A stretch of 64,000 bases of DNA from Candidatus Obscuribacterales bacterium. GTDB lineage: Bacteria > Cyanobacteriota > Vampirovibrionia > Obscuribacterales > Obscuribacteraceae. The position numbers were made by a program, and so were the translations under genes. The DNA is taken from contig CBDDIJ010000005.1 in assembly GCA_965228855.1 (NCBI GenBank), positions 416,001-480,000 of the forward strand, read 5' to 3'. Shown here piece after piece: positions 1-64,000 of the stretch; within the stretch, counting starts at the first letter, position 1; each line of letters starts with the position of its first letter. The notes under the pieces were generated by a model, which worked only from the letters and a program-made list of their open reading frames with translations, made no database searches and was not told the DNA's origin.

Positions 1-1
1 A

Positions 2-424
2 ATTGTTGACTCAAGACGAATCAAGTTATTTGCGCTCGCGCTTTTCGCAACAACGTCACTTAGCGCATGCGGCTCCGAGGCGACCAGCTCATACGACGAT
101 ATTTCCGAATCTGAAGCCAAAAGCGCAATGACTGAAGACTTTGCAGTTCCGATTTATCCGGACAGCACTCTATTCGAGTCGAAGAGGAGCGACGGCGGCT
201 CTCTGACGATCACCGGAAGCTTTCACTCACCCGACGCCTGCCCGGACATAAGCGATTGGTATTCCAGGAGATTGCGCATGCAGAACTGGGTGGTTACCGG
301 AATCGAGAAGGCGGACTCGTCGTGCGAAGTGGTCGCTAACAAAGGTAAAGAAGAGTGCAAACTCAATGCCACCAACAACGGCAGCCGTTCGACTATCACT
401 ATTAGATACTCGAGACCTAAGTAG
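2..424 (+). CDS. Putative lipoprotein, 5' end probably cut by the window edge
   Basis: The frame of ORF 128..424 stays open back to position 2 and reads IVDSRRIKLFALALFATTSLSACGSE: basic residues, a hydrophobic stretch and an LSAC lipobox. The mature part (VPIYPDS...WYSRRL..QNW) looks like a small secreted alpha/beta domain. Confidence 0.6.
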   Translation: MVDSRRIKLFALALFATTSLSACGSEATSSYDDISESEAKSAMTEDFAVPIYPDSTLFESKRSDGGSLTITGSFHSPDACPDISDWYSRRLRMQNWVVTGIEKADSSCEVVANKGKEECKLNATNNGSRSTITIRYSRPK

Positions 425-443
425 TTCGCCTGGACGGAACTCG

Positions 444-932
444 CTAGCGTTCGTTCACAGGAACTAGAATATCGAACTCGCTGTCCGGTGAGTCCGCTCT
501 GAAACGATCGTCATAAACTTCAAGAAGAGGTGCGCCAGTCTTTACCAGACCTGAATGAGCTGGCGCCCATGTTGCCCAGATAAACTTGAGCGTTTCCGGC
601 AAACCGGCAAGCGTGCCCTTATGTGTGAAAGCAGCATACTTAGAAGCTGGTATGCAGAACCTAACCATATTTTTTGGATGCTCTTGAGCGCATTGGACCG
701 GAGCTCCAGCCATGTAGACGAAAGTCTCTCCAGAATCAAGGTGAACTTCGGGATGACTATCGAAACAGAGACCTAGTAAATATCCAGGCTTCGCGTTTTC
801 AATCTCGCTTACCCTGGGTAGAAATTTATTCCATAAGCTTCCCATCGCATCGTGCGCACCTTCTGTAAAACCGTCGGCGATGCCGACTACGATTTCCGCT
901 TCACGGTGCACCATATTTGGTTTCATTCGCAA
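444..932 (-). CDS. GyrI-like (AraC effector-binding) domain protein
   Basis: Motifs LWNKF, YMAG, IPASKYAAFTHKG, IWATW and EVYDDRF...DILVPV are typical of the GyrI-like small-molecule-binding fold. Confidence 0.85.
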   Translation of the reverse strand: MRMKPNMVHREAEIVVGIADGFTEGAHDAMGSLWNKFLPRVSEIENAKPGYLLGLCFDSHPEVHLDSGETFVYMAGAPVQCAQEHPKNMVRFCIPASKYAAFTHKGTLAGLPETLKFIWATWAPAHSGLVKTGAPLLEVYDDRFRADSPDSEFDILVPVNER

Positions 933-934
933 AC

Positions 935-1849
935 CTAAGAATCGACTTTGCGAGTAGCGTCGGAGTATTGCTGTAGCTTGAGGCCTTGCGCTTTTAAGAA
1001 CCAGCGACGCACTCGGGACATCCAGTATCGCGGTCCGCGTTGAACGTGGCCTCTCGCACTCGCCAGTCTATAACGCTCAAGTTCGAACTTGACCTTATGT
1101 AACTCGGAGCGAAACTCTTCGGTCTTGAATGCGACAGACATTGCTCTGTCAGCCTGATCCTGGAGATCCGGAAGCAGACGTAGTTCGGTTTCCAAGGTTG
1201 CGATTCGGGCGCGATCTTCGACGCGGTCTGTCAACAGTTTGATGATCGTCTCTTGAGCTTCGATGACCAGACGGCGCATTTCTTCCAGCTCTTGCGTCTT
1301 ATCCTCGACGCGAATATCGTGATACTTCACTTCTTCCGGAGCGGATACCAACTGTTGCGCTTTTGCGAGACTGAGCCTCATGTTGCCCGCATCATCGCCT
1401 TTGAGAACTTGAACAAATCCCTCGAGTAACGAAACCAACTCATTGCGGGAAACTCTATCGTCTTCCGTGACCAGAGCGTTCGTCAACGTCGTCGTATCAG
1501 TGTCTTCGACAGGTGCCAGCTCATCGGCTCTAATATTCCGCGCTACCGGACCGGGCTTGGACGGTAGCTTGCCTCTTTTGACAGCAGAAGCGTGCATCTG
1601 AGCATAGTCAAAAGTGCCAATTGTTTCCACACTGTAGTCGTTCTGCTCGAGCTCTTCGGTCACTATCTCATCGACACCGTCGAATCCGCGGGTGAACAAA
1701 TCACTCGGCAAGTTGCGATGGACTCTGACACCATCAGCGCCACCAGACACCGCTGCAGCAGGCGAAAACATTTGATCGAGACCATCCAGCGAAGCTGGAT
1801 CGGGCACATCTACTGATTGTGACTGACTCATGGTAGGCTCTCCCGGCAA
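935..1849 (-). CDS. Hypothetical coiled-coil protein with a C-terminal amphipathic helix
   Basis: TTG start preceded by a GGAGG RBS. Acidic N-half, long heptad-rich C-half (ELEEMRRLVIEAQETIIKLLTD...), tail YWMSRVRRWFLK. Confidence 0.7.
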   Translation of the reverse strand: MPGEPTMSQSQSVDVPDPASLDGLDQMFSPAAAVSGGADGVRVHRNLPSDLFTRGFDGVDEIVTEELEQNDYSVETIGTFDYAQMHASAVKRGKLPSKPGPVARNIRADELAPVEDTDTTTLTNALVTEDDRVSRNELVSLLEGFVQVLKGDDAGNMRLSLAKAQQLVSAPEEVKYHDIRVEDKTQELEEMRRLVIEAQETIIKLLTDRVEDRARIATLETELRLLPDLQDQADRAMSVAFKTEEFRSELHKVKFELERYRLASARGHVQRGPRYWMSRVRRWFLKAQGLKLQQYSDATRKVDS

Positions 1850-2122
1850 ATCCCTCCTGGATTATCCTTGATCCCGCGGCGAGTTGTCCAGTAAAACTAT
1901 GGTGCCGTATGTGGTGCCACGACGCTATATACATCGACTATGGAGCTTACCAAAAGCGTCGCCCCTCGCTACACCCATATCCACTAGCCATACACCACCA
2001 GTAATACAAACATGCAACGGCTATAGAAGCGAGCAGAAGTGGAAGCACTCGGCAAGCTAAGCGAAACAGCCTGTAATCAGCCTTTTGTCAAAACTAATTT
2101 AAAACCATTTTTATCGCACAGC

Positions 2123-3949
2123 CTATTCAGGCTTTTTCTTCGCTTTTGGTTTCGGCTTCGCTTTGCTTTCGGTTTTCACGCCGGGTGTCGATCGTTTGAT
2201 ACCGTTGAATTGCTCGACCATCTGTTTCACCAGTGGTGCAGCCGCGGTACCGCCGTGACCGCCGTGCTCGACAAATCCGCAGCAAGCGATTTCCGGATTT
2301 TCTGCAGGCGAATAACAGGCAAACCATCCGTGCGTTTTACTGCCCTTTGGAGGGGCTTCTGCAGAACCCGTCTTTCCAGCCATGGTCACTTCCGGAATTC
2401 GAGAGCGACCTGCAGTACCCGCTTCGACTACGGCTTTCAGACCGTCGTGCAGTATCTTCATGTAGACCGGATTGACTTTCCAGACTTCAGGCCGAGGAGC
2501 AGGAATTTGACGATCGGCAATCTTGATCACTAGATGGAGGAATGGCACTCGGCCGCCCATGCCATAGCCGGCATACATGCGCGCAGCCTGTGCCGGTGTC
2601 ACTTGCAAGAAGGTCTGACCAATCGACATGTGAATCGTGTTGCCGCGATACCACTTTTCATGAAGCCGTCTCATCTTCCATTCGGAGTCCGGCACCAAAC
2701 CTGATCTTTCGTTAGGTAGCTCGAGCCCAGTTGGACGCCCTGCGCCGAAACGATTCCCCCACAGTTTGATATCCTCTGGTTCCAAACCTAGTGCCATCTG
2801 GTAGAACGCTGTATCGCGAGACCACTGCATGCACTGGACGAGGTTGTAAACAGCGGCTTTGCCGGTCCAATCGTGGAACGTGAAGCCACCGAGGCTCAGT
2901 CCACCTGAAACATGCAACTTGGTATCGGGCTTCACAACCTTTTTGTCTAGTGCCGCCAGTAGTGTCACAGGTTTCCAAATAGATCCAGGTGGGAAACCGG
3001 ATAGAGCGCGGTTGTGCAATGGGTGACTGGGCGAGTTCAAGACCCGGCGATCTTCTTTCGTCATACGCCGGGTGAACACGTTAGGGTCAAAGCTCGGTCG
3101 AGAAACAAGGAAAAGGACTTCACCGGAACGCGGGTCGCATCCCACGAGTGCGCCGGATTTCTCAGCCAGTATGTTGAAGGCGTGACGCTGTAGATCAACG
3201 TCGATTGAAGTAACAATAGGCAGTCCCGGTTTAGCTTTTTTAGTGACTACCGGCTTTGATGTTTCCGGAGAAAGCGCATGACCAGAGGCATTTACACGAA
3301 CACGTTGCTCGCCGTCGACACCACGAAGTTGATCGTCATAGATTTTTTCGATCCCCGCCTGACCGACAACGTCTCCCATTTTTCGCTCGGGTCTTTCCTT
3401 TAGCTGCGATTGGGTGATTTCACGACAATAGCCCAGCACGTGCGCTGTAGCATCGGCGTGAGGATAAGTTCGGCTGATGTCCGGTAAGATATCTATGCCT
3501 TCGAGAAAAATTTTCTGCTCGTAAAAGCGACTGACAATTTCCATGTCTACGTCATGTTCAATCACCACGGGTAGTACTGAACCTGAGGCTTTTGCCTTCA
3601 TCAATCTATTGAGCACTTCCGGGTATTCGAGCGCCAAAATTTTGCACAGACGTGTAGCCAGATCTTCCATGTGGTCAAGCTGATTCGGAATTGCGATCAT
3701 GGACAACGACTGTTTGTTGGTCGCCAGCAAATTTCCGTGGCGGTCATAAATACTGCCACGTGGAGCACGCAGAAACGTTACACGGGTGGAGTTTTCGACG
3801 GCCTGACCCTTGTAGTGCTTCTCGTTGATAATCTGGAGCCAACCCAAACGCAGAACGATTAGAGCAAGCGCCATGAGAACGACCGAAGACAGAACGACTG
3901 CCTTGAATGCAGCCTCATCGCCGTTGGTTCTGTGCATGACGTGGCTCAT
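2123..3949 (-). CDS. mrdA: Penicillin-binding protein 2 (class B transpeptidase)
   Basis: N-terminal TM, RGSIYDRHG, GSIWK (SxxK), SRD (SxD), KTG. Follows mreD; the ATG at 3949 overlaps the mreD stop (ATGA) and has a GGAGG RBS. Confidence 0.95.
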   Translation of the reverse strand: MSHVMHRTNGDEAAFKAVVLSSVVLMALALIVLRLGWLQIINEKHYKGQAVENSTRVTFLRAPRGSIYDRHGNLLATNKQSLSMIAIPNQLDHMEDLATRLCKILALEYPEVLNRLMKAKASGSVLPVVIEHDVDMEIVSRFYEQKIFLEGIDILPDISRTYPHADATAHVLGYCREITQSQLKERPERKMGDVVGQAGIEKIYDDQLRGVDGEQRVRVNASGHALSPETSKPVVTKKAKPGLPIVTSIDVDLQRHAFNILAEKSGALVGCDPRSGEVLFLVSRPSFDPNVFTRRMTKEDRRVLNSPSHPLHNRALSGFPPGSIWKPVTLLAALDKKVVKPDTKLHVSGGLSLGGFTFHDWTGKAAVYNLVQCMQWSRDTAFYQMALGLEPEDIKLWGNRFGAGRPTGLELPNERSGLVPDSEWKMRRLHEKWYRGNTIHMSIGQTFLQVTPAQAARMYAGYGMGGRVPFLHLVIKIADRQIPAPRPEVWKVNPVYMKILHDGLKAVVEAGTAGRSRIPEVTMAGKTGSAEAPPKGSKTHGWFACYSPAENPEIACCGFVEHGGHGGTAAAPLVKQMVEQFNGIKRSTPGVKTESKAKPKPKAKKKPE

Positions 3950-4554
3950 CTGGCCTCCATCATATGCCGATAGCGTGCAAACTCGTACCAACCTCGCATC
4001 GGTAAAAACACAAACGGCGCTATCAGAGCGTTTAACACCGCTTCGGTAACGGAAATTTCGACGAAGTTCTCAATCACCAGAGGGCGACCAAGAATGAACA
4101 ACTGTAGCGCCGTTAGCGCTTCGGCAAAGAAGGTAAGAATTACGACGAGCGGAATCACAAGGACCACGGCCTTATTGAAATTACGCAAACAAAAATAGCC
4201 TGAAATCCAACCCACGATTGGATAAGCGAGCGGATACATCGGTAGAACCGACGAGTAAAGCGCGGCGAACGCAGCCCCCAGTAAAGCGCCACTAATGGAA
4301 CCGGAGAGAGCCTGGCGCAAGAGAACGGTTTTTACAGTGCTGAGCCGAAGCTCATCGATACTCGGTTTCAAGAGCGGCGAACCGAAAGTGATTCCCCAAA
4401 CAATAATAAGCGTGAGGGGAACGGAGCATTGAACACCAGTAACAAACAAACGGCTCACTACAGCCAGCTGCATAACCCAGGCACCCGCGACTATTAGCAT
4501 CGTGATTCCGATGGCACCAATGCGTCTTCGAGTTTGGATTGAAAGCCAGGACAT
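3946..4554 (-). CDS. mreD: Rod shape-determining protein MreD
   Basis: Multi-pass hydrophobic protein lying between mreC and mrdA. Confidence 0.8.
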   Translation of the reverse strand: MSWLSIQTRRRIGAIGITMLIVAGAWVMQLAVVSRLFVTGVQCSVPLTLIIVWGITFGSPLLKPSIDELRLSTVKTVLLRQALSGSISGALLGAAFAALYSSVLPMYPLAYPIVGWISGYFCLRNFNKAVVLVIPLVVILTFFAEALTALQLFILGRPLVIENFVEISVTEAVLNALIAPFVFLPMRGWYEFARYRHMMEAR

Positions 4555-4555
4555 T

Positions 4556-5362
4556 CTACTTCTGAGCCATCGGCGGTAACACTAGGACCTGATTCAAATC
4601 GTAGCAATTTTCCGAAAGCGCGACATCAATTTTCATAGAAGCGCCATCAACGTCGCGACTGATCGATTTGACGGTTCCGACCGGATGATTCTCCGGGAAT
4701 ACGCCGCCTTTACCGAAACAAACGATTTTGTCACCGATGTCCACGCTAGTTCCCACTGGGATGTAATCCATTACGGCTAGCTGCTGCCCGTTGCCCGCGA
4801 TAATTCCAGGCAAACCTATCCGTTTGATAAGCACGCCCAGTTTTTGCTCAGGGTCGGTGATCAGGCGCACTACCGATGCGTTTTTATCGACAGATACGAC
4901 CTGCCCCACAACGCCCTCACGCGTGATCACAGCACTGCCTTTGCTGACGCCGTCCTCGAGACCCTTGTCCAGTACGACTTGCTCAAACCAATTGTCCGGG
5001 TTGCGCGCGATCACTTCGGCAGCAATCGTCTTTCTGGTCAACTTTTGTTTTAAACCGAGAAGACCGCGCAAATTGTTGGTATCACGAGACTCGCGCCGCA
5101 GAGTCGTTAACTCGAGCTCCGATGCGGCCAACTTACGTTCGAGGTCGCGTATGCGCTGTGAAGACTCGAACACTTCCTCCGCCAGGTTACGGGTAGACTC
5201 GACCTGGTAGACACTTTTGGTGATCACTCCTGAAACCATCGTTGCAGCAGTCAAAAGCATACCGGCAGCAGGACCACCGATCATAATGATTACGATGATT
5301 AGAAAAATCGCCTCGGCGATAGACTCCGATTGGCTCCCAAGCCGATGTGAATCACCCGCCAC
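4556..5362 (-). CDS. mreC: Rod shape-determining protein MreC
   Basis: TM, coiled coil, AEVIARNPDNW, LDKGLEDGV, GVVGQV, GGVFP; directly after mreB. Confidence 0.92.
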   Translation of the reverse strand: MAGDSHRLGSQSESIAEAIFLIIVIIMIGGPAAGMLLTAATMVSGVITKSVYQVESTRNLAEEVFESSQRIRDLERKLAASELELTTLRRESRDTNNLRGLLGLKQKLTRKTIAAEVIARNPDNWFEQVVLDKGLEDGVSKGSAVITREGVVGQVVSVDKNASVVRLITDPEQKLGVLIKRIGLPGIIAGNGQQLAVMDYIPVGTSVDIGDKIVCFGKGGVFPENHPVGTVKSISRDVDGASMKIDVALSENCYDLNQVLVLPPMAQK

Positions 5363-5374
5363 GAATGCGACCTC

Positions 5375-6409
5375 CTATTTACGGAATTCGCAAAGATCGC
5401 GCACACGGCTGTAAGCCGGGTCCGTCAATAGCTTTCCAGTTCCGATCACCACACAGGAAAGCGGATCGTCGGCGATGAAAACCGGCACTTCTGTTTCACT
5501 TGAGATAAGTTCATCAAGACCTTGAAGCAACGCGCCACCACCAACGATGACAATGCCGCGATTGTAGATGTCGGCAGCAAGTTCAGGCGGTGTTTTTTCA
5601 AGCGTTCTTTTGACGGCACCGACGATGGCTCTGAGCGGCTCAGCGATTGCTTCGCGGACTTCACCGCGACTGACAGTTACAGTGCGAGGCAAACCGTTGA
5701 TAAGATTCAATCCCCTGACGTTGTACTTGTCGTTTGTCTCCGTCTTCCAGGCAGAACCCAGACGGAACTTCAGTTCTTCAGCAGTCTTTTCGCCAACATC
5801 AAGACTGTGGACCTTCTTGAGATAAGTACGAATAGCGTCGTTGAGTTCGTCGCCCGCGATACGAATCGATTCATTGACGACGATGCCGGATAAGGATAGA
5901 ACTGCGACTTCTGTGGTACCGCCCCCGATATCAACGATCATTGAGCCGGTTGGCTCCGTCACAGGAAGCTCGGCTCCCATCGCAGCACACATCGGCTCTT
6001 CCGGCATGTAGATTCTCGAAGCCTTGGCATTCTCGGCCACTTGCTTAATCGCGATTTTTTCTACGCTTGTTATTCCTGCAGGAACGGCAATCACGATTTC
6101 CGGATTGCGCAACATCGTCTCCTGCTGAGATACACGTTTTATAAACTCGTTGAGCATAAACGTGGCATCATTCAGCTCAGCGATAACGCCGTCTCGCAAC
6201 GGCCGGCTTGCCCGCACTCCTTGTGGCGTGCGCCCGATCATCGCTCGCGCTTCTTCGCCTACAGCGATGGGCAGGTTGGTATTACTATCGATGGCAATCA
6301 CAGACGGCTCTCGGAGCACGACGCCATGACTTTCCACATATATAAGCGTATTAGCAGTGCCCAGGTCGACACCAACGCCTTTGCTGAAAAACCCTTTGAA
6401 CAAGCCCAC
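5375..6409 (-). CDS. mreB: Actin-like rod shape protein MreB
   Basis: DLGTANT, EPSV, RPLRDGVI, EEPMCAA, DIGGGTTEVA, GGGALL. Confidence 0.98.
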   Translation of the reverse strand: MGLFKGFFSKGVGVDLGTANTLIYVESHGVVLREPSVIAIDSNTNLPIAVGEEARAMIGRTPQGVRASRPLRDGVIAELNDATFMLNEFIKRVSQQETMLRNPEIVIAVPAGITSVEKIAIKQVAENAKASRIYMPEEPMCAAMGAELPVTEPTGSMIVDIGGGTTEVAVLSLSGIVVNESIRIAGDELNDAIRTYLKKVHSLDVGEKTAEELKFRLGSAWKTETNDKYNVRGLNLINGLPRTVTVSRGEVREAIAEPLRAIVGAVKRTLEKTPPELAADIYNRGIVIVGGGALLQGLDELISSETEVPVFIADDPLSCVVIGTGKLLTDPAYSRVRDLCEFRK

Positions 6410-6519
6410 TTTCGCAACTCCCGACAGGGTGAAATAGCGCTACCAAAGTAAAGTCTAACACGCTAAATCGGCTTTATGTCAGTATAGAAGCCAGAAATAA
6501 GCGACTATATAAATGATCG

Positions 6520-6741
6520 CTACTTCTTGCGGCTTACTCCATATCCGATGACATTGCTCTTCACGAGCGTAAAGTCACCGTTATCGAGCGCGAGCGAAAA
6601 TGCGTGTTCATCAAACCAACGCAACTTTCCTGTGTAATTTCCACCATCGGCGGTCTTAAAAGTAAGCCGTTCACCGTCTTTGATAAACCGCTGTAGTTCA
6701 GCTATTGACGGGGGTTTCCCTTCGTTGCCGGAATTAGACAT
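6520..6741 (-). CDS. hfq: Hfq-related Sm-like protein (cyanobacterial type)
   Basis: PSIAELQRFIK...YTGKLRWFD...LVKSNVIGY matches the recalled cyanobacterial Hfq pattern (PSxRQxQ..IK..G.I.WQD..I.Y); 73 aa. Confidence 0.75.
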   Translation of the reverse strand: MSNSGNEGKPPSIAELQRFIKDGERLTFKTADGGNYTGKLRWFDEHAFSLALDNGDFTLVKSNVIGYGVSRKK

Positions 6742-6790
6742 CAGGTCTACCCTCTACTTATCGCTTGGCAGCTAATCGCGAGTCTGCTTC

Positions 6791-8020
6791 TTAAACGTCG
6801 GATGCGTCACGCAATTTTGCATTTTCAAGCTCAGCATCATGACGAATAGTCTTATGCTTGTTGACAACATACTGCCGCCCTTTCCAATTTACCTGAGCGC
6901 CAAACAGAACCAGATATGCAGAATGGATGTACAGGCAGGACACAGCGATTCCACCGAACGGGATCAGGAAGAAATGCCGCCAGTCTACTCCGGCGTGATG
7001 CTCGGTGGTTTTTCTCCACCAGAAGCCGAATATGATCCACTGAACCGCAACAAGCGACGTCAGACGCATCAAATTGCCGGAGACATCGCCCTCGTACCAT
7101 TCTGCGATAACCCAGGCAAGCTCGAGGTATGGAACGAGCAAAATCGTGTTCAACATAACGAGGATGAACACAAGGTTGAAAATTTTGCTGTCGATAAGCG
7201 AGTAGACATTCTTCGTCCATCCCTGCCAGAGAGACTCGAAGTCTGTGTACATGCGAACACTGTAAAGGGTTTTGCCATCAGCGACAGCAATCTTGTAACC
7301 CTTCTCCTTGAAGACGCGTCCGATTGCGTGATCTTCGACGATTTCATCACGAACGCTCTGGTGTCCACCGATCGCATGATACGAAGAGCGGCGACATAGA
7401 ATGTACTGTCCATAAGCGTATGCCCGCTCTGCTTCCGGGTCGTTGACTGTATGGAATGGATCGCCCAGTAAGAACGAGCTAAGCAAAACCGGCATGACAA
7501 GCCGCTCCCAGAAGCTTCCAAGCTCCTGCACGGGAACGAACGAAATCAAATCGATTTTGTTTGTAATAGCGTAAGAGACTGAGTCTCTGAGCGAGTTGGG
7601 ATGATGATACGTGTCAGCGTCGGTAAAAATGAAGAAATCACCGGATGCATACCCGACCGCATGAGCTAAAGCATTGCACTTGCCGATCCAGCCATCAGGC
7701 GCGTCCTTGCCCTGGACCGACTTGATACGCTTATCTTTCGCGGCGAACTCAGCGATTATCTGTCCGGTTGAGTCAGTAGAACGATCGTCGATGATGACGA
7801 CTTCGAAATTCGGGTAATTCTGCTTCAGGACTGAATCTATGCAGCGCGCGATTTTGGCTTCTTCATTACGCGCCGGAATAATCACAGAGACAAATGGCAA
7901 ATTCTTGTCTTCGAACTGCGAGCGCTCGACCGGTTTCAAAAGCGCGTAGAAAGCGCATGTGAGTCCGAAAAGACTCAGAATCAAAAGGGTGCTGATTAAA
8001 AAGATGCTGACTGAAATCAC
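6791..8020 (-). CDS. Family 2 glycosyltransferase, membrane bound (HpnB/CrtQ/CruG-like lipid glycosyltransferase)
   Basis: [35 protein letters not shown]...W.GW.KN; C-terminal TMs and a WKGR motif. Confidence 0.88.
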
Positions 8021-8895
8021 CCTGCGGCACCACCGTATTCGTAGAATCCCTTACCAGTTTTTCGTCCAAGATGGCCCGCCGAAACGAGCTGCCGGAGAAG
8101 CGGACAAGGTCGGTACTTCGGATCTCCGAAACCCTCCTGCAGCGTCTCCATGACGTGAAGAACAATATCCAGTCCGACGAAGTCGGCTAGAGCAAGCGGT
8201 CCCATTGGATGGTTGTAACCGAGTGTCATGCCGAGGTCGATTTCCTCGGGAGAGGAGAGCCCCTCCATCAGAGCAAAAGCGGCTTCGTTGATCAGGCAAA
8301 GACCCAATCTCGTTGTGATGAATCCGGGGAAATCCTTCGACTTGATGATCGTCTTGCCCATTTCTTCGCCGAATTGCCTGACTTTGGCGACTGTGTCAGA
8401 CGAAGTGTCGCATCCGGGAATGATTTCGAGCAGTTTCATCACATGCGCAGGCGAGAAGAAGTGCATGCCGATGAAACGGTCGGCGCGTTTCGTGGCAGAA
8501 GCCAGACTGGTAATCGGCAAGGAAGATGTATTTGAGGCGAAAACAGTGTCAGCCTTGCAAATCTCGTCGAGCTTCTTGAAAAGGTTTCGCTTAACATCGA
8601 GGTCTTCAACAATCGCCTCGATGACAAGATCGCAGTCCTTTGCATCCTCTAAAGATGTTGTCGAGACGATTCGCTTCTTGACGTCTGCGAGTCCTTCATG
8701 GGTTAGAACTCCTTTCTCGACGGATTTCTTACCGAATTTGTCGATCTCGCCCGCCGCCTGCTTGAGCGCCGCTTCTGAGACGTCGTACAGGTGGACGGTG
8801 GCTGTGGTTTTCGTGGCAATCAGGTAAGCAATGGCTCTACCCATAAAGCCGCTGCCAGACATGAAAACCTTTGAAAAGGTCGCTGCGGTTGGCAT
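8017..8895 (-). CDS. hbd: 3-hydroxybutyryl-CoA / 3-hydroxyacyl-CoA dehydrogenase
   Basis: GSGFMG Rossmann motif, [35 protein letters not shown]. Start placed at ATG 8895. Confidence 0.92.
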
Positions 8896-9158
8896 TTGAA
8901 GATTCCTAGTAATCCACCAATAACGACAAGATCCTAGCATCAAATAGAAAAAGGCGTCGAGACGGGTGCAACACAATAAGAACTGTCAGGATCGACAAGT
9001 CGCCTCGAAAAATGATTTTTTCGTGTTTTCTAATTCCTTTTTAGTGCGTTGCTGATAGCTTGATAAACCAACTTCGCATATCGCCAGAGTAAAACTGATT
9101 TTACTTTTTCGATAAGCCGGACCCTGCCACTCGTGTCAAAAACCGAAAGAGAGACGCA

Positions 9159-10991
9159 ATGTTCAAGAAAATTCTTATTGCCAACCGTGGAGAGATTGCC
9201 GTTCGAGTCATTCAAGCCTGCCGCGAGCTTGACATCAAAGCCGTCGCAATTTTTTCGGAACCGGACAAAGACGGCAAGCACGTTCGCCTCGCTGACGAAG
9301 CCTGGAAGCTTGAGGGTCAGCCTGGAAAGGTTTACTTGGACTATCAACAAATACTCGAAATAGCGAAACGCGCAGGGGCGGAGGCTGTTCACCCCGGATA
9401 CGGTTTTCTCGCTGAAAACCAGGATTTCGCTCAGGCTTGTATAGACCAGGGCATCAAGTTCATCGGTCCGATGCCTGATGTGATTAAGCGTATGGGCTCC
9501 AAAGTCGAGTCGCGACGCGTGATGAAAGACGCGGGAGTCCCCGTCGTTCCCGGCACGACCGACCCCGTAACCGACCCTGCGGAAGTCAAAAAGCTTGGTA
9601 TCAAATACGGTTATCCTCTGGCTATCAAAGCCAGCGCCGGTGGTGGCGGTCGAGGATTGCGCGTGGTTCGCAAAGATGAGGACGTCGACAACGCCTTGTC
9701 CGGAGCACAACGTGAAGGAGCAAGCTACTTCGGCTCAGACGAAGTATATGTCGAAAAGTATTTGGATAAACCGAGACACATCGAAGTTCAGGTCATTGGA
9801 GACGAGCACGGCAACGTCGTTCATTTGTACGAACGGGATTGTTCAAGTCAACGCCGCCACCAGAAGCTGGTCGAAGAAACGCCGGCTGCGAAACTCGATC
9901 CAGGTCTCAAGGCCAGACTTCTCGAAGCCGCTGTTAAAGGAACGAAAGCACTCAATTACACTTCAGCCGGCACACTCGAATTCATGGTCGCCCAGGACGA
10001 GTTCTACTTTTTAGAGATGAACACTCGCGTCCAGGTAGAGCATCCGATTTCCGAGATGACGACTGGCGTAGACATCGTCAAAGAACAGATTCTCGTGGCT
10101 GCAGGGCACCCGCTTTCGTTTAAACAGGAAGAGATCAGCCAGCGTGGACATGCAATTGAATGCCGCATCAATGCAGAGGACGTGAATAAAAACTTCTTGC
10201 CGAACCCGGGAGACATCAGCGTGTATGTTGAACCGTCGTTGCCCTGGGTTCGAGTCGATAGCGCTTGTTACTCAGGCTATAAAGTAATTCCTTTCTACGA
10301 TTCGCTTCTCGCGAAGCTGGTCGTCTGGGGACGTACTAGACAGGAAGCGATTGCTAGAACACGAATAGCTCTTCGCGATTTCAAAATCCAGGGCGTGAAT
10401 ACCACAATACCGTTTCATCTAGCCATCATGGATGATCCAACCTTCCAAGCCGGCGAAGTACATACTTCATACGTCGAGCAAGAGTTTATGAAGCATTGGA
10501 AAGAAATCGCTGAAAAGTATTCGGTGGCGAAACCAGCTTCAGCTACCGCTTCGCCGGCAGGTGGAAACGGTGATGCGGCAGCGTCTGCGCTGCCGGAACG
10601 CTCGGAAGCACGTTCTTTCGAAGTGGAAGTAAATCAGAGAATGTTCAAGGTCGCCGTTGCGGAACTTGTTGAACCCGGGAAGGCGCGAGTGGCTGCCACC
10701 ACAAGCGGTGCAGCACCGAGAGCGGCGGCAACCGCGGCAAAGCCGAAGCGCTCAACCTCCATCTCCACAGCAAAGCCGGGTGAGATTCGCTCGACAATGA
10801 ACGGCGTCGTAAAAGACATCGTCGTCAAAGTTGGTGATAAAGTCGAGAATGGACAACGCGTGATCGTTTTCGAAGCAATGAAGATGGAATCGGATTTGAA
10901 CGCAAATAAGACCGGCACCGTATCCGGTATTAAGGTCAAAGTCGGTGAAACGGTTGAAAACGATGTTCTGCTTCTGACAATCGACGACTAA
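9159..10991 (+). CDS. accC: Biotin carboxylase fused to biotin carboxyl carrier domain (acyl-CoA carboxylase alpha subunit)
   Basis: ANRGEIA, HPGYGFLAEN, GGGGRG, ERDCSSQRRHQK, EMNTRVQVEH, followed by an Ala-rich linker and the EAMKM biotinylation motif. Confidence 0.93.
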   Translation: MFKKILIANRGEIAVRVIQACRELDIKAVAIFSEPDKDGKHVRLADEAWKLEGQPGKVYLDYQQILEIAKRAGAEAVHPGYGFLAENQDFAQACIDQGIKFIGPMPDVIKRMGSKVESRRVMKDAGVPVVPGTTDPVTDPAEVKKLGIKYGYPLAIKASAGGGGRGLRVVRKDEDVDNALSGAQREGASYFGSDEVYVEKYLDKPRHIEVQVIGDEHGNVVHLYERDCSSQRRHQKLVEETPAAKLDPGLKARLLEAAVKGTKALNYTSAGTLEFMVAQDEFYFLEMNTRVQVEHPISEMTTGVDIVKEQILVAAGHPLSFKQEEISQRGHAIECRINAEDVNKNFLPNPGDISVYVEPSLPWVRVDSACYSGYKVIPFYDSLLAKLVVWGRTRQEAIARTRIALRDFKIQGVNTTIPFHLAIMDDPTFQAGEVHTSYVEQEFMKHWKEIAEKYSVAKPASATASPAGGNGDAAASALPERSEARSFEVEVNQRMFKVAVAELVEPGKARVAATTSGAAPRAAATAAKPKRSTSISTAKPGEIRSTMNGVVKDIVVKVGDKVENGQRVIVFEAMKMESDLNANKTGTVSGIKVKVGETVENDVLLLTIDD

Positions 10992-11024
10992 AAAACGCAA
11001 CTAGAGAAACAATCAGGAGATCCA

Positions 11025-11510
11025 GTGCCTTCACCGAATTTCAGAATAGGACACGGTTTCGACATCCACAAATTGGGTGAAGGTATTCCACTGATTCTAG
11101 GTGGAATTAAAATTCCGCATACAAAAGGAAGTGTCGGGCACTCGGATGGCGATGTCGTCACTCACGCAATAATCGACGCATTGCTCGGCGCTGCGGCGAT
11201 GGGAGATATCGGAACACATTTCCCTCCCTCGGACGATTCGATCAAAGGCATCGACAGTATCCGAATGCTTGCAAAAATCATGGAGCTTTTGACCGCTGAA
11301 GGCTACATGGTTGGAAACGTCGATACTACAATCGTTTTGGAGAAACCAAAACTGTCTCCGCACTATCCAGGTATGCGCACCCGCCTGGCAGAAGTTTTGC
11401 GGATAGATGAAGATCGCATCGGTTTAAAAGCAAAGACATATGAGAAGATGGGCGACATTGGCGAGGGCAATGCAATTGCCGCTTACGCAGTCGCCTTGAT
11501 CTTCAAATAG
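11025..11510 (+). CDS. ispF: 2-C-methyl-D-erythritol 2,4-cyclodiphosphate synthase
   Basis: RIGHGFDIH, HSDGDV..HAIIDALLGA..GDIG.HFP, KAKT.E. Confidence 0.97.
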   Translation: MPSPNFRIGHGFDIHKLGEGIPLILGGIKIPHTKGSVGHSDGDVVTHAIIDALLGAAAMGDIGTHFPPSDDSIKGIDSIRMLAKIMELLTAEGYMVGNVDTTIVLEKPKLSPHYPGMRTRLAEVLRIDEDRIGLKAKTYEKMGDIGEGNAIAAYAVALIFK

Positions 11511-11545
11511 GAACGCGCACGACTCACTTACATTCAGGAGCGCAC

Positions 11546-13285
11546 ATGATGTCAGATGGCAATGTAGAAGTTCTTATAGTCGGCGCCGGTCCTACCGGAC
11601 TCACTCTAGCGTGTGAACTGGCAAGACACGGAGTAAGCTTCCGTATCGTCGATAAAAACGCGGTTGCCTCGGACCTCTCGAAGGCGCTCGCAGTTCATGC
11701 CCGCACGCTTGAAGTCTTCGAAGATATGGGCATCGTAGACCGATTTTTGACTTTCGGACTAAAACTGAAGGCAATCAACGTGTACGCCGATGAAAAGCAA
11801 ATCGCGCACATGACGCTCGACGAGCTGGATAGCGCTTACTCATTTGCTCTGTCGCTCCCGCAGAGCGATACAGAACGAATACTTATGGAGCGGCTTGCAG
11901 AGCTCGGTTACGCAGTTGAGCGCTCGGTAGAAGTAGTTGAACTCAGCCAGAACGACGATGGCGTCGAGTGCAAGGTGAAGAGTCCTCACAACGGCGAAGA
12001 ATCAATCAAAACACGATGGGTTGTGGGTTGCGATGGTGCGCACAGCATCGTTCGCAAGCAACTGAAGCTTGATTTTGAAGGCACCAAGTATCCGGACTTA
12101 CTGCAACTCGGCGACGTTGAAGTGCATGGACCACTCGTACATGATGAATTGTACGTGCTCAATTCCGACAAAGGATTGATCGCGCTATTCCCATATGGCG
12201 GCAACAGGTATCGCCTGGCAGCGGTGGACCTGGACAGGGACAGCAAAGGAGAGTCGGACGTTTTACCCGAGCCATCGCTTGAGGATCTTCAAGCTCTCGT
12301 CGATGAGCGATCGCTGTTTCCGCTCAAACTATCAAACATGCACTGGTCTGCAGCGCTCTATTTGCAACGACGACACGTAACCCACTACCGTGTCGGGAAC
12401 TGTTTTCTCGCCGGCGACGCCGCGCACATACACAGCCCGGCGGGCGGTCAAGGCATGAACACAGGAATTCAAGACAGTTACAATCTGGCGTGGAAAATGG
12501 CTCTGGTTTCACGTGGTGTTTCCAGCGATTTGCTCCTCGATTCGTACAACGCGGAACGCCTTGGTATCGCCATTGATGTTTTGAAACTTACGGATTTCAT
12601 GATGAAGGTCAACACGCTAAAAAATCCTGTAGCGAAAAAACTCAGAGACACATTGGCTCCGGTTCTCTCAGCACAAGAGGTTGTTCAGAAACGTGCTCGC
12701 AGCGGCATTGCGGAATTATCATTGAACTATCGAGATAGTCCTATTGTCGAAGAGCACGTCTCCTCCATCGTAGAGGCAATTGCGCCTAAGCAAGACATGC
12801 CATCACTCTCGGATCACTTTGCGTTTAAAAACGGTCCGGAAGCGGGAGATCGAGCGCCGGATGCTTTCCTCAAGGCGCCAACCGTAGGCAAGGATGAACA
12901 GGAAAAGGATCCACTACGATTGTATGAGATTCTTCATGGCACAAGGCACGTCCTTCTGATCTTTTCTGGTGACGAGACCACTCACGAAGAAATTGACCTG
13001 TTTAAAGCTACCGCCGTTAGTATCGGTAAACTCCCGGATGGTCTGGTTGAAACGGTCATTATAGTAGACTCAGAAGACAGCAAAAGGCATTGCGCGCAGC
13101 TTGATACCATAGACAATTTCCGAGTGCTCTGCGACTGGGAGATGTCCACACATCACCGTTACGGCGCCGGCGCCAATTGCATGTATTTGATCAGACCGGA
13201 TGGTTACGTTGGGTTTAGATCACAACCAATGGATTTGGATCTGTTGAATTCATACTTCAAACGCATTTTCGATAAGTCGTTTTAA
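11546..13285 (+). CDS. FAD-dependent aromatic monooxygenase (PheA/TfdB-like)
   Basis: GAGPTG, GCDGAHS, GDAAHIHSPAGGQGMNTG, and a C-terminal thioredoxin-like domain with LIRPDGYV. Confidence 0.9.
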   Translation: MMSDGNVEVLIVGAGPTGLTLACELARHGVSFRIVDKNAVASDLSKALAVHARTLEVFEDMGIVDRFLTFGLKLKAINVYADEKQIAHMTLDELDSAYSFALSLPQSDTERILMERLAELGYAVERSVEVVELSQNDDGVECKVKSPHNGEESIKTRWVVGCDGAHSIVRKQLKLDFEGTKYPDLLQLGDVEVHGPLVHDELYVLNSDKGLIALFPYGGNRYRLAAVDLDRDSKGESDVLPEPSLEDLQALVDERSLFPLKLSNMHWSAALYLQRRHVTHYRVGNCFLAGDAAHIHSPAGGQGMNTGIQDSYNLAWKMALVSRGVSSDLLLDSYNAERLGIAIDVLKLTDFMMKVNTLKNPVAKKLRDTLAPVLSAQEVVQKRARSGIAELSLNYRDSPIVEEHVSSIVEAIAPKQDMPSLSDHFAFKNGPEAGDRAPDAFLKAPTVGKDEQEKDPLRLYEILHGTRHVLLIFSGDETTHEEIDLFKATAVSIGKLPDGLVETVIIVDSEDSKRHCAQLDTIDNFRVLCDWEMSTHHRYGAGANCMYLIRPDGYVGFRSQPMDLDLLNSYFKRIFDKSF

Positions 13286-13288
13286 ACG

Positions 13289-14821
13289 CTACTTTTCTTC
13301 ATAGCCCTTTCCGACCTTCTCGTCAACGATTTGATCGTAGTACTGTTTTGCAGCACTGCTGTTGGGAAACGACTTCGTTTTTTCCTGCCCGTTCGTGCCG
13401 ATCCGACCGTATTTGACCGTAACATCATTGCCGTTCAGCACAATCGACCAGAATTTGCTGGACGAGCCTTCCACAAATTCGAAATATCTTGGCTGTTTGC
13501 CATCAGAAGTACTGCCACCAACTGCGGTGCCGCCTGTTTCGGGCGCAAGACTTTTCTCCTCAGGCGAAAACTGATTTGTTGAACCCACCAGGGACTGATG
13601 ACAATCAGAACAATAACAAAAGTGCGCTCCAACAACGGCTGGTTGAATAATTTCGATATCAGTTTCTGAGACTGCCCGCGGGGAGAAGTTCAACACATTG
13701 CTTTTAGTAGTAGAATTCACGACATCCCCCATCACTTCATCCGGCAAACTGTCGACATCGATTCTCGCACGCACGAATGATGGAAACCTCGGCACGCCGG
13801 CATCGGTCAATTCCTGGTAGCGGAAAGTTACGATACTGCCAATGGGCGGCGGATTGGCTCGCTCTTTGTCGGTGAAACCGGTACCGATAGCAAACTTTAT
13901 CCCGTTGGAAAGTTCGACACTGAGAGCCCCCATCTTGCCTTTGTGCTTTCCGGTTCCAGGCAAATATTCGAGGACGCGCGCCTCGGCATCATGAAAGGTT
14001 TTGACTTTGAGCAAACTGTGAGAACGGCCGTACTCATAACGCGAGTTAGGTTGCCGAAGCATAAGACCTTCACCGCCTGCAGCCTCCACTCGCTTCAACT
14101 CCTCAGTCAAATGCGCAACGTCGCGGCATCGTTCTTGCAAGTGAGGAGTCGCGTAACGAGGTCGGGTTTCATCCAACAGCTGCTGAAGATAAGCCATCCG
14201 CGCCTCGAAGACGTCGTCGACCTGAGGCGCATCGAATACGAGATACTTAACTTCTTCCCATTCCTTACCGCGATCCTGCCGCCGAACGATACTCACCGTG
14301 CGTTGAAACGTTTTGCGAGCAATCCATAACTCACCGTCAAGATGCACATCGCTAGGTAGGTCTTCGGTAAACCAATCCGGAGCCGTAAAGATGTTGCCCT
14401 GGCGAGAAACAAACTGTTTACCATCCCAATAAGCGCGCACGCCATCGAGTTTCTCGCTCATCCACCAACCGGTTAGGTCGGATGAGTTGTCCCAGGCGTG
14501 TGCAAGCAAAATACCTGGAATCAGTTCCTCTACTGCGCCACCACTAGCGCCACTAGAGGAAACTGGTAAGGCGATTCTTGAAGGGAATTTCGATTTAGCA
14601 GTCACGGCCTTCGCAGGTAACTCACCGCCCAGACGCTCGATTTCCGCCGCATCACCACGATATTTGCGCAGATGTTTGCACGTTCGCTTCTCGATCGGAT
14701 GCGATTGCGTCCGCCATGCAGGACAGCTGCAAGAGTAAACCCCGCCGGTATTCTTCAAAATATACGGATCCTTCGCTGAGCCCTGAATTTCTACCGATTC
14801 ACCATCTTCAATATCCGGCAT
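13289..14821 (-). CDS. ATP-dependent DNA ligase with N-terminal SWIM-type zinc finger and C-terminal WGR domain
   Basis: YSCSCPAW...CKH (SWIM), SEKLDGVRAYW (motif I, KxDG), LDGELW, FD, EGLMLR, LLKVK, OB fold with FAIGTGF and TFRYQELT..GVPRFP. C-terminal SSKFW...YGRIGTNGQ...KVGKGY (WGR). Start placed at ATG 14821. Confidence 0.9.
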   Translation of the reverse strand: MPDIEDGESVEIQGSAKDPYILKNTGGVYSCSCPAWRTQSHPIEKRTCKHLRKYRGDAAEIERLGGELPAKAVTAKSKFPSRIALPVSSSGASGGAVEELIPGILLAHAWDNSSDLTGWWMSEKLDGVRAYWDGKQFVSRQGNIFTAPDWFTEDLPSDVHLDGELWIARKTFQRTVSIVRRQDRGKEWEEVKYLVFDAPQVDDVFEARMAYLQQLLDETRPRYATPHLQERCRDVAHLTEELKRVEAAGGEGLMLRQPNSRYEYGRSHSLLKVKTFHDAEARVLEYLPGTGKHKGKMGALSVELSNGIKFAIGTGFTDKERANPPPIGSIVTFRYQELTDAGVPRFPSFVRARIDVDSLPDEVMGDVVNSTTKSNVLNFSPRAVSETDIEIIQPAVVGAHFCYCSDCHQSLVGSTNQFSPEEKSLAPETGGTAVGGSTSDGKQPRYFEFVEGSSSKFWSIVLNGNDVTVKYGRIGTNGQEKTKSFPNSSAAKQYYDQIVDEKVGKGYEEK

Positions 14822-14915
14822 CGTACACCCTCGTCGACTGCGGGTAATTTGCCACATAACGCAGGCATCAAATCGTCAGCCCGATTAACTTTACGAGCTG
14901 GCGAACGCCATTGAC

Positions 14916-15770
14916 TCAAACAACCAGTGGTATGCGCTCGAGTACGCCATCTCCGAAGGTTGCATAAAGACCGAGTTCGTTCATGTGGACATAGCCGATG
15001 TGACATCCGCAAACGGAGTTCGTGCATGGCGTTTCGATCAAGGCGCTCTCGAAGTTCGGATCGTAGATGTTCGCCACGGTCCCGGAAATGAAATGACAGC
15101 GCTTTATGTCACCCGCACCATCGACGGAAATGACTGCGGAACCCGCACGGCAAGCCTTCCCAAGACTTGAATGGTACTGATTATTGATAGGAAACATTGG
15201 ATCGATTGACGTCAAAAACTCAACCTCACCAGCCTCGTAGTAGTTTTCAACCCGCTTGAAAGCATTGACCCACAGGTAAACCCCAGGGGATAACTCACGA
15301 CGTAAGGAAACGATATCGTCGAAGTGCTCACGCAGTCCAACTACGCCGACAGAGAAACGTATTCCGCGCTCCTCCAGTTCGAGGCATTTCGAGAGGAAAC
15401 GTTCTCGCGGCGTTTCAGTTGGATGGAAGGTAGTCCACAAAGCTAGCTTGGCCCTGTCGCATCGCTCCACCCAGTCCAAATTGCAAGAAAGATTTGTTTG
15501 AATCGCAGCCTTGTCTATGGTATCGCTGGCGGTGAGGGCTATAAGTGCATCCTGATACCGTTTCCGAATTAAAGCTTCGCCCCATGGAGTGAACAAAACT
15601 GACAGGCGGAATTTCGTTTGAGATGTAGCCCACCTCACGAATCGCTTGAGCTGACGCTCATCTTCGGCGTGTTCCTCAACGGTTTCATGATGCTTCGCAA
15701 ACGGGCAATACTCACAACCGTAGTTGCAACTAGAGAGCGGACCGCGATAAAGGATTGATAGACTCTTCAA
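14916..15770 (-). CDS. STM4011-family radical SAM protein
   Basis: ILYRGPLSSCNYGCEYCPFAK (CxxxCxxC), FTPWGEAL, QTNLS, LWTTFHP, Cys-rich C-terminal CRAG...CHF...CTNSVCGCHIGY. Confidence 0.85.
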   Translation of the reverse strand: MKSLSILYRGPLSSCNYGCEYCPFAKHHETVEEHAEDERQLKRFVRWATSQTKFRLSVLFTPWGEALIRKRYQDALIALTASDTIDKAAIQTNLSCNLDWVERCDRAKLALWTTFHPTETPRERFLSKCLELEERGIRFSVGVVGLREHFDDIVSLRRELSPGVYLWVNAFKRVENYYEAGEVEFLTSIDPMFPINNQYHSSLGKACRAGSAVISVDGAGDIKRCHFISGTVANIYDPNFESALIETPCTNSVCGCHIGYVHMNELGLYATFGDGVLERIPLVV

Positions 15771-15775
15771 AGAAT

Positions 15776-17152
15776 TTACCTGTTCTCGTAAGAGTCCATT
15801 TTCTCTTTTACGTCAGCCGAGTAAAGTTCAAAACCAATTCGATCCGACCACGCCAAGCCGTTTTCAGTAAGATACATTCGACCGTCCACAGTCTCAACAA
15901 GTTTAAGATTCTGCAACTCGTTTAACTCGTTTGAAAAATCAGAAAGCAACGCTTCGTTGAATCGTGAGTAGTATTCATCGAAAGACAAACCATCTAGTTG
16001 TAATAACGACTGAATTACGAACCGGCGCTTTCGTTCCTCATCGTTCAAAACGAAACCATAGTCCGCGAAAGCAAACGAGTCGGATGAGGCATTGACGTAG
16101 TCATGCAAAATGTCACGAATCGGCTTCTGACCGACGGCGTACCTCATAGAATAGTGGTGCGCAGAAGTATAGGACCTCGCTCCACATCCGATACCAATCA
16201 TGCCGTCATCCTGGCAGCAGTAAACAGGTTTTGAAACTGAGTCTCGCTCTCGTCGCTCGAACATGCGCATCGACGACTGTTGATATCCGTTGTCCGTTAA
16301 AACGGTGCGCGCCTGGCGATACAGCTCCAGACGAATATCGGCGGTTTCCATACCAGCCGTTTCCCTACCGACACTTTGCCGTCCCATACCAGTTAGCGGC
16401 CTAATGTACAGTGGATAGAGATAAACTTGCTCAGGTTCGTAACTCAAAGTTTCACTTAGTGTTTGCATCCAGGTGTCAAATGTTTGCCCGGGCAAGCCGT
16501 ACATAAGATCGACGTTCAACGTTGGGAAGTTAAACTGCTTCAACCGCTCAAGCGCACGTCGGACAACATTCGAATCTTGAGACCGACCAATTGCTCTAAC
16601 TTCTGACTCGATAAAACTTTGAATTCCTATACTTAGTCGTTCAACTCCGCGCTCTTTCAAAACACTGAGTTTCTCGGTCTCCGCAGTGTATGGTGACGTC
16701 TCCACTGAGCAGGGTGCTTGTTCGGGATCTGTTTTGAAAACGCGATCGACTATGTCAAATAAACGTTCTAAATCGGTAGCGTTCAAATATGTCGGTGTGC
16801 CACCGCCTAATGCCATGCGAGCAAACGAAGCATTGCCCAGCGCTTCGGCAACTTCATGGCACTGACGCTCAACGGCGTCTAAGTACTGTTTCTCCAGCGA
16901 AGCTTCCGGATTTGTGGTTGTGAACAAATTGCAAAAGCCGCATCTCATCTCACAAAACGGAATGTGGAGATAGAGAAACAAAGCGTCGCGTTTCTCCGCT
17001 TTCCAAAGTTCCTTCAGTGGAACAGGCTGCGGGAAGTCGCGGTAAGCCGTTTTATGCGGATAAGAATACGAGTACGCTTGATAGCGCGTATCTGCGCCAT
17101 CCACGAACCGACGGGGAACGGTCACGGAACCACTGGTGGTATCACGCACCAC
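15776..17152 (-). CDS. STM4012-family HemN-like radical SAM protein
   Basis: YSYSYPHKTAY, LYLHIPFCEMRCGFCNLF, GGGTPT, RLSIGIQSF, DLMYGLPGQ, YCCQDDGMIGIGCGARSY. Confidence 0.88.
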   Translation of the reverse strand: MVRDTTSGSVTVPRRFVDGADTRYQAYSYSYPHKTAYRDFPQPVPLKELWKAEKRDALFLYLHIPFCEMRCGFCNLFTTTNPEASLEKQYLDAVERQCHEVAEALGNASFARMALGGGTPTYLNATDLERLFDIVDRVFKTDPEQAPCSVETSPYTAETEKLSVLKERGVERLSIGIQSFIESEVRAIGRSQDSNVVRRALERLKQFNFPTLNVDLMYGLPGQTFDTWMQTLSETLSYEPEQVYLYPLYIRPLTGMGRQSVGRETAGMETADIRLELYRQARTVLTDNGYQQSSMRMFERRERDSVSKPVYCCQDDGMIGIGCGARSYTSAHHYSMRYAVGQKPIRDILHDYVNASSDSFAFADYGFVLNDEERKRRFVIQSLLQLDGLSFDEYYSRFNEALLSDFSNELNELQNLKLVETVDGRMYLTENGLAWSDRIGFELYSADVKEKMDSYENR

Positions 17153-17646
17153 TAGCTTTTCTCCTTCTTCTGCTTCATCGCCTTTTTCAGAGCTTCAAGT
17201 TCAGCATCAAGAGAAAGTGACTTTGACTCGCGTTCAAACTTTCTCTCGTCATCTTTCGCCGACAATTCAGCCAGTGCTTCCTTCTCGAAGATCTTGCCTT
17301 CCAACCTTTGAAGCGTTTCCTCACCATCATCGAAATCGGGCATGCTCGGCGGCGGCGGAATATTGACGTTATGCTCAAGTTTTGAAAGCGTCACCTTCAG
17401 TTGCTTTTCCAAATCTTCTTGAGACATCAAATCAGCTTCCAGTTCTGCAATTAGAAGCTCCAGCGACCTTATTCGATCGGTGACTTCCTTTTCGACATCG
17501 TCCGCCCCGGTTTTCTGCGTGATCGCCAGACGTTTACGCCAGGTCGCAAGCTCGCCTTTCGACTTATCCAGCTTCTCTTTGATCAACTTTTGAGATGTTA
17601 CGGCCTCAATGAGCGCGTTTCGCACCTCAGCGATTTCTTCGGACAT
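17152..17646 (-). CDS. Short PspA/IM30 (Vipp1-like) family protein
   Basis: Coiled coil with W.KR...A, RLEGKI..KEA.AEL, ERKF and LDAELEALKKAM, typical of PspA. ATG 17646 has a GGAG RBS; the stop overlaps the STM4012 start. Confidence 0.75.
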   Translation of the reverse strand: MSEEIAEVRNALIEAVTSQKLIKEKLDKSKGELATWRKRLAITQKTGADDVEKEVTDRIRSLELLIAELEADLMSQEDLEKQLKVTLSKLEHNVNIPPPPSMPDFDDGEETLQRLEGKIFEKEALAELSAKDDERKFERESKSLSLDAELEALKKAMKQKKEKS

Positions 17647-17739
17647 ATGCTCTCCAATAGCGCGCAACAGCCTTCAACAGGTTATTCATCGGTCACATCC
17701 ACCTCCACGCTCCCATATCAAGGTCGTCGTTTGCGGCTG

Positions 17740-17768
17740 ATTATATTTTAGCTCCTGTTGCCTTTAAA
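17740..17768 (-). promoter_or_regulatory. Candidate sigma70 promoter for the pspA-like/radical SAM/ligase unit
   Basis: TTTAAA - 17 nt - TATAAT on the minus strand, about 95 nt upstream of the pspA-like ATG. Confidence 0.5.
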
Positions 17769-17884
17769 CCTTGCACCTTACTCAGAGCAACATGACCACA
17801 GTCACGCGCAGATATGACATATCTCAATCGTTTCGCCCAACGGTAAACGAGAGAATAAATTCATCAAACATCTGAGGAGCGCAA

Positions 17885-18274
17885 ATGTATCAAAACTCAG
17901 ACCATCGTCTACTTGAACTGAACCCGCTTTTTTCCTCTTGTATTCTAGGTTCGCTCTTTACTTCACTTCTGGTTCTCAGCGCAGCTGCCTTCCCGCAGAT
18001 CGTAGACCTGATGGTCGGAACCGCTTTCAATTGCCTTCTCCATCCCACAACCGTACTGCTCAATCCGCTCAGCTGGATCACAATTACGCCTAACATCATG
18101 TTCTGTGCTCTAGGCTACTTCTTTTTCAAGGGACAGGACGTGGCGATAGCGTTCTGGCTTACTGCCTACGCTCACTTTACGATCACGATACTTCTTATAC
18201 AGGCTTTGGGGAACAGGAGCGTGGTTCACGTTAAACGACGCAAGGCACGGATTTGCGGAGCAATCTACGCATAG
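17885..18274 (+). CDS. Hypothetical small multi-pass membrane protein
   Basis: GAGGAG RBS, 3-4 hydrophobic segments, basic C-terminal tail. Confidence 0.6.
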   Translation: MYQNSDHRLLELNPLFSSCILGSLFTSLLVLSAAAFPQIVDLMVGTAFNCLLHPTTVLLNPLSWITITPNIMFCALGYFFFKGQDVAIAFWLTAYAHFTITILLIQALGNRSVVHVKRRKARICGAIYA

Positions 18275-18286
18275 TCGGAAACCGGT

Positions 18287-19303
18287 TCACTTTCCTTCCA
18301 GCCAATACAGACGGTATTGCTTCCACTCATCTTCGTCCATCGTATATTCGGCAAAGGGTGCAACGCCCTCGAAAACGTCAGGCACCGCATCTGGTGACGC
18401 TAATCCTTGCCTGATTCCCTTGAGCGCTGTCACGAGATTCTCGCTGTATGTCATGTGTGCCGGCGTCCCTTTGTCCGTGTCGTATACAGGAATTCCGATT
18501 ATCACCGAGCATAGATGTTTCAAATCATCTTTGGACGCGGCGTTGCGCACAGCGCGAGTAACCTGAATGGCTTGCTGTTGCATAAGCCAGACATACGCAC
18601 GAGGATGATAGAGCCAGGAGTCGTATCCCATAACAGCAATCTGGTCGCAATGTGCAGAAATCACAGAAAAATGCTCGGAATCCCAACCCCAAAGCGCTCC
18701 GGGGTACCACATAGGAGTTGCCACCGAGAGAAGTTTCTCCGAACCAATCGCTGCGCGCGTCTCATCCAGTAACAGAGGAAACGTTTTGTCAGTGTTCGGG
18801 AAAAACTCATAGTCGAGTTGCACACCGTCAAACCCGCACTTTTCCGTTAGCCACTGGCAGGAAGCGACAAGATTCTCACGAGAATCTTTATCCTCAAGAT
18901 CAACCCCGACACGTCCAAAATTACTGGGCACATACAGCCAAGCCACTACCCGCACTTTGGGCAGTCGGCGGTGCAGCAGCTCGACAAGTTCGCGCGCCGG
19001 CTCTTCATACTTAAACAGCAAATTTCCATGACTGTCGGTGCTGCGCACATGGAAGTACGCATACTTAATCTGATTCGCAGATAAACGCTCGATAAGCTCA
19101 TCTCTCTCCTGCAGAGACTTTTTGCCGAAATACCAGAGATAACGAAGCCAGATGCCATTGGCACCTTTATTGAAGCTACTCCCGCCAGGTGGATTTAAAC
19201 TCAGATAGCTCACACAATCAGCCACAAATGCGACCGTCAACGCGACTAATACGCCGGCACTGATTCTAATTAACTTCAATCGGGATGCTCGTGCTGATGT
19301 CAT
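18287..19303 (-). CDS. Membrane-anchored GH18-like (TIM-barrel) glycoside hydrolase
   Basis: N-terminal TM, FDGVQLDYE (variant of the GH18 DxxDxDxE motif), DQIAVMGYD, IGIPVY. ATGA overlap with the STM4013-like gene. Confidence 0.75.
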   Translation of the reverse strand: MTSARASRLKLIRISAGVLVALTVAFVADCVSYLSLNPPGGSSFNKGANGIWLRYLWYFGKKSLQERDELIERLSANQIKYAYFHVRSTDSHGNLLFKYEEPARELVELLHRRLPKVRVVAWLYVPSNFGRVGVDLEDKDSRENLVASCQWLTEKCGFDGVQLDYEFFPNTDKTFPLLLDETRAAIGSEKLLSVATPMWYPGALWGWDSEHFSVISAHCDQIAVMGYDSWLYHPRAYVWLMQQQAIQVTRAVRNAASKDDLKHLCSVIIGIPVYDTDKGTPAHMTYSENLVTALKGIRQGLASPDAVPDVFEGVAPFAEYTMDEDEWKQYRLYWLEGK

Positions 19304-20106
19304 TTAGACTGAGGTAAAACAAACTCGCTGTATGGAACATTCCAGACACATTCATGTGAAACGCGATGCCCGACAAACCCATCCTCACCATATGCGGTGC
19401 CATGATCAGAAAAGATTAGAACTAACAAAGGAGCTCGCCTTCTCATTGTATCGAGAAGTTCCGGAAGCTGCTTGTCTACATAAGAAAGTGCCTGCGCCTG
19501 CGTTTCCTTCGAATCCTCGGTTGCACCGTCCGTAAAAATACAATTTGGCTGATGCAGCGCGGATACGTTCAAGAAGAGAAAAAGTCGTTTCTCACTGTCA
19601 GTTTTATTGATTATTTCCGTAGCCAACCGAACCTGGTTCGCTGTCGAATTTCGATCGGTAACGCCCAGTGACTTACTCCAGTAACTCTCTGAGAAGAAAG
19701 CGGGTAGAGCGTTGCCCAGTGGATTTAGTTTGTTGAAGAAACCGACTCCGCCTATGCAAACGGTTCTATAACCTTGTGAGGCGAATCCGGAAATTATGTC
19801 CGGAGTATCGAACACAACAGTGCTATCACCCGTGGTGACGCTTCCTTCGAACTTAACGGCAAATAGACGCTCATGTTCACCTGGTGTCGCAGGAGTTGGC
19901 AGAAAGCCAGTGAAGAACGCTTGATGCGCGGGAAGTGTGAAATTACCGGGACTGTGCCTTAGCTCCCATTTACCTCCGGGAAGCAACGCCTTTATGTTAG
20001 GAGTCAAACCCGCATCAAGCGCCTCAACAGCTACATCGTAACGTAGCGCATCCAGTGTGACGAGAAGAACGTCATGCGTCCCCACAATTTCTCGAGCGTT
20101 AAGCAT
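19300..20106 (-). CDS. STM4013/SEN3800-family hydrolase (alkaline phosphatase/sulfatase superfamily)
   Basis: VGTHDVLLVTLDALRYDVA, RHSPGNFTLPAH, CIGGVGFFNK, SALHQP, SDHGTAYGEDG..GHR. Confidence 0.85.
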   Translation of the reverse strand: MLNAREIVGTHDVLLVTLDALRYDVAVEALDAGLTPNIKALLPGGKWELRHSPGNFTLPAHQAFFTGFLPTPATPGEHERLFAVKFEGSVTTGDSTVVFDTPDIISGFASQGYRTVCIGGVGFFNKLNPLGNALPAFFSESYWSKSLGVTDRNSTANQVRLATEIINKTDSEKRLFLFLNVSALHQPNCIFTDGATEDSKETQAQALSYVDKQLPELLDTMRRRAPLLVLIFSDHGTAYGEDGFVGHRVSHECVWNVPYSEFVLPQSK

Positions 20107-21274
20107 TGACGCCCACCTTGCTGAGCCGGTGCCGCATCGCCTTCAGTTCCCACTCGTAAGTGCTCAATCCATCGCAGAGTATCCCCGGCAACAGGTCGCC
20201 AAAGGCGTTAGCTTCAGACACCACATGGCTGCGCATATCGGAACTGACAAGAACGTCGATGCCCAGGTATAAACAATTCGGAAAAACTCCAGCGACCCGA
20301 CGGCACGAGTTCATCACCTCCGTCCAAAATAATTCACCCATGGCCTTGCGAACACTTTGCAACTGCCCACGACCGTTTAATAAATGCAAATTCGTAAAAG
20401 GTGTGAGACTTTCACGAACGACCACATGCCTGCATTCACCGCCTATGGTGACAACTCGCAAATCGAACGTTTTCCCGTTCAACCCTGCTTTGGGGTACCA
20501 TTTCTCGACAAATATATTGTGCTCGCCTAATCGATCGATCAGAGTGCGAATCTCTTGAATATCATAGATACGCCGCACTCTTCGCGTGTTATAGATCCTA
20601 GTTTTACCTCCGGTGGAAACGGCTTCCACGGTGGTAGAAGCTAACTGTCGGTTTTGGCTTCGTTCAAAAGCAACAATGCCCGAGGCACTTGAACTATGAG
20701 CCGGTTTTACAAAAACTCGATTGCACTCGTTCCTATCCATAAGTTCAACGAGATCGTTGAACTTATGGATAGGACCAAGCAACTTCGTCGTCCTGATTTC
20801 AGCAAGGCGAAACAGCTCGTGGCACCTAATTTTATCAAATAGAATCTCTATATCGGTAGCAGAGTTCATAACCATATGCGGTGCACTCGCCTTCAATTGC
20901 ACGTCAATCAGTCTCAAGAGGCGACACCATCCCTGATACCATTGGTGCTGCGACAAAATTAATCCGCGATCAAATTGCAGAGCATCGATATCGTCATGGC
21001 ACAATGCTCCCGGGAGATTGAAATCACTTTCCTTGCTGCTAATTCCGAGACGCAACAAATCCCGCTCCAACTCAAAATCCTTTCCTGGGGATTCGATTCG
21101 AACAATATCATCGGGTTCAACTATGTCGGAAAGCTCTACCGCACCGCGAATCAGCCCCTGGAAGGAAACGACAATGATCCCCTCGATACTCTGACCGTAC
21201 TCACTTTGCTCAAGTGTGTTTCGAAACAGCTCGAGCCGTCTGCCCTCAGTTCCAATCCAGACCAGGCGACGCAT
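20099..21274 (-). CDS. STM4014-family ATP-grasp protein
   Basis: VRIESPG, FDK..CH, RVFVKPAHSSSASG, FDLRVV, TNLHLLNGRG, GIDVL, EANAFGDLLP. Confidence 0.82.
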   Translation of the reverse strand: MRRLVWIGTEGRRLELFRNTLEQSEYGQSIEGIIVVSFQGLIRGAVELSDIVEPDDIVRIESPGKDFELERDLLRLGISSKESDFNLPGALCHDDIDALQFDRGLILSQHQWYQGWCRLLRLIDVQLKASAPHMVMNSATDIEILFDKIRCHELFRLAEIRTTKLLGPIHKFNDLVELMDRNECNRVFVKPAHSSSASGIVAFERSQNRQLASTTVEAVSTGGKTRIYNTRRVRRIYDIQEIRTLIDRLGEHNIFVEKWYPKAGLNGKTFDLRVVTIGGECRHVVVRESLTPFTNLHLLNGRGQLQSVRKAMGELFWTEVMNSCRRVAGVFPNCLYLGIDVLVSSDMRSHVVSEANAFGDLLPGILCDGLSTYEWELKAMRHRLSKVGVNA

Positions 21275-22218
21275 TATTCACTGACCGCGATGAAACGCCA
21301 GATGGTTCCATCCTCTTCGCGATCACCCTCTTGCTTATCATCCAGATTTACTTTGATACCAAGGCTAAGAAATTTCTTGCTCATTTCATCCGACAAATAG
21401 TGGTAGTGGAGATCTAGATAGTCGAGATTCTTAAGATGCGGGCATTTGAGAAGAGCTTCACCACCTGTATCAGTCATGGTGCCCATCGACAAATCAAGCA
21501 CCCGGAGTTTTGAAACAACTTTCGATCTTGCAATCAGCTCCGCAATTTCGTCGGCCTTCTCAGAATTTTTCAAGCCAAGATATCGGAGCTTCGGAAAGTA
21601 GTCTCCGTTTATCAACCTATCAATGCTATCAATCGTGTACTCGGCGCCGTAATTCTCCTCGCCGAGCCAAATTTCGAGGTGCTCGAGTTCCGGAAGTCTG
21701 GTAGCCAGGTCACTGGGAACGTCTGCAGGCAAACCGCTACATTGCAGAACAAAAGAACGCAAGTCTTTGCATTTACCTAAGCCATCACCAATCGTCAAAC
21801 CTCCGGCACCTCGAATGGCAAAGTGCGTCAACTTGGGAAATGCTGTCCACAATTCACCTATATCGCCGTGATCGAGCCACGAGCACTCGGACTCCTCCAT
21901 AATCACATCGCCGAAAAACATCTGGCGAAGACCGCAAAGCTTATCCTTGTATTTCACAAGAAGCTCGACGATAAACTCTGTATCCTGAGACCCAACATCT
22001 TCCCACGGACCTATCACTAGTGATTCCAGGTGCTCTACAAGCGGATCGGCGAGCAGTCGATCAAGTTTGTCCTCCCAGTAAAGACCATCATCCTCGTACT
22101 CACTGTAGGTTAAACTGACACGAATCGCTTCACCGTGAGGGTCAATGATTCTCTTATTCGTGTCAAAGTCGACTACCGGCTTGCCACAAAATTGAATAAG
22201 ATGTTCATTGATTGTCAT
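21274..22218 (-). CDS. STM4015-family leucine-rich-repeat protein
   Basis: LVIGPW, FFGDV..EESECSW, LEHLEIWLG...YG, FPKLRYLGLKNS, LRVLDLSMGTMTD.G, LDLHYHYLS, and a C-terminal RFIAVSE. Confidence 0.85.
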   Translation of the reverse strand: MTINEHLIQFCGKPVVDFDTNKRIIDPHGEAIRVSLTYSEYEDDGLYWEDKLDRLLADPLVEHLESLVIGPWEDVGSQDTEFIVELLVKYKDKLCGLRQMFFGDVIMEESECSWLDHGDIGELWTAFPKLTHFAIRGAGGLTIGDGLGKCKDLRSFVLQCSGLPADVPSDLATRLPELEHLEIWLGEENYGAEYTIDSIDRLINGDYFPKLRYLGLKNSEKADEIAELIARSKVVSKLRVLDLSMGTMTDTGGEALLKCPHLKNLDYLDLHYHYLSDEMSKKFLSLGIKVNLDDKQEGDREEDGTIWRFIAVSE

Positions 22219-22263
22219 TCGATCCCCTCAGGCTTAGAGCGATTCGGCTGCGCGTGCATCAAA

Positions 22264-22962
22264 TCAGTAATTACTTCGCTCGGTTGAGTTCAGCTTGACG
22301 CTTGTAACGAACAACCGAATTTTTTTCTGACCGGCAACGCGAATTGGTTTACCGTCAATGCTTGCTGCCCAAATGGCAACAAGGTCGGTACCGTTGCAAA
22401 TGGCAGTGATCGTTCCCGGAGGCGCTTCCCACTCATCAGGAGGGTCGTCCTCCCACTCACTCGCCTGCGTCGCGGTCAAACTTGGATCGAACTGCAATCG
22501 GATTCGTTTATCACCGAGGGCACCGAATGTGGTGGTCGGTTCGAGACTGTCATTTTCGAATCCACTGGAAGCATTGTTCACGACATTGGTAGGACCAGAG
22601 TAGTATTGATAGAACGGATCGGTGCTGAAACCGGCTGAAGATTGCAATTTTCCAGACTCAAAGGGATTGTTGGGACAGAGTTCGTTCAACTGACGAACAG
22701 CGTCATTCTCTTGATCGCCTGGTTCAGGCCAGTGGCGGTTCCAAATACAATATTGACTTATCCAAGAAGCGATTCGGACCATCTGTTCATAGAGTTCCGT
22801 GTCAGCTTGGGAAGTCGCAAGTCTGCGCTCCATGCGTTTCTCGACGCGCTCAAGTTTCGCATCGTCGTCCATCGAATCGTCATCGCCGAGCGCTGCAGCT
22901 GGGACCTGACCAGAGACCAGGAACAAGATGGCGATCAACGTGTTTCGAAACGCCTGTTTCAT
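22264..22962 (-). CDS. Hypothetical secreted protein
   Basis: Signal peptide MKQAFRNTLIAILFLVSGQVPAAALG; mature region contains WP...PNNPF...PPGTI. Confidence 0.65.
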   Translation of the reverse strand: MKQAFRNTLIAILFLVSGQVPAAALGDDDSMDDDAKLERVEKRMERRLATSQADTELYEQMVRIASWISQYCIWNRHWPEPGDQENDAVRQLNELCPNNPFESGKLQSSAGFSTDPFYQYYSGPTNVVNNASSGFENDSLEPTTTFGALGDKRIRLQFDPSLTATQASEWEDDPPDEWEAPPGTITAICNGTDLVAIWAASIDGKPIRVAGQKKIRLFVTSVKLNSTERSNY

Positions 22963-23011
22963 AGATAAATATCCCGAAGTGCAAGCCAATTATACCCGGC
23001 GAGAAGAATGC

Positions 23012-23043
23012 AAAAAAATGAGGGAGCCTTTCGACCCCCTCAT
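23012..23043 (-). terminator. Intrinsic terminator after groEL
   Basis: Minus strand ATGAGGGGGTC-GAAA-GGCTCCCTCAT followed by a T run. Confidence 0.85.
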
Positions 23044-23067
23044 TCGTTTTATCATTGGTTTCTTCGA

Positions 23068-25139
<2,072 letters not shown>

Positions 25140-25358
25140 TGCAGTATCCTCCTTATTAGCTAGAACACAAACCGAAACAGATACGCAGTCCAACCAGAGT
25201 TATTGGGGAGGCTGCGAAAAATCTTTCACACCAAAGTTTATAAACTCAGCTTGTCCTTTGCTGACTTCCGCCGTTTTTCTTAAGATTTTGTTCGATCGCA
25301 GTTCTAAACCGGCTTCAGTACTGGAGCCTGTTTCGGGTGTTTATCGCGACAAGGTCTG

Positions 25359-27044
25359 TTAAGAGTCTTTGCCTTGACCCTTCTTCTTGCCAACGAGGGA
25401 GCCGGTAGACGTCAGCCATGACGCGTACTCCGGAGCTACCGTAAGTCTGCTTTGCAGCCGCTGCTGTCGTTCAGAGATTACTGCCATTCGTGCCTGGTTA
25501 GCCAGGTCGGTCCAAGCAAGCTCACCGGGCTTAAGGTTGCCCGCCAGCCGCACGATTTTGACACGGTCGCGCCCCTCGAACTTCGCGATGTCTAAAGCCT
25601 GCTCAGCACCCACCAGAAGCTCTTCAGCATTGGCAGCGATACTGGGGAATGACGAGACGCCGATCGAAACGGTTAGAGTTCCGATGCCCGGAGCCGTTCG
25701 ATCCCGAACGGCCTGCCGCACCCGGTCAGCGACTTCGTAAACATTAGCTCCGGGTGTTTCCGGAAGTATGACGGCAATTTCTTCGCCGCCGTATCGGCAG
25801 GCTATGTCGATGTCTCTCAAGGTGTCCTTCACGACGGCTGCAACATGCCTGATCGCTTCATCACCCTTTTCTTGGCCAAGATGTTCGTTGATCTGGCCGA
25901 GATGGTCGATGTCGATGAGCAGAAGACCCAGTTCGTGCTTATGACGGTCAGAGCGCTCCACTTCCTTGGGCAAAGCATCCTGGAAGTACAGCCGATTGTA
26001 TAACCCGGTATGCACATCAAGCGCGGACTGTTGCGAAGCGGACTGGTGTGTGAGCGCGACATTTAAAGCTGTACCGACTTGCGCGGCAAGGGATTCTAGT
26101 AGCTCTACCTGTTCGCGATGGAAAGCGCGCGGCTCGGTTGAGAAAACTTCGAGGGCACCAATGGCGGCATCACCATAAATGATCGGCAAAGCGACCACGC
26201 TCTGGAAAGGGCTGCCACCGGTGGCTCTAGGCATGCCATAAGGCTCCCGCGATCCTTCTCCAAGATATTCGGTGCGACCGTTTCGCAAGCTGGAGCCGGC
26301 CACTGAACCGGCGAATGACAGATCGAATTCATTCAAGCTCGCGCCCTCGAGCCCCTTGAAGGCGGCGAGGTTAAAGCGGTCGGATGTTTCGTTCAAAATA
26401 AGAACAGCACAGCAGGGTGTGTTACCGAGAATGACAGCGGTGTCTGCTGCGATTTGCAACACTTCGTTGACCTGAAGCATGCTGCCGGAGAGCGCGCATG
26501 ATGTTTTATACAGTGTATTTAAACGCTCACGCTCATATTCGCTACGTCCGAACAAAATTGAGTTAGCTACTGCAAGAGCAGTTACGTCGGCCACCTCTTT
26601 ATAGAAATCGATGTAGGCAAGAATGCTGGCATTGCTTACTTCCATCAAGACTGCGCCGACCAGGAGATTGGCTGAAATAAGTGGAAGCGCGATTTGCCCC
26701 TGACTGCCTTCTCTTTTCATTATTTGCGCAGATAGATCCGGAGCAGATTCGGGGTCACTGGACGAGACTGGACTGCGTTGTTGAACTACATATTTGAGTA
26801 AGCCGTCGAGGTTGAACGGAACGATACGCAGCTGTTCAAGGGTCTTTTCAGAATAGCCCTTTGCCGCCATCAGCTTGAACGACATACTCTCGTTGTCGGA
26901 GAGGAAAAATGCGACCTTTGCGCCGCCTGCCAACTCGGAAAACTGGATAACGGCCGCGTCCAGAACATCCTTAAGCCTCAATGAGGAAAGGAGAGCTTTC
27001 TGCAGCGCTATGTATCTTTGCAGGAGATTGCCGTCATTTGCCAT
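25359..27044 (-). CDS. GAF-GAF-GGDEF diguanylate cyclase
   Basis: Two GAF-like segments, D.HTGLYNR, DIDH...INE..G...GD, RDID I-site five residues before GGEEI, AKFEGRDR. Confidence 0.9.
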   Translation of the reverse strand: MANDGNLLQRYIALQKALLSSLRLKDVLDAAVIQFSELAGGAKVAFFLSDNESMSFKLMAAKGYSEKTLEQLRIVPFNLDGLLKYVVQQRSPVSSSDPESAPDLSAQIMKREGSQGQIALPLISANLLVGAVLMEVSNASILAYIDFYKEVADVTALAVANSILFGRSEYERERLNTLYKTSCALSGSMLQVNEVLQIAADTAVILGNTPCCAVLILNETSDRFNLAAFKGLEGASLNEFDLSFAGSVAGSSLRNGRTEYLGEGSREPYGMPRATGGSPFQSVVALPIIYGDAAIGALEVFSTEPRAFHREQVELLESLAAQVGTALNVALTHQSASQQSALDVHTGLYNRLYFQDALPKEVERSDRHKHELGLLLIDIDHLGQINEHLGQEKGDEAIRHVAAVVKDTLRDIDIACRYGGEEIAVILPETPGANVYEVADRVRQAVRDRTAPGIGTLTVSIGVSSFPSIAANAEELLVGAEQALDIAKFEGRDRVKIVRLAGNLKPGELAWTDLANQARMAVISERQQRLQSRLTVAPEYASWLTSTGSLVGKKKGQGKDS

Positions 27045-27181
27045 CGGAAAATTTGCTCCGTCCGTGAAAAAGCGAGTGTGCCAACTGTCAAGCTGGTATC
27101 GTTTTGAAGATAATAAGCATAAACTTCAAACTAAAAAGAAACTACCCATCTTTCCAGAATTGACACAGGAGAGTTGACAAA

Positions 27182-27538
27182 ATGTCGCCAAGTGGAACAT
27201 CGGATCCGAACTGTCTGTTTTGCAAAATAACTAGAAAAGATATTCCTGCAAACATTGTTAGCGAGGACGATGAATTCGTCGCGTTTAGAGACATCAACGC
27301 TCAGGCGCCTTCTCATGTTCTTGTAATTCCGAAAGAACATATCCGCAACATCAGTGAAGCTGGCGATGCGGAACAACTCGGCAAACTATTTCAAAAGGCG
27401 TGCCAGGTTGCACGCAGTGAGAAACTGGACGGTGGTTTTCGAGTCGTCGTTAACACCGGTGACGACGCGGGTCAAACAGTGCATCACGTGCACGTGCATG
27501 TGATGGGCGGGCGTCGTATGAACTGGCCGCCGGGCTAG
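27182..27538 (+). CDS. hinT: Histidine triad nucleotide-binding protein
   Basis: CLFCKI, AFRDINAQAPSHVLVIPK, GQTVHHVHVHVMGGR..WPPG. Confidence 0.95.
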   Translation: MSPSGTSDPNCLFCKITRKDIPANIVSEDDEFVAFRDINAQAPSHVLVIPKEHIRNISEAGDAEQLGKLFQKACQVARSEKLDGGFRVVVNTGDDAGQTVHHVHVHVMGGRRMNWPPG

Positions 27539-27866
27539 GCAGACGGCTCACCTGATAGCGCCGTAACAGAACGGACTGAATATATGCAATTGATAGCCTC
27601 TGAAAACCGGCATAACCGCTAGGCTGGGCGAATATTGTTTTTGTAGTCTATCGACAATTTTCTCCAGTTTCGCGTGTATCGAAACTGGGTATTACAACAT
27701 TGTGGAGGCATTCGACGATTTCGGCGAAGCACCACGAAAAAAAGCATCTTCGAAGCCGGTGATGAAAGTCGCCGGGAGAGCGGATTCTCAAAGAATTCAC
27801 TAACACAAAGAAGATTTCGGTAAGACAGAAAGGCGTCGCAAGATCGCTTTCTAGAGGGTAAGGACA

Positions 27867-28085
27867 ATGGGCACAAAAGACTCAACCGAACAAATTCTCT
27901 GGATGGCTGACTGCTATAGCCTTGCCAAGCGCTTTCCCAATCCGCACACCTGGCTATCGCTTTTAGAACCAGTTGAAGTGGCCGATGTCGAGAAGTTGAA
28001 CCCTTTTCACTATTGGCTCTGGATGGAGATATGGAAAGCAGCTCAAACGGATTCACCAGCATCGGTGCCCGTCGGCAAGGTCTAG
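27867..28085 (+). CDS. Hypothetical small Trp-rich protein
   Basis: AAGGA RBS-like sequence just upstream of the ATG; occupies an otherwise empty gap of about 770 bp; no recognised family. Confidence 0.45.
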   Translation: MGTKDSTEQILWMADCYSLAKRFPNPHTWLSLLEPVEVADVEKLNPFHYWLWMEIWKAAQTDSPASVPVGKV

Positions 28086-28310
28086 TAGCTTGAGCTAAAC
28101 GGCTGCAGACAAATGCGACCAGTTAGCTGAGCTGACGATTTTCAATCTCTCACTGACGAAGAAGCGAAGTTTCACGACGAAACTCTGCTTGGTCCAACGC
28201 GCTGTAGGACAAGACGAACTTCGAGGGATCAGCGAAGCTTTTGCATTAGAGAGGAAATGGGCGCACGGAAACGCGCTGCTCATGCCGATCGGATTGTGAG
28301 ATCGCAAAAG

Positions 28311-29384
28311 CTAGAGCGCTGGCTTGGCGCACATGAGTTGAGGTGACGGCTGCGCCATAGCCGTCACCTCAAAGTGCTTTGACTGTTGTGGTATGACGGC
28401 CGAGTCGCCGACGATGCTGTTCTCAATTCGTGCACCACGCTTAACATGGCTGCCTGACCAAATTAAGACGTTATTGAGCACGACGTCTTCTTCGATCACG
28501 CAATCATCGCCTATCACGACGCTGCCAATCAAACGAGTCCCCTTGCCGACTCGCGAGCGATTGCCAAGCAAAATTCTGCCGTCCAACTCTGCATCCTCAT
28601 GCAGATCGGCTTGCTCACCGAGGTAGGCGAGACTGTCGTTGCGTGTGGTTTTCTCCGCGGGAATCTCCACGTCGACAAGACCGTTCAACGCATCGAAATT
28701 GGACTGTCGGTATTGAGCGATTGTGCCTACATCAGACCAGTATGTTTTAAACTCGATTCCAAGAACAGGAGCGCCTTTTGCCACGAGTTCCGGAAACAAT
28801 TGACGACCAAAGCCATACACACCATCAGCCGGCATATGACTGAAAATTTCCGGCTCAAGAATATAAATTCCGGTCGACGCTAAATTAGACAGCGCCTCGG
28901 ATTGTTTGGGCTTCTCTTGAAACCCTTTGATAAAGCCATTCTCGTCAGTGACAACCACGCCGAACTGTTCCACGTCAGGAACTTGTTTTACAGCGATACT
29001 AGCGAGAGCGCCTTTGCGTTTATGCTCTTCAACAAGCGCGGTGAGATCGCAGTCCGTCAGCAGATCGCCCATCATGATGATGAAGGTGTCATCCTTGAGG
29101 AAGTCCTTGCATGCTCTGACACCACCGGCGTCACCACTGAGAACTTCCTCTTTTCGAAATTGAAGATCGATGCCGAAGCGCTTGCCGTCGCCAAAATGCT
29201 CAATAAGCTGATCCGGAAGGTAGTGCAGATTCGCAATCAAATCCTTGTAGCCGTGCTTTTTCAAAAGATTGATGATGTGCTCCATCACAGGCACATTCGT
29301 AATCGGCACGAGGGGCTTGGGCACCCTGGATGTAAGCGGGTCAAGCCTGGAACCCACGCCTGCCGCTAGAACCATTGCCTTCAT
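28311..29384 (-). CDS. NDP-sugar synthase (mannose-1-phosphate guanylyltransferase-like)
   Basis: MKAMVLAAGVGSRLDPLT..PKPLVP, FQEKP, TGIYI.EP, YWSDVG, and C-terminal hexapeptide (left-handed beta-helix) repeats. Confidence 0.92.
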   Translation of the reverse strand: MKAMVLAAGVGSRLDPLTSRVPKPLVPITNVPVMEHIINLLKKHGYKDLIANLHYLPDQLIEHFGDGKRFGIDLQFRKEEVLSGDAGGVRACKDFLKDDTFIIMMGDLLTDCDLTALVEEHKRKGALASIAVKQVPDVEQFGVVVTDENGFIKGFQEKPKQSEALSNLASTGIYILEPEIFSHMPADGVYGFGRQLFPELVAKGAPVLGIEFKTYWSDVGTIAQYRQSNFDALNGLVDVEIPAEKTTRNDSLAYLGEQADLHEDAELDGRILLGNRSRVGKGTRLIGSVVIGDDCVIEEDVVLNNVLIWSGSHVKRGARIENSIVGDSAVIPQQSKHFEVTAMAQPSPQLMCAKPAL

Positions 29385-29492
29385 CAGATACCTTCCTCCA
29401 CAAAAATAACGCCGGAGTTCTACTGAGCCCAAAGCGCACTGAAAGTTTGCACTAGTCAAGCAGCAGAGCGACTCATAAGATTTCTCAACAGC

Positions 29493-30932
29493 TTACTCAG
29501 TGGGCGAAGGAACTTCAACTGTTAGTGATTTTACTTTGTCCGAAATCGCCACCAGCTGGGCTTCATCACTTGCAAGTAGCTGACCGCCATTCGCTAAAGC
29601 TTGATTCATCACTTCATAGCGCGGACCGTTATTACCGAGGGTGTCGTCGTGCGACACGTACTTGTATATGTCGTGATCGAAAGCCGGAGAAAATTCAGCC
29701 CACTCACCCGGCGCGAGGTCGCTCATCGAGCGTTTGCGCTTTCGGCAGTATTCAGCCAGTGGGTCCACCAGAGAGACGGCTCTGTCTGGAGCGAAGCCCT
29801 TCTCAATCAAATATTCGATAGCATTGGCCCTGTTGAGCATGTCTAAATCGCTGGCATCGCTCATCTTCTTAGTATCGAACATCAAAGCCGGCAAAATCGC
29901 TTCGGTCAATTCGAGCACGAAGTCGAGGTTGTAGACAAGGTCGTTCAACGCAACCAGGACTTCGTTAGTTTCATGGCTGGCGCCAAACGGAAGACCTTTC
30001 AACTGATTCAGTATCTCAGACAGCTTCACGCCTAATGAGCCGCTTTTGGCACGCAAAACTTCGAGGGTCTGCGTACTTTTGCGACCGGGGAAAAAGTCGT
30101 TTTCCAGTGCGAAAACTCGCGGCAAACGCACGAAGCCGAATTCCTGCGTTGCCCACAACAGGAGTTCACCAGCCATTTGAGATAGGTGAACGCCGACTAT
30201 GGCGGCGCATGATGAGAACTCAATCAAGAAATCGAGATCGGGAATCGACTCGAAACCGTTAACGGACAGGCCGTCAAAGGCCAGACTTGATGCAACGATT
30301 GAACGGTCAAGCGGCTGATTCAATAGAATCTGCGAATCAAGATCTGACGGCAGTAAATTCACTCCGGAAAACAAATTCTTGAACCGCTCTCCGTCCTGGC
30401 GCAGACGGCTATCGGCCGCCAGGAAGAAAAACGACAACATTTCTCGCCGCTTTGGTTGCATGTGCGCGTAGGCGGGCATCATAACTTCTTCGTGAGTAAC
30501 AGCCAGTTTAATCAGATGTTTTCGAACCGAAATCATGCGCTTCAGCGTATGCACAATTGCGTCTCGCAACCAGAGGCGTACGTCCGTGAGAAGCCAGGCC
30601 TCATAGGTTCTTCCAACATTGAACCTCTCCGAAATCGTTCCGACCTTTTCGGCAAAGCGCCGCATGAACGCAGAATAAATATCGAGATCATCGTCGAGAA
30701 CTAAGCCAGTCCCGCCAGCGATTTCGTCGCCGATTTCTCTCAGCGCTCCGATCATCCGGTCAGCCACTTCGGCATGCACCACACCGCCGGACGCCAGCAT
30801 TTTCACATGCCCTATAGACGAGAGCACCTGATAAGGCGCCAGGACTTTGTCGATAGAAGGTGCTTGCGGAAACCTGCGGATCTGCGAAAAACGAGAAGGC
30901 AACTGCGGGGTTTCATTGTCTAGTAAATCCAT
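29493..30932 (-). CDS. Argininosuccinate lyase-like protein with degenerate active site
   Basis: Colinear with ArgH along its length (H.KML...G, D.RLWLRD, MP.Y.HMQ, HLS....L.LW...EFGFV.L, LKGLP, YL..KG), but the signature motifs are altered. Confidence 0.8.
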   Translation of the reverse strand: MDLLDNETPQLPSRFSQIRRFPQAPSIDKVLAPYQVLSSIGHVKMLASGGVVHAEVADRMIGALREIGDEIAGGTGLVLDDDLDIYSAFMRRFAEKVGTISERFNVGRTYEAWLLTDVRLWLRDAIVHTLKRMISVRKHLIKLAVTHEEVMMPAYAHMQPKRREMLSFFFLAADSRLRQDGERFKNLFSGVNLLPSDLDSQILLNQPLDRSIVASSLAFDGLSVNGFESIPDLDFLIEFSSCAAIVGVHLSQMAGELLLWATQEFGFVRLPRVFALENDFFPGRKSTQTLEVLRAKSGSLGVKLSEILNQLKGLPFGASHETNEVLVALNDLVYNLDFVLELTEAILPALMFDTKKMSDASDLDMLNRANAIEYLIEKGFAPDRAVSLVDPLAEYCRKRKRSMSDLAPGEWAEFSPAFDHDIYKYVSHDDTLGNNGPRYEVMNQALANGGQLLASDEAQLVAISDKVKSLTVEVPSPTE

Positions 30933-30961
30933 GCCTAAGTTGTATCACAGTTGCCACCATG

Positions 30962-31000
30962 AAAAAGTAAAACGCCGATCGCTCTCTTTTGCGACCGGCG
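30962..31000 (-). terminator. Intrinsic terminator after the small ORF at 31053
   Basis: Minus strand CGCCGGTCGC-AAAAGAGA-GCGATCGGCG followed by TTTTACTTTTT. Confidence 0.75.
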
Positions 31001-31052
31001 GATGAAGTCATTTGAAATTATGGACTTCGTTGAGATGCGATTGACTCGCTCA

Positions 31053-31364
31053 TTAAGCGGCTTTTTGGCCTGCTTGGATTTTTTCCAGCTTCTGAATCTG
31101 TTTTTTATAGCGATTGAACTCTTGTTTGTATCGCTTCTGAACTTGTTTAGGAACTGGCACCTTTTCGTTTTTCAATGCCATATTGATTTTTACTACCCCT
31201 GCTTCTTCTACTTCTTGTTTCAATTCGTCCAACATTATTTGAACTCTAGTTAATCCTATCATAATACGATCCTTCTGGATATGTTTAAACCATCCAGCTG
31301 GCGCTGATTTCGACATATCCATCAGATAGCGCGACCACTTTTCATCGATGCAATCATCGAGCAA
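31053..31364 (-). CDS. Hypothetical small basic helical protein (start uncertain)
   Basis: Lys/Gln-rich helical C-half, followed by a strong same-strand terminator. Confidence 0.5.
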   Translation of the reverse strand: MLDDCIDEKWSRYLMDMSKSAPAGWFKHIQKDRIMIGLTRVQIMLDELKQEVEEAGVVKINMALKNEKVPVPKQVQKRYKQEFNRYKKQIQKLEKIQAGQKAA

Positions 31365-31735
31365 ACTTCAGGCAGCGATCGAGCTGGGCGGCATTCTTAG
31401 ACGCTTGAAAAGCGCCTGAGCCCTGTCGCCTGGCTTGCGCTCCAATTCAAAAACACGGTTCAACGGCCTAAGTTCCGATAACTAAGCGACCTTCGACGCT
31501 CGTCTCAGGTGGTCTCTTGATTACACGCTTCAGGCAAATCTCGCCATAGGCTCTCACGTTCCAGCAAAATCACGTCAGGTAGCCGAAGGTAATTATCTGA
31601 TCTTGATATTAAGAGTCTTCCAGGCCAAAGGTTTGACCTTACGCTCAAGTGGTAATTAAAAGTAATATAAAAGAAACCCGTTCGGTTGCAGAAACGCATT
31701 TACTACTTTCGCTCGCGAAGACTGTCCCCCTAGCT

Positions 31736-33466
31736 ATGAAGCTGTGCCTGGTATGTAATTTTCAAACCGCTGAAGATCAGGACATTTGTCCTCGTGACGG
31801 CTCGTCTATGGTCACCGTTGGTGATGACCCCTTATTGGGGATGGTTGTCGAAGGTCGTTACAAAATCCAGTCGGTAATAGGGCAGGGATCTGCCGGCACT
31901 GTTTATAAAGCAGTGCAAGAACTCATTGGACGCGAGGTCGCCATTAAGGTACTGCACGATTACCTCGTGTCTGACGACGAATTTATTAAACGTTTTCGTC
32001 AGGAAGCAAAGGCCTCCAGTCGCCTTTCTCATCCCAACATCATTACCATCTACGACTTCGGACTGATCCCGGAAGGACATCGTCCTTATATTGCGATGGA
32101 CCTGTTGATAGGAACGCCGCTGTCCGATCTTCTGTCGTCGGTAGAGCGACTTTCGCTTGAAGAAGCTATTCCGGTATTCGTTCAGGTCTGCTCCGCGTTA
32201 GGAGAAGCACACAGGCAAGGCGTCGTACACCGAGACGTTAAACCGGAGAACATCGTCCTTGTTGAACGCAGCGGACAACGCTTATTCCCCATCGTGGTGG
32301 ACTTCGGCATCGCGCGTATAGTGGAAGAATCTGACGCCGCTAAGATTACGCGCACCGGCACCGTATGTGGTTCGCCTACATATATGAGTCCGGAGCAGTG
32401 CACCTCATCCAAGGTTGATCATCGCAGTGACATTTACTCTCTTGGCGTAGTCATTTATGAAACCCTTACCGGCGAAGTTCCGTTCCACTCTGACGAACTC
32501 GTGCGTGTTATGGCAATGCACCTGTCCGATCCGCCCACACCATTGAATCAAGTCAAACCTGGTTTGGTCTTCCCTGAGATGCTGGAAGAAGTGGTTTACA
32601 AATCACTGGCGAAAAATCCGGACCAGCGCTATCAATCAATGGAAGATTTCGCGGCAGCATTAGAAGAATCAGTCAAGCAGAAGGAACCGGCATCAGCCAA
32701 AACATCTCAAAAGAAGGCGAAACCGATAGAGCCTGGTCCGCTCGCGCAGGACGAAAGCTTGCATATGCAACGCAGCCAGAGTCAGGAGATGCCGGCGCCG
32801 TCGCGAGCATCATCGCGCGACCTGGCCAGCCGCGCCCTGGAAGAATTACAAACTCGCGGTTCCAGCACGGGAAACAGTCCAGCCCAGGAACCACCAAATA
32901 CGGTATCGGATCAAATCAACGCCATGCGCGCGCAGATGCGACAGGAGCACCACGAAGGTCATGCAGGCGCGCTCAAATCAAGCGATTTTTCGAGAGGCCG
33001 GAAGGGCGGATCAGGCGCTTTGCAAAAGGTCCTCTATGGGGTCGTCGGTCTTCTGGGAATCGCAGTTTTGTACTTCACGCTGCTGAGCGCGGGAGTAGTT
33101 CCCAAAACACTGCCCTCAATGTCGGGAAGCACTCCGGCACCAACCGTTAAAGATGCGCAAAAATTAGTCGCTGAAGGCAAACTCAAGGATGCCATCCCCG
33201 TTTTCGAAGCACTGAAGTCGCAGGGCAAACTAAATCCCGCAGAAAAGGAGAGTCTCAACGATCTTTATATAAAGGTCGGCAAGCAACATGTCGATGAAGG
33301 AGACATTCCAGAAGCAATTGAGACCGTGAAGAAAGTTCCTGCCGATTCTAAGCATTACAAAACGGCTCAGGGATTGGCTAAGCAATGGGAAGCCAAATCG
33401 AACGGCGGCGAAGAAAAAGAAGAGAAGGACAAAAAGAAGGGCCCGCGCCGTCGCAGACGCTCCTGA
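31736..33466 (+). CDS. Membrane Ser/Thr protein kinase with N-terminal Cys-rich ribbon and C-terminal helical (TPR-like) domain
   Basis: CLVC...CPRDG, IGQGSAGTVY, VAIK, HRDVKPEN, DFG, GSPTYMSPE, then a TM (VLYGVVGLLGIAVLYFTLL). Confidence 0.93.
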   Translation: MKLCLVCNFQTAEDQDICPRDGSSMVTVGDDPLLGMVVEGRYKIQSVIGQGSAGTVYKAVQELIGREVAIKVLHDYLVSDDEFIKRFRQEAKASSRLSHPNIITIYDFGLIPEGHRPYIAMDLLIGTPLSDLLSSVERLSLEEAIPVFVQVCSALGEAHRQGVVHRDVKPENIVLVERSGQRLFPIVVDFGIARIVEESDAAKITRTGTVCGSPTYMSPEQCTSSKVDHRSDIYSLGVVIYETLTGEVPFHSDELVRVMAMHLSDPPTPLNQVKPGLVFPEMLEEVVYKSLAKNPDQRYQSMEDFAAALEESVKQKEPASAKTSQKKAKPIEPGPLAQDESLHMQRSQSQEMPAPSRASSRDLASRALEELQTRGSSTGNSPAQEPPNTVSDQINAMRAQMRQEHHEGHAGALKSSDFSRGRKGGSGALQKVLYGVVGLLGIAVLYFTLLSAGVVPKTLPSMSGSTPAPTVKDAQKLVAEGKLKDAIPVFEALKSQGKLNPAEKESLNDLYIKVGKQHVDEGDIPEAIETVKKVPADSKHYKTAQGLAKQWEAKSNGGEEKEEKDKKKGPRRRRRS

Positions 33467-33500
33467 GCAGACGTCCTTCCAATGATGCTATCAGTGGTGC

Positions 33501-34472
33501 CTATTCGTTGAAGGCGCCAATAGCTCTAAACTTAGCCTGACGGTCGTTACGGACTTCTTCGGCCGACATTTTCATGAGATCTTTAAGCTGATTCAGAATC
33601 GCGGCTTTAGCATTAGCTGCAGTCGTATCAGCATCATGATGAGCGCCCCGAAGCGGTTCGTCAATGACACCATCTATAACACCAAGCTCCAAAATCTCTC
33701 TTGCGGTAATACGCATAGCCTGAGCTGCTTCCATAGCCTTTTCGGCAGTTTTCCACAAAATAGAGGCACAACCTTCAGGCGAAATAACCGAATAGACGGA
33801 ATGCTCAAGCATAAGAACTCGATTGGCCAGGCCGATTGCAAGCGCTCCTCCGGAACCGCCTTCTCCAGTCACGACTGAAACGACGGGAACTTTGAGACCG
33901 GCGAGTTCCAACAAATTCACGGCGATAGCTTCGGCCTGGTTATGCTCTTCGGCAGTCAAGCCGGGGTAAGCACCGGGAGTATCGATCAAAGTCACGACAG
34001 GCAAACCGAATTTTTCGGCATGCTTGAATAGGCGCAAGGCTTTTCGATAACCCTCAGGCTGCGGCATACCGAAGTTGCACTGTTGTTTGTCGCGCAACGA
34101 GCGCCCTTTTTGGGTACCGACTGCCACCACTTTCACGTCATCGGAAAGTTGCAACAGGCCGCAAACCATCGCGTCGTCGTCACGACCTTTTCGATCGCCA
34201 TGCAATTCGATCCACTGTGGATCCCATCTATCGAAATAATCGCGAGTGTAGGGACGGTGCGGGTGACGAGCAATTGCCAGATGGTCGAGCGGTTTCAGAT
34301 TCGTATAAAGAGATTTCTGCAGACGCTCGTACTGATCCTCGAGCCGTTCTACATCGCCTTCGAGTTGCGGCTGGCTGGACAGTTGCTCTTTCAAGCGCTC
34401 GATCTGCTGACGCAACAGCTCAAGCGGTTTTTCAAATTCAAGCGGTATCGGTCGCTTTTCTCTCTCAGCCAT
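33501..34472 (-). CDS. accA: Acetyl-CoA carboxylase carboxyltransferase alpha subunit
   Basis: LEFEKPL, ARHPHRP, ELHGDR, NFGMPQPEGYRKA, DTPGAYPG, GEGGSGGALA, YSVISPEGCASILW. Confidence 0.97.
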   Translation of the reverse strand: MAEREKRPIPLEFEKPLELLRQQIERLKEQLSSQPQLEGDVERLEDQYERLQKSLYTNLKPLDHLAIARHPHRPYTRDYFDRWDPQWIELHGDRKGRDDDAMVCGLLQLSDDVKVVAVGTQKGRSLRDKQQCNFGMPQPEGYRKALRLFKHAEKFGLPVVTLIDTPGAYPGLTAEEHNQAEAIAVNLLELAGLKVPVVSVVTGEGGSGGALAIGLANRVLMLEHSVYSVISPEGCASILWKTAEKAMEAAQAMRITAREILELGVIDGVIDEPLRGAHHDADTTAANAKAAILNQLKDLMKMSAEEVRNDRQAKFRAIGAFNE

Positions 34473-34525
34473 CTGTCCTTTAAACTCCCCACGCCTCGTT
34501 CAAGCGGAAAACTCGAAATTCGGCA

Positions 34526-35452
34526 TCAAGCCCTCGAACCTACCTTATCTTTTTTTTTAGCCCCTGCCAGGGCGCTGTTTGCATCAGACTTGTGGAAGTT
34601 AAGCAACTTCCCAAGCGTGTCTTTGAGAGACAGACGATCGACGACCATGTCAACCTGTCCGTGTTTCAACAAGTATTCAGCTGTCTGGAAATCATTAGGC
34701 AACTTTTGCCGAATGGTTTCCTCGATTACTCTTCTTCCGGCAAAACCTATACGAGCACCCGGTTCTGCAATGATAATGTCACCCAACATCGCGAAGCTCG
34801 CGGTCACTCCGCCAAATGTCGGTTCACACAAAAGTGAGATGTAGAGCAGACCCTCGTCTGCCAGCGACTTGAGGGCGGAGCTCGTCTTCGCCATTTGCAT
34901 CAAGCTGAGCAAGCCTTCTTGCATGCGAGCGCCACCTGAACTCGAAATGATGATGACGCCAATGCGCTTCTCAATTGCTTTTTCGATCAGGCGAGTCACC
35001 TTTTCGCCGACTACGGAACCCATGGAACCGCCGAAATAAGCGAAGTCCATGATTCCCAGAGCGACTTCTTCGCCATTAATTTTGCAGATACCCGTGATGA
35101 CCGCGTCTCGCAAACCTGTCTTGCGTTCGGCATCTTGCTGTTTTTTCGTATAAGACTCAGTGTCGATAAAACCCAGCGGGTCCGAAGACGTCATTTTCGC
35201 ATCCAGCTCGTGGAACGAGCCTACATCGGCTAGTTGCTCGATGCGTTCGTCGGCTCCGATTCTAAAATGATATTTGCATTTTGGACAGACCGACATATTG
35301 GTGCGCAAATCGCGCACATACAGAAGTTCACGGCATTGGAAACAGGGCTTCCACAAAGCGCAATACTCTTCGTTTGACATCGGCAGCTTAGGTGCCAGAT
35401 TCTGGTCTTCTTTGGGCTTCTTGCGATTAGCAAACCATTCCTTGAGATCCAT
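34526..35452 (-). CDS. accD: Acetyl-CoA carboxylase carboxyltransferase beta subunit
   Basis: Zinc finger CFQC...CPKC, GGSMGSVVGEK, SGGARMQEG..SLMQM, GGVTASFA, FAGRRVIE. Confidence 0.97.
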   Translation of the reverse strand: MDLKEWFANRKKPKEDQNLAPKLPMSNEEYCALWKPCFQCRELLYVRDLRTNMSVCPKCKYHFRIGADERIEQLADVGSFHELDAKMTSSDPLGFIDTESYTKKQQDAERKTGLRDAVITGICKINGEEVALGIMDFAYFGGSMGSVVGEKVTRLIEKAIEKRIGVIIISSSGGARMQEGLLSLMQMAKTSSALKSLADEGLLYISLLCEPTFGGVTASFAMLGDIIIAEPGARIGFAGRRVIEETIRQKLPNDFQTAEYLLKHGQVDMVVDRLSLKDTLGKLLNFHKSDANSALAGAKKKDKVGSRA

Positions 35453-35502
35453 TCAGCTTTGGGCTTCGCCCAACCTCGCGAGTAGTGTAAATTGAACCGT
35501 CG

Positions 35503-35613
35503 GTCTGCCGGACTGAACCTCCTGGCTCTATGGAAGCTGTCATGATGTACCCTGAAAGAATTCGCGAAAGCGTGATTCCCTCGGCAGCGGGCGAGCTTCA
35601 GCCCTGAGCAGAC
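35503..35613. other. Candidate structured RNA element between divergent accD and rsmE
   Basis: Nested complementary arms GTCTGC/GCAGAC, GGACTGAACCTC/GAGCTTCAGCCC and GCTGTC/GGCAGC enclose a CGC-GAAA-GCG hairpin. Confidence 0.4.
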
Positions 35614-35668
35614 GAAGATTATATCATTGTCAGATCCTACAAAGAGAGACGTATGGCCTAAGGTAAAA

Positions 35669-36496
35669 ATGACTATTCATCGTTTCATCATTGATAGTTC
35701 TCAAGTCGACCGCGAAGGCGGCTGGGTCAAACTCGCCGATCCCAGACAGGTAAAGCAACTCACGCGAGTACTGCGACTCGAAAAAGGTGACCGTATAGAT
35801 GTAGTGGATGAGAACGGAACGCTTTACGAACTGAATATCGAGTCGTTTTCGAACAAACAGGTCGACGCCCGCATTTCGAAGGTGCAGGAAGCGAAAGCGA
35901 GCAACTCCAGACCGTTTCGAATTACTGTGGTGTTGCCGCTTTTGAAAGGAGGCAACTTCGAGTCCACTTTACAGAAACTAACCGAGATTGGCGTAGACAC
36001 TATCATTCCAGTCTCCACAGAGAGAACGATCGTGAAGGTGGATGGAGAGCGAGGCACGAAAGCAGATGAAAAACTGCGTCGCTGGATGTCAATCCTGAAA
36101 GAATCCACAGAGCAATGTGAGCGACCGAGACCACCGCAGATCGTCAAAGTCAGGCCACTGGAAAAAGCTTTGAATGATTTAAGGAGAGCAGATAATTCCG
36201 GTTTCACATTCATCTGCGTCGAAAGAAGTCAAGCACCACATTTGGTTACTACTGTGTACAGCAGAAGATTTGGAGAGGCATCACCGGCAGTGGCACCGTC
36301 CGATATATCCATAGTTATCGGACCGGAAGGTGGTTTTTCTGAACAAGAAATAGACCATGCGATATCGCTCGGATGCATACCGTGCAGCCTGGGAGGCAAT
36401 ATTTTGAGATCTGAAACGGCAGCTGTCGTCGCAGCCGGTCTGGTAGCCAGTTTTGAAGAAATTTCAGGTTGCGCCCCGAAATATTCAATCGAGTAG
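35669..36496 (+). CDS. rsmE: 16S rRNA m3U1498 methyltransferase
   Basis: HRF, RVLRL..GD, QKLTEIGV, EQCER, IGPEGGFS, LG.NILRSETA. Start placed at ATG 35669. Confidence 0.95.
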   Translation: MTIHRFIIDSSQVDREGGWVKLADPRQVKQLTRVLRLEKGDRIDVVDENGTLYELNIESFSNKQVDARISKVQEAKASNSRPFRITVVLPLLKGGNFESTLQKLTEIGVDTIIPVSTERTIVKVDGERGTKADEKLRRWMSILKESTEQCERPRPPQIVKVRPLEKALNDLRRADNSGFTFICVERSQAPHLVTTVYSRRFGEASPAVAPSDISIVIGPEGGFSEQEIDHAISLGCIPCSLGGNILRSETAAVVAAGLVASFEEISGCAPKYSIE

Positions 36497-36707
36497 TGAA
36501 ACCATATACAGTGACACACCGTCGTATTCTTCGGGGACGCCATTTCGGCGAATTGTCACCTCCGGTGGTGCCCTAAAAACCGAAATGCATAGAGAATATA
36601 TTTGAGAAAATCTCGTTATTGACTTGACAAAGGGAGGCTTCACGAGGCTTAATAGTAGCCGATGCGGGCGGCATCATCGGTGATGCATATCCTCGACAAG
36701 AAAGGCA

Positions 36708-37370
36708 ATGAGCGTGGCTGCAAACTTAGCTCAAATAAGAGACTACCTGGGTGAGCAGCCAGTCAAACTTATTGCCGTATCCAAGGCAGCAAGCCTGTCT
36801 CAGATTGAGGAAGCGATCCGGTGTGGTGTCACCGAGTTTGGTGAAAACCGAGTGCAAGATGCACTGAACAAGATGGAGCAGCTGTCACCGAATACGGTGT
36901 CGGTCAACTGGCATCTAATCGGTCATCTGCAAACCAACAAAGTGAAGCTAGCTGTGGGAAACTTCACTTTGATTCATTCCGTCGACTCGTTGCGGTTGGC
37001 GAAAGAGATCTCGGCAACAGCTCAAAAGAAAGACATCACCCAGCGGGTCCTCCTGCAAGTGATGGTTCTTCCCGATCCGAACAAGAGTGGGTTCACCATC
37101 GACGAACTGAAAGCGTCGATGAACGAGCTTCTAGCCTTGCCAGGAATGAAAATAGAAGGGCTGATGACGATTACTCCTTTAACCAATGACAACGCCGTCT
37201 GGACGGAAAGCTTCAATCGCCTGCGTGAACTGCGTGATGAACTCGCGCAGACTCACGGAATCGAGCTCAAAGAGCTTTCCATGGGTATGACGAACGACTG
37301 GCAGGATGCCGTCAAATGTGGTGCCACAATGGTGCGGATTGGTAGGGCGATTTTTCAGGATAACAACTAG
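36708..37370 (+). CDS. yggS: PLP homeostasis protein YggS/PipY
   Basis: LIAVSK, FGENRVQ, WHLIGHLQTNK, IHSVDS, GLMT, LSMGM..D, GATMVRIG. Confidence 0.96.
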   Translation: MSVAANLAQIRDYLGEQPVKLIAVSKAASLSQIEEAIRCGVTEFGENRVQDALNKMEQLSPNTVSVNWHLIGHLQTNKVKLAVGNFTLIHSVDSLRLAKEISATAQKKDITQRVLLQVMVLPDPNKSGFTIDELKASMNELLALPGMKIEGLMTITPLTNDNAVWTESFNRLRELRDELAQTHGIELKELSMGMTNDWQDAVKCGATMVRIGRAIFQDNN

Positions 37371-37467
37371 AGTTTTGTTTGTGTTTGGTTCAAGAGAAAG
37401 AAAAAGAGAAGGCTGAGACGGTACATCGAAGGTTTTTTAGGCGCAGGACAAGCCGGCAAGGAGGAAA

Positions 37468-37983
37468 GTGGTGAGCAGCATAGTACAAAAATTCAAAAGT
37501 TTCTGGTTCGGACCCACCGATCAATACGATCAAGAAGATTTCGAGGATCTGTTTGAGACAACAGATGATGTCTACGCAACCAACGGTCAGTTGGCTCTAG
37601 ACCGCACACCGATGGAGGCACCGCCTCCGCCGCAAATCACGCCGGGATTCAACCAACGCTCGAAAGTGGTGGACCACCCGAGTGCAGCGGCAGCAAGCGA
37701 AGTGCTGGTCATCGAACCCAGACAGTTCGAAGAGTCGATCGAAATCGTGGACCATCTTCGCAACAGAAAATCGGTTCTGCTGAATCTGCATATGCTCGAC
37801 AACGAGCAATCGCAGCGCGTCGTAGACTTCCTATCGGGCGCCACCTGGGCAATCGACGGACATCAACAACGCATCGGCGATGGAGTGTTCTTGTTTGCAC
37901 CAGCCTCGGTTACCATCAACACCGAGTCGAACGGTTCGAAAGCTTTAAAAGAAGCTTTCTGGAACCAAACCGCGACGCTTTAG
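37468..37983 (+). CDS. sepF: Cell division protein SepF
   Basis: N-terminal amphipathic helix, EPRQFEE, SVLLNL, QRVVDFLSG...IDG, FLFAP; follows yggS. Confidence 0.95.
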   Translation: MVSSIVQKFKSFWFGPTDQYDQEDFEDLFETTDDVYATNGQLALDRTPMEAPPPPQITPGFNQRSKVVDHPSAAAASEVLVIEPRQFEESIEIVDHLRNRKSVLLNLHMLDNEQSQRVVDFLSGATWAIDGHQQRIGDGVFLFAPASVTINTESNGSKALKEAFWNQTATL

Positions 37984-38021
37984 AGCGAACGCGAGGCCGA
38001 GCCGGCGACTTAAGGAATCCG

Positions 38022-38058
38022 AAACGGTGGCACCAGATACGGCGCCACCGTTTTCTTT
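38022..38058. terminator. Terminator between convergent sepF and kinase genes
   Basis: AAACGGTGGC...GCCACCGTTT stem followed by T residues. Confidence 0.8.
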
Positions 38059-38060
38059 CG

Positions 38061-40244
38061 TCAAAATGACTTGGTTGGAATCAAATCGAGTTCGGAACTT
38101 GGTGCTCCCGGTGCTATTTGGGTTTGCGGCATTAACTTCCGCAACCCATTAAGATCCGGTCCAGTCAACCCTGAACAGTCAACCAGGGATAACGCATACA
38201 ATTCTTTGAATCGCGGAAAGTAGGGCACGCTGTTCGATGTGATGTTCAGCCCGTCAAGACTCAGCGACCGCATGCGAGTGAAGCCTGGACGTGTCTCTCT
38301 GGCAAGCAAGGTCCGCACAAAGCCTTCAGAAACGCCCGTATGCCCGACATTGAGTGTATTGAGATTCGGCAAGCGATTGACGGTTTTATCTAGCTCAGCT
38401 TCACTTATTTTGGTTCTATCGAGAGCGAGAACAGCCAGATTTCTGTTCCTCTGAATATATTTCAGGGTCCGGTCAGTGATGTCAGTCTCAGTCAAAATCA
38501 CCTCGTTCAAGTTCATCCGGCTCAACGGCTCCATGTCATCATCAGTCAGATTTTTTGCCCGAGAAAAACAGACCGCTACTAATTTCGGCATCGCCAGCAA
38601 AAGGCGCTTTGAAAACGCTCCTGTGTTTTGGGGCTCATCGGCTAAATGAATTTTGGTCAGTTTCTGACAATGCAGAATCGACTCCAGGCCTTTCTCCGTG
38701 AGGTTAGGACAGTGAGAGATAATCAAGACGCGGAGCCGATCTCCGAATACATTTACACATTCAGCTAGTGCTGCGTCATCGATATCGCAATGACGGAAGT
38801 GCAATTGCTCAACATTCATTCCCCGAAGCTTTGCAATCTTGTCGGCGGTCATGAAGTTATTTCGAAAGAACGAAAGCACTCTGCAGTTCTTGGCTTCTCG
38901 ACCGAGAAGTTCGGCTTGCGGCATCGTGAACAAGCCCTCACCCAAATCAATATGTGCTTTTTGAAGGCGGTCATGCGTTCGCTTAAGGGCTACTTTGTTA
39001 AGAATCGCCTCTTGCTCGAGCGGAACCAATTTCTTTTCATCGGATGAGCCCAGTAACGCGACACCGTGCGAGGCCGCTAAGACAGGGGCTTTCGGTTGAT
39101 CGCTCATGATCCGATTCCAGATTGCGAAAACACTGATTGCAACTAAAACCAGAGTAGCAGCAGCCATACGGAAAAACACGAAACGCTTGTGTCTTTCGCT
39201 GCTTTCGCGCGATAGAAACTGTTCGGCAGACTGCCTTTCGAGTTCCTCCGCGTCCCGTCGTTCCATCATGCTGCTATGCACTTTGTTATACACCTGCTCG
39301 ATTTCCCAGCGCATTGAGTCCATGGAAGGTCTCGAATCAGGCTTTTTCTCGAGCATTCTCAGAATCAGATCGTCAAGCTCTTGCGGGTAGTTTTGGAAGT
39401 AAGTTACTTCTGAAATCGGCTTGGGAGAAGCCTTTTGATGAAGCATGAATGTATCGAGTGCAGTGGCGCCGACGAAAGGGCGCTGACCCGAAAACGCCTC
39501 GTACATAACACAACCAAGCGCGTACACATCGCTTTTCTCAGAAACCGCTTCCCCGGCGCATTGCTCCGGACTCATATAAGGAGGCGTGCCAAAGATTGCT
39601 CCGGTTCTTGTCAAAGACTGGGCGACTTGACCAGCATCAGCAATCTTGGCGATGCCGAAGTCGAGGATCTTCGAGACGGTTTCGCTATCCCGAGACACCA
39701 ACATGATGTTTGCCGGCTTCAAATCTCGATGCAAAACTTTATGTCTGTGGGCGTAAGCCAGAGCATCACAGCATTCTTGAAATATGCGCAGCAACTCAAC
39801 GAGGCCGAGGCTGCGCGCCTCGATCGCATCAGATAGAGTTTCCCCCTCCAGATACTCCATCGACATGAAAGGTACGCCATCATCGGCAATACCAAAGTCG
39901 AGTATGGAAACTAGATTGGGATGATTGAACTTGCCGGCCGCCTTCGCCTCTTGCTGGAAACGGACAAGATTTGCCGAGTCAAACTGTCTGGCCACAAGTG
40001 TTTTCACTGCAACGATTTTGTCGAGGTTCAAATTTTTGCACTTGTAGACGACACCCATTCCGCCCACGCCCAGAGTTGAAATGAACTCGTAGTGCCCGGC
40101 AAAAATGTCCCCGGGAGCAGGAGTGCGGACAACCTGTGCGAGAAGATGGCTGCACGCCTCAGACGCTTCCCTGCCGCCAGAACAATGTGGACACCATTGA
40201 ACGGTGCGGTCCATTTTTTCGCTGCCAGGGGTGGGTGTCTTCAC
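38061..40244 (-). CDS. Membrane Ser/Thr kinase with C-terminal leucine-rich repeats
   Basis: CPHC N-terminus, LGVGGMGVVY, HRDLKPAN, DFG, GTPPYMSPE, a TM, then repeats such as LAVLALDRTKIS and LNTLNVGHTGVS. Confidence 0.92.
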   Translation of the reverse strand: MKTPTPGSEKMDRTVQWCPHCSGGREASEACSHLLAQVVRTPAPGDIFAGHYEFISTLGVGGMGVVYKCKNLNLDKIVAVKTLVARQFDSANLVRFQQEAKAAGKFNHPNLVSILDFGIADDGVPFMSMEYLEGETLSDAIEARSLGLVELLRIFQECCDALAYAHRHKVLHRDLKPANIMLVSRDSETVSKILDFGIAKIADAGQVAQSLTRTGAIFGTPPYMSPEQCAGEAVSEKSDVYALGCVMYEAFSGQRPFVGATALDTFMLHQKASPKPISEVTYFQNYPQELDDLILRMLEKKPDSRPSMDSMRWEIEQVYNKVHSSMMERRDAEELERQSAEQFLSRESSERHKRFVFFRMAAATLVLVAISVFAIWNRIMSDQPKAPVLAASHGVALLGSSDEKKLVPLEQEAILNKVALKRTHDRLQKAHIDLGEGLFTMPQAELLGREAKNCRVLSFFRNNFMTADKIAKLRGMNVEQLHFRHCDIDDAALAECVNVFGDRLRVLIISHCPNLTEKGLESILHCQKLTKIHLADEPQNTGAFSKRLLLAMPKLVAVCFSRAKNLTDDDMEPLSRMNLNEVILTETDITDRTLKYIQRNRNLAVLALDRTKISEAELDKTVNRLPNLNTLNVGHTGVSEGFVRTLLARETRPGFTRMRSLSLDGLNITSNSVPYFPRFKELYALSLVDCSGLTGPDLNGLRKLMPQTQIAPGAPSSELDLIPTKSF

Positions 40245-40282
40245 ACCAACGCTATTCCCTGTTTATTAGCCGCTCTAGCGGT

Positions 40283-41317
40283 TCAGTACGAGTTTTTGAA
40301 CCAGAAGTTGGGATTGGATGCCTCATTATTGACGTAAATGCAATAGTGCAAATGAGGTCCACTGGCTCTACCGGTTTTACCGACAGTACCGATAACCTGC
40401 CCGGCCTCAACCTCATCCCCTTCCTTGACAAGAACTTTTGTCATATGAATTGAAATCGAGATCACTCCGCGCCCGTGATCGAGTACGACCACGTTGCCAT
40501 GCAGCTTCCAACCCGTGTGAGCAACCAGCACACGACCTGCGGCGGCAGCATGGATCGGCGTGCCTACAGGTGCGGCGAAATCCTGTCCTGAATGGAAATA
40601 ATCAGTAAGCAGTTTGCCGTTAACTATTCGTTTCACGCCGAACTTAGTCGACATTCGTCCTGCTGCCGGATGCTTGAACGCGCTGTTCCAGCGTTTTTCA
40701 GCGGATAGAACCTTCTTCGCTTTGGCGATAGTCTCCTTCTCGCCCGGCGAAGCGTTGAAATTGTCCTTCTTCTTCGGAAGCGTCAATCGCTGGATTCCAA
40801 AATGAGCATCAGAAACAGATATCGTCGCCACGGCACCGCCGGCGGTTATCTGATGTTTTCCTGGCTTTATCTGCGCCGGAATGGCTATGTACGCCGAGCG
40901 GACAGATTTGCCACCATAGTCATCGGTGAAGAATTTGTACGTCTCACCGTTGAATTTAAAAGTTTCCACTGCCGGGTCGATGTCCTGACTGAGAGAGATC
41001 TTTATGGGCTCTCCTTGAACGGGCTTGTCGTTAGAAACGATGATGCCATTAAGATTGACAGCGTCGGCATCGACAGCTTCAGCAACCGTGGCGACACGGA
41101 CCCCCTCGAGCTCCCGGAGGCGAATGCCACCACCTGTAGAGCCCGGAGTCGAGACCGGAGCGTCGGAAAAAACACTCGCCTGGTCTGTTGTCGAACCAGG
41201 CGAGTCTATTGTTTTAGCTGCGCAGATACTGCTATTTGCGGCGACTGATAACGTTGCGGGGATGAGAAGCGAAAGTGAGAGCTTGCAGGCTCGTTTAGCG
41301 AATAACCAATTGTTCAA
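40283..41317 (-). CDS. Secreted M23-family metallopeptidase
   Basis: Signal peptide, HSGQD (HxxxD), GNVVVLDHG, GPHLHY (HxH). Confidence 0.92.
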   Translation of the reverse strand: MNNWLFAKRACKLSLSLLIPATLSVAANSSICAAKTIDSPGSTTDQASVFSDAPVSTPGSTGGGIRLRELEGVRVATVAEAVDADAVNLNGIIVSNDKPVQGEPIKISLSQDIDPAVETFKFNGETYKFFTDDYGGKSVRSAYIAIPAQIKPGKHQITAGGAVATISVSDAHFGIQRLTLPKKKDNFNASPGEKETIAKAKKVLSAEKRWNSAFKHPAAGRMSTKFGVKRIVNGKLLTDYFHSGQDFAAPVGTPIHAAAAGRVLVAHTGWKLHGNVVVLDHGRGVISISIHMTKVLVKEGDEVEAGQVIGTVGKTGRASGPHLHYCIYVNNEASNPNFWFKNSY

Positions 41318-41350
41318 TACATCGGACCTCCGTCTGCAAAAGTGATAGCA

Positions 41351-41596
41351 CTATTTGCTCGACTTAGGCACCAATCTATCAATCGCATCTTGCAAAGCTT
41401 CAATCTTATCGATAGGAATTGCGACACCCTTCTTGGTGGGTTTCTCTTCCTGGTCCTTATCAACGTACCATTCACGAATGTGTAAGTACTTGGTCCCTCT
41501 ATATTCGCCAATGTAAACGTTGATGGTTTCGCCTCTGGCCTTTTCGTGAACCGTGATTCTCTCTTCCAAGGTGCAATCCTCCGCGATATCTCTCAC
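41351..41596 (-). CDS. PC4/YdbC-like ssDNA-binding protein
   Basis: EYRGTKYLHIREWY...KPTKKGVAI is the PC4 signature. Confidence 0.85.
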   Translation of the reverse strand: MRDIAEDCTLEERITVHEKARGETINVYIGEYRGTKYLHIREWYVDKDQEEKPTKKGVAIPIDKIEALQDAIDRLVPKSSK

Positions 41597-41710
41597 TTAA
41601 TAAAGTGACCTATAAAATTTGGAATTCCGAGCTTATACCAAGTATATATAAGAGCTTGAAACTCTGAAATAGAATCTGATCCTTATCAAGTAATAGATAC
41701 CACGATTTAA

Positions 41711-43012
41711 ATGACTCAATTCATCGACGAAACAGAAATAGTTGTCCGCTCCGGCGACGGTGGCAACGGAATGGTTGCCTGGCGGCGCGAGAAATATGAG
41801 CCGCTAGGCGGCCCGGCAGGGGGTAACGGCGGCAAGGGCGGCGACATTTATCTGAAGGCTGTCGGCGATAAAAGTACTCTGCTCGATTTTCGTTATAAGA
41901 CGGAGTACGAAGCTGAACCGGGCGCTAAAGGCGGTCCGAAGAACAGGCACGGCAGGGGCGGCAACGACCTCACCATAGAAGTTCCGGTCGGCACGATTGC
42001 TTATGATGTTGAAACTGGAAACCCAATAGCCGACCTCACTCATGACGGGCTGACCATCATGGTTGCGCAGGGTGGAAAAGGCGGACGTGGTAACACTTCG
42101 CTCGCCACTCAGCAACGACGGGCGCCTCACTTTTGTGAGCCCGGTCTGAGAGGCGTAGAACGACGCCTCAAGCTCGAGTTGAAGCTGCTGGCTGACGTGG
42201 GAATAGTGGGATTGCCGAACGCAGGCAAATCGACTCTTTTAAGTGTTCTTACTGCCGCTAAACCGAAAATCGCCGACTATCCATTCACCACACTCTCTCC
42301 TCAGCTTGGCGTCGTAAAAATGGCTGATGGACAGGGTTTCGTAATGGCAGATATTCCCGGTCTTATCGAGGGAGCGTCTCAAGGTTTGGGACTGGGACAC
42401 AAATTTTTGAAGCACGTTGAGCGCACCAGATTTTTGATACATCTTGTGGATATATCGTCTGAGAGTTTGCAGCATGACATCGAGACAATTGATAAGGAAC
42501 TGGCTGGCTACGGGACAAAGCTCAAGACCTTACCTCAGCTAATGGTCCTCAATAAAATCGATCTTGTCGATGACGATGCCACCACCAACGCCATCAATCT
42601 GGTTAAGAAGATGAAACCAGATTCGCCCGTCCTCACCATCAGTGGTGCCATAAGCGAAGGTACCAGAGAGCTTATCAACCTGGTCACCGAAAAGCTGGCG
42701 AGGTCCAGAGAGGAAGCGCCTGACGAGCTTTTCGAAGGCGACGTTCTTCCACCGGACGAGGACGCATACGCAGAAACCAGAAGCAACAGCTATTTCGAAA
42801 TTCACAGGAAGAAAAACGTCTTCACTATCGAAGGCGATCGAGCTGAGCGATTGGTTGAAGTCACCAATATGCGGGACACCGAATCGCTGCAACATCTCTA
42901 CCGGGCTTTCCGCTCGATGGGAGTAATCGACGCTCTGATCGCAGAGGGAATTCAGTCCGGGCAGACAATCAAAATCGCCGGCATCGAATTCACCTATGGT
43001 GAAGACTGGTAG
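41711..43012 (+). CDS. obgE: GTPase ObgE/CgtA
   Basis: FIDE...GDGGNG, Gly-rich Obg fold, GLPNAGKS, YPFTT, DIPG, NKID, and a C-terminal OCT domain. Confidence 0.98.
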   Translation: MTQFIDETEIVVRSGDGGNGMVAWRREKYEPLGGPAGGNGGKGGDIYLKAVGDKSTLLDFRYKTEYEAEPGAKGGPKNRHGRGGNDLTIEVPVGTIAYDVETGNPIADLTHDGLTIMVAQGGKGGRGNTSLATQQRRAPHFCEPGLRGVERRLKLELKLLADVGIVGLPNAGKSTLLSVLTAAKPKIADYPFTTLSPQLGVVKMADGQGFVMADIPGLIEGASQGLGLGHKFLKHVERTRFLIHLVDISSESLQHDIETIDKELAGYGTKLKTLPQLMVLNKIDLVDDDATTNAINLVKKMKPDSPVLTISGAISEGTRELINLVTEKLARSREEAPDELFEGDVLPPDEDAYAETRSNSYFEIHRKKNVFTIEGDRAERLVEVTNMRDTESLQHLYRAFRSMGVIDALIAEGIQSGQTIKIAGIEFTYGEDW

Positions 43013-43048
43013 CCAGCGATTAGTGTTTTTTGAACGGAGAAGAGGCGA

Positions 43049-43195
43049 CTACTCGCTTTTCTCTTCTGCTTGCTGTTCCGGTGCGTTCAACGCACGCTCA
43101 AGTCTTCTCAAGTTAGCTTCTTTAGCTTTCTTCTTGAGACGTTGTGAGCGCTTTAGCACTTTAGCAGCGCGTTTCATTCCTCTTTGCTCAGCCAT
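43049..43195 (-). CDS. Small basic hypothetical protein (48 aa)
   Basis: GGAG RBS before ATG 43195; 15 of 48 residues are K or R. Confidence 0.55.
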   Translation of the reverse strand: MAEQRGMKRAAKVLKRSQRLKKKAKEANLRRLERALNAPEQQAEEKSE

Positions 43196-43303
43196 GAGCT
43201 TATCTCCATAGTTGACGGCTCGCACAACAAGAATCTGTCCGGCAGAAATCAACCGGTCTTGCGAGCTGGGATTTGCAATGATAACGAGAGATGCCCTTTT
43301 TGG

Positions 43304-43774
43304 CTACACCCACAAGTTGCCAAGATATCGAATTCCCTTACTCGACCCCCCCGAAAGCGCTTCCAGAATCTCGTCACTCACGGGAGGAAACAGAGTAAGC
43401 TTGGCCAGGTCCTCAAGCGGCAGGAAGTCAACTCCGGCAAGCACCGGTTCGTCCCCCAACTTCATCGTTCCGCCCACAACTTTGGCTTTGATAAAGATGT
43501 TTACAATATGCCGGCTGCGATCCGGTGCAAGGGCCTCCGAGAGAAACAGAAATCTCTCCACCTCGACATCCAGGCCTGTCTCTTCCTTTAGCTCACGAAT
43601 GGCGCATTCCTCGAAGGTTTCACCATATTCAAGCCGACCACCTGGCAAGACCCAGTAGCGCTGGTTGCCTTTTTTGTGCCGGACCAGAAGTATTTTGTTT
43701 TCCTTGTTGACGACCACCACAGAAACGCGTGTGGTTGGAATCGTTTTCTTGGGCGTAAACCTTCTTTTCGGCAA
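43304..43774 (-). CDS. NUDIX hydrolase
   Basis: Nudix box GGRLEYGETFEECAIRELKEETGL. Confidence 0.93.
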   Translation of the reverse strand: MPKRRFTPKKTIPTTRVSVVVVNKENKILLVRHKKGNQRYWVLPGGRLEYGETFEECAIRELKEETGLDVEVERFLFLSEALAPDRSRHIVNIFIKAKVVGGTMKLGDEPVLAGVDFLPLEDLAKLTLFPPVSDEILEALSGGSSKGIRYLGNLWV

Positions 43775-43936
43775 TTTAATACACTTCTAAATCGGTCGCC
43801 AATAAGCCATTCTAAACCTGATTGTACTCATTTTTTTTAACAGCTCATATTTCAAATTCGCAAACACTGAGCCCTGGATGAAGTAACAGTGGCGCGCGTC
43901 TGATACTTTATTAAAGTCCATATGGAGGCTGTGTTG

Positions 43937-44968
43937 ATGTCACTTGAACAACAGCTGAAGGACCTGGAGCAGGAAGCTGCCAGGGACATAGCTGCTACCG
44001 ATAGTCTGGAACCGCTCGAAGAGCTTCGCCGCAAACACTTAGGCAAAAGCGGTGAAATTACCGCGATCTTGCGCGGGCTGGCAAAGCTCGAGGTTGAAGA
44101 AAAGAAAAAGGTCGGGCAGCTCGCCAACGAAATCAAAGACTCGATTCAAAACCTGCTCGACAACAGGCGCAAAGGACTCGAAGCTGAAGCCCTCAGCGCC
44201 AGGCTTTCGCAAGAAGTGATCGACGTCACTCTTCCCGGAACCCGCAGCGAACTCGGTCACATTCATCCTCTCACGCAAGTTACGGAAGAAATCATTTCGA
44301 TTTTTTACGGTATGGGCTTCACCGTCGCTGAGGGTCCGGAGGTTGAAACCGACTACTTCAATTTCGACGCTTTGAACACTCCGAAAGATCACCCGGCCCG
44401 AGACGAACAGGACACGTTCTACACTAACGTGCGCCCCGATGTTCTTTTAAGGAGTCAAACATCCACCGTTCAAATCCGGGTAATGAACAGCAAGAAGCCA
44501 CCACTTCGCGTAATTTCGCCGGGTCGCGTTTACCGGAACGAAGAAGTGAATGCCAGAAAGTATCCGCTTTTCCATCAGCTCGAAGGACTGCTCGTCGATC
44601 GCGATGTCACTTTCGGACAGCTGAAGGGAACGTTGAATGCGTTCATTCGAGAGCTTTTTGGCAAGCCGCTCAAAACACGCTTTCGCCCGGACTTTTTCCC
44701 GTTCACAGAACCAAGCGCGGAACTGGACAGCCAGTGCCCGTTTTGCGAAGGCTCAGGCTGCCGCACTTGCGGCAACAGAGGCTGGCTGGAACTGCTCGGA
44801 TGCGGCATGGTCGATCCGAACGTTCTTCAAGGCGCTGGCATAGATCCCGAAGAGTGGAGCGGTTTCGCCTTCGGCATGGGTATCGAACGACTTGCCATGC
44901 TGCGTTACGGCATTAACGACATTCGCCACTTCTACAACAACGATTTGCGTTTTCTCCGCCAGTTCTAA
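43937..44968 (+). CDS. pheS: Phenylalanine-tRNA ligase alpha subunit
   Basis: HPARDEQDTFY, LRSQTS, PGRVYR, FHQLEG, FPFTEPS, GFAFGMGIERL. GGAGG RBS before ATG 43937. Confidence 0.98.
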   Translation: MSLEQQLKDLEQEAARDIAATDSLEPLEELRRKHLGKSGEITAILRGLAKLEVEEKKKVGQLANEIKDSIQNLLDNRRKGLEAEALSARLSQEVIDVTLPGTRSELGHIHPLTQVTEEIISIFYGMGFTVAEGPEVETDYFNFDALNTPKDHPARDEQDTFYTNVRPDVLLRSQTSTVQIRVMNSKKPPLRVISPGRVYRNEEVNARKYPLFHQLEGLLVDRDVTFGQLKGTLNAFIRELFGKPLKTRFRPDFFPFTEPSAELDSQCPFCEGSGCRTCGNRGWLELLGCGMVDPNVLQGAGIDPEEWSGFAFGMGIERLAMLRYGINDIRHFYNNDLRFLRQF

Positions 44969-45017
44969 ACGGCGCTCGAACCAAGCTACAACCTCTATAC
45001 ATCAGGATTTTGAGTAA

Positions 45018-47573
45018 ATGAAACTTTCCTACAGTTGGCTCTGCGATTATGTCAACCTCGACGGAATCGAAATAGAAGACGTTAAGGACAGGCTCACCAT
45101 GGGCGCTTTCGAGGTCGAAGAGATGTCGAAAGAGGGTCCGGATCTTACCGGTCCGGTTGTCGTTGGCGAAATCGTCGACATCAAGACACATCCGAACGCC
45201 GATAAAATCAGACTCACCAAGGTCAAACTCAAAAAAGATCAGGATCCAGTCGAGATTGTTTGCGGTGCGCAAAATATCGAAGTCGGTCAGCGAATTCCGG
45301 TTGCGCTTCCTGGTTCTATCGTCGTGAACCGAAAGACCGGCGAGAAGCTGGAGATCAAAGCCGGCGAGATCAGAGGCGTTCTATCCAACGGCATGCTCTG
45401 TTCACCGCCCGAGCTTGGTATCACCGATGGTGACTCAGAAGGCATACTGGTTCTATCCAGACCTGGAGAAAACGGTGTTGAACTGGGTATCGACATCATC
45501 GAGCACCTGTCGTTGAAACCAGACTATGTCATGCACGTCGCGCCTCGCTCCAACCGCGGAGACGCGTTGAGCGTGATTGGTCTTGCGCGCGAGATGGCAG
45601 CCCTGACCGGACGCAAGCTGGAAATTCCGGATTGGAAATTGAACGTCGAAGGTGACGATAATGTCTACCAGGACAAAGAAGGCGAAAAGGTCGGTTTATC
45701 CACAAGCATCGAGAACACCGAGGATTGCCCCTATTTCTCTATTAGATTGATTGAAAACGTCAAGGTCGGCCCATCTCCCGATTGGTTGGCTCGCCGTCTT
45801 GAGTCTCTGGGATTGAGAACCGTGAATAACGTGGTTGATATAACCAACTACGTTATGCTCGAGTACGGTCAACCTCTTCACGCCTACGATCTTGCAAAGG
45901 TCAAAGGCGGGACGATCGCTGTGCGCCGCGCGAGAAGCGGAGAGAAGCTCGTGTCGCTCGACGGCAAAGTACGCGATCTCACCGATGAAGTGCTAGCTAT
46001 CGTCGACACGGAAAACGTGATTGGGCTTGCCGGAATCATGGGCGGCAAAGACTCCGAAATCAGTGAAAGCACCACCACGATCGCGCTCGAAGCAGCGGCC
46101 TTCACTCCTGCTCGTGTCCGCAGAGGCAGCCGCTTGATGGGACTCTCCAGCGACAGCTCACTGCGCTTCGAGCGGGGAGTTGATGTGGAGACTGTTCGCG
46201 CCGCTTCCGACCGGGCGGCATACTTAATCTCGAAATACTGCGGAGCCGATGTGAAAGTGAAGAGTCTTTTCCAGTCAGGCTCTCCGAAGACTACACCGAA
46301 AAAAGTCTCCATGCGACTCAGCCAGGTCAAACGGCTTCTCGACGTCGATATGCCGGCCGCAGACGCCATCAAATACTTGACCAGCCTCGGTTTCAAACCG
46401 GAGCCACAAACAAATCCTGACGAGATAACCGTCGAAGTGCCGAGTTTCAGACGCGAGGATGTGACACGCGAGATAGATCTCATCGAGGAAGTCTGCAGGC
46501 TATTCGGGTACGACAATCTTCCTGAGGCTATGCCGCGCTCCTCAGCCTGCCCTGAGCGTGCCGACCAACTCATACGCGACGTACGTTTCGCCCTTTCCGG
46601 ACAAGGTCTTTCCGAAGCATGGCTCAGCAGTTTGCGAGGAGAGAGCAGTCTGACTGAGAGCGAAACCGTCGTTCGCGTTTTAAACCCTCTCTCCAAGGAT
46701 CACCAGGCTTTGAGACAGAGTCTCATTCCAGGCATGATTGATGCAGTCAAATACAACCTTGACCGCGGCGTGAAAGACGTTTGGTTGTTTGAAACAGGCC
46801 GCGTTTACGAACGGGTCGAAGAGAAGTCGGAATTGGACAAATGGTCGACTGGCGTAGCAGAGAGAACTTTAGTTGCCGCAGTAATTACCGGATCTCTTGT
46901 GAAACAGGTGACCAAGAGCGATAAAGTGAAAGAGAAAGTTATCGCAAAGGCTTCGCTAGAGGAGAAGGTAGACTTTTACCGCATCAAAGGCATTGCCGAG
47001 TCGATGCTTGAAAAAACGGGAGTACCGGTCACGAGGTTACGCTTCTTCCGACCGAAAAACGCTCCTGCATACTTGCATCCATATCGAGCCTGTGTAATTG
47101 CCGTAGCTCCGGCTGATAAATTTCCTCGCGACGTCGAAGGAAAAATGGAAGATCGTCTTGTCAAGCTGGGGCTGATTGGTGAAGTTCATCCAGGCTATCT
47201 GGCGGAAAAAGATCTCAGAGATGCAGTTTATGCTTTTGAACTCGATCTGGAGCAAATCGCAAAATCCCTCGTGGTTGGCGGCTTTAAGGAGCCGGCCAGC
47301 ACGCCGGCAATGACCCGAGATCTGACGGTGGACATGAAGGACTCGACAGACCACGCAGCGGTGCAAGGCTCGATTGAAATGTCGGGAGGCGCATCACTAG
47401 TGGATGTTGAGCTTGTCAGCATCTACCCACTGGAGGAAGGAACTCGCAGCCTGTCGTACCGCCTGACCTTCCAGGACAGAGAGAAAACTCTGACCACCGA
47501 CGAGGTCGATAAAATCATGGGCAAGGTAAGAGACAACCTCGTATCCAAGATGGGCGGCAAGTTTCGAGCTTAG
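45018..47573 (+). CDS. pheT: Phenylalanine-tRNA ligase beta subunit
   Basis: MKLSYSWL, HPNADK, VCGA.N, NRGD.LS..G.ARE, VDITNYV..E.GQPLHAYD, RFERGVD, EEV.R..GY, and a C-terminal FDX-ACB domain. Confidence 0.98.
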   Translation: MKLSYSWLCDYVNLDGIEIEDVKDRLTMGAFEVEEMSKEGPDLTGPVVVGEIVDIKTHPNADKIRLTKVKLKKDQDPVEIVCGAQNIEVGQRIPVALPGSIVVNRKTGEKLEIKAGEIRGVLSNGMLCSPPELGITDGDSEGILVLSRPGENGVELGIDIIEHLSLKPDYVMHVAPRSNRGDALSVIGLAREMAALTGRKLEIPDWKLNVEGDDNVYQDKEGEKVGLSTSIENTEDCPYFSIRLIENVKVGPSPDWLARRLESLGLRTVNNVVDITNYVMLEYGQPLHAYDLAKVKGGTIAVRRARSGEKLVSLDGKVRDLTDEVLAIVDTENVIGLAGIMGGKDSEISESTTTIALEAAAFTPARVRRGSRLMGLSSDSSLRFERGVDVETVRAASDRAAYLISKYCGADVKVKSLFQSGSPKTTPKKVSMRLSQVKRLLDVDMPAADAIKYLTSLGFKPEPQTNPDEITVEVPSFRREDVTREIDLIEEVCRLFGYDNLPEAMPRSSACPERADQLIRDVRFALSGQGLSEAWLSSLRGESSLTESETVVRVLNPLSKDHQALRQSLIPGMIDAVKYNLDRGVKDVWLFETGRVYERVEEKSELDKWSTGVAERTLVAAVITGSLVKQVTKSDKVKEKVIAKASLEEKVDFYRIKGIAESMLEKTGVPVTRLRFFRPKNAPAYLHPYRACVIAVAPADKFPRDVEGKMEDRLVKLGLIGEVHPGYLAEKDLRDAVYAFELDLEQIAKSLVVGGFKEPASTPAMTRDLTVDMKDSTDHAAVQGSIEMSGGASLVDVELVSIYPLEEGTRSLSYRLTFQDREKTLTTDEVDKIMGKVRDNLVSKMGGKFRA

Positions 47574-47616
47574 CGCCGTAGTCGATTGTCGACAATCGAG
47601 CCCGGGGAACTTCTGT

Positions 47617-47651
47617 GCCGGTGCGCGTTGTAAGACGCCTGCGCCGGTTTT
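47617..47651 (+). terminator. Probable pheST terminator
   Basis: GCCGGTGCG-CGTT-GTAA-GACG-CC-TGCGCCGGT hairpin followed by T residues. Confidence 0.55.
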
Positions 47652-47824
47652 CAACTGCTGCAAATCTCGCAATCGGTTTCAGTCGCGACACGTCGGATAT
47701 TCTCGGGAATAACGAGAATGGGGTTGCCAATTTGACATAATAGTTAGGAGTTACTAGTTAGTTTTTCAACTCGGGTATATAGCTCACACAGTTACTCGTT
47801 AAGAAGTAGGCAAGTAGTCGTTAG

Positions 47825-50794
47825 ATGTACAAACTGTCATTCAAACTTTCCCCTCTGGGCATTGTTGCGCCGCTCATCTTTGCGGCAGCGGCGATTATGT
47901 TGCCGCAGCAGCCGATGCTGGCGGGAGGAAATTCGTTCCACATCAGCGTTTTATTCGTCACATTAATCGGTGTTGCACTGATTGGCTCGCTGATACTTTA
48001 CGATAGGGCATCCAAAATTCAGAAGTATCAGGCAGCGCTTTCGATTTTCGCTTTTGCATCGCTGTACGGACTTCTCGGCAATTTGTTCTACAATTTCTGG
48101 AAGTTTTCTCCAGGCATGATGGTCGAGTTCAGCTGGGCTCAGCTGGTGATAATGAATCTCGGCGGTCTTGGAACGACTTTTGCTTTGTTCAAATTGGAAC
48201 CTTTCGATAACTTCGCATCCGGCGGGTTGGAAAGACTTCAAAAAGGCAAGGTCGCCGAATCCGGTCCACAAGAACCGGTGCCGACCGGGACGATACCGTC
48301 TGCTCTTCAAGACGCAGAGTCGGCTGAAGACTTCATGAAGTCCAAAGTAGGTGGGCTTCGCGGTTTGACATCGTCGAAGACGGATATGCAGGCGGTCGTG
48401 CCCCCGGCTGAAACTGTCACCAATCGCAAGACTCCAAGCAGTGTCGAAAGTGCGCAAGCGATAATGACACCGCCCGTAGAGATCGACCTCGACGCCTCTG
48501 ATGAGATGCTGTCGGGTCCGCTCAACCCTTCTCCTAACGCTCCGGCAGCTCGCACAGGTCCAGCACCCGGAGGTCCCTCCGACGCAAAGAATTCTGCGAC
48601 CAACAGCCGTTTGCAAGCGCAAAAGCGTCGAAACACAAGCACGTTTACCAAACTGCAAGCGCTATCGGCCAGCGGAACCGGTTCGTTGAAACCGACGCCG
48701 ATTCAAGACACCACAGGTGGTGGTGACCTGAGAAGCCTGCTCGACAGACTTGATACCGAAGATGAAAGCACGGACTACGAGGCACTTCCAAAACCTGAAG
48801 AGATTCGCATCGCCGTCCTCTTCTCCGAAGTTACGGACAAACCGAAGAGTGCCGAATCCACTAAGCCACAGCCGGCAGCATCGAGGCCGCAACCACTGGC
48901 ACAACCAGCCCGACCGGCAGCTAAAGACTCTCCTGCTCGCCCGGGTACGACACAGTCGACACCGGCCCGCCCCGCACCAGGCACCGCTGGTGGTGGCAAG
49001 GAAGAACGCCCCGTCGGCGGCTTAGCTGCGAAAATGGCAGAAAAGAGACAGCAGACTCCGGCGCCTACGGGCAACTCACCCGACCTCCTCAGCCTCCTGG
49101 ACAGAGCAGAAGCGCTAGCCGACGACGACGACGAGAAAAAGGAAGTTCCGGAAGTAACTGAATTCGAAGCAGCTCCTGCAAAACCGGACAAAACCGCTCC
49201 GGCTGCCAGTGCACCGGAATCGAAATCGGCAGAGAAAACGTCCAACGAAGATGCAGGCGGTTTACTGTCCAGAAGATTCATGGAGATGTCCGAGGACGAA
49301 GAGGAGGAGGAGGCGCCCGCTCCAACCGCGAGCGAACCGCTCATCGAATCGCCACCTGAGCCAGAACCACAGGAAGAAGAAGAGAAGGTATTCGCCGAGA
49401 ATGTCGACTCTGAAATCGACGACATTTTCACGTCACTGGCACCGGCAGAAAGCCAACGCGAAGTCTCACACGAAGCCGAAGTCGAAGTCGAAGCAGGTTC
49501 TGAAGAAGAATCAGAGGTAGCGCCAGCCGCTCCCGAAGAGGAAGCGCCGCAGCCAGAACCAATCGCAGAGGAAGAACCAGAAGCTTCGGAACAACCAGCT
49601 GAACCATCGGAAGATGAAGACGGCGACCGTGAAACATTGTTCGGAGACAATGTCGACGGAGACGTAGACGACCTCTTCTCGAACCTGGCTCCAGCCGAGG
49701 CTCAGATGAATGTCGGAGACAGACCTCTAAAATCTCAGACCGAGGAAGAAGCCGAAGATAAGCAAGAGGAGCCAGTCGAGGAGGAAGCCCCAGCGGCGCC
49801 TGAGGAAGTTGACCAGGAAGCTACCGGCGACTTCGTCATGCCTACCGATAAAGACGAAGAGCCGGCTGAGGAACAGTCATCAGAAGAAGACGGAGACTCT
49901 CTGTTTGCACTCGGAGACTCCGATGTAGACGATATCTTCGCGGGTATTGCCGGTGAACAACTGGACGTGAACGCCGAGACCTTGAAAAAGGTCAAAGAGG
50001 GCGAGAAACCAGAACCACCGATGCCTACTTCTTTGGTCGAGACAGGTGATCGCATACCGGTCATCTCTGCGGAACCGAAGAGCGCAAAACAAACCGGCGA
50101 CATGCCTGCCATGTCGAAAGAGCAGGCCGCAAAGATCAAAGATGACATAGAGAAGCAAGCCACTGAAGATGAGGACTCCGAAGAGGAAGAAAGCGTCGAA
50201 GCAGAAGCCGCTCCTGTGTCCCCTGAGAAGGCGAAACTGCAGAAGGAGCTAAAAGAGTTCGGCACGCTTTCGACACGCTCTGCAAAGGCTCCCAAAGCTC
50301 AGGGCGAAAGCGTCGGAACAATGAAGACGATCGGAAAACTTCTGATCGATAACCAGGCAATAGAAAACATCATTAAAGCCGGCGAACAACGTAAGCTAGG
50401 GCAGAATCTGTCGACCGCCCGGATCATCAGCTCGGCACGCGGTCAGGGCATCATGGAATTGCTCCACAAAATCGATCAATACGAGGGTGTGTTCGGCAGC
50501 ATCATCGTCGGTCATGATGGACTGGTCATGGCGTCCACACTCAAGGAAGGTTGGGACAAGGACATCATGGGTGCCCTGTCGACTGCCCTTCTATCAACAA
50601 GCAACCTGACCACCAAGAAATTGGAAATTGGAAAACTTCGTCAGATGGTCATGCTAACGAAGGACGGCGATAAGGAGAAGACAACCATCCTCACCGATGT
50701 CGACGTCGGCATTCTCGCAGTTTTTGTGGAGGAAACAGACATCTCCAAAATCGACGGAATGCTCGATACCATCCACAAAACCATTCATGGATAA
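47825..50794 (+). CDS. Membrane-anchored acidic low-complexity protein with C-terminal Roadblock/LC7 (MglB-like) domain
   Basis: About four N-terminal TMs, a long Pro/Glu/Asp-rich region, then EGVFGSIIVGHDGLVMAS...IGKLRQM (Roadblock signature). Confidence 0.8.
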   Translation: MYKLSFKLSPLGIVAPLIFAAAAIMLPQQPMLAGGNSFHISVLFVTLIGVALIGSLILYDRASKIQKYQAALSIFAFASLYGLLGNLFYNFWKFSPGMMVEFSWAQLVIMNLGGLGTTFALFKLEPFDNFASGGLERLQKGKVAESGPQEPVPTGTIPSALQDAESAEDFMKSKVGGLRGLTSSKTDMQAVVPPAETVTNRKTPSSVESAQAIMTPPVEIDLDASDEMLSGPLNPSPNAPAARTGPAPGGPSDAKNSATNSRLQAQKRRNTSTFTKLQALSASGTGSLKPTPIQDTTGGGDLRSLLDRLDTEDESTDYEALPKPEEIRIAVLFSEVTDKPKSAESTKPQPAASRPQPLAQPARPAAKDSPARPGTTQSTPARPAPGTAGGGKEERPVGGLAAKMAEKRQQTPAPTGNSPDLLSLLDRAEALADDDDEKKEVPEVTEFEAAPAKPDKTAPAASAPESKSAEKTSNEDAGGLLSRRFMEMSEDEEEEEAPAPTASEPLIESPPEPEPQEEEEKVFAENVDSEIDDIFTSLAPAESQREVSHEAEVEVEAGSEEESEVAPAAPEEEAPQPEPIAEEEPEASEQPAEPSEDEDGDRETLFGDNVDGDVDDLFSNLAPAEAQMNVGDRPLKSQTEEEAEDKQEEPVEEEAPAAPEEVDQEATGDFVMPTDKDEEPAEEQSSEEDGDSLFALGDSDVDDIFAGIAGEQLDVNAETLKKVKEGEKPEPPMPTSLVETGDRIPVISAEPKSAKQTGDMPAMSKEQAAKIKDDIEKQATEDEDSEEEESVEAEAAPVSPEKAKLQKELKEFGTLSTRSAKAPKAQGESVGTMKTIGKLLIDNQAIENIIKAGEQRKLGQNLSTARIISSARGQGIMELLHKIDQYEGVFGSIIVGHDGLVMASTLKEGWDKDIMGALSTALLSTSNLTTKKLEIGKLRQMVMLTKDGDKEKTTILTDVDVGILAVFVEETDISKIDGMLDTIHKTIHG

Positions 50795-50800
50795 CTGAAG

Positions 50801-50831
50801 AAACCGGACTTGCCAGTCAAGTCCGGTTTTT
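50801..50831. terminator. Terminator between convergent genes
   Basis: Perfect 12-bp inverted repeat AAACCGGACTTG-CCAGT-CAAGTCCGGTTT. Confidence 0.85.
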
Positions 50832-50845
50832 ACTTTGCCCAACCG

Positions 50846-52951
50846 CTACTTGCTGGGTCCGGCCTTATCCAGCGCATCTAAAACCATCTTCTGATTTATA
50901 ACTTCGGGAAGAACAATGTGTTCTTTCGGGTGTCCTGCAGGGATAACCACATATAGTGGCACTCCTGATCGACCGAATCGATTCAAGATTTTCGAAATAT
51001 CCGGATCCTGCGTTGTCCAGTCAGCCTGCATCGTCTCGACCTTAAGCTCGCGGAATTTGTTTTTGACCTCGGCAGTGTTCAAAAACAGTTTCTCATTCGA
51101 CTTACACGTCAAACACCAATCGGCTGTGAAGTCCAGAAAAATAGTTTTGTTTTGACCGACCGCATCTTTCAGAGATGTGATTGAAAACGGCTTCCAGTCA
51201 ATACCTTCGGAATTCGAGTTTTGAGCAGTCGCCGCTTTGGAAGAAACACCACCCAGAGAAAGAGCTATCGACGGCTGATTGACGATGAAGAAATAGCCAC
51301 CTGCAATTGCGATTACACCGGCAATTGACCAGACTTTGATCTTGCGTTCGTTGGAGCTTGTCAGATCGGTGTATCTACTGATTATCCAACAGGCGAGAGC
51401 AACCGTTAGAAGGAAGTACGATACCCACATCTGCCCTTCCGGACCGACTTGTTGACCGAGAACGAAGAGCAGCCAAACAACAGTCGCCATCAGGACGAAA
51501 CCCATAGATTCTTTGAATTTCTCCATCCAGACACCAGGTCGCGGACAGAACTTCATGAGCTGAGGGAAGGCAGTGAACAACAGGTAAGGCAGAGACATCC
51601 CCAGCCCACTCATGAAGAAGATCCCAAACACGACCCAGGCAGGCTGAGCAAAGGCGAAACCGAGCGCGGTGCCGAGAAACGGAGCGGTGCATGGAGTTGA
51701 AAGCGTCGTGGCGAGAACACCCTTGAAAAAGGTTCCAACAAACCCTTCCCTGGAAGCCAGCTTATCAAGCCCATCTTGACCTGCATTGAAAGAGACGTAA
51801 AACAATCCGAACAGGCTAAGTGCTAGTAAGAGGACGATGGTGCTCATCAAAATTACAAAACCAGGATATTGAAATTGAAACCCCCAGCCGACTGATTGTC
51901 CCGCCGCCCTGATACCAAGAACAATGGCTGCCAGAGCCAGAAAGGAGGACATGATGCCTGCGGAAAACGTAAGACCGAGAAGTCGAACTCGAGCGGGTTC
52001 TTCATCAGCCTGCTCGATGAAGCTCATAACCTTTATTGCAATAACAGGTAGAACGCACGGCATCACATTGAGTATCAATCCGCCCAGCAGCGCAAACCCC
52101 AGGTAATAGCCAACGCCCTCGGCAGTGCCTTCTTCACCCTTCTTACCGAAAATCTCATCAAGAGTCGAATCGGTGGCTCCCCCCGCTGCAGCATCACCGG
52201 CGGTGGCGGGCGTACCGGGCCCGTTTTCAGAACTCGCGACAAGCGGAGTAACTTCGTGACCGCTCTCATCGGACAACTTCGTTACATCACCGGTCCAGCC
52301 GACTGAGGAAAATTGTGACGCGTTCGCCTTATCCGGCTGCGCATCGGAAACCGGCACGTCAGTAGTTATGCTGGCCTTGCCAGGCAAACAAATTTCCTTG
52401 CAGGACAACCAGCTCAACGAAGCATCGATCTTTACCGGCTGGTCTTTCGGCAAGTCAGCGGGCGCAGTCACTTTGGTCGCGATAAACGTTTTACTCGCAT
52501 ATCCGTACGTGGTTATCCCGGAGTCCACGAATTTGTGCGGCTTCTCCCAGAGCAAATCGCCATGAGTAAATCCCGGCGGCAATTTCCACTCAATCGACGT
52601 CGGCATGCCGGCGTCACCGCATTCCTTGTAATAGATGTGCCAGCCGGGTTCGATATCAAATGCGACCCCGAGCAGAAACTCGCTTCCCGGTTTAATCGTC
52701 TTACTCTCGGTGACCAGATGCGCACGAACATGAACCTCTTCGGCAGCCAGTGCTGCCGAATTGCTCTGAAACACCGCAATTTCTGCCCCGCCAGGAGTGC
52801 GGAGCACGAGTGGAAAAATGAACGAACAGCAGATGGTCATTGCCAGGGCCAGCACCGCTGGTAGTGCCACAACTCGATTGAATTTGAATAAACCGGAAGC
52901 ATTTCCGTCCACAGACGGCGGCTTAGCAAGAGTCATTTCCGTTTTCCTCAC
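50846..52951 (-). CDS. dsbD: Thiol:disulfide interchange protein DsbD
   Basis: N-domain PGWHIY...CKEIC, TM domain LNVMPCVLP and TPCTAPF, thioredoxin domain TADWCLTCK...GVP. Confidence 0.92.
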   Translation of the reverse strand: MRKTEMTLAKPPSVDGNASGLFKFNRVVALPAVLALAMTICCSFIFPLVLRTPGGAEIAVFQSNSAALAAEEVHVRAHLVTESKTIKPGSEFLLGVAFDIEPGWHIYYKECGDAGMPTSIEWKLPPGFTHGDLLWEKPHKFVDSGITTYGYASKTFIATKVTAPADLPKDQPVKIDASLSWLSCKEICLPGKASITTDVPVSDAQPDKANASQFSSVGWTGDVTKLSDESGHEVTPLVASSENGPGTPATAGDAAAGGATDSTLDEIFGKKGEEGTAEGVGYYLGFALLGGLILNVMPCVLPVIAIKVMSFIEQADEEPARVRLLGLTFSAGIMSSFLALAAIVLGIRAAGQSVGWGFQFQYPGFVILMSTIVLLLALSLFGLFYVSFNAGQDGLDKLASREGFVGTFFKGVLATTLSTPCTAPFLGTALGFAFAQPAWVVFGIFFMSGLGMSLPYLLFTAFPQLMKFCPRPGVWMEKFKESMGFVLMATVVWLLFVLGQQVGPEGQMWVSYFLLTVALACWIISRYTDLTSSNERKIKVWSIAGVIAIAGGYFFIVNQPSIALSLGGVSSKAATAQNSNSEGIDWKPFSITSLKDAVGQNKTIFLDFTADWCLTCKSNEKLFLNTAEVKNKFRELKVETMQADWTTQDPDISKILNRFGRSGVPLYVVIPAGHPKEHIVLPEVINQKMVLDALDKAGPSK

Positions 52952-53012
52952 GTGGTTGTCTGTCCGGAATCAAGTTCTATGGTTGTTTTAGTACTTTGAT
53001 GTTAGGAGATTG

Positions 53013-54431
53013 TTATTGCGAAGTTGATTTTTTAGTCAGTGCATTCTCGGCGGCAATATCAGCATACACGTATGCACTCTTGCGCGGTTGGCGCTTCTGA
53101 TCCGGATAACTGACCCGCACCAGACCGAAGCGCTGCTGCAGACCCTCGGCCCACTCGAAATTATCAAGAAGCGACCAGTGCAAATATCCTCGGACAGGCG
53201 AACCGGCCCGAATTGCCTCATGAATAGCTTCCAGATGCTGTGTCATGTACTCGACGCGCTCCACATCTTCGAGAGACCAATCGCCTTCTACGAGCTGGCT
53301 TTCGAAACACTCGGCATAACCGTTTTCCGTAATGTAAATCTCGCGAGTCTTACCAGAAGAACTCTTCAAGTAAGGTTTAACGTCATGGGTGAGAATTTGA
53401 TACAGACCCTCAGGGTATGTTTCCCAACCGAGCGCATTCGTTTTCAAAAGCGGTTTCGGCGACGCTTCGCCAAACAAATCCGGCGGCCAGGACGGTTTGA
53501 AACGCGAAATCTCCCTTGTGTAGTAGTTGATACCAAGGTAATCGATGCTGTCTTTGAGGCCGGGTATCGGTCCTTCAAGTTCCCGAATTTCTTTGAAGAA
53601 CGACAGTGGCGGCGGCAAACTGTAAACACCTGATTGAATGCTCGCCGGGAAAAGATGATTGAAAACGTTATCTCGAACCATACAGACCATGTGATCCAGC
53701 GGACTTAGCGGCTTCTCCGGCGAAAAGGGTCGCCAGTGATTCGTGTAACTGACCTGTGCCTCCGGATAGCTCGCTTTGATCGCGTTGTAAGCGTGCACGT
53801 GCCCGACCAGCATGTTCTTTATCGTTTTGAACGCAGAAAGATAGTCGCTCACGTGCCCCGGCGTCCACTGACCGCTCACATAACTTTGATAGGCATACGC
53901 CATGGGTTCGTTGATGGTTAGCCAGAAATCGACTTTGTCGCCAAGAGCCTCCACAACCTTTTGCGTGAAGATGCCGAACTGCTCCGCTGCAACCGGGCTC
54001 GTCCAGCCGCCTCTGGCCGCTACCCAGGTCGGCAGGCAGAAGTGGAACAAAGTCACAAAGGTTTTGATCCCACGCGCTTGCAAGTCTGTGAGCAGCTTTC
54101 GATAGTATTCGACAGCCTCAGGGTCAAGCTCCTGACTCGTGGACTCGCCTCCCGGCTCATCCTTCAATATTGCAGGCCAGTTGATGCTTATGCGAAACGC
54201 GTTCAACTTGAGCGCTTCAAGCAGATCGATATCGTCCGGATATCTATTAACAAAATCACACGCAAATTCAGCAGTGCTGCCGTCCACAATCTTGGCCGGC
54301 ATTGACATCCAGGATGACCAATCGGACAACTGGGCCTGCATCTCAGCAGAATACCCCTCAATCTGGAAATGTGAGGTCGCAGCCCCCCAGAGGAAGCCGT
54401 TCGGAAACGTCAATTTGCTTGCTTTACTCAA
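53013..54431 (-). CDS. Family 1 glycoside hydrolase (beta-glucosidase-like)
   Basis: FLWGAATSHFQIEG, TLFHF, TINEP (acid/base), ITENG (nucleophile), WSLLDNFEWAEG. Confidence 0.95.
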   Translation of the reverse strand: MSKASKLTFPNGFLWGAATSHFQIEGYSAEMQAQLSDWSSWMSMPAKIVDGSTAEFACDFVNRYPDDIDLLEALKLNAFRISINWPAILKDEPGGESTSQELDPEAVEYYRKLLTDLQARGIKTFVTLFHFCLPTWVAARGGWTSPVAAEQFGIFTQKVVEALGDKVDFWLTINEPMAYAYQSYVSGQWTPGHVSDYLSAFKTIKNMLVGHVHAYNAIKASYPEAQVSYTNHWRPFSPEKPLSPLDHMVCMVRDNVFNHLFPASIQSGVYSLPPPLSFFKEIRELEGPIPGLKDSIDYLGINYYTREISRFKPSWPPDLFGEASPKPLLKTNALGWETYPEGLYQILTHDVKPYLKSSSGKTREIYITENGYAECFESQLVEGDWSLEDVERVEYMTQHLEAIHEAIRAGSPVRGYLHWSLLDNFEWAEGLQQRFGLVRVSYPDQKRQPRKSAYVYADIAAENALTKKSTSQ

Positions 54432-54543
54432 TTTCGTTGGAGGTCGATGAACCAGACTATCTTAAGGCTTACGAGACTAGCATTTACCCATCGTTATAAC
54501 CTAAAACAACAAAAAGTTTTCTCGCGCACATGACCGGTATCAT

Positions 54544-57168
54544 GTGTCTAAATCCATCCTCGGACTTTCCTCCATGTCCTCAGACGTGCTTACACGACCG
54601 CCAGCAAGCCGCAGCGCTCGACCTTTTTCGCTTTACGAGTGGCTTATCTGGTTAAACGATCACAATTCAGCCGCCATCGCGTTACTGCTGGTCGTAAATT
54701 TAGCTTGCCACTGGCAAACCCTTGGCGGCTACTTCCTCGCCGACGATTTCGTCCATGTAGCCTGGCTACAGGAGGTTTTCAACGGTCATCCGGACCTTTT
54801 GTTGAAAAACTTTTACTCAACTTGGTTACAAACAGAAGGAACGAACTTTTATCGCCCCTTTATATCGGTGACCCTCGCTTTCGACCGCGCCCTGTTCGGA
54901 TTCAGCCCACTCGGCTATCACATCACAAACTTTATCTATCAATGTCTGTCGACGATCGGTCTTTTCCTTGTTGTAAAAGAGTGCACATTCTTGTTTCGCC
55001 AGAATAGCGAAAAACCGGTTGCTGAGACTGGTTTTGACGACGAAAGTTTTTACGCTTCGACACTCTTGCCCCTGCTGTCGGCCATGCTGTTTGCAGTTCA
55101 CCCCCTGCACGCAGAGGTCGTGAGCTGGATAATAGCGCGCGTGGACAGTGTCTGCTGCGCTTTCTACTTACTATCAATGTGGCTCTTCTTGAAGTCGAGG
55201 AGAACCGTCGACGCAAAAAAAATACGTTATACAGTGCTCGCGTATACCTGCTTTGTCATCAGCTTGATTTCAAAGGAGATGGCGGTAACTTTACCTCCGG
55301 CACTGGTATTACTTATGGTGCTCTTTCCCAGCACTAACGAGGACGGAAAACAACCTGGCTTTTTTGCATCCATACCGAAAGCATTTGCGGCAACATGGCA
55401 GTTGTGGCTGATTTTAGTGATTTATGCGGTTGGGAGAACACTCGCACTGGGCTCAGTCACAGGCGGGTATCAAGGTTCAATAGGTGAAGGACTTTCCGAG
55501 TCGACACTGTCCAGAATATTCTCATTCGCCTCGACGCAACGAGTGATCTTTCCTTTGAACGCGGAAGTTTTCGACCCAATCAAAAGAATTGTGAGACCGC
55601 TATCCATACTGTACGGCATCACTTTGACGCTCTTCCTGGCGCGTTTCTTCTATAGCCAAAACAAGCTGCTCATATTAAAAACTATCGCATTTGCGGCACT
55701 CTGGTTTCTCCTCGTGATGATACCGACGATACCGGTATGGAATCTCACGGAGTCGTTACAGGGCTCCAGGTTTATCTACGTGGGAACAGCTCCGTTATGC
55801 CTCCTGATCGCAGCCCTTTTAGCTCCTATGTGGAACTTTGGAAAGGGAGAGGCCGCAGCCCGAAAATCTCCTGTATCACCGCCGATGGTGGCACTCAGCG
55901 CTCTCTCATCGGTTACGGCTCTTTCAATCGTTGCCTTCTACGGTTACATAGCATTCGGAAATAATTCAGCCTGGGTTCAAGCCGGGTCAGAGCTGCGCTC
56001 GCTTCGAGACGCGCTGGACAAGCAAGTAAAGAACGTTCCACCCACTGACGACGTAGCTTTACTGAATTTACCGCATAAATATAAGGGCGCTCACATGCTC
56101 TATAACGCGGCAACTCTCTCAGTTCTTCTAGCGCCACCGTTGAACGAATCCAACATCTTCCGACGAGTGCGAACTTTTGAACCGGTTCTATTCGGTGATG
56201 ATGACCTGATTAGAATTTCCAGAGTGCGACGGCTGCTCTTACCGCCAGCGAAAACGCATTTTGTTTTCTGGGACCGCGAAGATGAAAAATTGGTTCCAAT
56301 CGAGCTGAAGACTGCAGATTCTGAAATCAAACTAGACCAAAAATGTCAGGAACTAAAGCCAATCGACATTGATGCCCGAGGAAATCCACTTTTAAAACTG
56401 GCCGAAAAGAATATTTCGGACAGAGGGAAAGTCCCACCAATCGGCGGTCATCGAGTCCCATACGCCGTCCGGCTACTGACACCAGCGCTGGATATTCAGC
56501 CAACAGCCGTAGACTTTCTCGACATTTGTCTGTCTGCAACAAGCAATGACGGCGGCACCGCCGGCGGTTCCATTCCAGTCGTCGTGCGATGGTCCGGCGC
56601 TGTTTCTTTAGAGTCAAACGATGCGCAGAACCTGATAACGACCGTTCCTTCCGACGGGAAGCTTTACAGAATGCGCATACACGTATCAGAGCATAAGAAG
56701 TGGCTGAGCCGAGGAGAGATCCATCGCGTCGCAATCGAATCGCCACTGCCCGGAGCAAGCGTTACAGTCCAGGGAGTCTCCTTGGTGAGCGGCTCGGACT
56801 GTATACCGGTTCTGGAAACCGCCGGCAACTTTAGCGAGGACGAAAGCGGCGTAACCCGCGCCGGCGGAAAGATCGGGAGATTTTCATTCGACGCGACGAA
56901 AGTCGGTGGAGCGACAAAAACATTATTTGAAATTTCTAAGCCTGATGCCTGGTTTGAGCACTATAGCAACACTTACCGAGATGCCAGTGCCTGTCCGAAA
57001 GCCCTTAAAACCTGGATTAGAAACGACTTGCACGAAGTGGGACAGGAATTTAGCTTGAAAGATCTCGGAGGAGCCGGATTTTACGAATTAAGAATGGCAG
57101 CGGTAGGACATGAGGGAGAAGTAGTAGGCTATTTCTCCGACCCGATTATGTTTCAACTAAGCCACTGA
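54544..57168 (+). CDS. GT-C-type membrane glycosyltransferase (TMTC/PMT-like) with a C-terminal extracytoplasmic domain
   Basis: FLADDF after TM1, YRP, GYHITN, LFAVHPLHAEVVSWI..R, SKE, RFIY. The start may instead be ATG 54574. Confidence 0.75.
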   Translation: MSKSILGLSSMSSDVLTRPPASRSARPFSLYEWLIWLNDHNSAAIALLLVVNLACHWQTLGGYFLADDFVHVAWLQEVFNGHPDLLLKNFYSTWLQTEGTNFYRPFISVTLAFDRALFGFSPLGYHITNFIYQCLSTIGLFLVVKECTFLFRQNSEKPVAETGFDDESFYASTLLPLLSAMLFAVHPLHAEVVSWIIARVDSVCCAFYLLSMWLFLKSRRTVDAKKIRYTVLAYTCFVISLISKEMAVTLPPALVLLMVLFPSTNEDGKQPGFFASIPKAFAATWQLWLILVIYAVGRTLALGSVTGGYQGSIGEGLSESTLSRIFSFASTQRVIFPLNAEVFDPIKRIVRPLSILYGITLTLFLARFFYSQNKLLILKTIAFAALWFLLVMIPTIPVWNLTESLQGSRFIYVGTAPLCLLIAALLAPMWNFGKGEAAARKSPVSPPMVALSALSSVTALSIVAFYGYIAFGNNSAWVQAGSELRSLRDALDKQVKNVPPTDDVALLNLPHKYKGAHMLYNAATLSVLLAPPLNESNIFRRVRTFEPVLFGDDDLIRISRVRRLLLPPAKTHFVFWDREDEKLVPIELKTADSEIKLDQKCQELKPIDIDARGNPLLKLAEKNISDRGKVPPIGGHRVPYAVRLLTPALDIQPTAVDFLDICLSATSNDGGTAGGSIPVVVRWSGAVSLESNDAQNLITTVPSDGKLYRMRIHVSEHKKWLSRGEIHRVAIESPLPGASVTVQGVSLVSGSDCIPVLETAGNFSEDESGVTRAGGKIGRFSFDATKVGGATKTLFEISKPDAWFEHYSNTYRDASACPKALKTWIRNDLHEVGQEFSLKDLGGAGFYELRMAAVGHEGEVVGYFSDPIMFQLSH

Positions 57169-57176
57169 GAAGCAGC

Positions 57177-59225
57177 TTGAGCAATCGCACCGCAGAAAAA
57201 AAAGACGATTACAAACTCGCTCTGGAGGTTGCAACTTTCGACTGGAAATCAACGCGAATCCAGTTTTTCCTCGGCTTTCTTCTCACCCTCGTTCTTCTCG
57301 CCCTGGTTGTGCAGGAGTTCTTTGCCACCAGATTCCTCCCCCAGGAATATATTGCCGTCGGAAAGATGCTTACGGACGGAGTTCCCAACATACCGTCCGA
57401 AGTCGGTCTTAATTCAAATCCTCTGTTCTACATTCAACTGATGTTGTTCAACCATCACGCCTGGTGGTATCGAACAGTCAGTTTCGTAGTGACGTCACTT
57501 ACGGCAATGTCTGTCGGTTTAATCACCCTGGACATCACCATCCGGTACGGAAACCGAATAGGCGCATCGTCGGCTCTATTCGCCGCGCTGCTTTATCTTT
57601 TGATTCCTCATAACAATTCACTCACAATGCCGGTGACGATGCTCCCGGTTCTGCTGGCGAATTTTTTCGGTTTGTTCGCCGTGTTTTTAGATCTGCGCTT
57701 CCGCTTGCTTCGAGAAAACGGTTATTACTTGCTGGCTCTCTTGAGCCTCATACTGGCTGGCGTTTGCGACTCGACCGGCATCGTAGTTGCCATGCTGGGT
57801 TTAGCATTCTCGCGATCCTTCATTGCGGAAACCGAAAAACGCAACGCAAGCGGTCCGCTCAGGACCTACATTGGACTGAGTGTTTACTTTCTCGCCACGA
57901 TGCTGTTCCTGGTCCCCCACTCGGCATTAATGCTGTCCACAAGACCTTCCACTCAGACGGCGATGTCATTTCTCAGCGCCATTTTTTCGGGCGAAACCGA
58001 CCTTAAATACGTTCAAAAAATCTTGCCGATTTTAACAGTCACCACATTCGGTATCGCCACGCTAAGGCTTGTAATTGGTTCTCTCTGGTTGCGCCCCATA
58101 TTGTTTGCCCTCGTCTGGTCAGCCTCCGCCCTGGCGGCATGGAGCATTCTCAATCTCGGAGCTTCGAGCGCCTATGCCGTAGCCGGCATCTTCCTTTCCC
58201 CCCCGGTCTGTATTCTCTTAGCACTGGCAGCACTTCCGGCCGTCGATACACTGAACCGAAAAGCGCGTCTGTTTCTGACATTCACAGGTTCCTGCGTCAT
58301 ATCCGCGATTGTCGTACTCTGGGGCGTAGTGGTCGCTGAAGACGTCCGCAAAAATTACGATCAGGCTCGCGAACTTGGCTTGTTCAAAGTCGAATTGACC
58401 AAGCGAATGGAAAAGACCGCCGGAAAACTTGCAATTATCAATCCTCCTCTGGATTTCGTGTTTGGCGGACGGCGGAAGAAACTAGACTCACTGGAAGCTG
58501 CGCTCGTAGAGCGGAGAGACAGAGAGGAAACTATCCTTCAAGCCATGCTTTGCTCGCCACTGACAGGACAGCCACTAGAAGTTGAAACAAACCGAAGATT
58601 GCCTTCCGCTTTTATTCGAGTAAATAAAGTCGAACAGAAAGGCTCTTCAGATCCGGCTGCAGGAGTGACGGACTTTTACGTTTGGTCCTACGAGAATGGT
58701 CGCCTCATGCCGATCTACTACTCGGGAGTTCGCCAGACCCATCTGAAAGTGAATGAAAAAGTCCGAGTGGAACCAGTTGAAGCAGTCGGAATTAAAGCTG
58801 AAGACTGGGCTCAAGTCCAGAGCGGGGAGCCCTTCTATGAGTTCGTTTCTTCCGGCGTCCGATTGAATTCAGGGACTAAAAAGGATATCACCGTCTGGCT
58901 TCCCATGCGAGAATACCTGGATCCTACAAAAGCCGGCAACCTCGAAGTTACCTGTGCTACGTCGCAGTCGGCCACCGGCACGGAGTCGAAATCAAACGGT
59001 CTATCGCTAGTGTTCAAGGGAAAAGATAGCGATGAAGTAGGCTCCATAGAATTGCATCCGTCTCAACCGGCAGTCGACGCGAGGCTAACAAAACTGATCG
59101 CGGAGACAAAGGGCATCGCTGATTGGAATAAACATAACGGAATCTCCGCCCTGGGAGTCAGGCTTTCAGCGGGCAGCCCCAGCGTGGTAGTAGAATCTAT
59201 TGATACCGCTCCAGGTGCAAGATGA
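57177..59225 (+). CDS. Multi-pass membrane protein, divergent paralogue of the upstream GT-C protein
   Basis: Similar TM layout and colinear partial motifs, but the DD and SKE motifs are absent. Confidence 0.6.
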   Translation: MSNRTAEKKDDYKLALEVATFDWKSTRIQFFLGFLLTLVLLALVVQEFFATRFLPQEYIAVGKMLTDGVPNIPSEVGLNSNPLFYIQLMLFNHHAWWYRTVSFVVTSLTAMSVGLITLDITIRYGNRIGASSALFAALLYLLIPHNNSLTMPVTMLPVLLANFFGLFAVFLDLRFRLLRENGYYLLALLSLILAGVCDSTGIVVAMLGLAFSRSFIAETEKRNASGPLRTYIGLSVYFLATMLFLVPHSALMLSTRPSTQTAMSFLSAIFSGETDLKYVQKILPILTVTTFGIATLRLVIGSLWLRPILFALVWSASALAAWSILNLGASSAYAVAGIFLSPPVCILLALAALPAVDTLNRKARLFLTFTGSCVISAIVVLWGVVVAEDVRKNYDQARELGLFKVELTKRMEKTAGKLAIINPPLDFVFGGRRKKLDSLEAALVERRDREETILQAMLCSPLTGQPLEVETNRRLPSAFIRVNKVEQKGSSDPAAGVTDFYVWSYENGRLMPIYYSGVRQTHLKVNEKVRVEPVEAVGIKAEDWAQVQSGEPFYEFVSSGVRLNSGTKKDITVWLPMREYLDPTKAGNLEVTCATSQSATGTESKSNGLSLVFKGKDSDEVGSIELHPSQPAVDARLTKLIAETKGIADWNKHNGISALGVRLSAGSPSVVVESIDTAPGAR

Positions 59226-60514
59226 AATCGGACGAACTCAGTTTAAGACAAAAGTGGAAGCGCGGCGGCGGCGGACCGCGCATCCGGCAACCGCTCACTC
59301 TCATTGCGATTGCGCTTTTGGTCTGGCTTTGCTGGGAGCTGCGAACCCTCATCATCGCTCTGATATTCTCGCTGACCCTGGCATCGGCCATCGCTCCGGT
59401 CGCGGAGAAATGTGAGAACAAGTGGAGAATATCTCGAAAGATCACGGTTCTCGTCATTTACGCGCTTATCATAACCATCTATTCCTTTCTGGTTGCGGCT
59501 CTTTTTCCAACCTTGAAAGAACAGGCAGTAAGTTTGTATGAACGCTTGCCTCGTTACGCCGAAGGATTGGCTGAAGTCTACAACCATATGCGGGAGATGC
59601 TCGGCGAAAATGTCGCAAATTTCTCAATCAGCACGAGCGAAGTAAAGGCATTCGTATCGCGTCTAAGCGGGCATGCCCTCCATATGACCAGTGATATAGT
59701 GACGGTCGCAGCCACCGCGATTCTGGTTTTATTCCTGACCGCTTATTTTGTAGTTGAAGCGAAAGTGATGTGGCCGCAATTGCTGGCCTGGTTGCCGAAG
59801 AAAAAAGCGGCACGGGCCGCTACGCTAATCAGACCGCTGGAAGCCAGACTTGGTGGTTACATACGCGGACAACTTTTAGTGTGCCTGGCAGTGTCGACAT
59901 TCCTCACAATCGGCATGAGTTTGCTTCGAGTCGAACATGCACTGGTGCTCGGTCTATTGTCCGGATTGCTCAATCTGGTACCATTCGTCGGGTCCATGAC
60001 CACGGCACTGCTGGCTATTTTAGTGGCTTTTAATCAATCGCCGATGCTTGCCGGCGCCGTCGTACTGCTGTTCGTTTTCGAACAATGGGTCGAGAGCAAT
60101 TTGATTGTTCCAAATCTTCTGGGCAAGCAGGTAGAACTTCACCCACTGGTCGTCCTGTTTGCAATTCTGATTTTTGCGTCCATTCTTGGCGTGGCAGGCG
60201 CGCTCATCGCAGTCCCAGTTGCGACAGCAGGTATGTTCCTTGCAGAAGAGTTCTACTTGCGACCTATGAAAAACAGAGAAGCTGAAGAGGAAGTTCGAGT
60301 GGCGCGCGCGGCGGAGGCTCAGTCGGAAGACATGGATCGCTCTTACGAGGCGGCTGCGGCCATTCTGTCAGAAACCGCATCTGGAGCGCATCTGCGGCTC
60401 GAGAAAGAACGGCTGGAGCAGGAACAGAAACAACGTGCAACTCAACGAGAGCAACCCGGCGAGAATAATCCACAATCTGCAGTGGTCGAAGCTGAACCAT
60501 CGAACGAAGTCTAG
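59222..60514 (+). CDS. AI-2E family transporter
   Basis: LGGYIRGQ, NLVPFVG, ESNLIVPNLLG...LHPL, GVAGALIAVP. Confidence 0.92.
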   Translation: MKSDELSLRQKWKRGGGGPRIRQPLTLIAIALLVWLCWELRTLIIALIFSLTLASAIAPVAEKCENKWRISRKITVLVIYALIITIYSFLVAALFPTLKEQAVSLYERLPRYAEGLAEVYNHMREMLGENVANFSISTSEVKAFVSRLSGHALHMTSDIVTVAATAILVLFLTAYFVVEAKVMWPQLLAWLPKKKAARAATLIRPLEARLGGYIRGQLLVCLAVSTFLTIGMSLLRVEHALVLGLLSGLLNLVPFVGSMTTALLAILVAFNQSPMLAGAVVLLFVFEQWVESNLIVPNLLGKQVELHPLVVLFAILIFASILGVAGALIAVPVATAGMFLAEEFYLRPMKNREAEEEVRVARAAEAQSEDMDRSYEAAAAILSETASGAHLRLEKERLEQEQKQRATQREQPGENNPQSAVVEAEPSNEV

Positions 60515-61623
60515 ATTCGTGCAGGCAATTGCTTCCGGTTTCCACTTCCAACGGCCTCAGCAACATTCAGCTTTCTGTCGTCGAGAATAGCTCCGAGTTC
60601 TTTCAAAATCGTGAACGGCAAAAACGGTCCACCGTAGACCAGAGCAGTGTAGAGCTGAACGGCCGTAGCACCAGCTTGAATGAAACGAAACGCGTCAGCA
60701 CCGCTGCCGATACCACCACACGCGATAATCTGCTGCCCCTCTTGCTTCAACTCCCACATCTGGCGACAGACAGCCAGCGCCTTTTCTCGAATTGGCGGAC
60801 CGGAGAGACCACCTGGTCCAATCGACTTCAACGTCTCTTCCGCCGTTTTTACCGTAGAACGATCGACCGATGTATTTCCGCAGATGAAGCCTGCCAGCTC
60901 ATGCCTTGCCGCTACCTGAGCGACATTCTGCAACATCTCGGTATCGCTGTCAGGCGAAAGCTTTAAAAACAGCGGCAATTTCTGACTGTTGAGTTTCACG
61001 ATCTCGCCAAGCACCGCATCGATAGTAGCGACTTCAGCGAGTTTTGTCTCATGCGTGTTGGGACAGCTCACGTTTATCGCGACATAAATGACAGACAGGT
61101 CCTTCACGGATTTGAAGCTGTTTACAAAGTCCTCTACCGCTCGCTCGCCGACTATGCTGGGATCGTTAGTCTTCGCGATGTTGATGGACAGGGGAATGCT
61201 GGGATGCGCAGCCGCAAGTTTATCGGCGACACGCATTGCGCCCTGACCGTTCAACCCCATGTAATTGATTACGGCCTCGTCCTCGGGCAAACGAAAAATC
61301 CGCGGTCTTGGATTACCTGGCGATGGTCTCGCCGTCACAGAGCCAATCTCCGCAAATCCGAATCCCATCAATCGAAGATATTCGACAAGGTCTCCGTTCT
61401 TGTCAAAGCCCGCGGCTAAACCGAGCGGGTTGGAAAGTTTCGCTCCAGCCAGTTCAACAGCCAGTCTTGGCGATAGTTGACTGTACCAGATCTCAGTCTG
61501 AGCGCGCGCAATCGAAAGCGCCGGAGCGAGTTTGTGCGCGAGCAGATGCGCATCCTCCGGATCCATATTGAAGAAGTATGGTCGAATGAAACGCTCGTAA
61601 ATTCCCTGGCGACTACTGGTCAC
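60511..61623 (-). CDS. pyrD: Quinone-dependent dihydroorotate dehydrogenase
   Basis: DPEDAH, NPLGLAAGFDK, GSVT..P..GNPRPR.FRL, NVSCPNT, KLSPD, GGLSG, VQLYT. Confidence 0.95.
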   Translation of the reverse strand: MTSSRQGIYERFIRPYFFNMDPEDAHLLAHKLAPALSIARAQTEIWYSQLSPRLAVELAGAKLSNPLGLAAGFDKNGDLVEYLRLMGFGFAEIGSVTARPSPGNPRPRIFRLPEDEAVINYMGLNGQGAMRVADKLAAAHPSIPLSINIAKTNDPSIVGERAVEDFVNSFKSVKDLSVIYVAINVSCPNTHETKLAEVATIDAVLGEIVKLNSQKLPLFLKLSPDSDTEMLQNVAQVAARHELAGFICGNTSVDRSTVKTAEETLKSIGPGGLSGPPIREKALAVCRQMWELKQEGQQIIACGGIGSGADAFRFIQAGATAVQLYTALVYGGPFLPFTILKELGAILDDRKLNVAEAVGSGNRKQLPARI

Positions 61624-61788
61624 TGGTAAATCTTTTGTCCACAGCTGGAAGACAAACAAATGTTAGCTTAAAACGCCAGTTTTGCATACTTGCGGCTACC
61701 GCCACCACCCATAATGCGGTCCGGTGCACTTGCGTTTATCACCAACTCATGATGTATTAGTACTGAATCGGTGGTGGAGAGTGATCTT

Positions 61789-61992
61789 ATGTCCGATAAC
61801 GATGTCAGCGAAAAGAAACTTCCGGGGAAAAGCATTCAAATTGTTCTTTTCGTTGTATTTGCAGTGATTGCAGCGGCTCTGGTGTTTATCGTAAAACCTT
61901 TCGGTTCGGTAAACATTGAACCAACGAGCACATCTGCACCAGCTCCAGGAGCGGCTACAACCGGTCCGTCAGGCGCGCCTCCGGCGAAATAG
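61789..61992 (+). CDS. Small single-pass membrane protein with a Pro/Ala/Thr tail
   Basis: GGAG RBS; TM IVLFVVFAVIAAALVFIV. Confidence 0.6.
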   Translation: MSDNDVSEKKLPGKSIQIVLFVVFAVIAAALVFIVKPFGSVNIEPTSTSAPAPGAATTGPSGAPPAK

Positions 61993-62004
61993 AATCGTCT
62001 TGTC

Positions 62005-63351
62005 TTAATGAATGTGAATACCGACTTCTTTGCGGTATTGCTCCATTTTGCCCCAATCCTGCGTAATTTCGGGACGCTTTTGCGTGAGCTCATTCCAGGT
62101 CACGTGCGGACGACCGGTCTCAATCTCAACCATTGAGATGCAATCATCGACCGGGCAAACCGTGCTGCAAAGGTCGCAACCGACACAATCCTCTTCACGC
62201 ACTACAGGCATGAGACGACCGTTTCCATTGCCGATATTTTTCAGCTGCACTTCCTTCAAATCGATACATTGGTGTGCGGCATCGTTGCATGCGATGTAGC
62301 AGAGATTGCAGTTGATGCATTTGTCGTGGTCGATACGAGCTACAGACTGGAATCCCAGGTCGAAGTCGCCGAAGTGCGAAATTCGAGGCAGCGATTTACC
62401 AATGAAATCATGCGGCGATGTGAAACCACGCTCGTCCATCCAGTTGGACATACCTTCGATCATATCTTCGACGATTCTGAAACCCCAGTGCATGACTGCG
62501 GTACAGACTTGAACACTTGTCGAACCAAGGAGCATGAATTCAACGGCGTCGCGCCAAGTTTCAACTCCACCCATACCGGAGATCGGCAGACCACGTTTTA
62601 TAACTTCAGGATCAGAACCGACAGCACTCAGTAAGTGAAGCGCAATAGGCTTCACGGCAGGACCGGCATATCCACCATGGCCGCCTTTTCCTCCAACGTT
62701 GGGCTTGATTTCGAAAGTATCGATATCGACACCCATGATGCTGTTGATAGTGTTGATCAGAGAGAGCGCCGATGCACCACCGTTAATAGCCGCTCTAGCG
62801 GGGTGAACGATGTCGGTGATGTTAGGCGTCAGCTTGACGATCACCGGAATCGTAGCGACCTCCATAACCCACTCAGTCACCATACACGTATACTCAGGAA
62901 CCTGCCCCATCGCACTTCCCATGCCGCGTTCCGACATACCGTGCGGGCAGCCGAAGTTCAATTCAAAACCATCGCAGCCTGTTTGTTCAGCGCGCTTGAT
63001 GATTTCCTGCCACGCTTCTTTCTTGGACTCGACCATCACGGAGCAAATCACAGTATTCTTCGGAAACAGCCTTTTCGTCTCAGCAATTTCCTTTAAGTTG
63101 GTCTCGATCGGTCGATCGCTTATGAGCTCGACGTTGTTCAAACCGATGATTTTGCTGCCTTTGTAGTCCATCGTGCCGTAGCGATTGCAAACGTTCATAA
63201 CAGGCGCGCCGATGGTTTTCCAAACAGCACCGCCCCAACCTTGTTCAAATGCTTTTTGAACCTGATAGCCGGAGTTCGAAGGCGGAGCCGATGCCAGCCA
63301 AAACGGATTGGGCGATTTGATACCACAAAAATCAATTTCAAGATTTGCCAT
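62005..63351 (-). CDS. preA: NAD-dependent dihydropyrimidine dehydrogenase subunit PreA
   Basis: SPNPFWLASAPP, GLNNVELISDR, ELNFGCPHGM, KLTPN, and two 4Fe-4S motifs (CINCNLC, CVGCDLC). Confidence 0.95.
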   Translation of the reverse strand: MANLEIDFCGIKSPNPFWLASAPPSNSGYQVQKAFEQGWGGAVWKTIGAPVMNVCNRYGTMDYKGSKIIGLNNVELISDRPIETNLKEIAETKRLFPKNTVICSVMVESKKEAWQEIIKRAEQTGCDGFELNFGCPHGMSERGMGSAMGQVPEYTCMVTEWVMEVATIPVIVKLTPNITDIVHPARAAINGGASALSLINTINSIMGVDIDTFEIKPNVGGKGGHGGYAGPAVKPIALHLLSAVGSDPEVIKRGLPISGMGGVETWRDAVEFMLLGSTSVQVCTAVMHWGFRIVEDMIEGMSNWMDERGFTSPHDFIGKSLPRISHFGDFDLGFQSVARIDHDKCINCNLCYIACNDAAHQCIDLKEVQLKNIGNGNGRLMPVVREEDCVGCDLCSTVCPVDDCISMVEIETGRPHVTWNELTQKRPEITQDWGKMEQYRKEVGIHIH

Positions 63352-63372
63352 TTTTATCTCCGTTCCTTCAAT

Positions 63373-63999
63373 CTACTTCTTCGACGCGAGAGCCGGCTCG
63401 CGATGAGCGCCTTCGCCACAGAGGGTGACGTGAATTCCGTTTGCCGCGATTTTGCCGTCTTCGACTGCCATCACAGTTGATGCCTCCCCATGGCTGCGAA
63501 TGCAGTCGCCACCGGCGAAGATCTTGGGATGGGCAGTGCGATTTGTTTTCTCGTCGACTGATATATATCCTTTGATCAGTTTCACACCGAACTCATTCAC
63601 CAACTTATCGGTTATGTAAGTGAGCTTTTTCTGACCGATTGCCGAGATCAGCATGTCACAGGGAATTTCGAACTCGGAATCCGGCACTTCAACGGGCGAC
63701 CGGCGCCCTGAAGCATCCGGCTGACCCAGATCCATACGTTTGCATTTCAAAGCTTTGATTTTGCCATTCTCACCGATCACCTCGACGGGCTGAGTGAGGA
63801 ACATGAAGCTCACGCCCTCTTTCATCGCGAATTGATACTCGAAGTGGTATGCGGGCATCTCGGCTTCTGAACGTCGGTAAACGATGGAAACACGCTCACT
63901 ACCCAGACGCCGGGCGATCGTCGCACAGTCGATGGCAGTATTGCCAGCGCCAATAACACAGACACGATTTCCAAACTTGATGTCTTTGAGCGGCTTCAC
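63373..63999 (-). CDS. preT: Dihydropyrimidine dehydrogenase subunit PreT (GltD-like), C-terminal part, cut by the window edge
   Basis: VIGAGNTAIDCA, YRR...MPA, FAGGD, TV.AV..GK; directly upstream of preA. Confidence 0.88.
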   Translation of the reverse strand: MKPLKDIKFGNRVCVIGAGNTAIDCATIARRLGSERVSIVYRRSEAEMPAYHFEYQFAMKEGVSFMFLTQPVEVIGENGKIKALKCKRMDLGQPDASGRRSPVEVPDSEFEIPCDMLISAIGQKKLTYITDKLVNEFGVKLIKGYISVDEKTNRTAHPKIFAGGDCIRSHGEASTVMAVEDGKIAANGIHVTLCGEGAHREPALASKK

Positions 64000-64000
64000 T

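Follow-up and report, generated by a model that had tools for sequence, protein, structure and literature searches.

The STM4011–STM4015 cassette in the window (the whole 64,000-nucleotide stretch analysed) is intact but split in two. Our preferred reading, to which we assign a probability of roughly 0.55, is that the ATP-grasp ligase STM4014 amidates the C-terminal glutamate of the LRR protein STM4015, its likely substrate or carrier, and that the adduct is then tailored by the radical SAM enzymes STM4012 and STM4011 and by the NPP-type phosphoesterase STM4013.

Layout and distribution of the cassette

All nine minus-strand ORFs of the locus are present and intact (Table 1), and the gene calls, overlaps and five STM4011–STM4015 family names of the initial annotation were borne out by an ORF check and NCBIfam profiles. 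Scores exceeded the cut-offs for STM4015 (NF038076; 297 vs 275 bits), STM4014 (NF038074; 330 vs 175), STM4013 (NF038075; 398 vs 250), STM4012 (NF006067; 591 vs 380) and STM4011 (NF038073; 389 vs 200). Adjoining genes overlap by 1 bp (STM4015/STM4014 and PspA-like/STM4012), 8 bp (STM4014/STM4013) or 4 bp (STM4013/GH18), while STM4012 and STM4011 are separated by a 5-bp gap. A 2.1-kb insert parts STM4013 from STM4012; between the two blocks, head-on to GH18, sits a hydrophobic plus-strand ORF that the initial annotation lacked and that has a homologue in one of five relatives searched. The second block had also been credited with its own candidate promoter. A TTTAAA-17-TATAAT match (10/12) does exist, but the region contains 4 promoter-like sites compared with 10.7 ± 2.9 in shuffled sequences, so the match is not above chance. 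One public run carries the whole stretch on a single contig with 0 differences and may be the source sample.

Table 1. Features of the cassette locus in window coordinates.
Feature	Position	Strand	Basis
Putative secreted protein	22264..22962	-	Relatives' gene content
STM4015-family LRR protein, 314 aa	21274..22218	-	NF038076; PDB 2RA8 homologue
Codon of invariant C-terminal Glu314	21277..21279	-	Tail conservation
STM4014-family ATP-grasp ligase, 391 aa, LysX/ArgX/RimK-like (predicted)	20099..21274	-	NF038074; Foldseek; HMM; conservation
STM4013-family alkaline-phosphatase-superfamily enzyme, NPP-type	19300..20106	-	NF038075; PDB match; conservation
GH18-like hydrolase	18287..19303	-	PF00704
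Hydrophobic ORF, 129 aa, putative gene	17885..18274	+	ORF list; hydropathy; homologue search
Sigma-70-like promoter match upstream of block 2	17740..17768	-	Motif match, not above chance
Short PspA-like coiled-coil protein, 164 aa	17152..17646	-	PF04012, marginal
STM4012-family HemN-like radical SAM enzyme, 458 aa	15776..17152	-	NF006067; PDB matches
STM4011-family radical SAM enzyme, Twitch/SPASM-like	14916..15770	-	NF038073; model; fold comparison
ATP-dependent DNA ligase, SWIM-like motif and WGR	13289..14821	-	PRK09125; PF05406; motifs
Terminator-like hairpin (13 bp), past groEL and upstream of block 1	23016..23045	-	Hairpin scan

Across 189 cassette loci surveyed outside this genus, all five genes lay within one fetched locus at 128, many of the others being short contigs. 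The earlier claim that these families belong together as a conserved unit holds. The cassette occurs in Salmonella (between ompL and typA), Bacteroides, Paenibacillus, Deinococcus, actinomycetes, planctomycetes, myxobacteria and cyanobacteria. The searched literature yielded no functional study of it, as the statement that the families have no assigned function had implied. The most frequent split separates STM4015–STM4014 from STM4013–STM4012–STM4011; copies from this genus are broken at different junctions. Where the cassette is divided into opposed halves (Kofleriaceae, Planctomycetota), STM4015 remains directly upstream of STM4014. Three congeners whose cassette lacks STM4014 keep it elsewhere in the genome, and the two genes do not adjoin in the genomes G001, G003 and G004.

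The C-terminal glutamate of STM4015 and its putative ligase

STM4015 is acidic (net charge −27), contains no hydrophobic segment by hydropathy and ends in WRFIAVSE; among PDB entries it matched 2RA8 (E = 2e-75) and also ribonuclease inhibitor. Glu is the last residue in 106/106 STM4015 alignment rows, in 120/120 database homologues (109 of which match R[YFW]x[ASTEQ][VIL]xE) and in 210 of 216 distinct tails, compared with only 12 of 810 other annotated ORFs. It is retained even where the remaining tail differs, as in GDYE-type tails, which accompany a long-branched STM4014 clade (SH-aLRT 100 in a quick tree). The final Glu is missing from 6 of the 216 tails, and a database protein from one contig (P0001) is an STM4015–STM4014 fusion without it. 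We regard this invariant residue, absent from the initial annotation, as the strongest clue.

For STM4014, modelling indicates a LysX/ArgX/RimK-like fold with a modest margin over other ATP-grasp folds. The model (pLDDT 95.6) retrieved ArgX–LysW, LysX/ArgX–LysW, RimK and LysX at Foldseek ranks 1–8, with ranks 9–15 (PPIP5K2, D-Ala ligases) at most ~100-fold in E-value from rank 1; the top HMM matches, LysX and RimK, reached only weak E-values (1e-4 to 4e-3), and biotin carboxylase followed closely. Residues K148, K190, R273, N295, D340, E354 and N356 are invariant. R273 aligns with RimK R189, which according to PMC10375531 forms the site that receives the C-terminal Glu of the acceptor, and the NLH motif aligns as well. 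The acceptor-site Arg and the E-x-N metal motif (R273, E354, N356) were found in 100/100 STM4014 rows; as they are common to other ATP-grasp ligases, they are not diagnostic of a RimK-type enzyme.

STM4014 is predicted to bind STM4015, with a complex score of 0.81 compared with 0.00 for the best of three controls. The score mark is attained by 116 of 157 solved pairs but by just 2 of 215 mismatched ones; these counts apply only roughly because alignments and ligands here differ from those of the benchmark. Together with the STM4014 fold matches, this score upholds the pairing of LRR protein and ATP-grasp ligase proposed earlier, and passing the mark may be partly due to resemblance to solved ligase–carrier complexes. 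Prediction runs share at least 96% of contacts, with partner pLDDT of at least 91. The predicted interface lies chiefly on the N-terminal face of the LRR rather than on the tail, and as a whole is no more conserved than the remainder (0.51 vs 0.55; 0.47 vs 0.55). Its lowest-error pair comprises invariant K262 and E108 (85% conserved), with E111 (93%) and W114 (98%) as neighbours of E108. Glu314 falls within the confident interface, as do ligase residues 290–292 beside the T294–N295 loop. Since Glu314 is outside the 25 lowest-error pairs and the catalytic STM4014 residues R273, R287, N295 and N356 are not among the listed contacts, the model does not show the tail entering the active site.

Putative tailoring enzymes, neighbouring genes and competing readings

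STM4013 has Thr57 at the nucleophile position and invariant D19, H61, H185, D234, H235 and H247; Thr57 and His61 are invariant in 29/29 rows and align to NPP, of which 2GSN is the best PDB match (E = 1.4e-5, Thr aligned). STM4012 matched HemN 1OLT (E = 4e-52) and NocN 9P2U (E = 8e-33). The HemN fold, CxxxCxxC and the HemN_C domain, features of HemN-like (class C) enzymes, are all present. HemN-like (class C) radical SAM methyltransferases transfer a methyl group using two SAM. STM4011 combines a radical SAM domain with five extra invariant Cys (207, 225, 249, 254, 256), candidate ligands of an auxiliary cluster, and its fold neighbours are of Twitch/SPASM type, though Pfam SPASM was unmatched at E ≤ 0.05. 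Foldseek retrieved anSME, SuiB, BlsE and SkfB for its model (pLDDT 92); by VIA, BlsE (Z 16.2, rmsd 3.8 over 260 residues) was tied with SkfB (Z 15.2). The PDB title of BlsE places it in a nucleoside antibiotic pathway. A HAD gene lies within 4 kb of the cassette at 19 of the 189 loci, and locus L200 has a HAD–STM4011 fusion.

Under the preferred reading, STM4014 would dock on the cassette's own STM4015, use ATP to form an acyl-phosphate on Glu314 and join it to an amine as an amide; STM4012 would then perform a radical methylation and STM4011 a radical oxidation or rearrangement. The cargo may be a phosphorylated sugar or nucleotide-like, because STM4013 is NPP-type, a HAD phosphatase recurs and the STM4011 fold is BlsE-like. 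No carboxypeptidase was found in recurrent neighbour clusters or recurred among 150 neighbours scanned, a result for the neighbourhood only, so a modified LRR protein is a more likely end product than a released metabolite. If this reading is true, carrier/C-terminal-Glu chemistry reaches a large LRR solenoid, and two new radical SAM reactions take place on a protein tail.

STM4015 could instead be a non-covalent scaffold or activator whose terminal Glu serves for docking, with the four enzymes producing an unattached small molecule such as a nucleoside-like metabolite. The mostly N-terminal interface, BlsE as best structural match of STM4011 and the fit of NPP-type and HAD phosphoesterases to small phosphorylated substrates speak for this, but we give it only a minor chance, since a strictly terminal Glu across phyla and Glu-acting nearest folds better fit carboxylate chemistry, and no transporter or resistance gene recurred among the 150 scanned neighbours. 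We also doubt a RimK-like role in which STM4014 would do no more than mark STM4015 for regulation by appending one or more glutamates or a different amino acid, with STM4013–STM4012–STM4011 as a separate module that acts on a substrate of its own; the aligned NLH motif and R273 as well as the commonest split agree with it, whereas the frequency of complete loci and the different joints of this genus argue against it. A touch more doubtful is that STM4015 is itself conjugated, as a tag or an arm for delivery. Its LRR (joined by WGR in many lineages) would recognise a nucleic acid or protein that is damaged or foreign; an amine would be built on or exposed at this target by the phosphoesterase and the radical SAM enzymes, and STM4014 would ligate the terminal Glu to it. 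If true, this would be a new covalent conjugation system with Pup-like chemistry, run by an ATP-grasp enzyme and serving repair or conflict beside a DNA ligase guided by WGR. Least probable of all seems a role of STM4011 as an anSME-type maturase, with STM4013 as the sulfatase that it matures. This would fit anSME as the top Foldseek match and the Pfam Sulfatase match of STM4013, but anSME ranks 18th by VIA. Moreover, anSMEs act on a Cys/Ser-x-Pro-x-Arg motif, which is absent from STM4013, where the nucleophile position holds the invariant, NPP-aligned Thr with His at +4.

The initial annotation had viewed the locus as an expanded system with GH18, PspA-like and secreted genes as coupled envelope-stress partners. 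None of the three adjoins the core at any of the 189 outside loci, and this view found no support: the accessory genes are mostly local neighbours. GH18 chitinases have the catalytic motif DxxDxDxE; the GH18 protein (PF00704, E = 5e-12; N-terminal hydrophobic anchor) carries DGVQLDYE, with Gln for the second Asp and DxE retained, and is a GH18-like fold match only. Its gene was found in one of five congeners, on a contig without cassette genes. The PspA-like protein scored 34.1 bits for PF04012 (cut-off 33.9) over profile positions 34–128 of 220 only, and in G001 its gene and the five-gene block are on different contigs. Both genes are likely later local insertions. The secreted-protein gene, which 3 of 5 family members without the cassette also carry, is a resident gene marking one edge of the variable slot that holds the cassette and the WGR-ligase, with FAD-monooxygenase/ispF/accC genes on the other side.

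The ligase (PRK09125, 346 vs 200 bits; WGR PF05406) comprises an adenylation domain with KxDG, OB_2 and a C-terminal WGR, and most likely starts at the ATG at 14821, as in relatives, 94 bp past STM4011. Its N-terminal 'SWIM' is a CxC-x15-CxH motif retained in 120/120 homologues; no Pfam SWIM model matched at E ≤ 0.05. Scoring 8,000 candidates gave at least 6,748 homologues at E ≤ 1e-60. The ligase is the sole WGR gene found in the genome. Among relatives searched, ligase and cassette occur together in 8 of 41 genomes, all of this genus (8/8, and 0/33 others), with the ligase directly after STM4011 throughout this one Obscuribacterales genus. Elsewhere it is usually unlinked, adjoining the cassette at 1 of 189 outside loci and in 1 of 18 outside genomes with both; it is a companion of the cassette at the level of the lineage. 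The suggested DNA-damage or defence role stands in part: WGR recurs with the cassette in several phyla, including fusions to STM4015 at 18 loci, and MoxR–vWA ternary conflict genes flank some Kofleriaceae and Planctomycetota loci (not this copy), but the adjoining ligase does not generalise. With PADLOC (library dated 2023), STM4013, STM4014 and STM4015 were unmatched at E ≤ 0.01, and the two radical SAM enzymes and WGR gave weak or partial matches only.

A nine-gene envelope-stress and DNA-damage/defence unit including GH18, PspA-like, secreted protein and ligase is therefore very unlikely, being already largely refuted by these neighbourhoods. The tight GH18/STM4013 and PspA-like/STM4012 overlaps, an identical gene order in L016 and L115 and the ligase–cassette co-occurrence would suit it, but GH18 was not found in four of five congeners, GH18 and the secreted protein have hydrophobic N-termini that core proteins lack, and the PADLOC result also speaks against it. 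Taking GH18, the PspA-like gene and the secreted-protein gene out of the model guards against work on a wrong gene set.

Comparison with known systems

The window's ligase shares its core and WGR with the NT-OB2-WGR ATP-dependent DNA ligases described from Planctomycetia and deltaproteobacteria (PMC7470946). Genes of FtsH-type and beta-propeller MoxR–vWA ternary conflict systems (PMC7159879) flank the cassette elsewhere, not here; passages of that source describe other radical SAM enzymes, and WGR and ATP-grasp were unmatched in its main text. Like STM4011–STM4015 cassettes in general, the window's copy has five families over cut-off in canonical order, but it has no adjacent HAD phosphatase or small-His-protein/DUF6745 pair, and the WGR-ligase and the insert are added. 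PDB 2RA8 (Bacteroides fragilis Q64V53, labelled uncharacterised) is a solved WGR–STM4015 fusion, whereas the window's STM4015 is without WGR; its terminal Glu, in YPMITE, is residue 354, and the deposited chain runs 8 residues past it, probably a tag. This entry is the only solved member of the STM4015 family.

LysW is a small zinc-ribbon protein, and in LysW-type pathways a carboxypeptidase frees the product. With LysW/ArgW and LysX/ArgX (PDB 3VPB, 5K2M, 3VPD; PMC4490483), the cassette has in common a ligase fold and an acidic, Glu-ending partner; here, however, an LRR solenoid of 314 aa takes that part, tailoring would fall to radical SAM enzymes and a phosphoesterase, and no release carboxypeptidase recurs. 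Besides glutamylating S6, RimK-type glutamate ligases can make poly-Glu. RimK, which glutamylates S6 and acts on a C-terminal Glu (PDB 4IWX, 5ZCT; PMC10375531), shares D-x-R and NLH at 14–15% identity, whereas here the putative substrate is encoded by the cassette itself, together with additional tailoring enzymes.

A terminal glutamate on STM4015 and a candidate partner enzyme

The leucine-rich repeat (LRR) protein of the cassette, STM4015, ends in a conserved C-terminus, R-[YF]-x-[AS]-V-[SGAT]-E. Of 216 distinct tails, 210 close with glutamate, compared with 12 of 810 other annotated open reading frames (ORFs). Tails were accepted if the profile match extended to within 25 residues of the end, a rule that 3 of 225 closed ORFs failed, and the six that lack the final glutamate belong to divergent extra paralogues or broken frames. 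Among the matches listed (the best 120 of 320, obtained with a query profile that included the tail), all 120 database homologues also end in glutamate. Two to five STM4015 copies occur in 30 of the 128 complete loci.

The partner of interest is the ATP-grasp protein STM4014, whose catalytic residues are invariant in our alignment. Foldseek ranks 1–8 for its model (pLDDT 95.6) were taken by ArgX-LysW, LysX/ArgX-LysW, RimK and LysX (E 1e-11 to 3e-10, 12–14% identity), with PPIP5K2 and D-Ala ligases close behind, and LysX and RimK also topped the profile searches, though weakly. ArgX joins glutamate onto the γ-carboxyl of LysW's terminal glutamate, according to the accessible part of PMC4490483. 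The LRR–ATP-grasp complex prediction suggested in the initial annotation scored 0.81 for STM4014–STM4015 against 0.00 for the best control, which supports binding as a prediction; of 157 solved pairs 116 attained the mark used, as did 2 of 215 mismatched ones, counts that apply only roughly here, and resemblance to solved ligase-carrier complexes may contribute to the score. At least 96% of predicted contacts agree between runs, with a partner pLDDT of at least 91. The modelled interface places the P261-K262-A263 loop of STM4014 against E108-E109-x-E111-x-x-W114 of the LRR protein and includes Glu314, the last residue of the window's STM4015, together with STM4014 residues 290–292; the STM4014 catalytic residues are not among the listed contacts, and the interface is overall no more conserved than the remainder. 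We consider it somewhat better than an even bet (roughly 55%) that the cassette performs LysX/RimK-like chemistry on the terminal glutamate of its own LRR protein, with STM4014 as the enzyme that would act there.

Several variants of this gene pair were observed. Six planctomycete loci (L018, L020, L224, L225, L228 and L234) carry the tail Y/F-L-x-x-G-D-[YIM]-E, which retains the final glutamate, and a strongly diverged STM4014 clade; tail and enzyme are possibly a co-evolving pair, representing a single event. The fusion P0001 (WGR-WGR-STM4015-STM4014) lacks the terminal glutamate, comes from one contig and may be an assembly frameshift. Cyanobacterial-type loci (L155, L161, L173, L180, L194 and L202) hold up to five STM4015-like copies together with Hsp70-like and GrpE-like/HTH genes, and STM4014-STM4013 fusions occur in two loci (L023 and L089).

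Extent of the cassette

All nine minus-strand ORFs of the region are present and uninterrupted, with overlaps and gaps as initially annotated, and each of the five core proteins scored above the curated NCBIfam cut-off of its family. Among the extra genes, the GH18, ligase and WGR assignments held, the PspA match was positive but marginal, and SWIM is a motif only. The promoter proposed ahead of the block of PspA-like, STM4012, STM4011 and ligase genes is not above chance (4 such sites vs 10.7 ± 2.9 in shuffles), and the secreted protein, read earlier as the first member of the operon, is instead a resident gene. By purpose-built profiles, and weak matches aside, each core family has one copy in the genome, in which the ligase is the sole WGR gene found. 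No RNA run was listed as containing the region, and a public run labelled as RNA (X1) is probably DNA. Between the two blocks lies a 129-aa hydrophobic ORF with an 81% identical copy in only one (G007) of five relatives searched. The Obscuribacterales locus L016, from a metagenome-assembled genome, has an STM4012 97% identical to that of the window; in L115, the place of the hydrophobic ORF is taken by a 186-aa membrane gene, which other congeners have ahead of their PspA-like gene.

We surveyed loci fetched with STM4012 (80 from genomes), STM4014 (80 metagenomic, 6 of 13 plasmid-collection matches and 4 of 5 cyanobacterial matches), STM4015 (one viral contig) and STM4011 (20 of 22 matches in the class of the Singulisphaera genome G337), leaving L001–L015, L101, L110–L114 and L206–L221 out of the counts as short duplicates of fetched regions or weak matches only. 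Outside the genus, 189 loci had one core gene or more, and the full set of five was present in 128 of them. Counting genes no further than 4 kb from the core, we found GH18, PspA-like and secreted-protein genes in none, the ligase in 1, WGR in 20 (18 of them WGR-STM4015 fusions), a small His-rich protein in 43, DUF6745 in 47, HAD in 19 and MoxR in 8; these loci are non-independent (about 56 Micromonosporaceae, at least one pair from the same contig) with flanks of about 1 to 21 kb, and the accessory profiles were each built from few sequences, such that distant GH18 or PspA homologues may escape. The neighbourhoods led us to reject the envelope-stress link drawn through PspA and GH18; the reading of all nine genes as an envelope-stress system stands largely refuted.

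Two further settings were considered and rejected. A Pfam scan of 150 of the 153 called neighbours of 48 chosen loci, run on these loci alone, returned mixed metabolic families and a scattering of conflict genes, rather than a defence island, and neither GH18 nor PspA appeared in it. As to phage carriage, a single viral contig holds core genes, STM4015 and STM4014, at its end and possibly as host flank, and cassette genes were not found at four viral ligase loci.

PMC7470946 describes an NT-OB2-WGR class of DNA ligases, and the window's ligase is one of these. In the class of G337 (151 genomes), STM4011 occurs in 22 genomes, the ligase in 36 and both in 12, adjacent in 1; in the phylum of the Kofleriaceae genome G339 (201 genomes), the figures are 10, 13, 6 and 0. 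Genomes with STM4011 carry the ligase more often than those without (12/22 vs 24/129 and 6/10 vs 7/191; Fisher p = 7e-4 and 4e-6, both inflated by kinship and genome size). With adjacency in only 1 of the 18 outside genomes having both, the ligase is a recurring companion of the cassette and not a core member. In that one adjacent case (L235), ligase-WGR, small His and DUF6745 genes point head-on at the cassette. WGR is the more general link: WGR-STM4015 fusions, PDB 2RA8 among them, occur in Myxococcota, Planctomycetota and Bacteroidota, and this WGR-based tie to nucleic acids in several lineages is real but unexplained. The literature searched contained nothing related on WGR together with radical SAM, ATP-grasp and LRR, only a plant-receptor preprint for 2RA8, and nothing relevant on WGR with DNA damage and Bacteroides among the best 20 of 202 matches.

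Proposed tailoring enzymes and recurrent neighbours

In STM4013, an invariant Thr57 aligns with the NPP nucleophile beside a His/Asp metal set; judged from sequence, the enzyme is therefore more likely to be a phosphodiesterase or phosphotransferase than to be a sulfatase. The HemN-like STM4012 is nearest to HemN and the methyltransferase NocN. STM4011 has five further invariant cysteines, and its modelled fold resembles BlsE (Z 16.2, rmsd 3.8, 260 aligned), with SkfB tied and SuiB and MoaA near, which would fit a peptide as well as a nucleoside or sugar substrate and does not decide between them; a sequence search of the PDB gave no match below E 0.6. In Salmonella the cassette is followed by a gene for a HAD phosphatase; HAD genes recur near the core in 19 loci, and in the Bacteroides record L200 one forms a fusion with STM4011. 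We infer from this that the cargo is more likely phosphorylated. No release peptidase recurs with the cassette in the neighbour survey, so we think it more probable that the product is the LRR protein in modified form than a released metabolite. One Bacteroides stretch (L200) encodes WGR-STM4015, STM4014, a 77-aa STM4013 stub and an STM4011-HAD fusion, with STM4012 absent.

The small His-rich protein (98–105 aa; RxGD...GExxGHxH...HxEH...QREY) is paired with a DUF6745 protein, and the pair flanks the cassette in 43–47 of the 189 loci; it also occurs on one viral contig. No Pfam or NCBIfam family matched the small protein, for which the ESM Atlas gave only clusters without a name (for STM4013 it gave just that family), and DUF6745 is not mentioned in the literature searched. 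MoxR-vWA ternary conflict genes (bpMoxR, ivWA, fvmX6, fvmX7, bpX3) also lie next to the cassette in some loci and, in Kofleriaceae, run co-directionally into WGR-TIGR02996-STM4015 and STM4014. The accessible part of PMC7159879 covers the ternary conflict systems that flank some cassette copies and does not mention the STM4011-STM4015 cassette.

Features and layouts of the cassette in the window, congeners and other loci
Feature	Locus or genome	Coordinates	Strand
Cassette region	window	13289..22962	minus
Hydrophobic ORF	window	17885-18274	plus
His-rich/DUF6745 pair	L124	11036-11329	
His-rich/DUF6745 pair	L196	11061-12358	
His-rich/DUF6745 pair	L255	4997-8119	
His-rich/DUF6745 pair, cassette-unlinked	window's genome	C3:1694801; C5:132082	
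Bacteroides stretch	L200	5687-9704	
Cassette without STM4014, STM4014 at unlinked site (three congeners)	L096	11767-12933	
Same	L098, L102/L103		
MoxR-vWA flank	L018, L020, L027, L028, L031, L040, L064, L087, L025, L234		
Layout 1: 4015-4013-4012-4011-ligase, STM4014 elsewhere	G001, G003, G004		
Layout 2: 4015-4014-4013 and 4012-4011-ligase on separate contigs	G002, G005, G006		
Layout 3: GH18/PspA insert	window, L016, L115		

History in the genus and relation to known systems

STM4014 scored above the cut-off in 8 of 8 genomes of the genus and in none of the 33 relatives outside it, and the ligase is distributed identically. In two family members that lack the cassette, the secreted gene and the FAD-monooxygenase are both retained, separated by other genes, so the cassette and ligase were likely inserted into a variable slot. 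The ligase comes 41–186 bp after STM4011 in all eight loci measured. GH18 was detected in one of five congeners, on a different contig; in G002 and G005 the PspA-like gene lies about 4–5 kb upstream of STM4012, whereas in G001 it is on a contig other than that of the block. In G002, other genes occupy at least 11 kb beyond STM4013. The STM4014 that G001 carries away from its cassette does not group with the genus clade (support 99; quick tree of 82 rows, without the short matches L199 and L200) and may therefore be a separately acquired copy. Congener ligases (L104–L107, L109 and L253) have 707–733 aa and carry two WGR domains, where that of the window has a single one.

Work by Iyer et al. 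(2009) on amidoligases may describe the cassette neighbourhood. No functional study of the cassette (by locus tags, PRK08208 or NF038074) was found in the open-access main texts searched, and in the accessible parts of PMC12413039, PMC3844500 and PMC2784778 its genes figure in tables only. The cassette is already named and widespread, but uncharacterised, and what we add is a specific, testable proposal for its mechanism.
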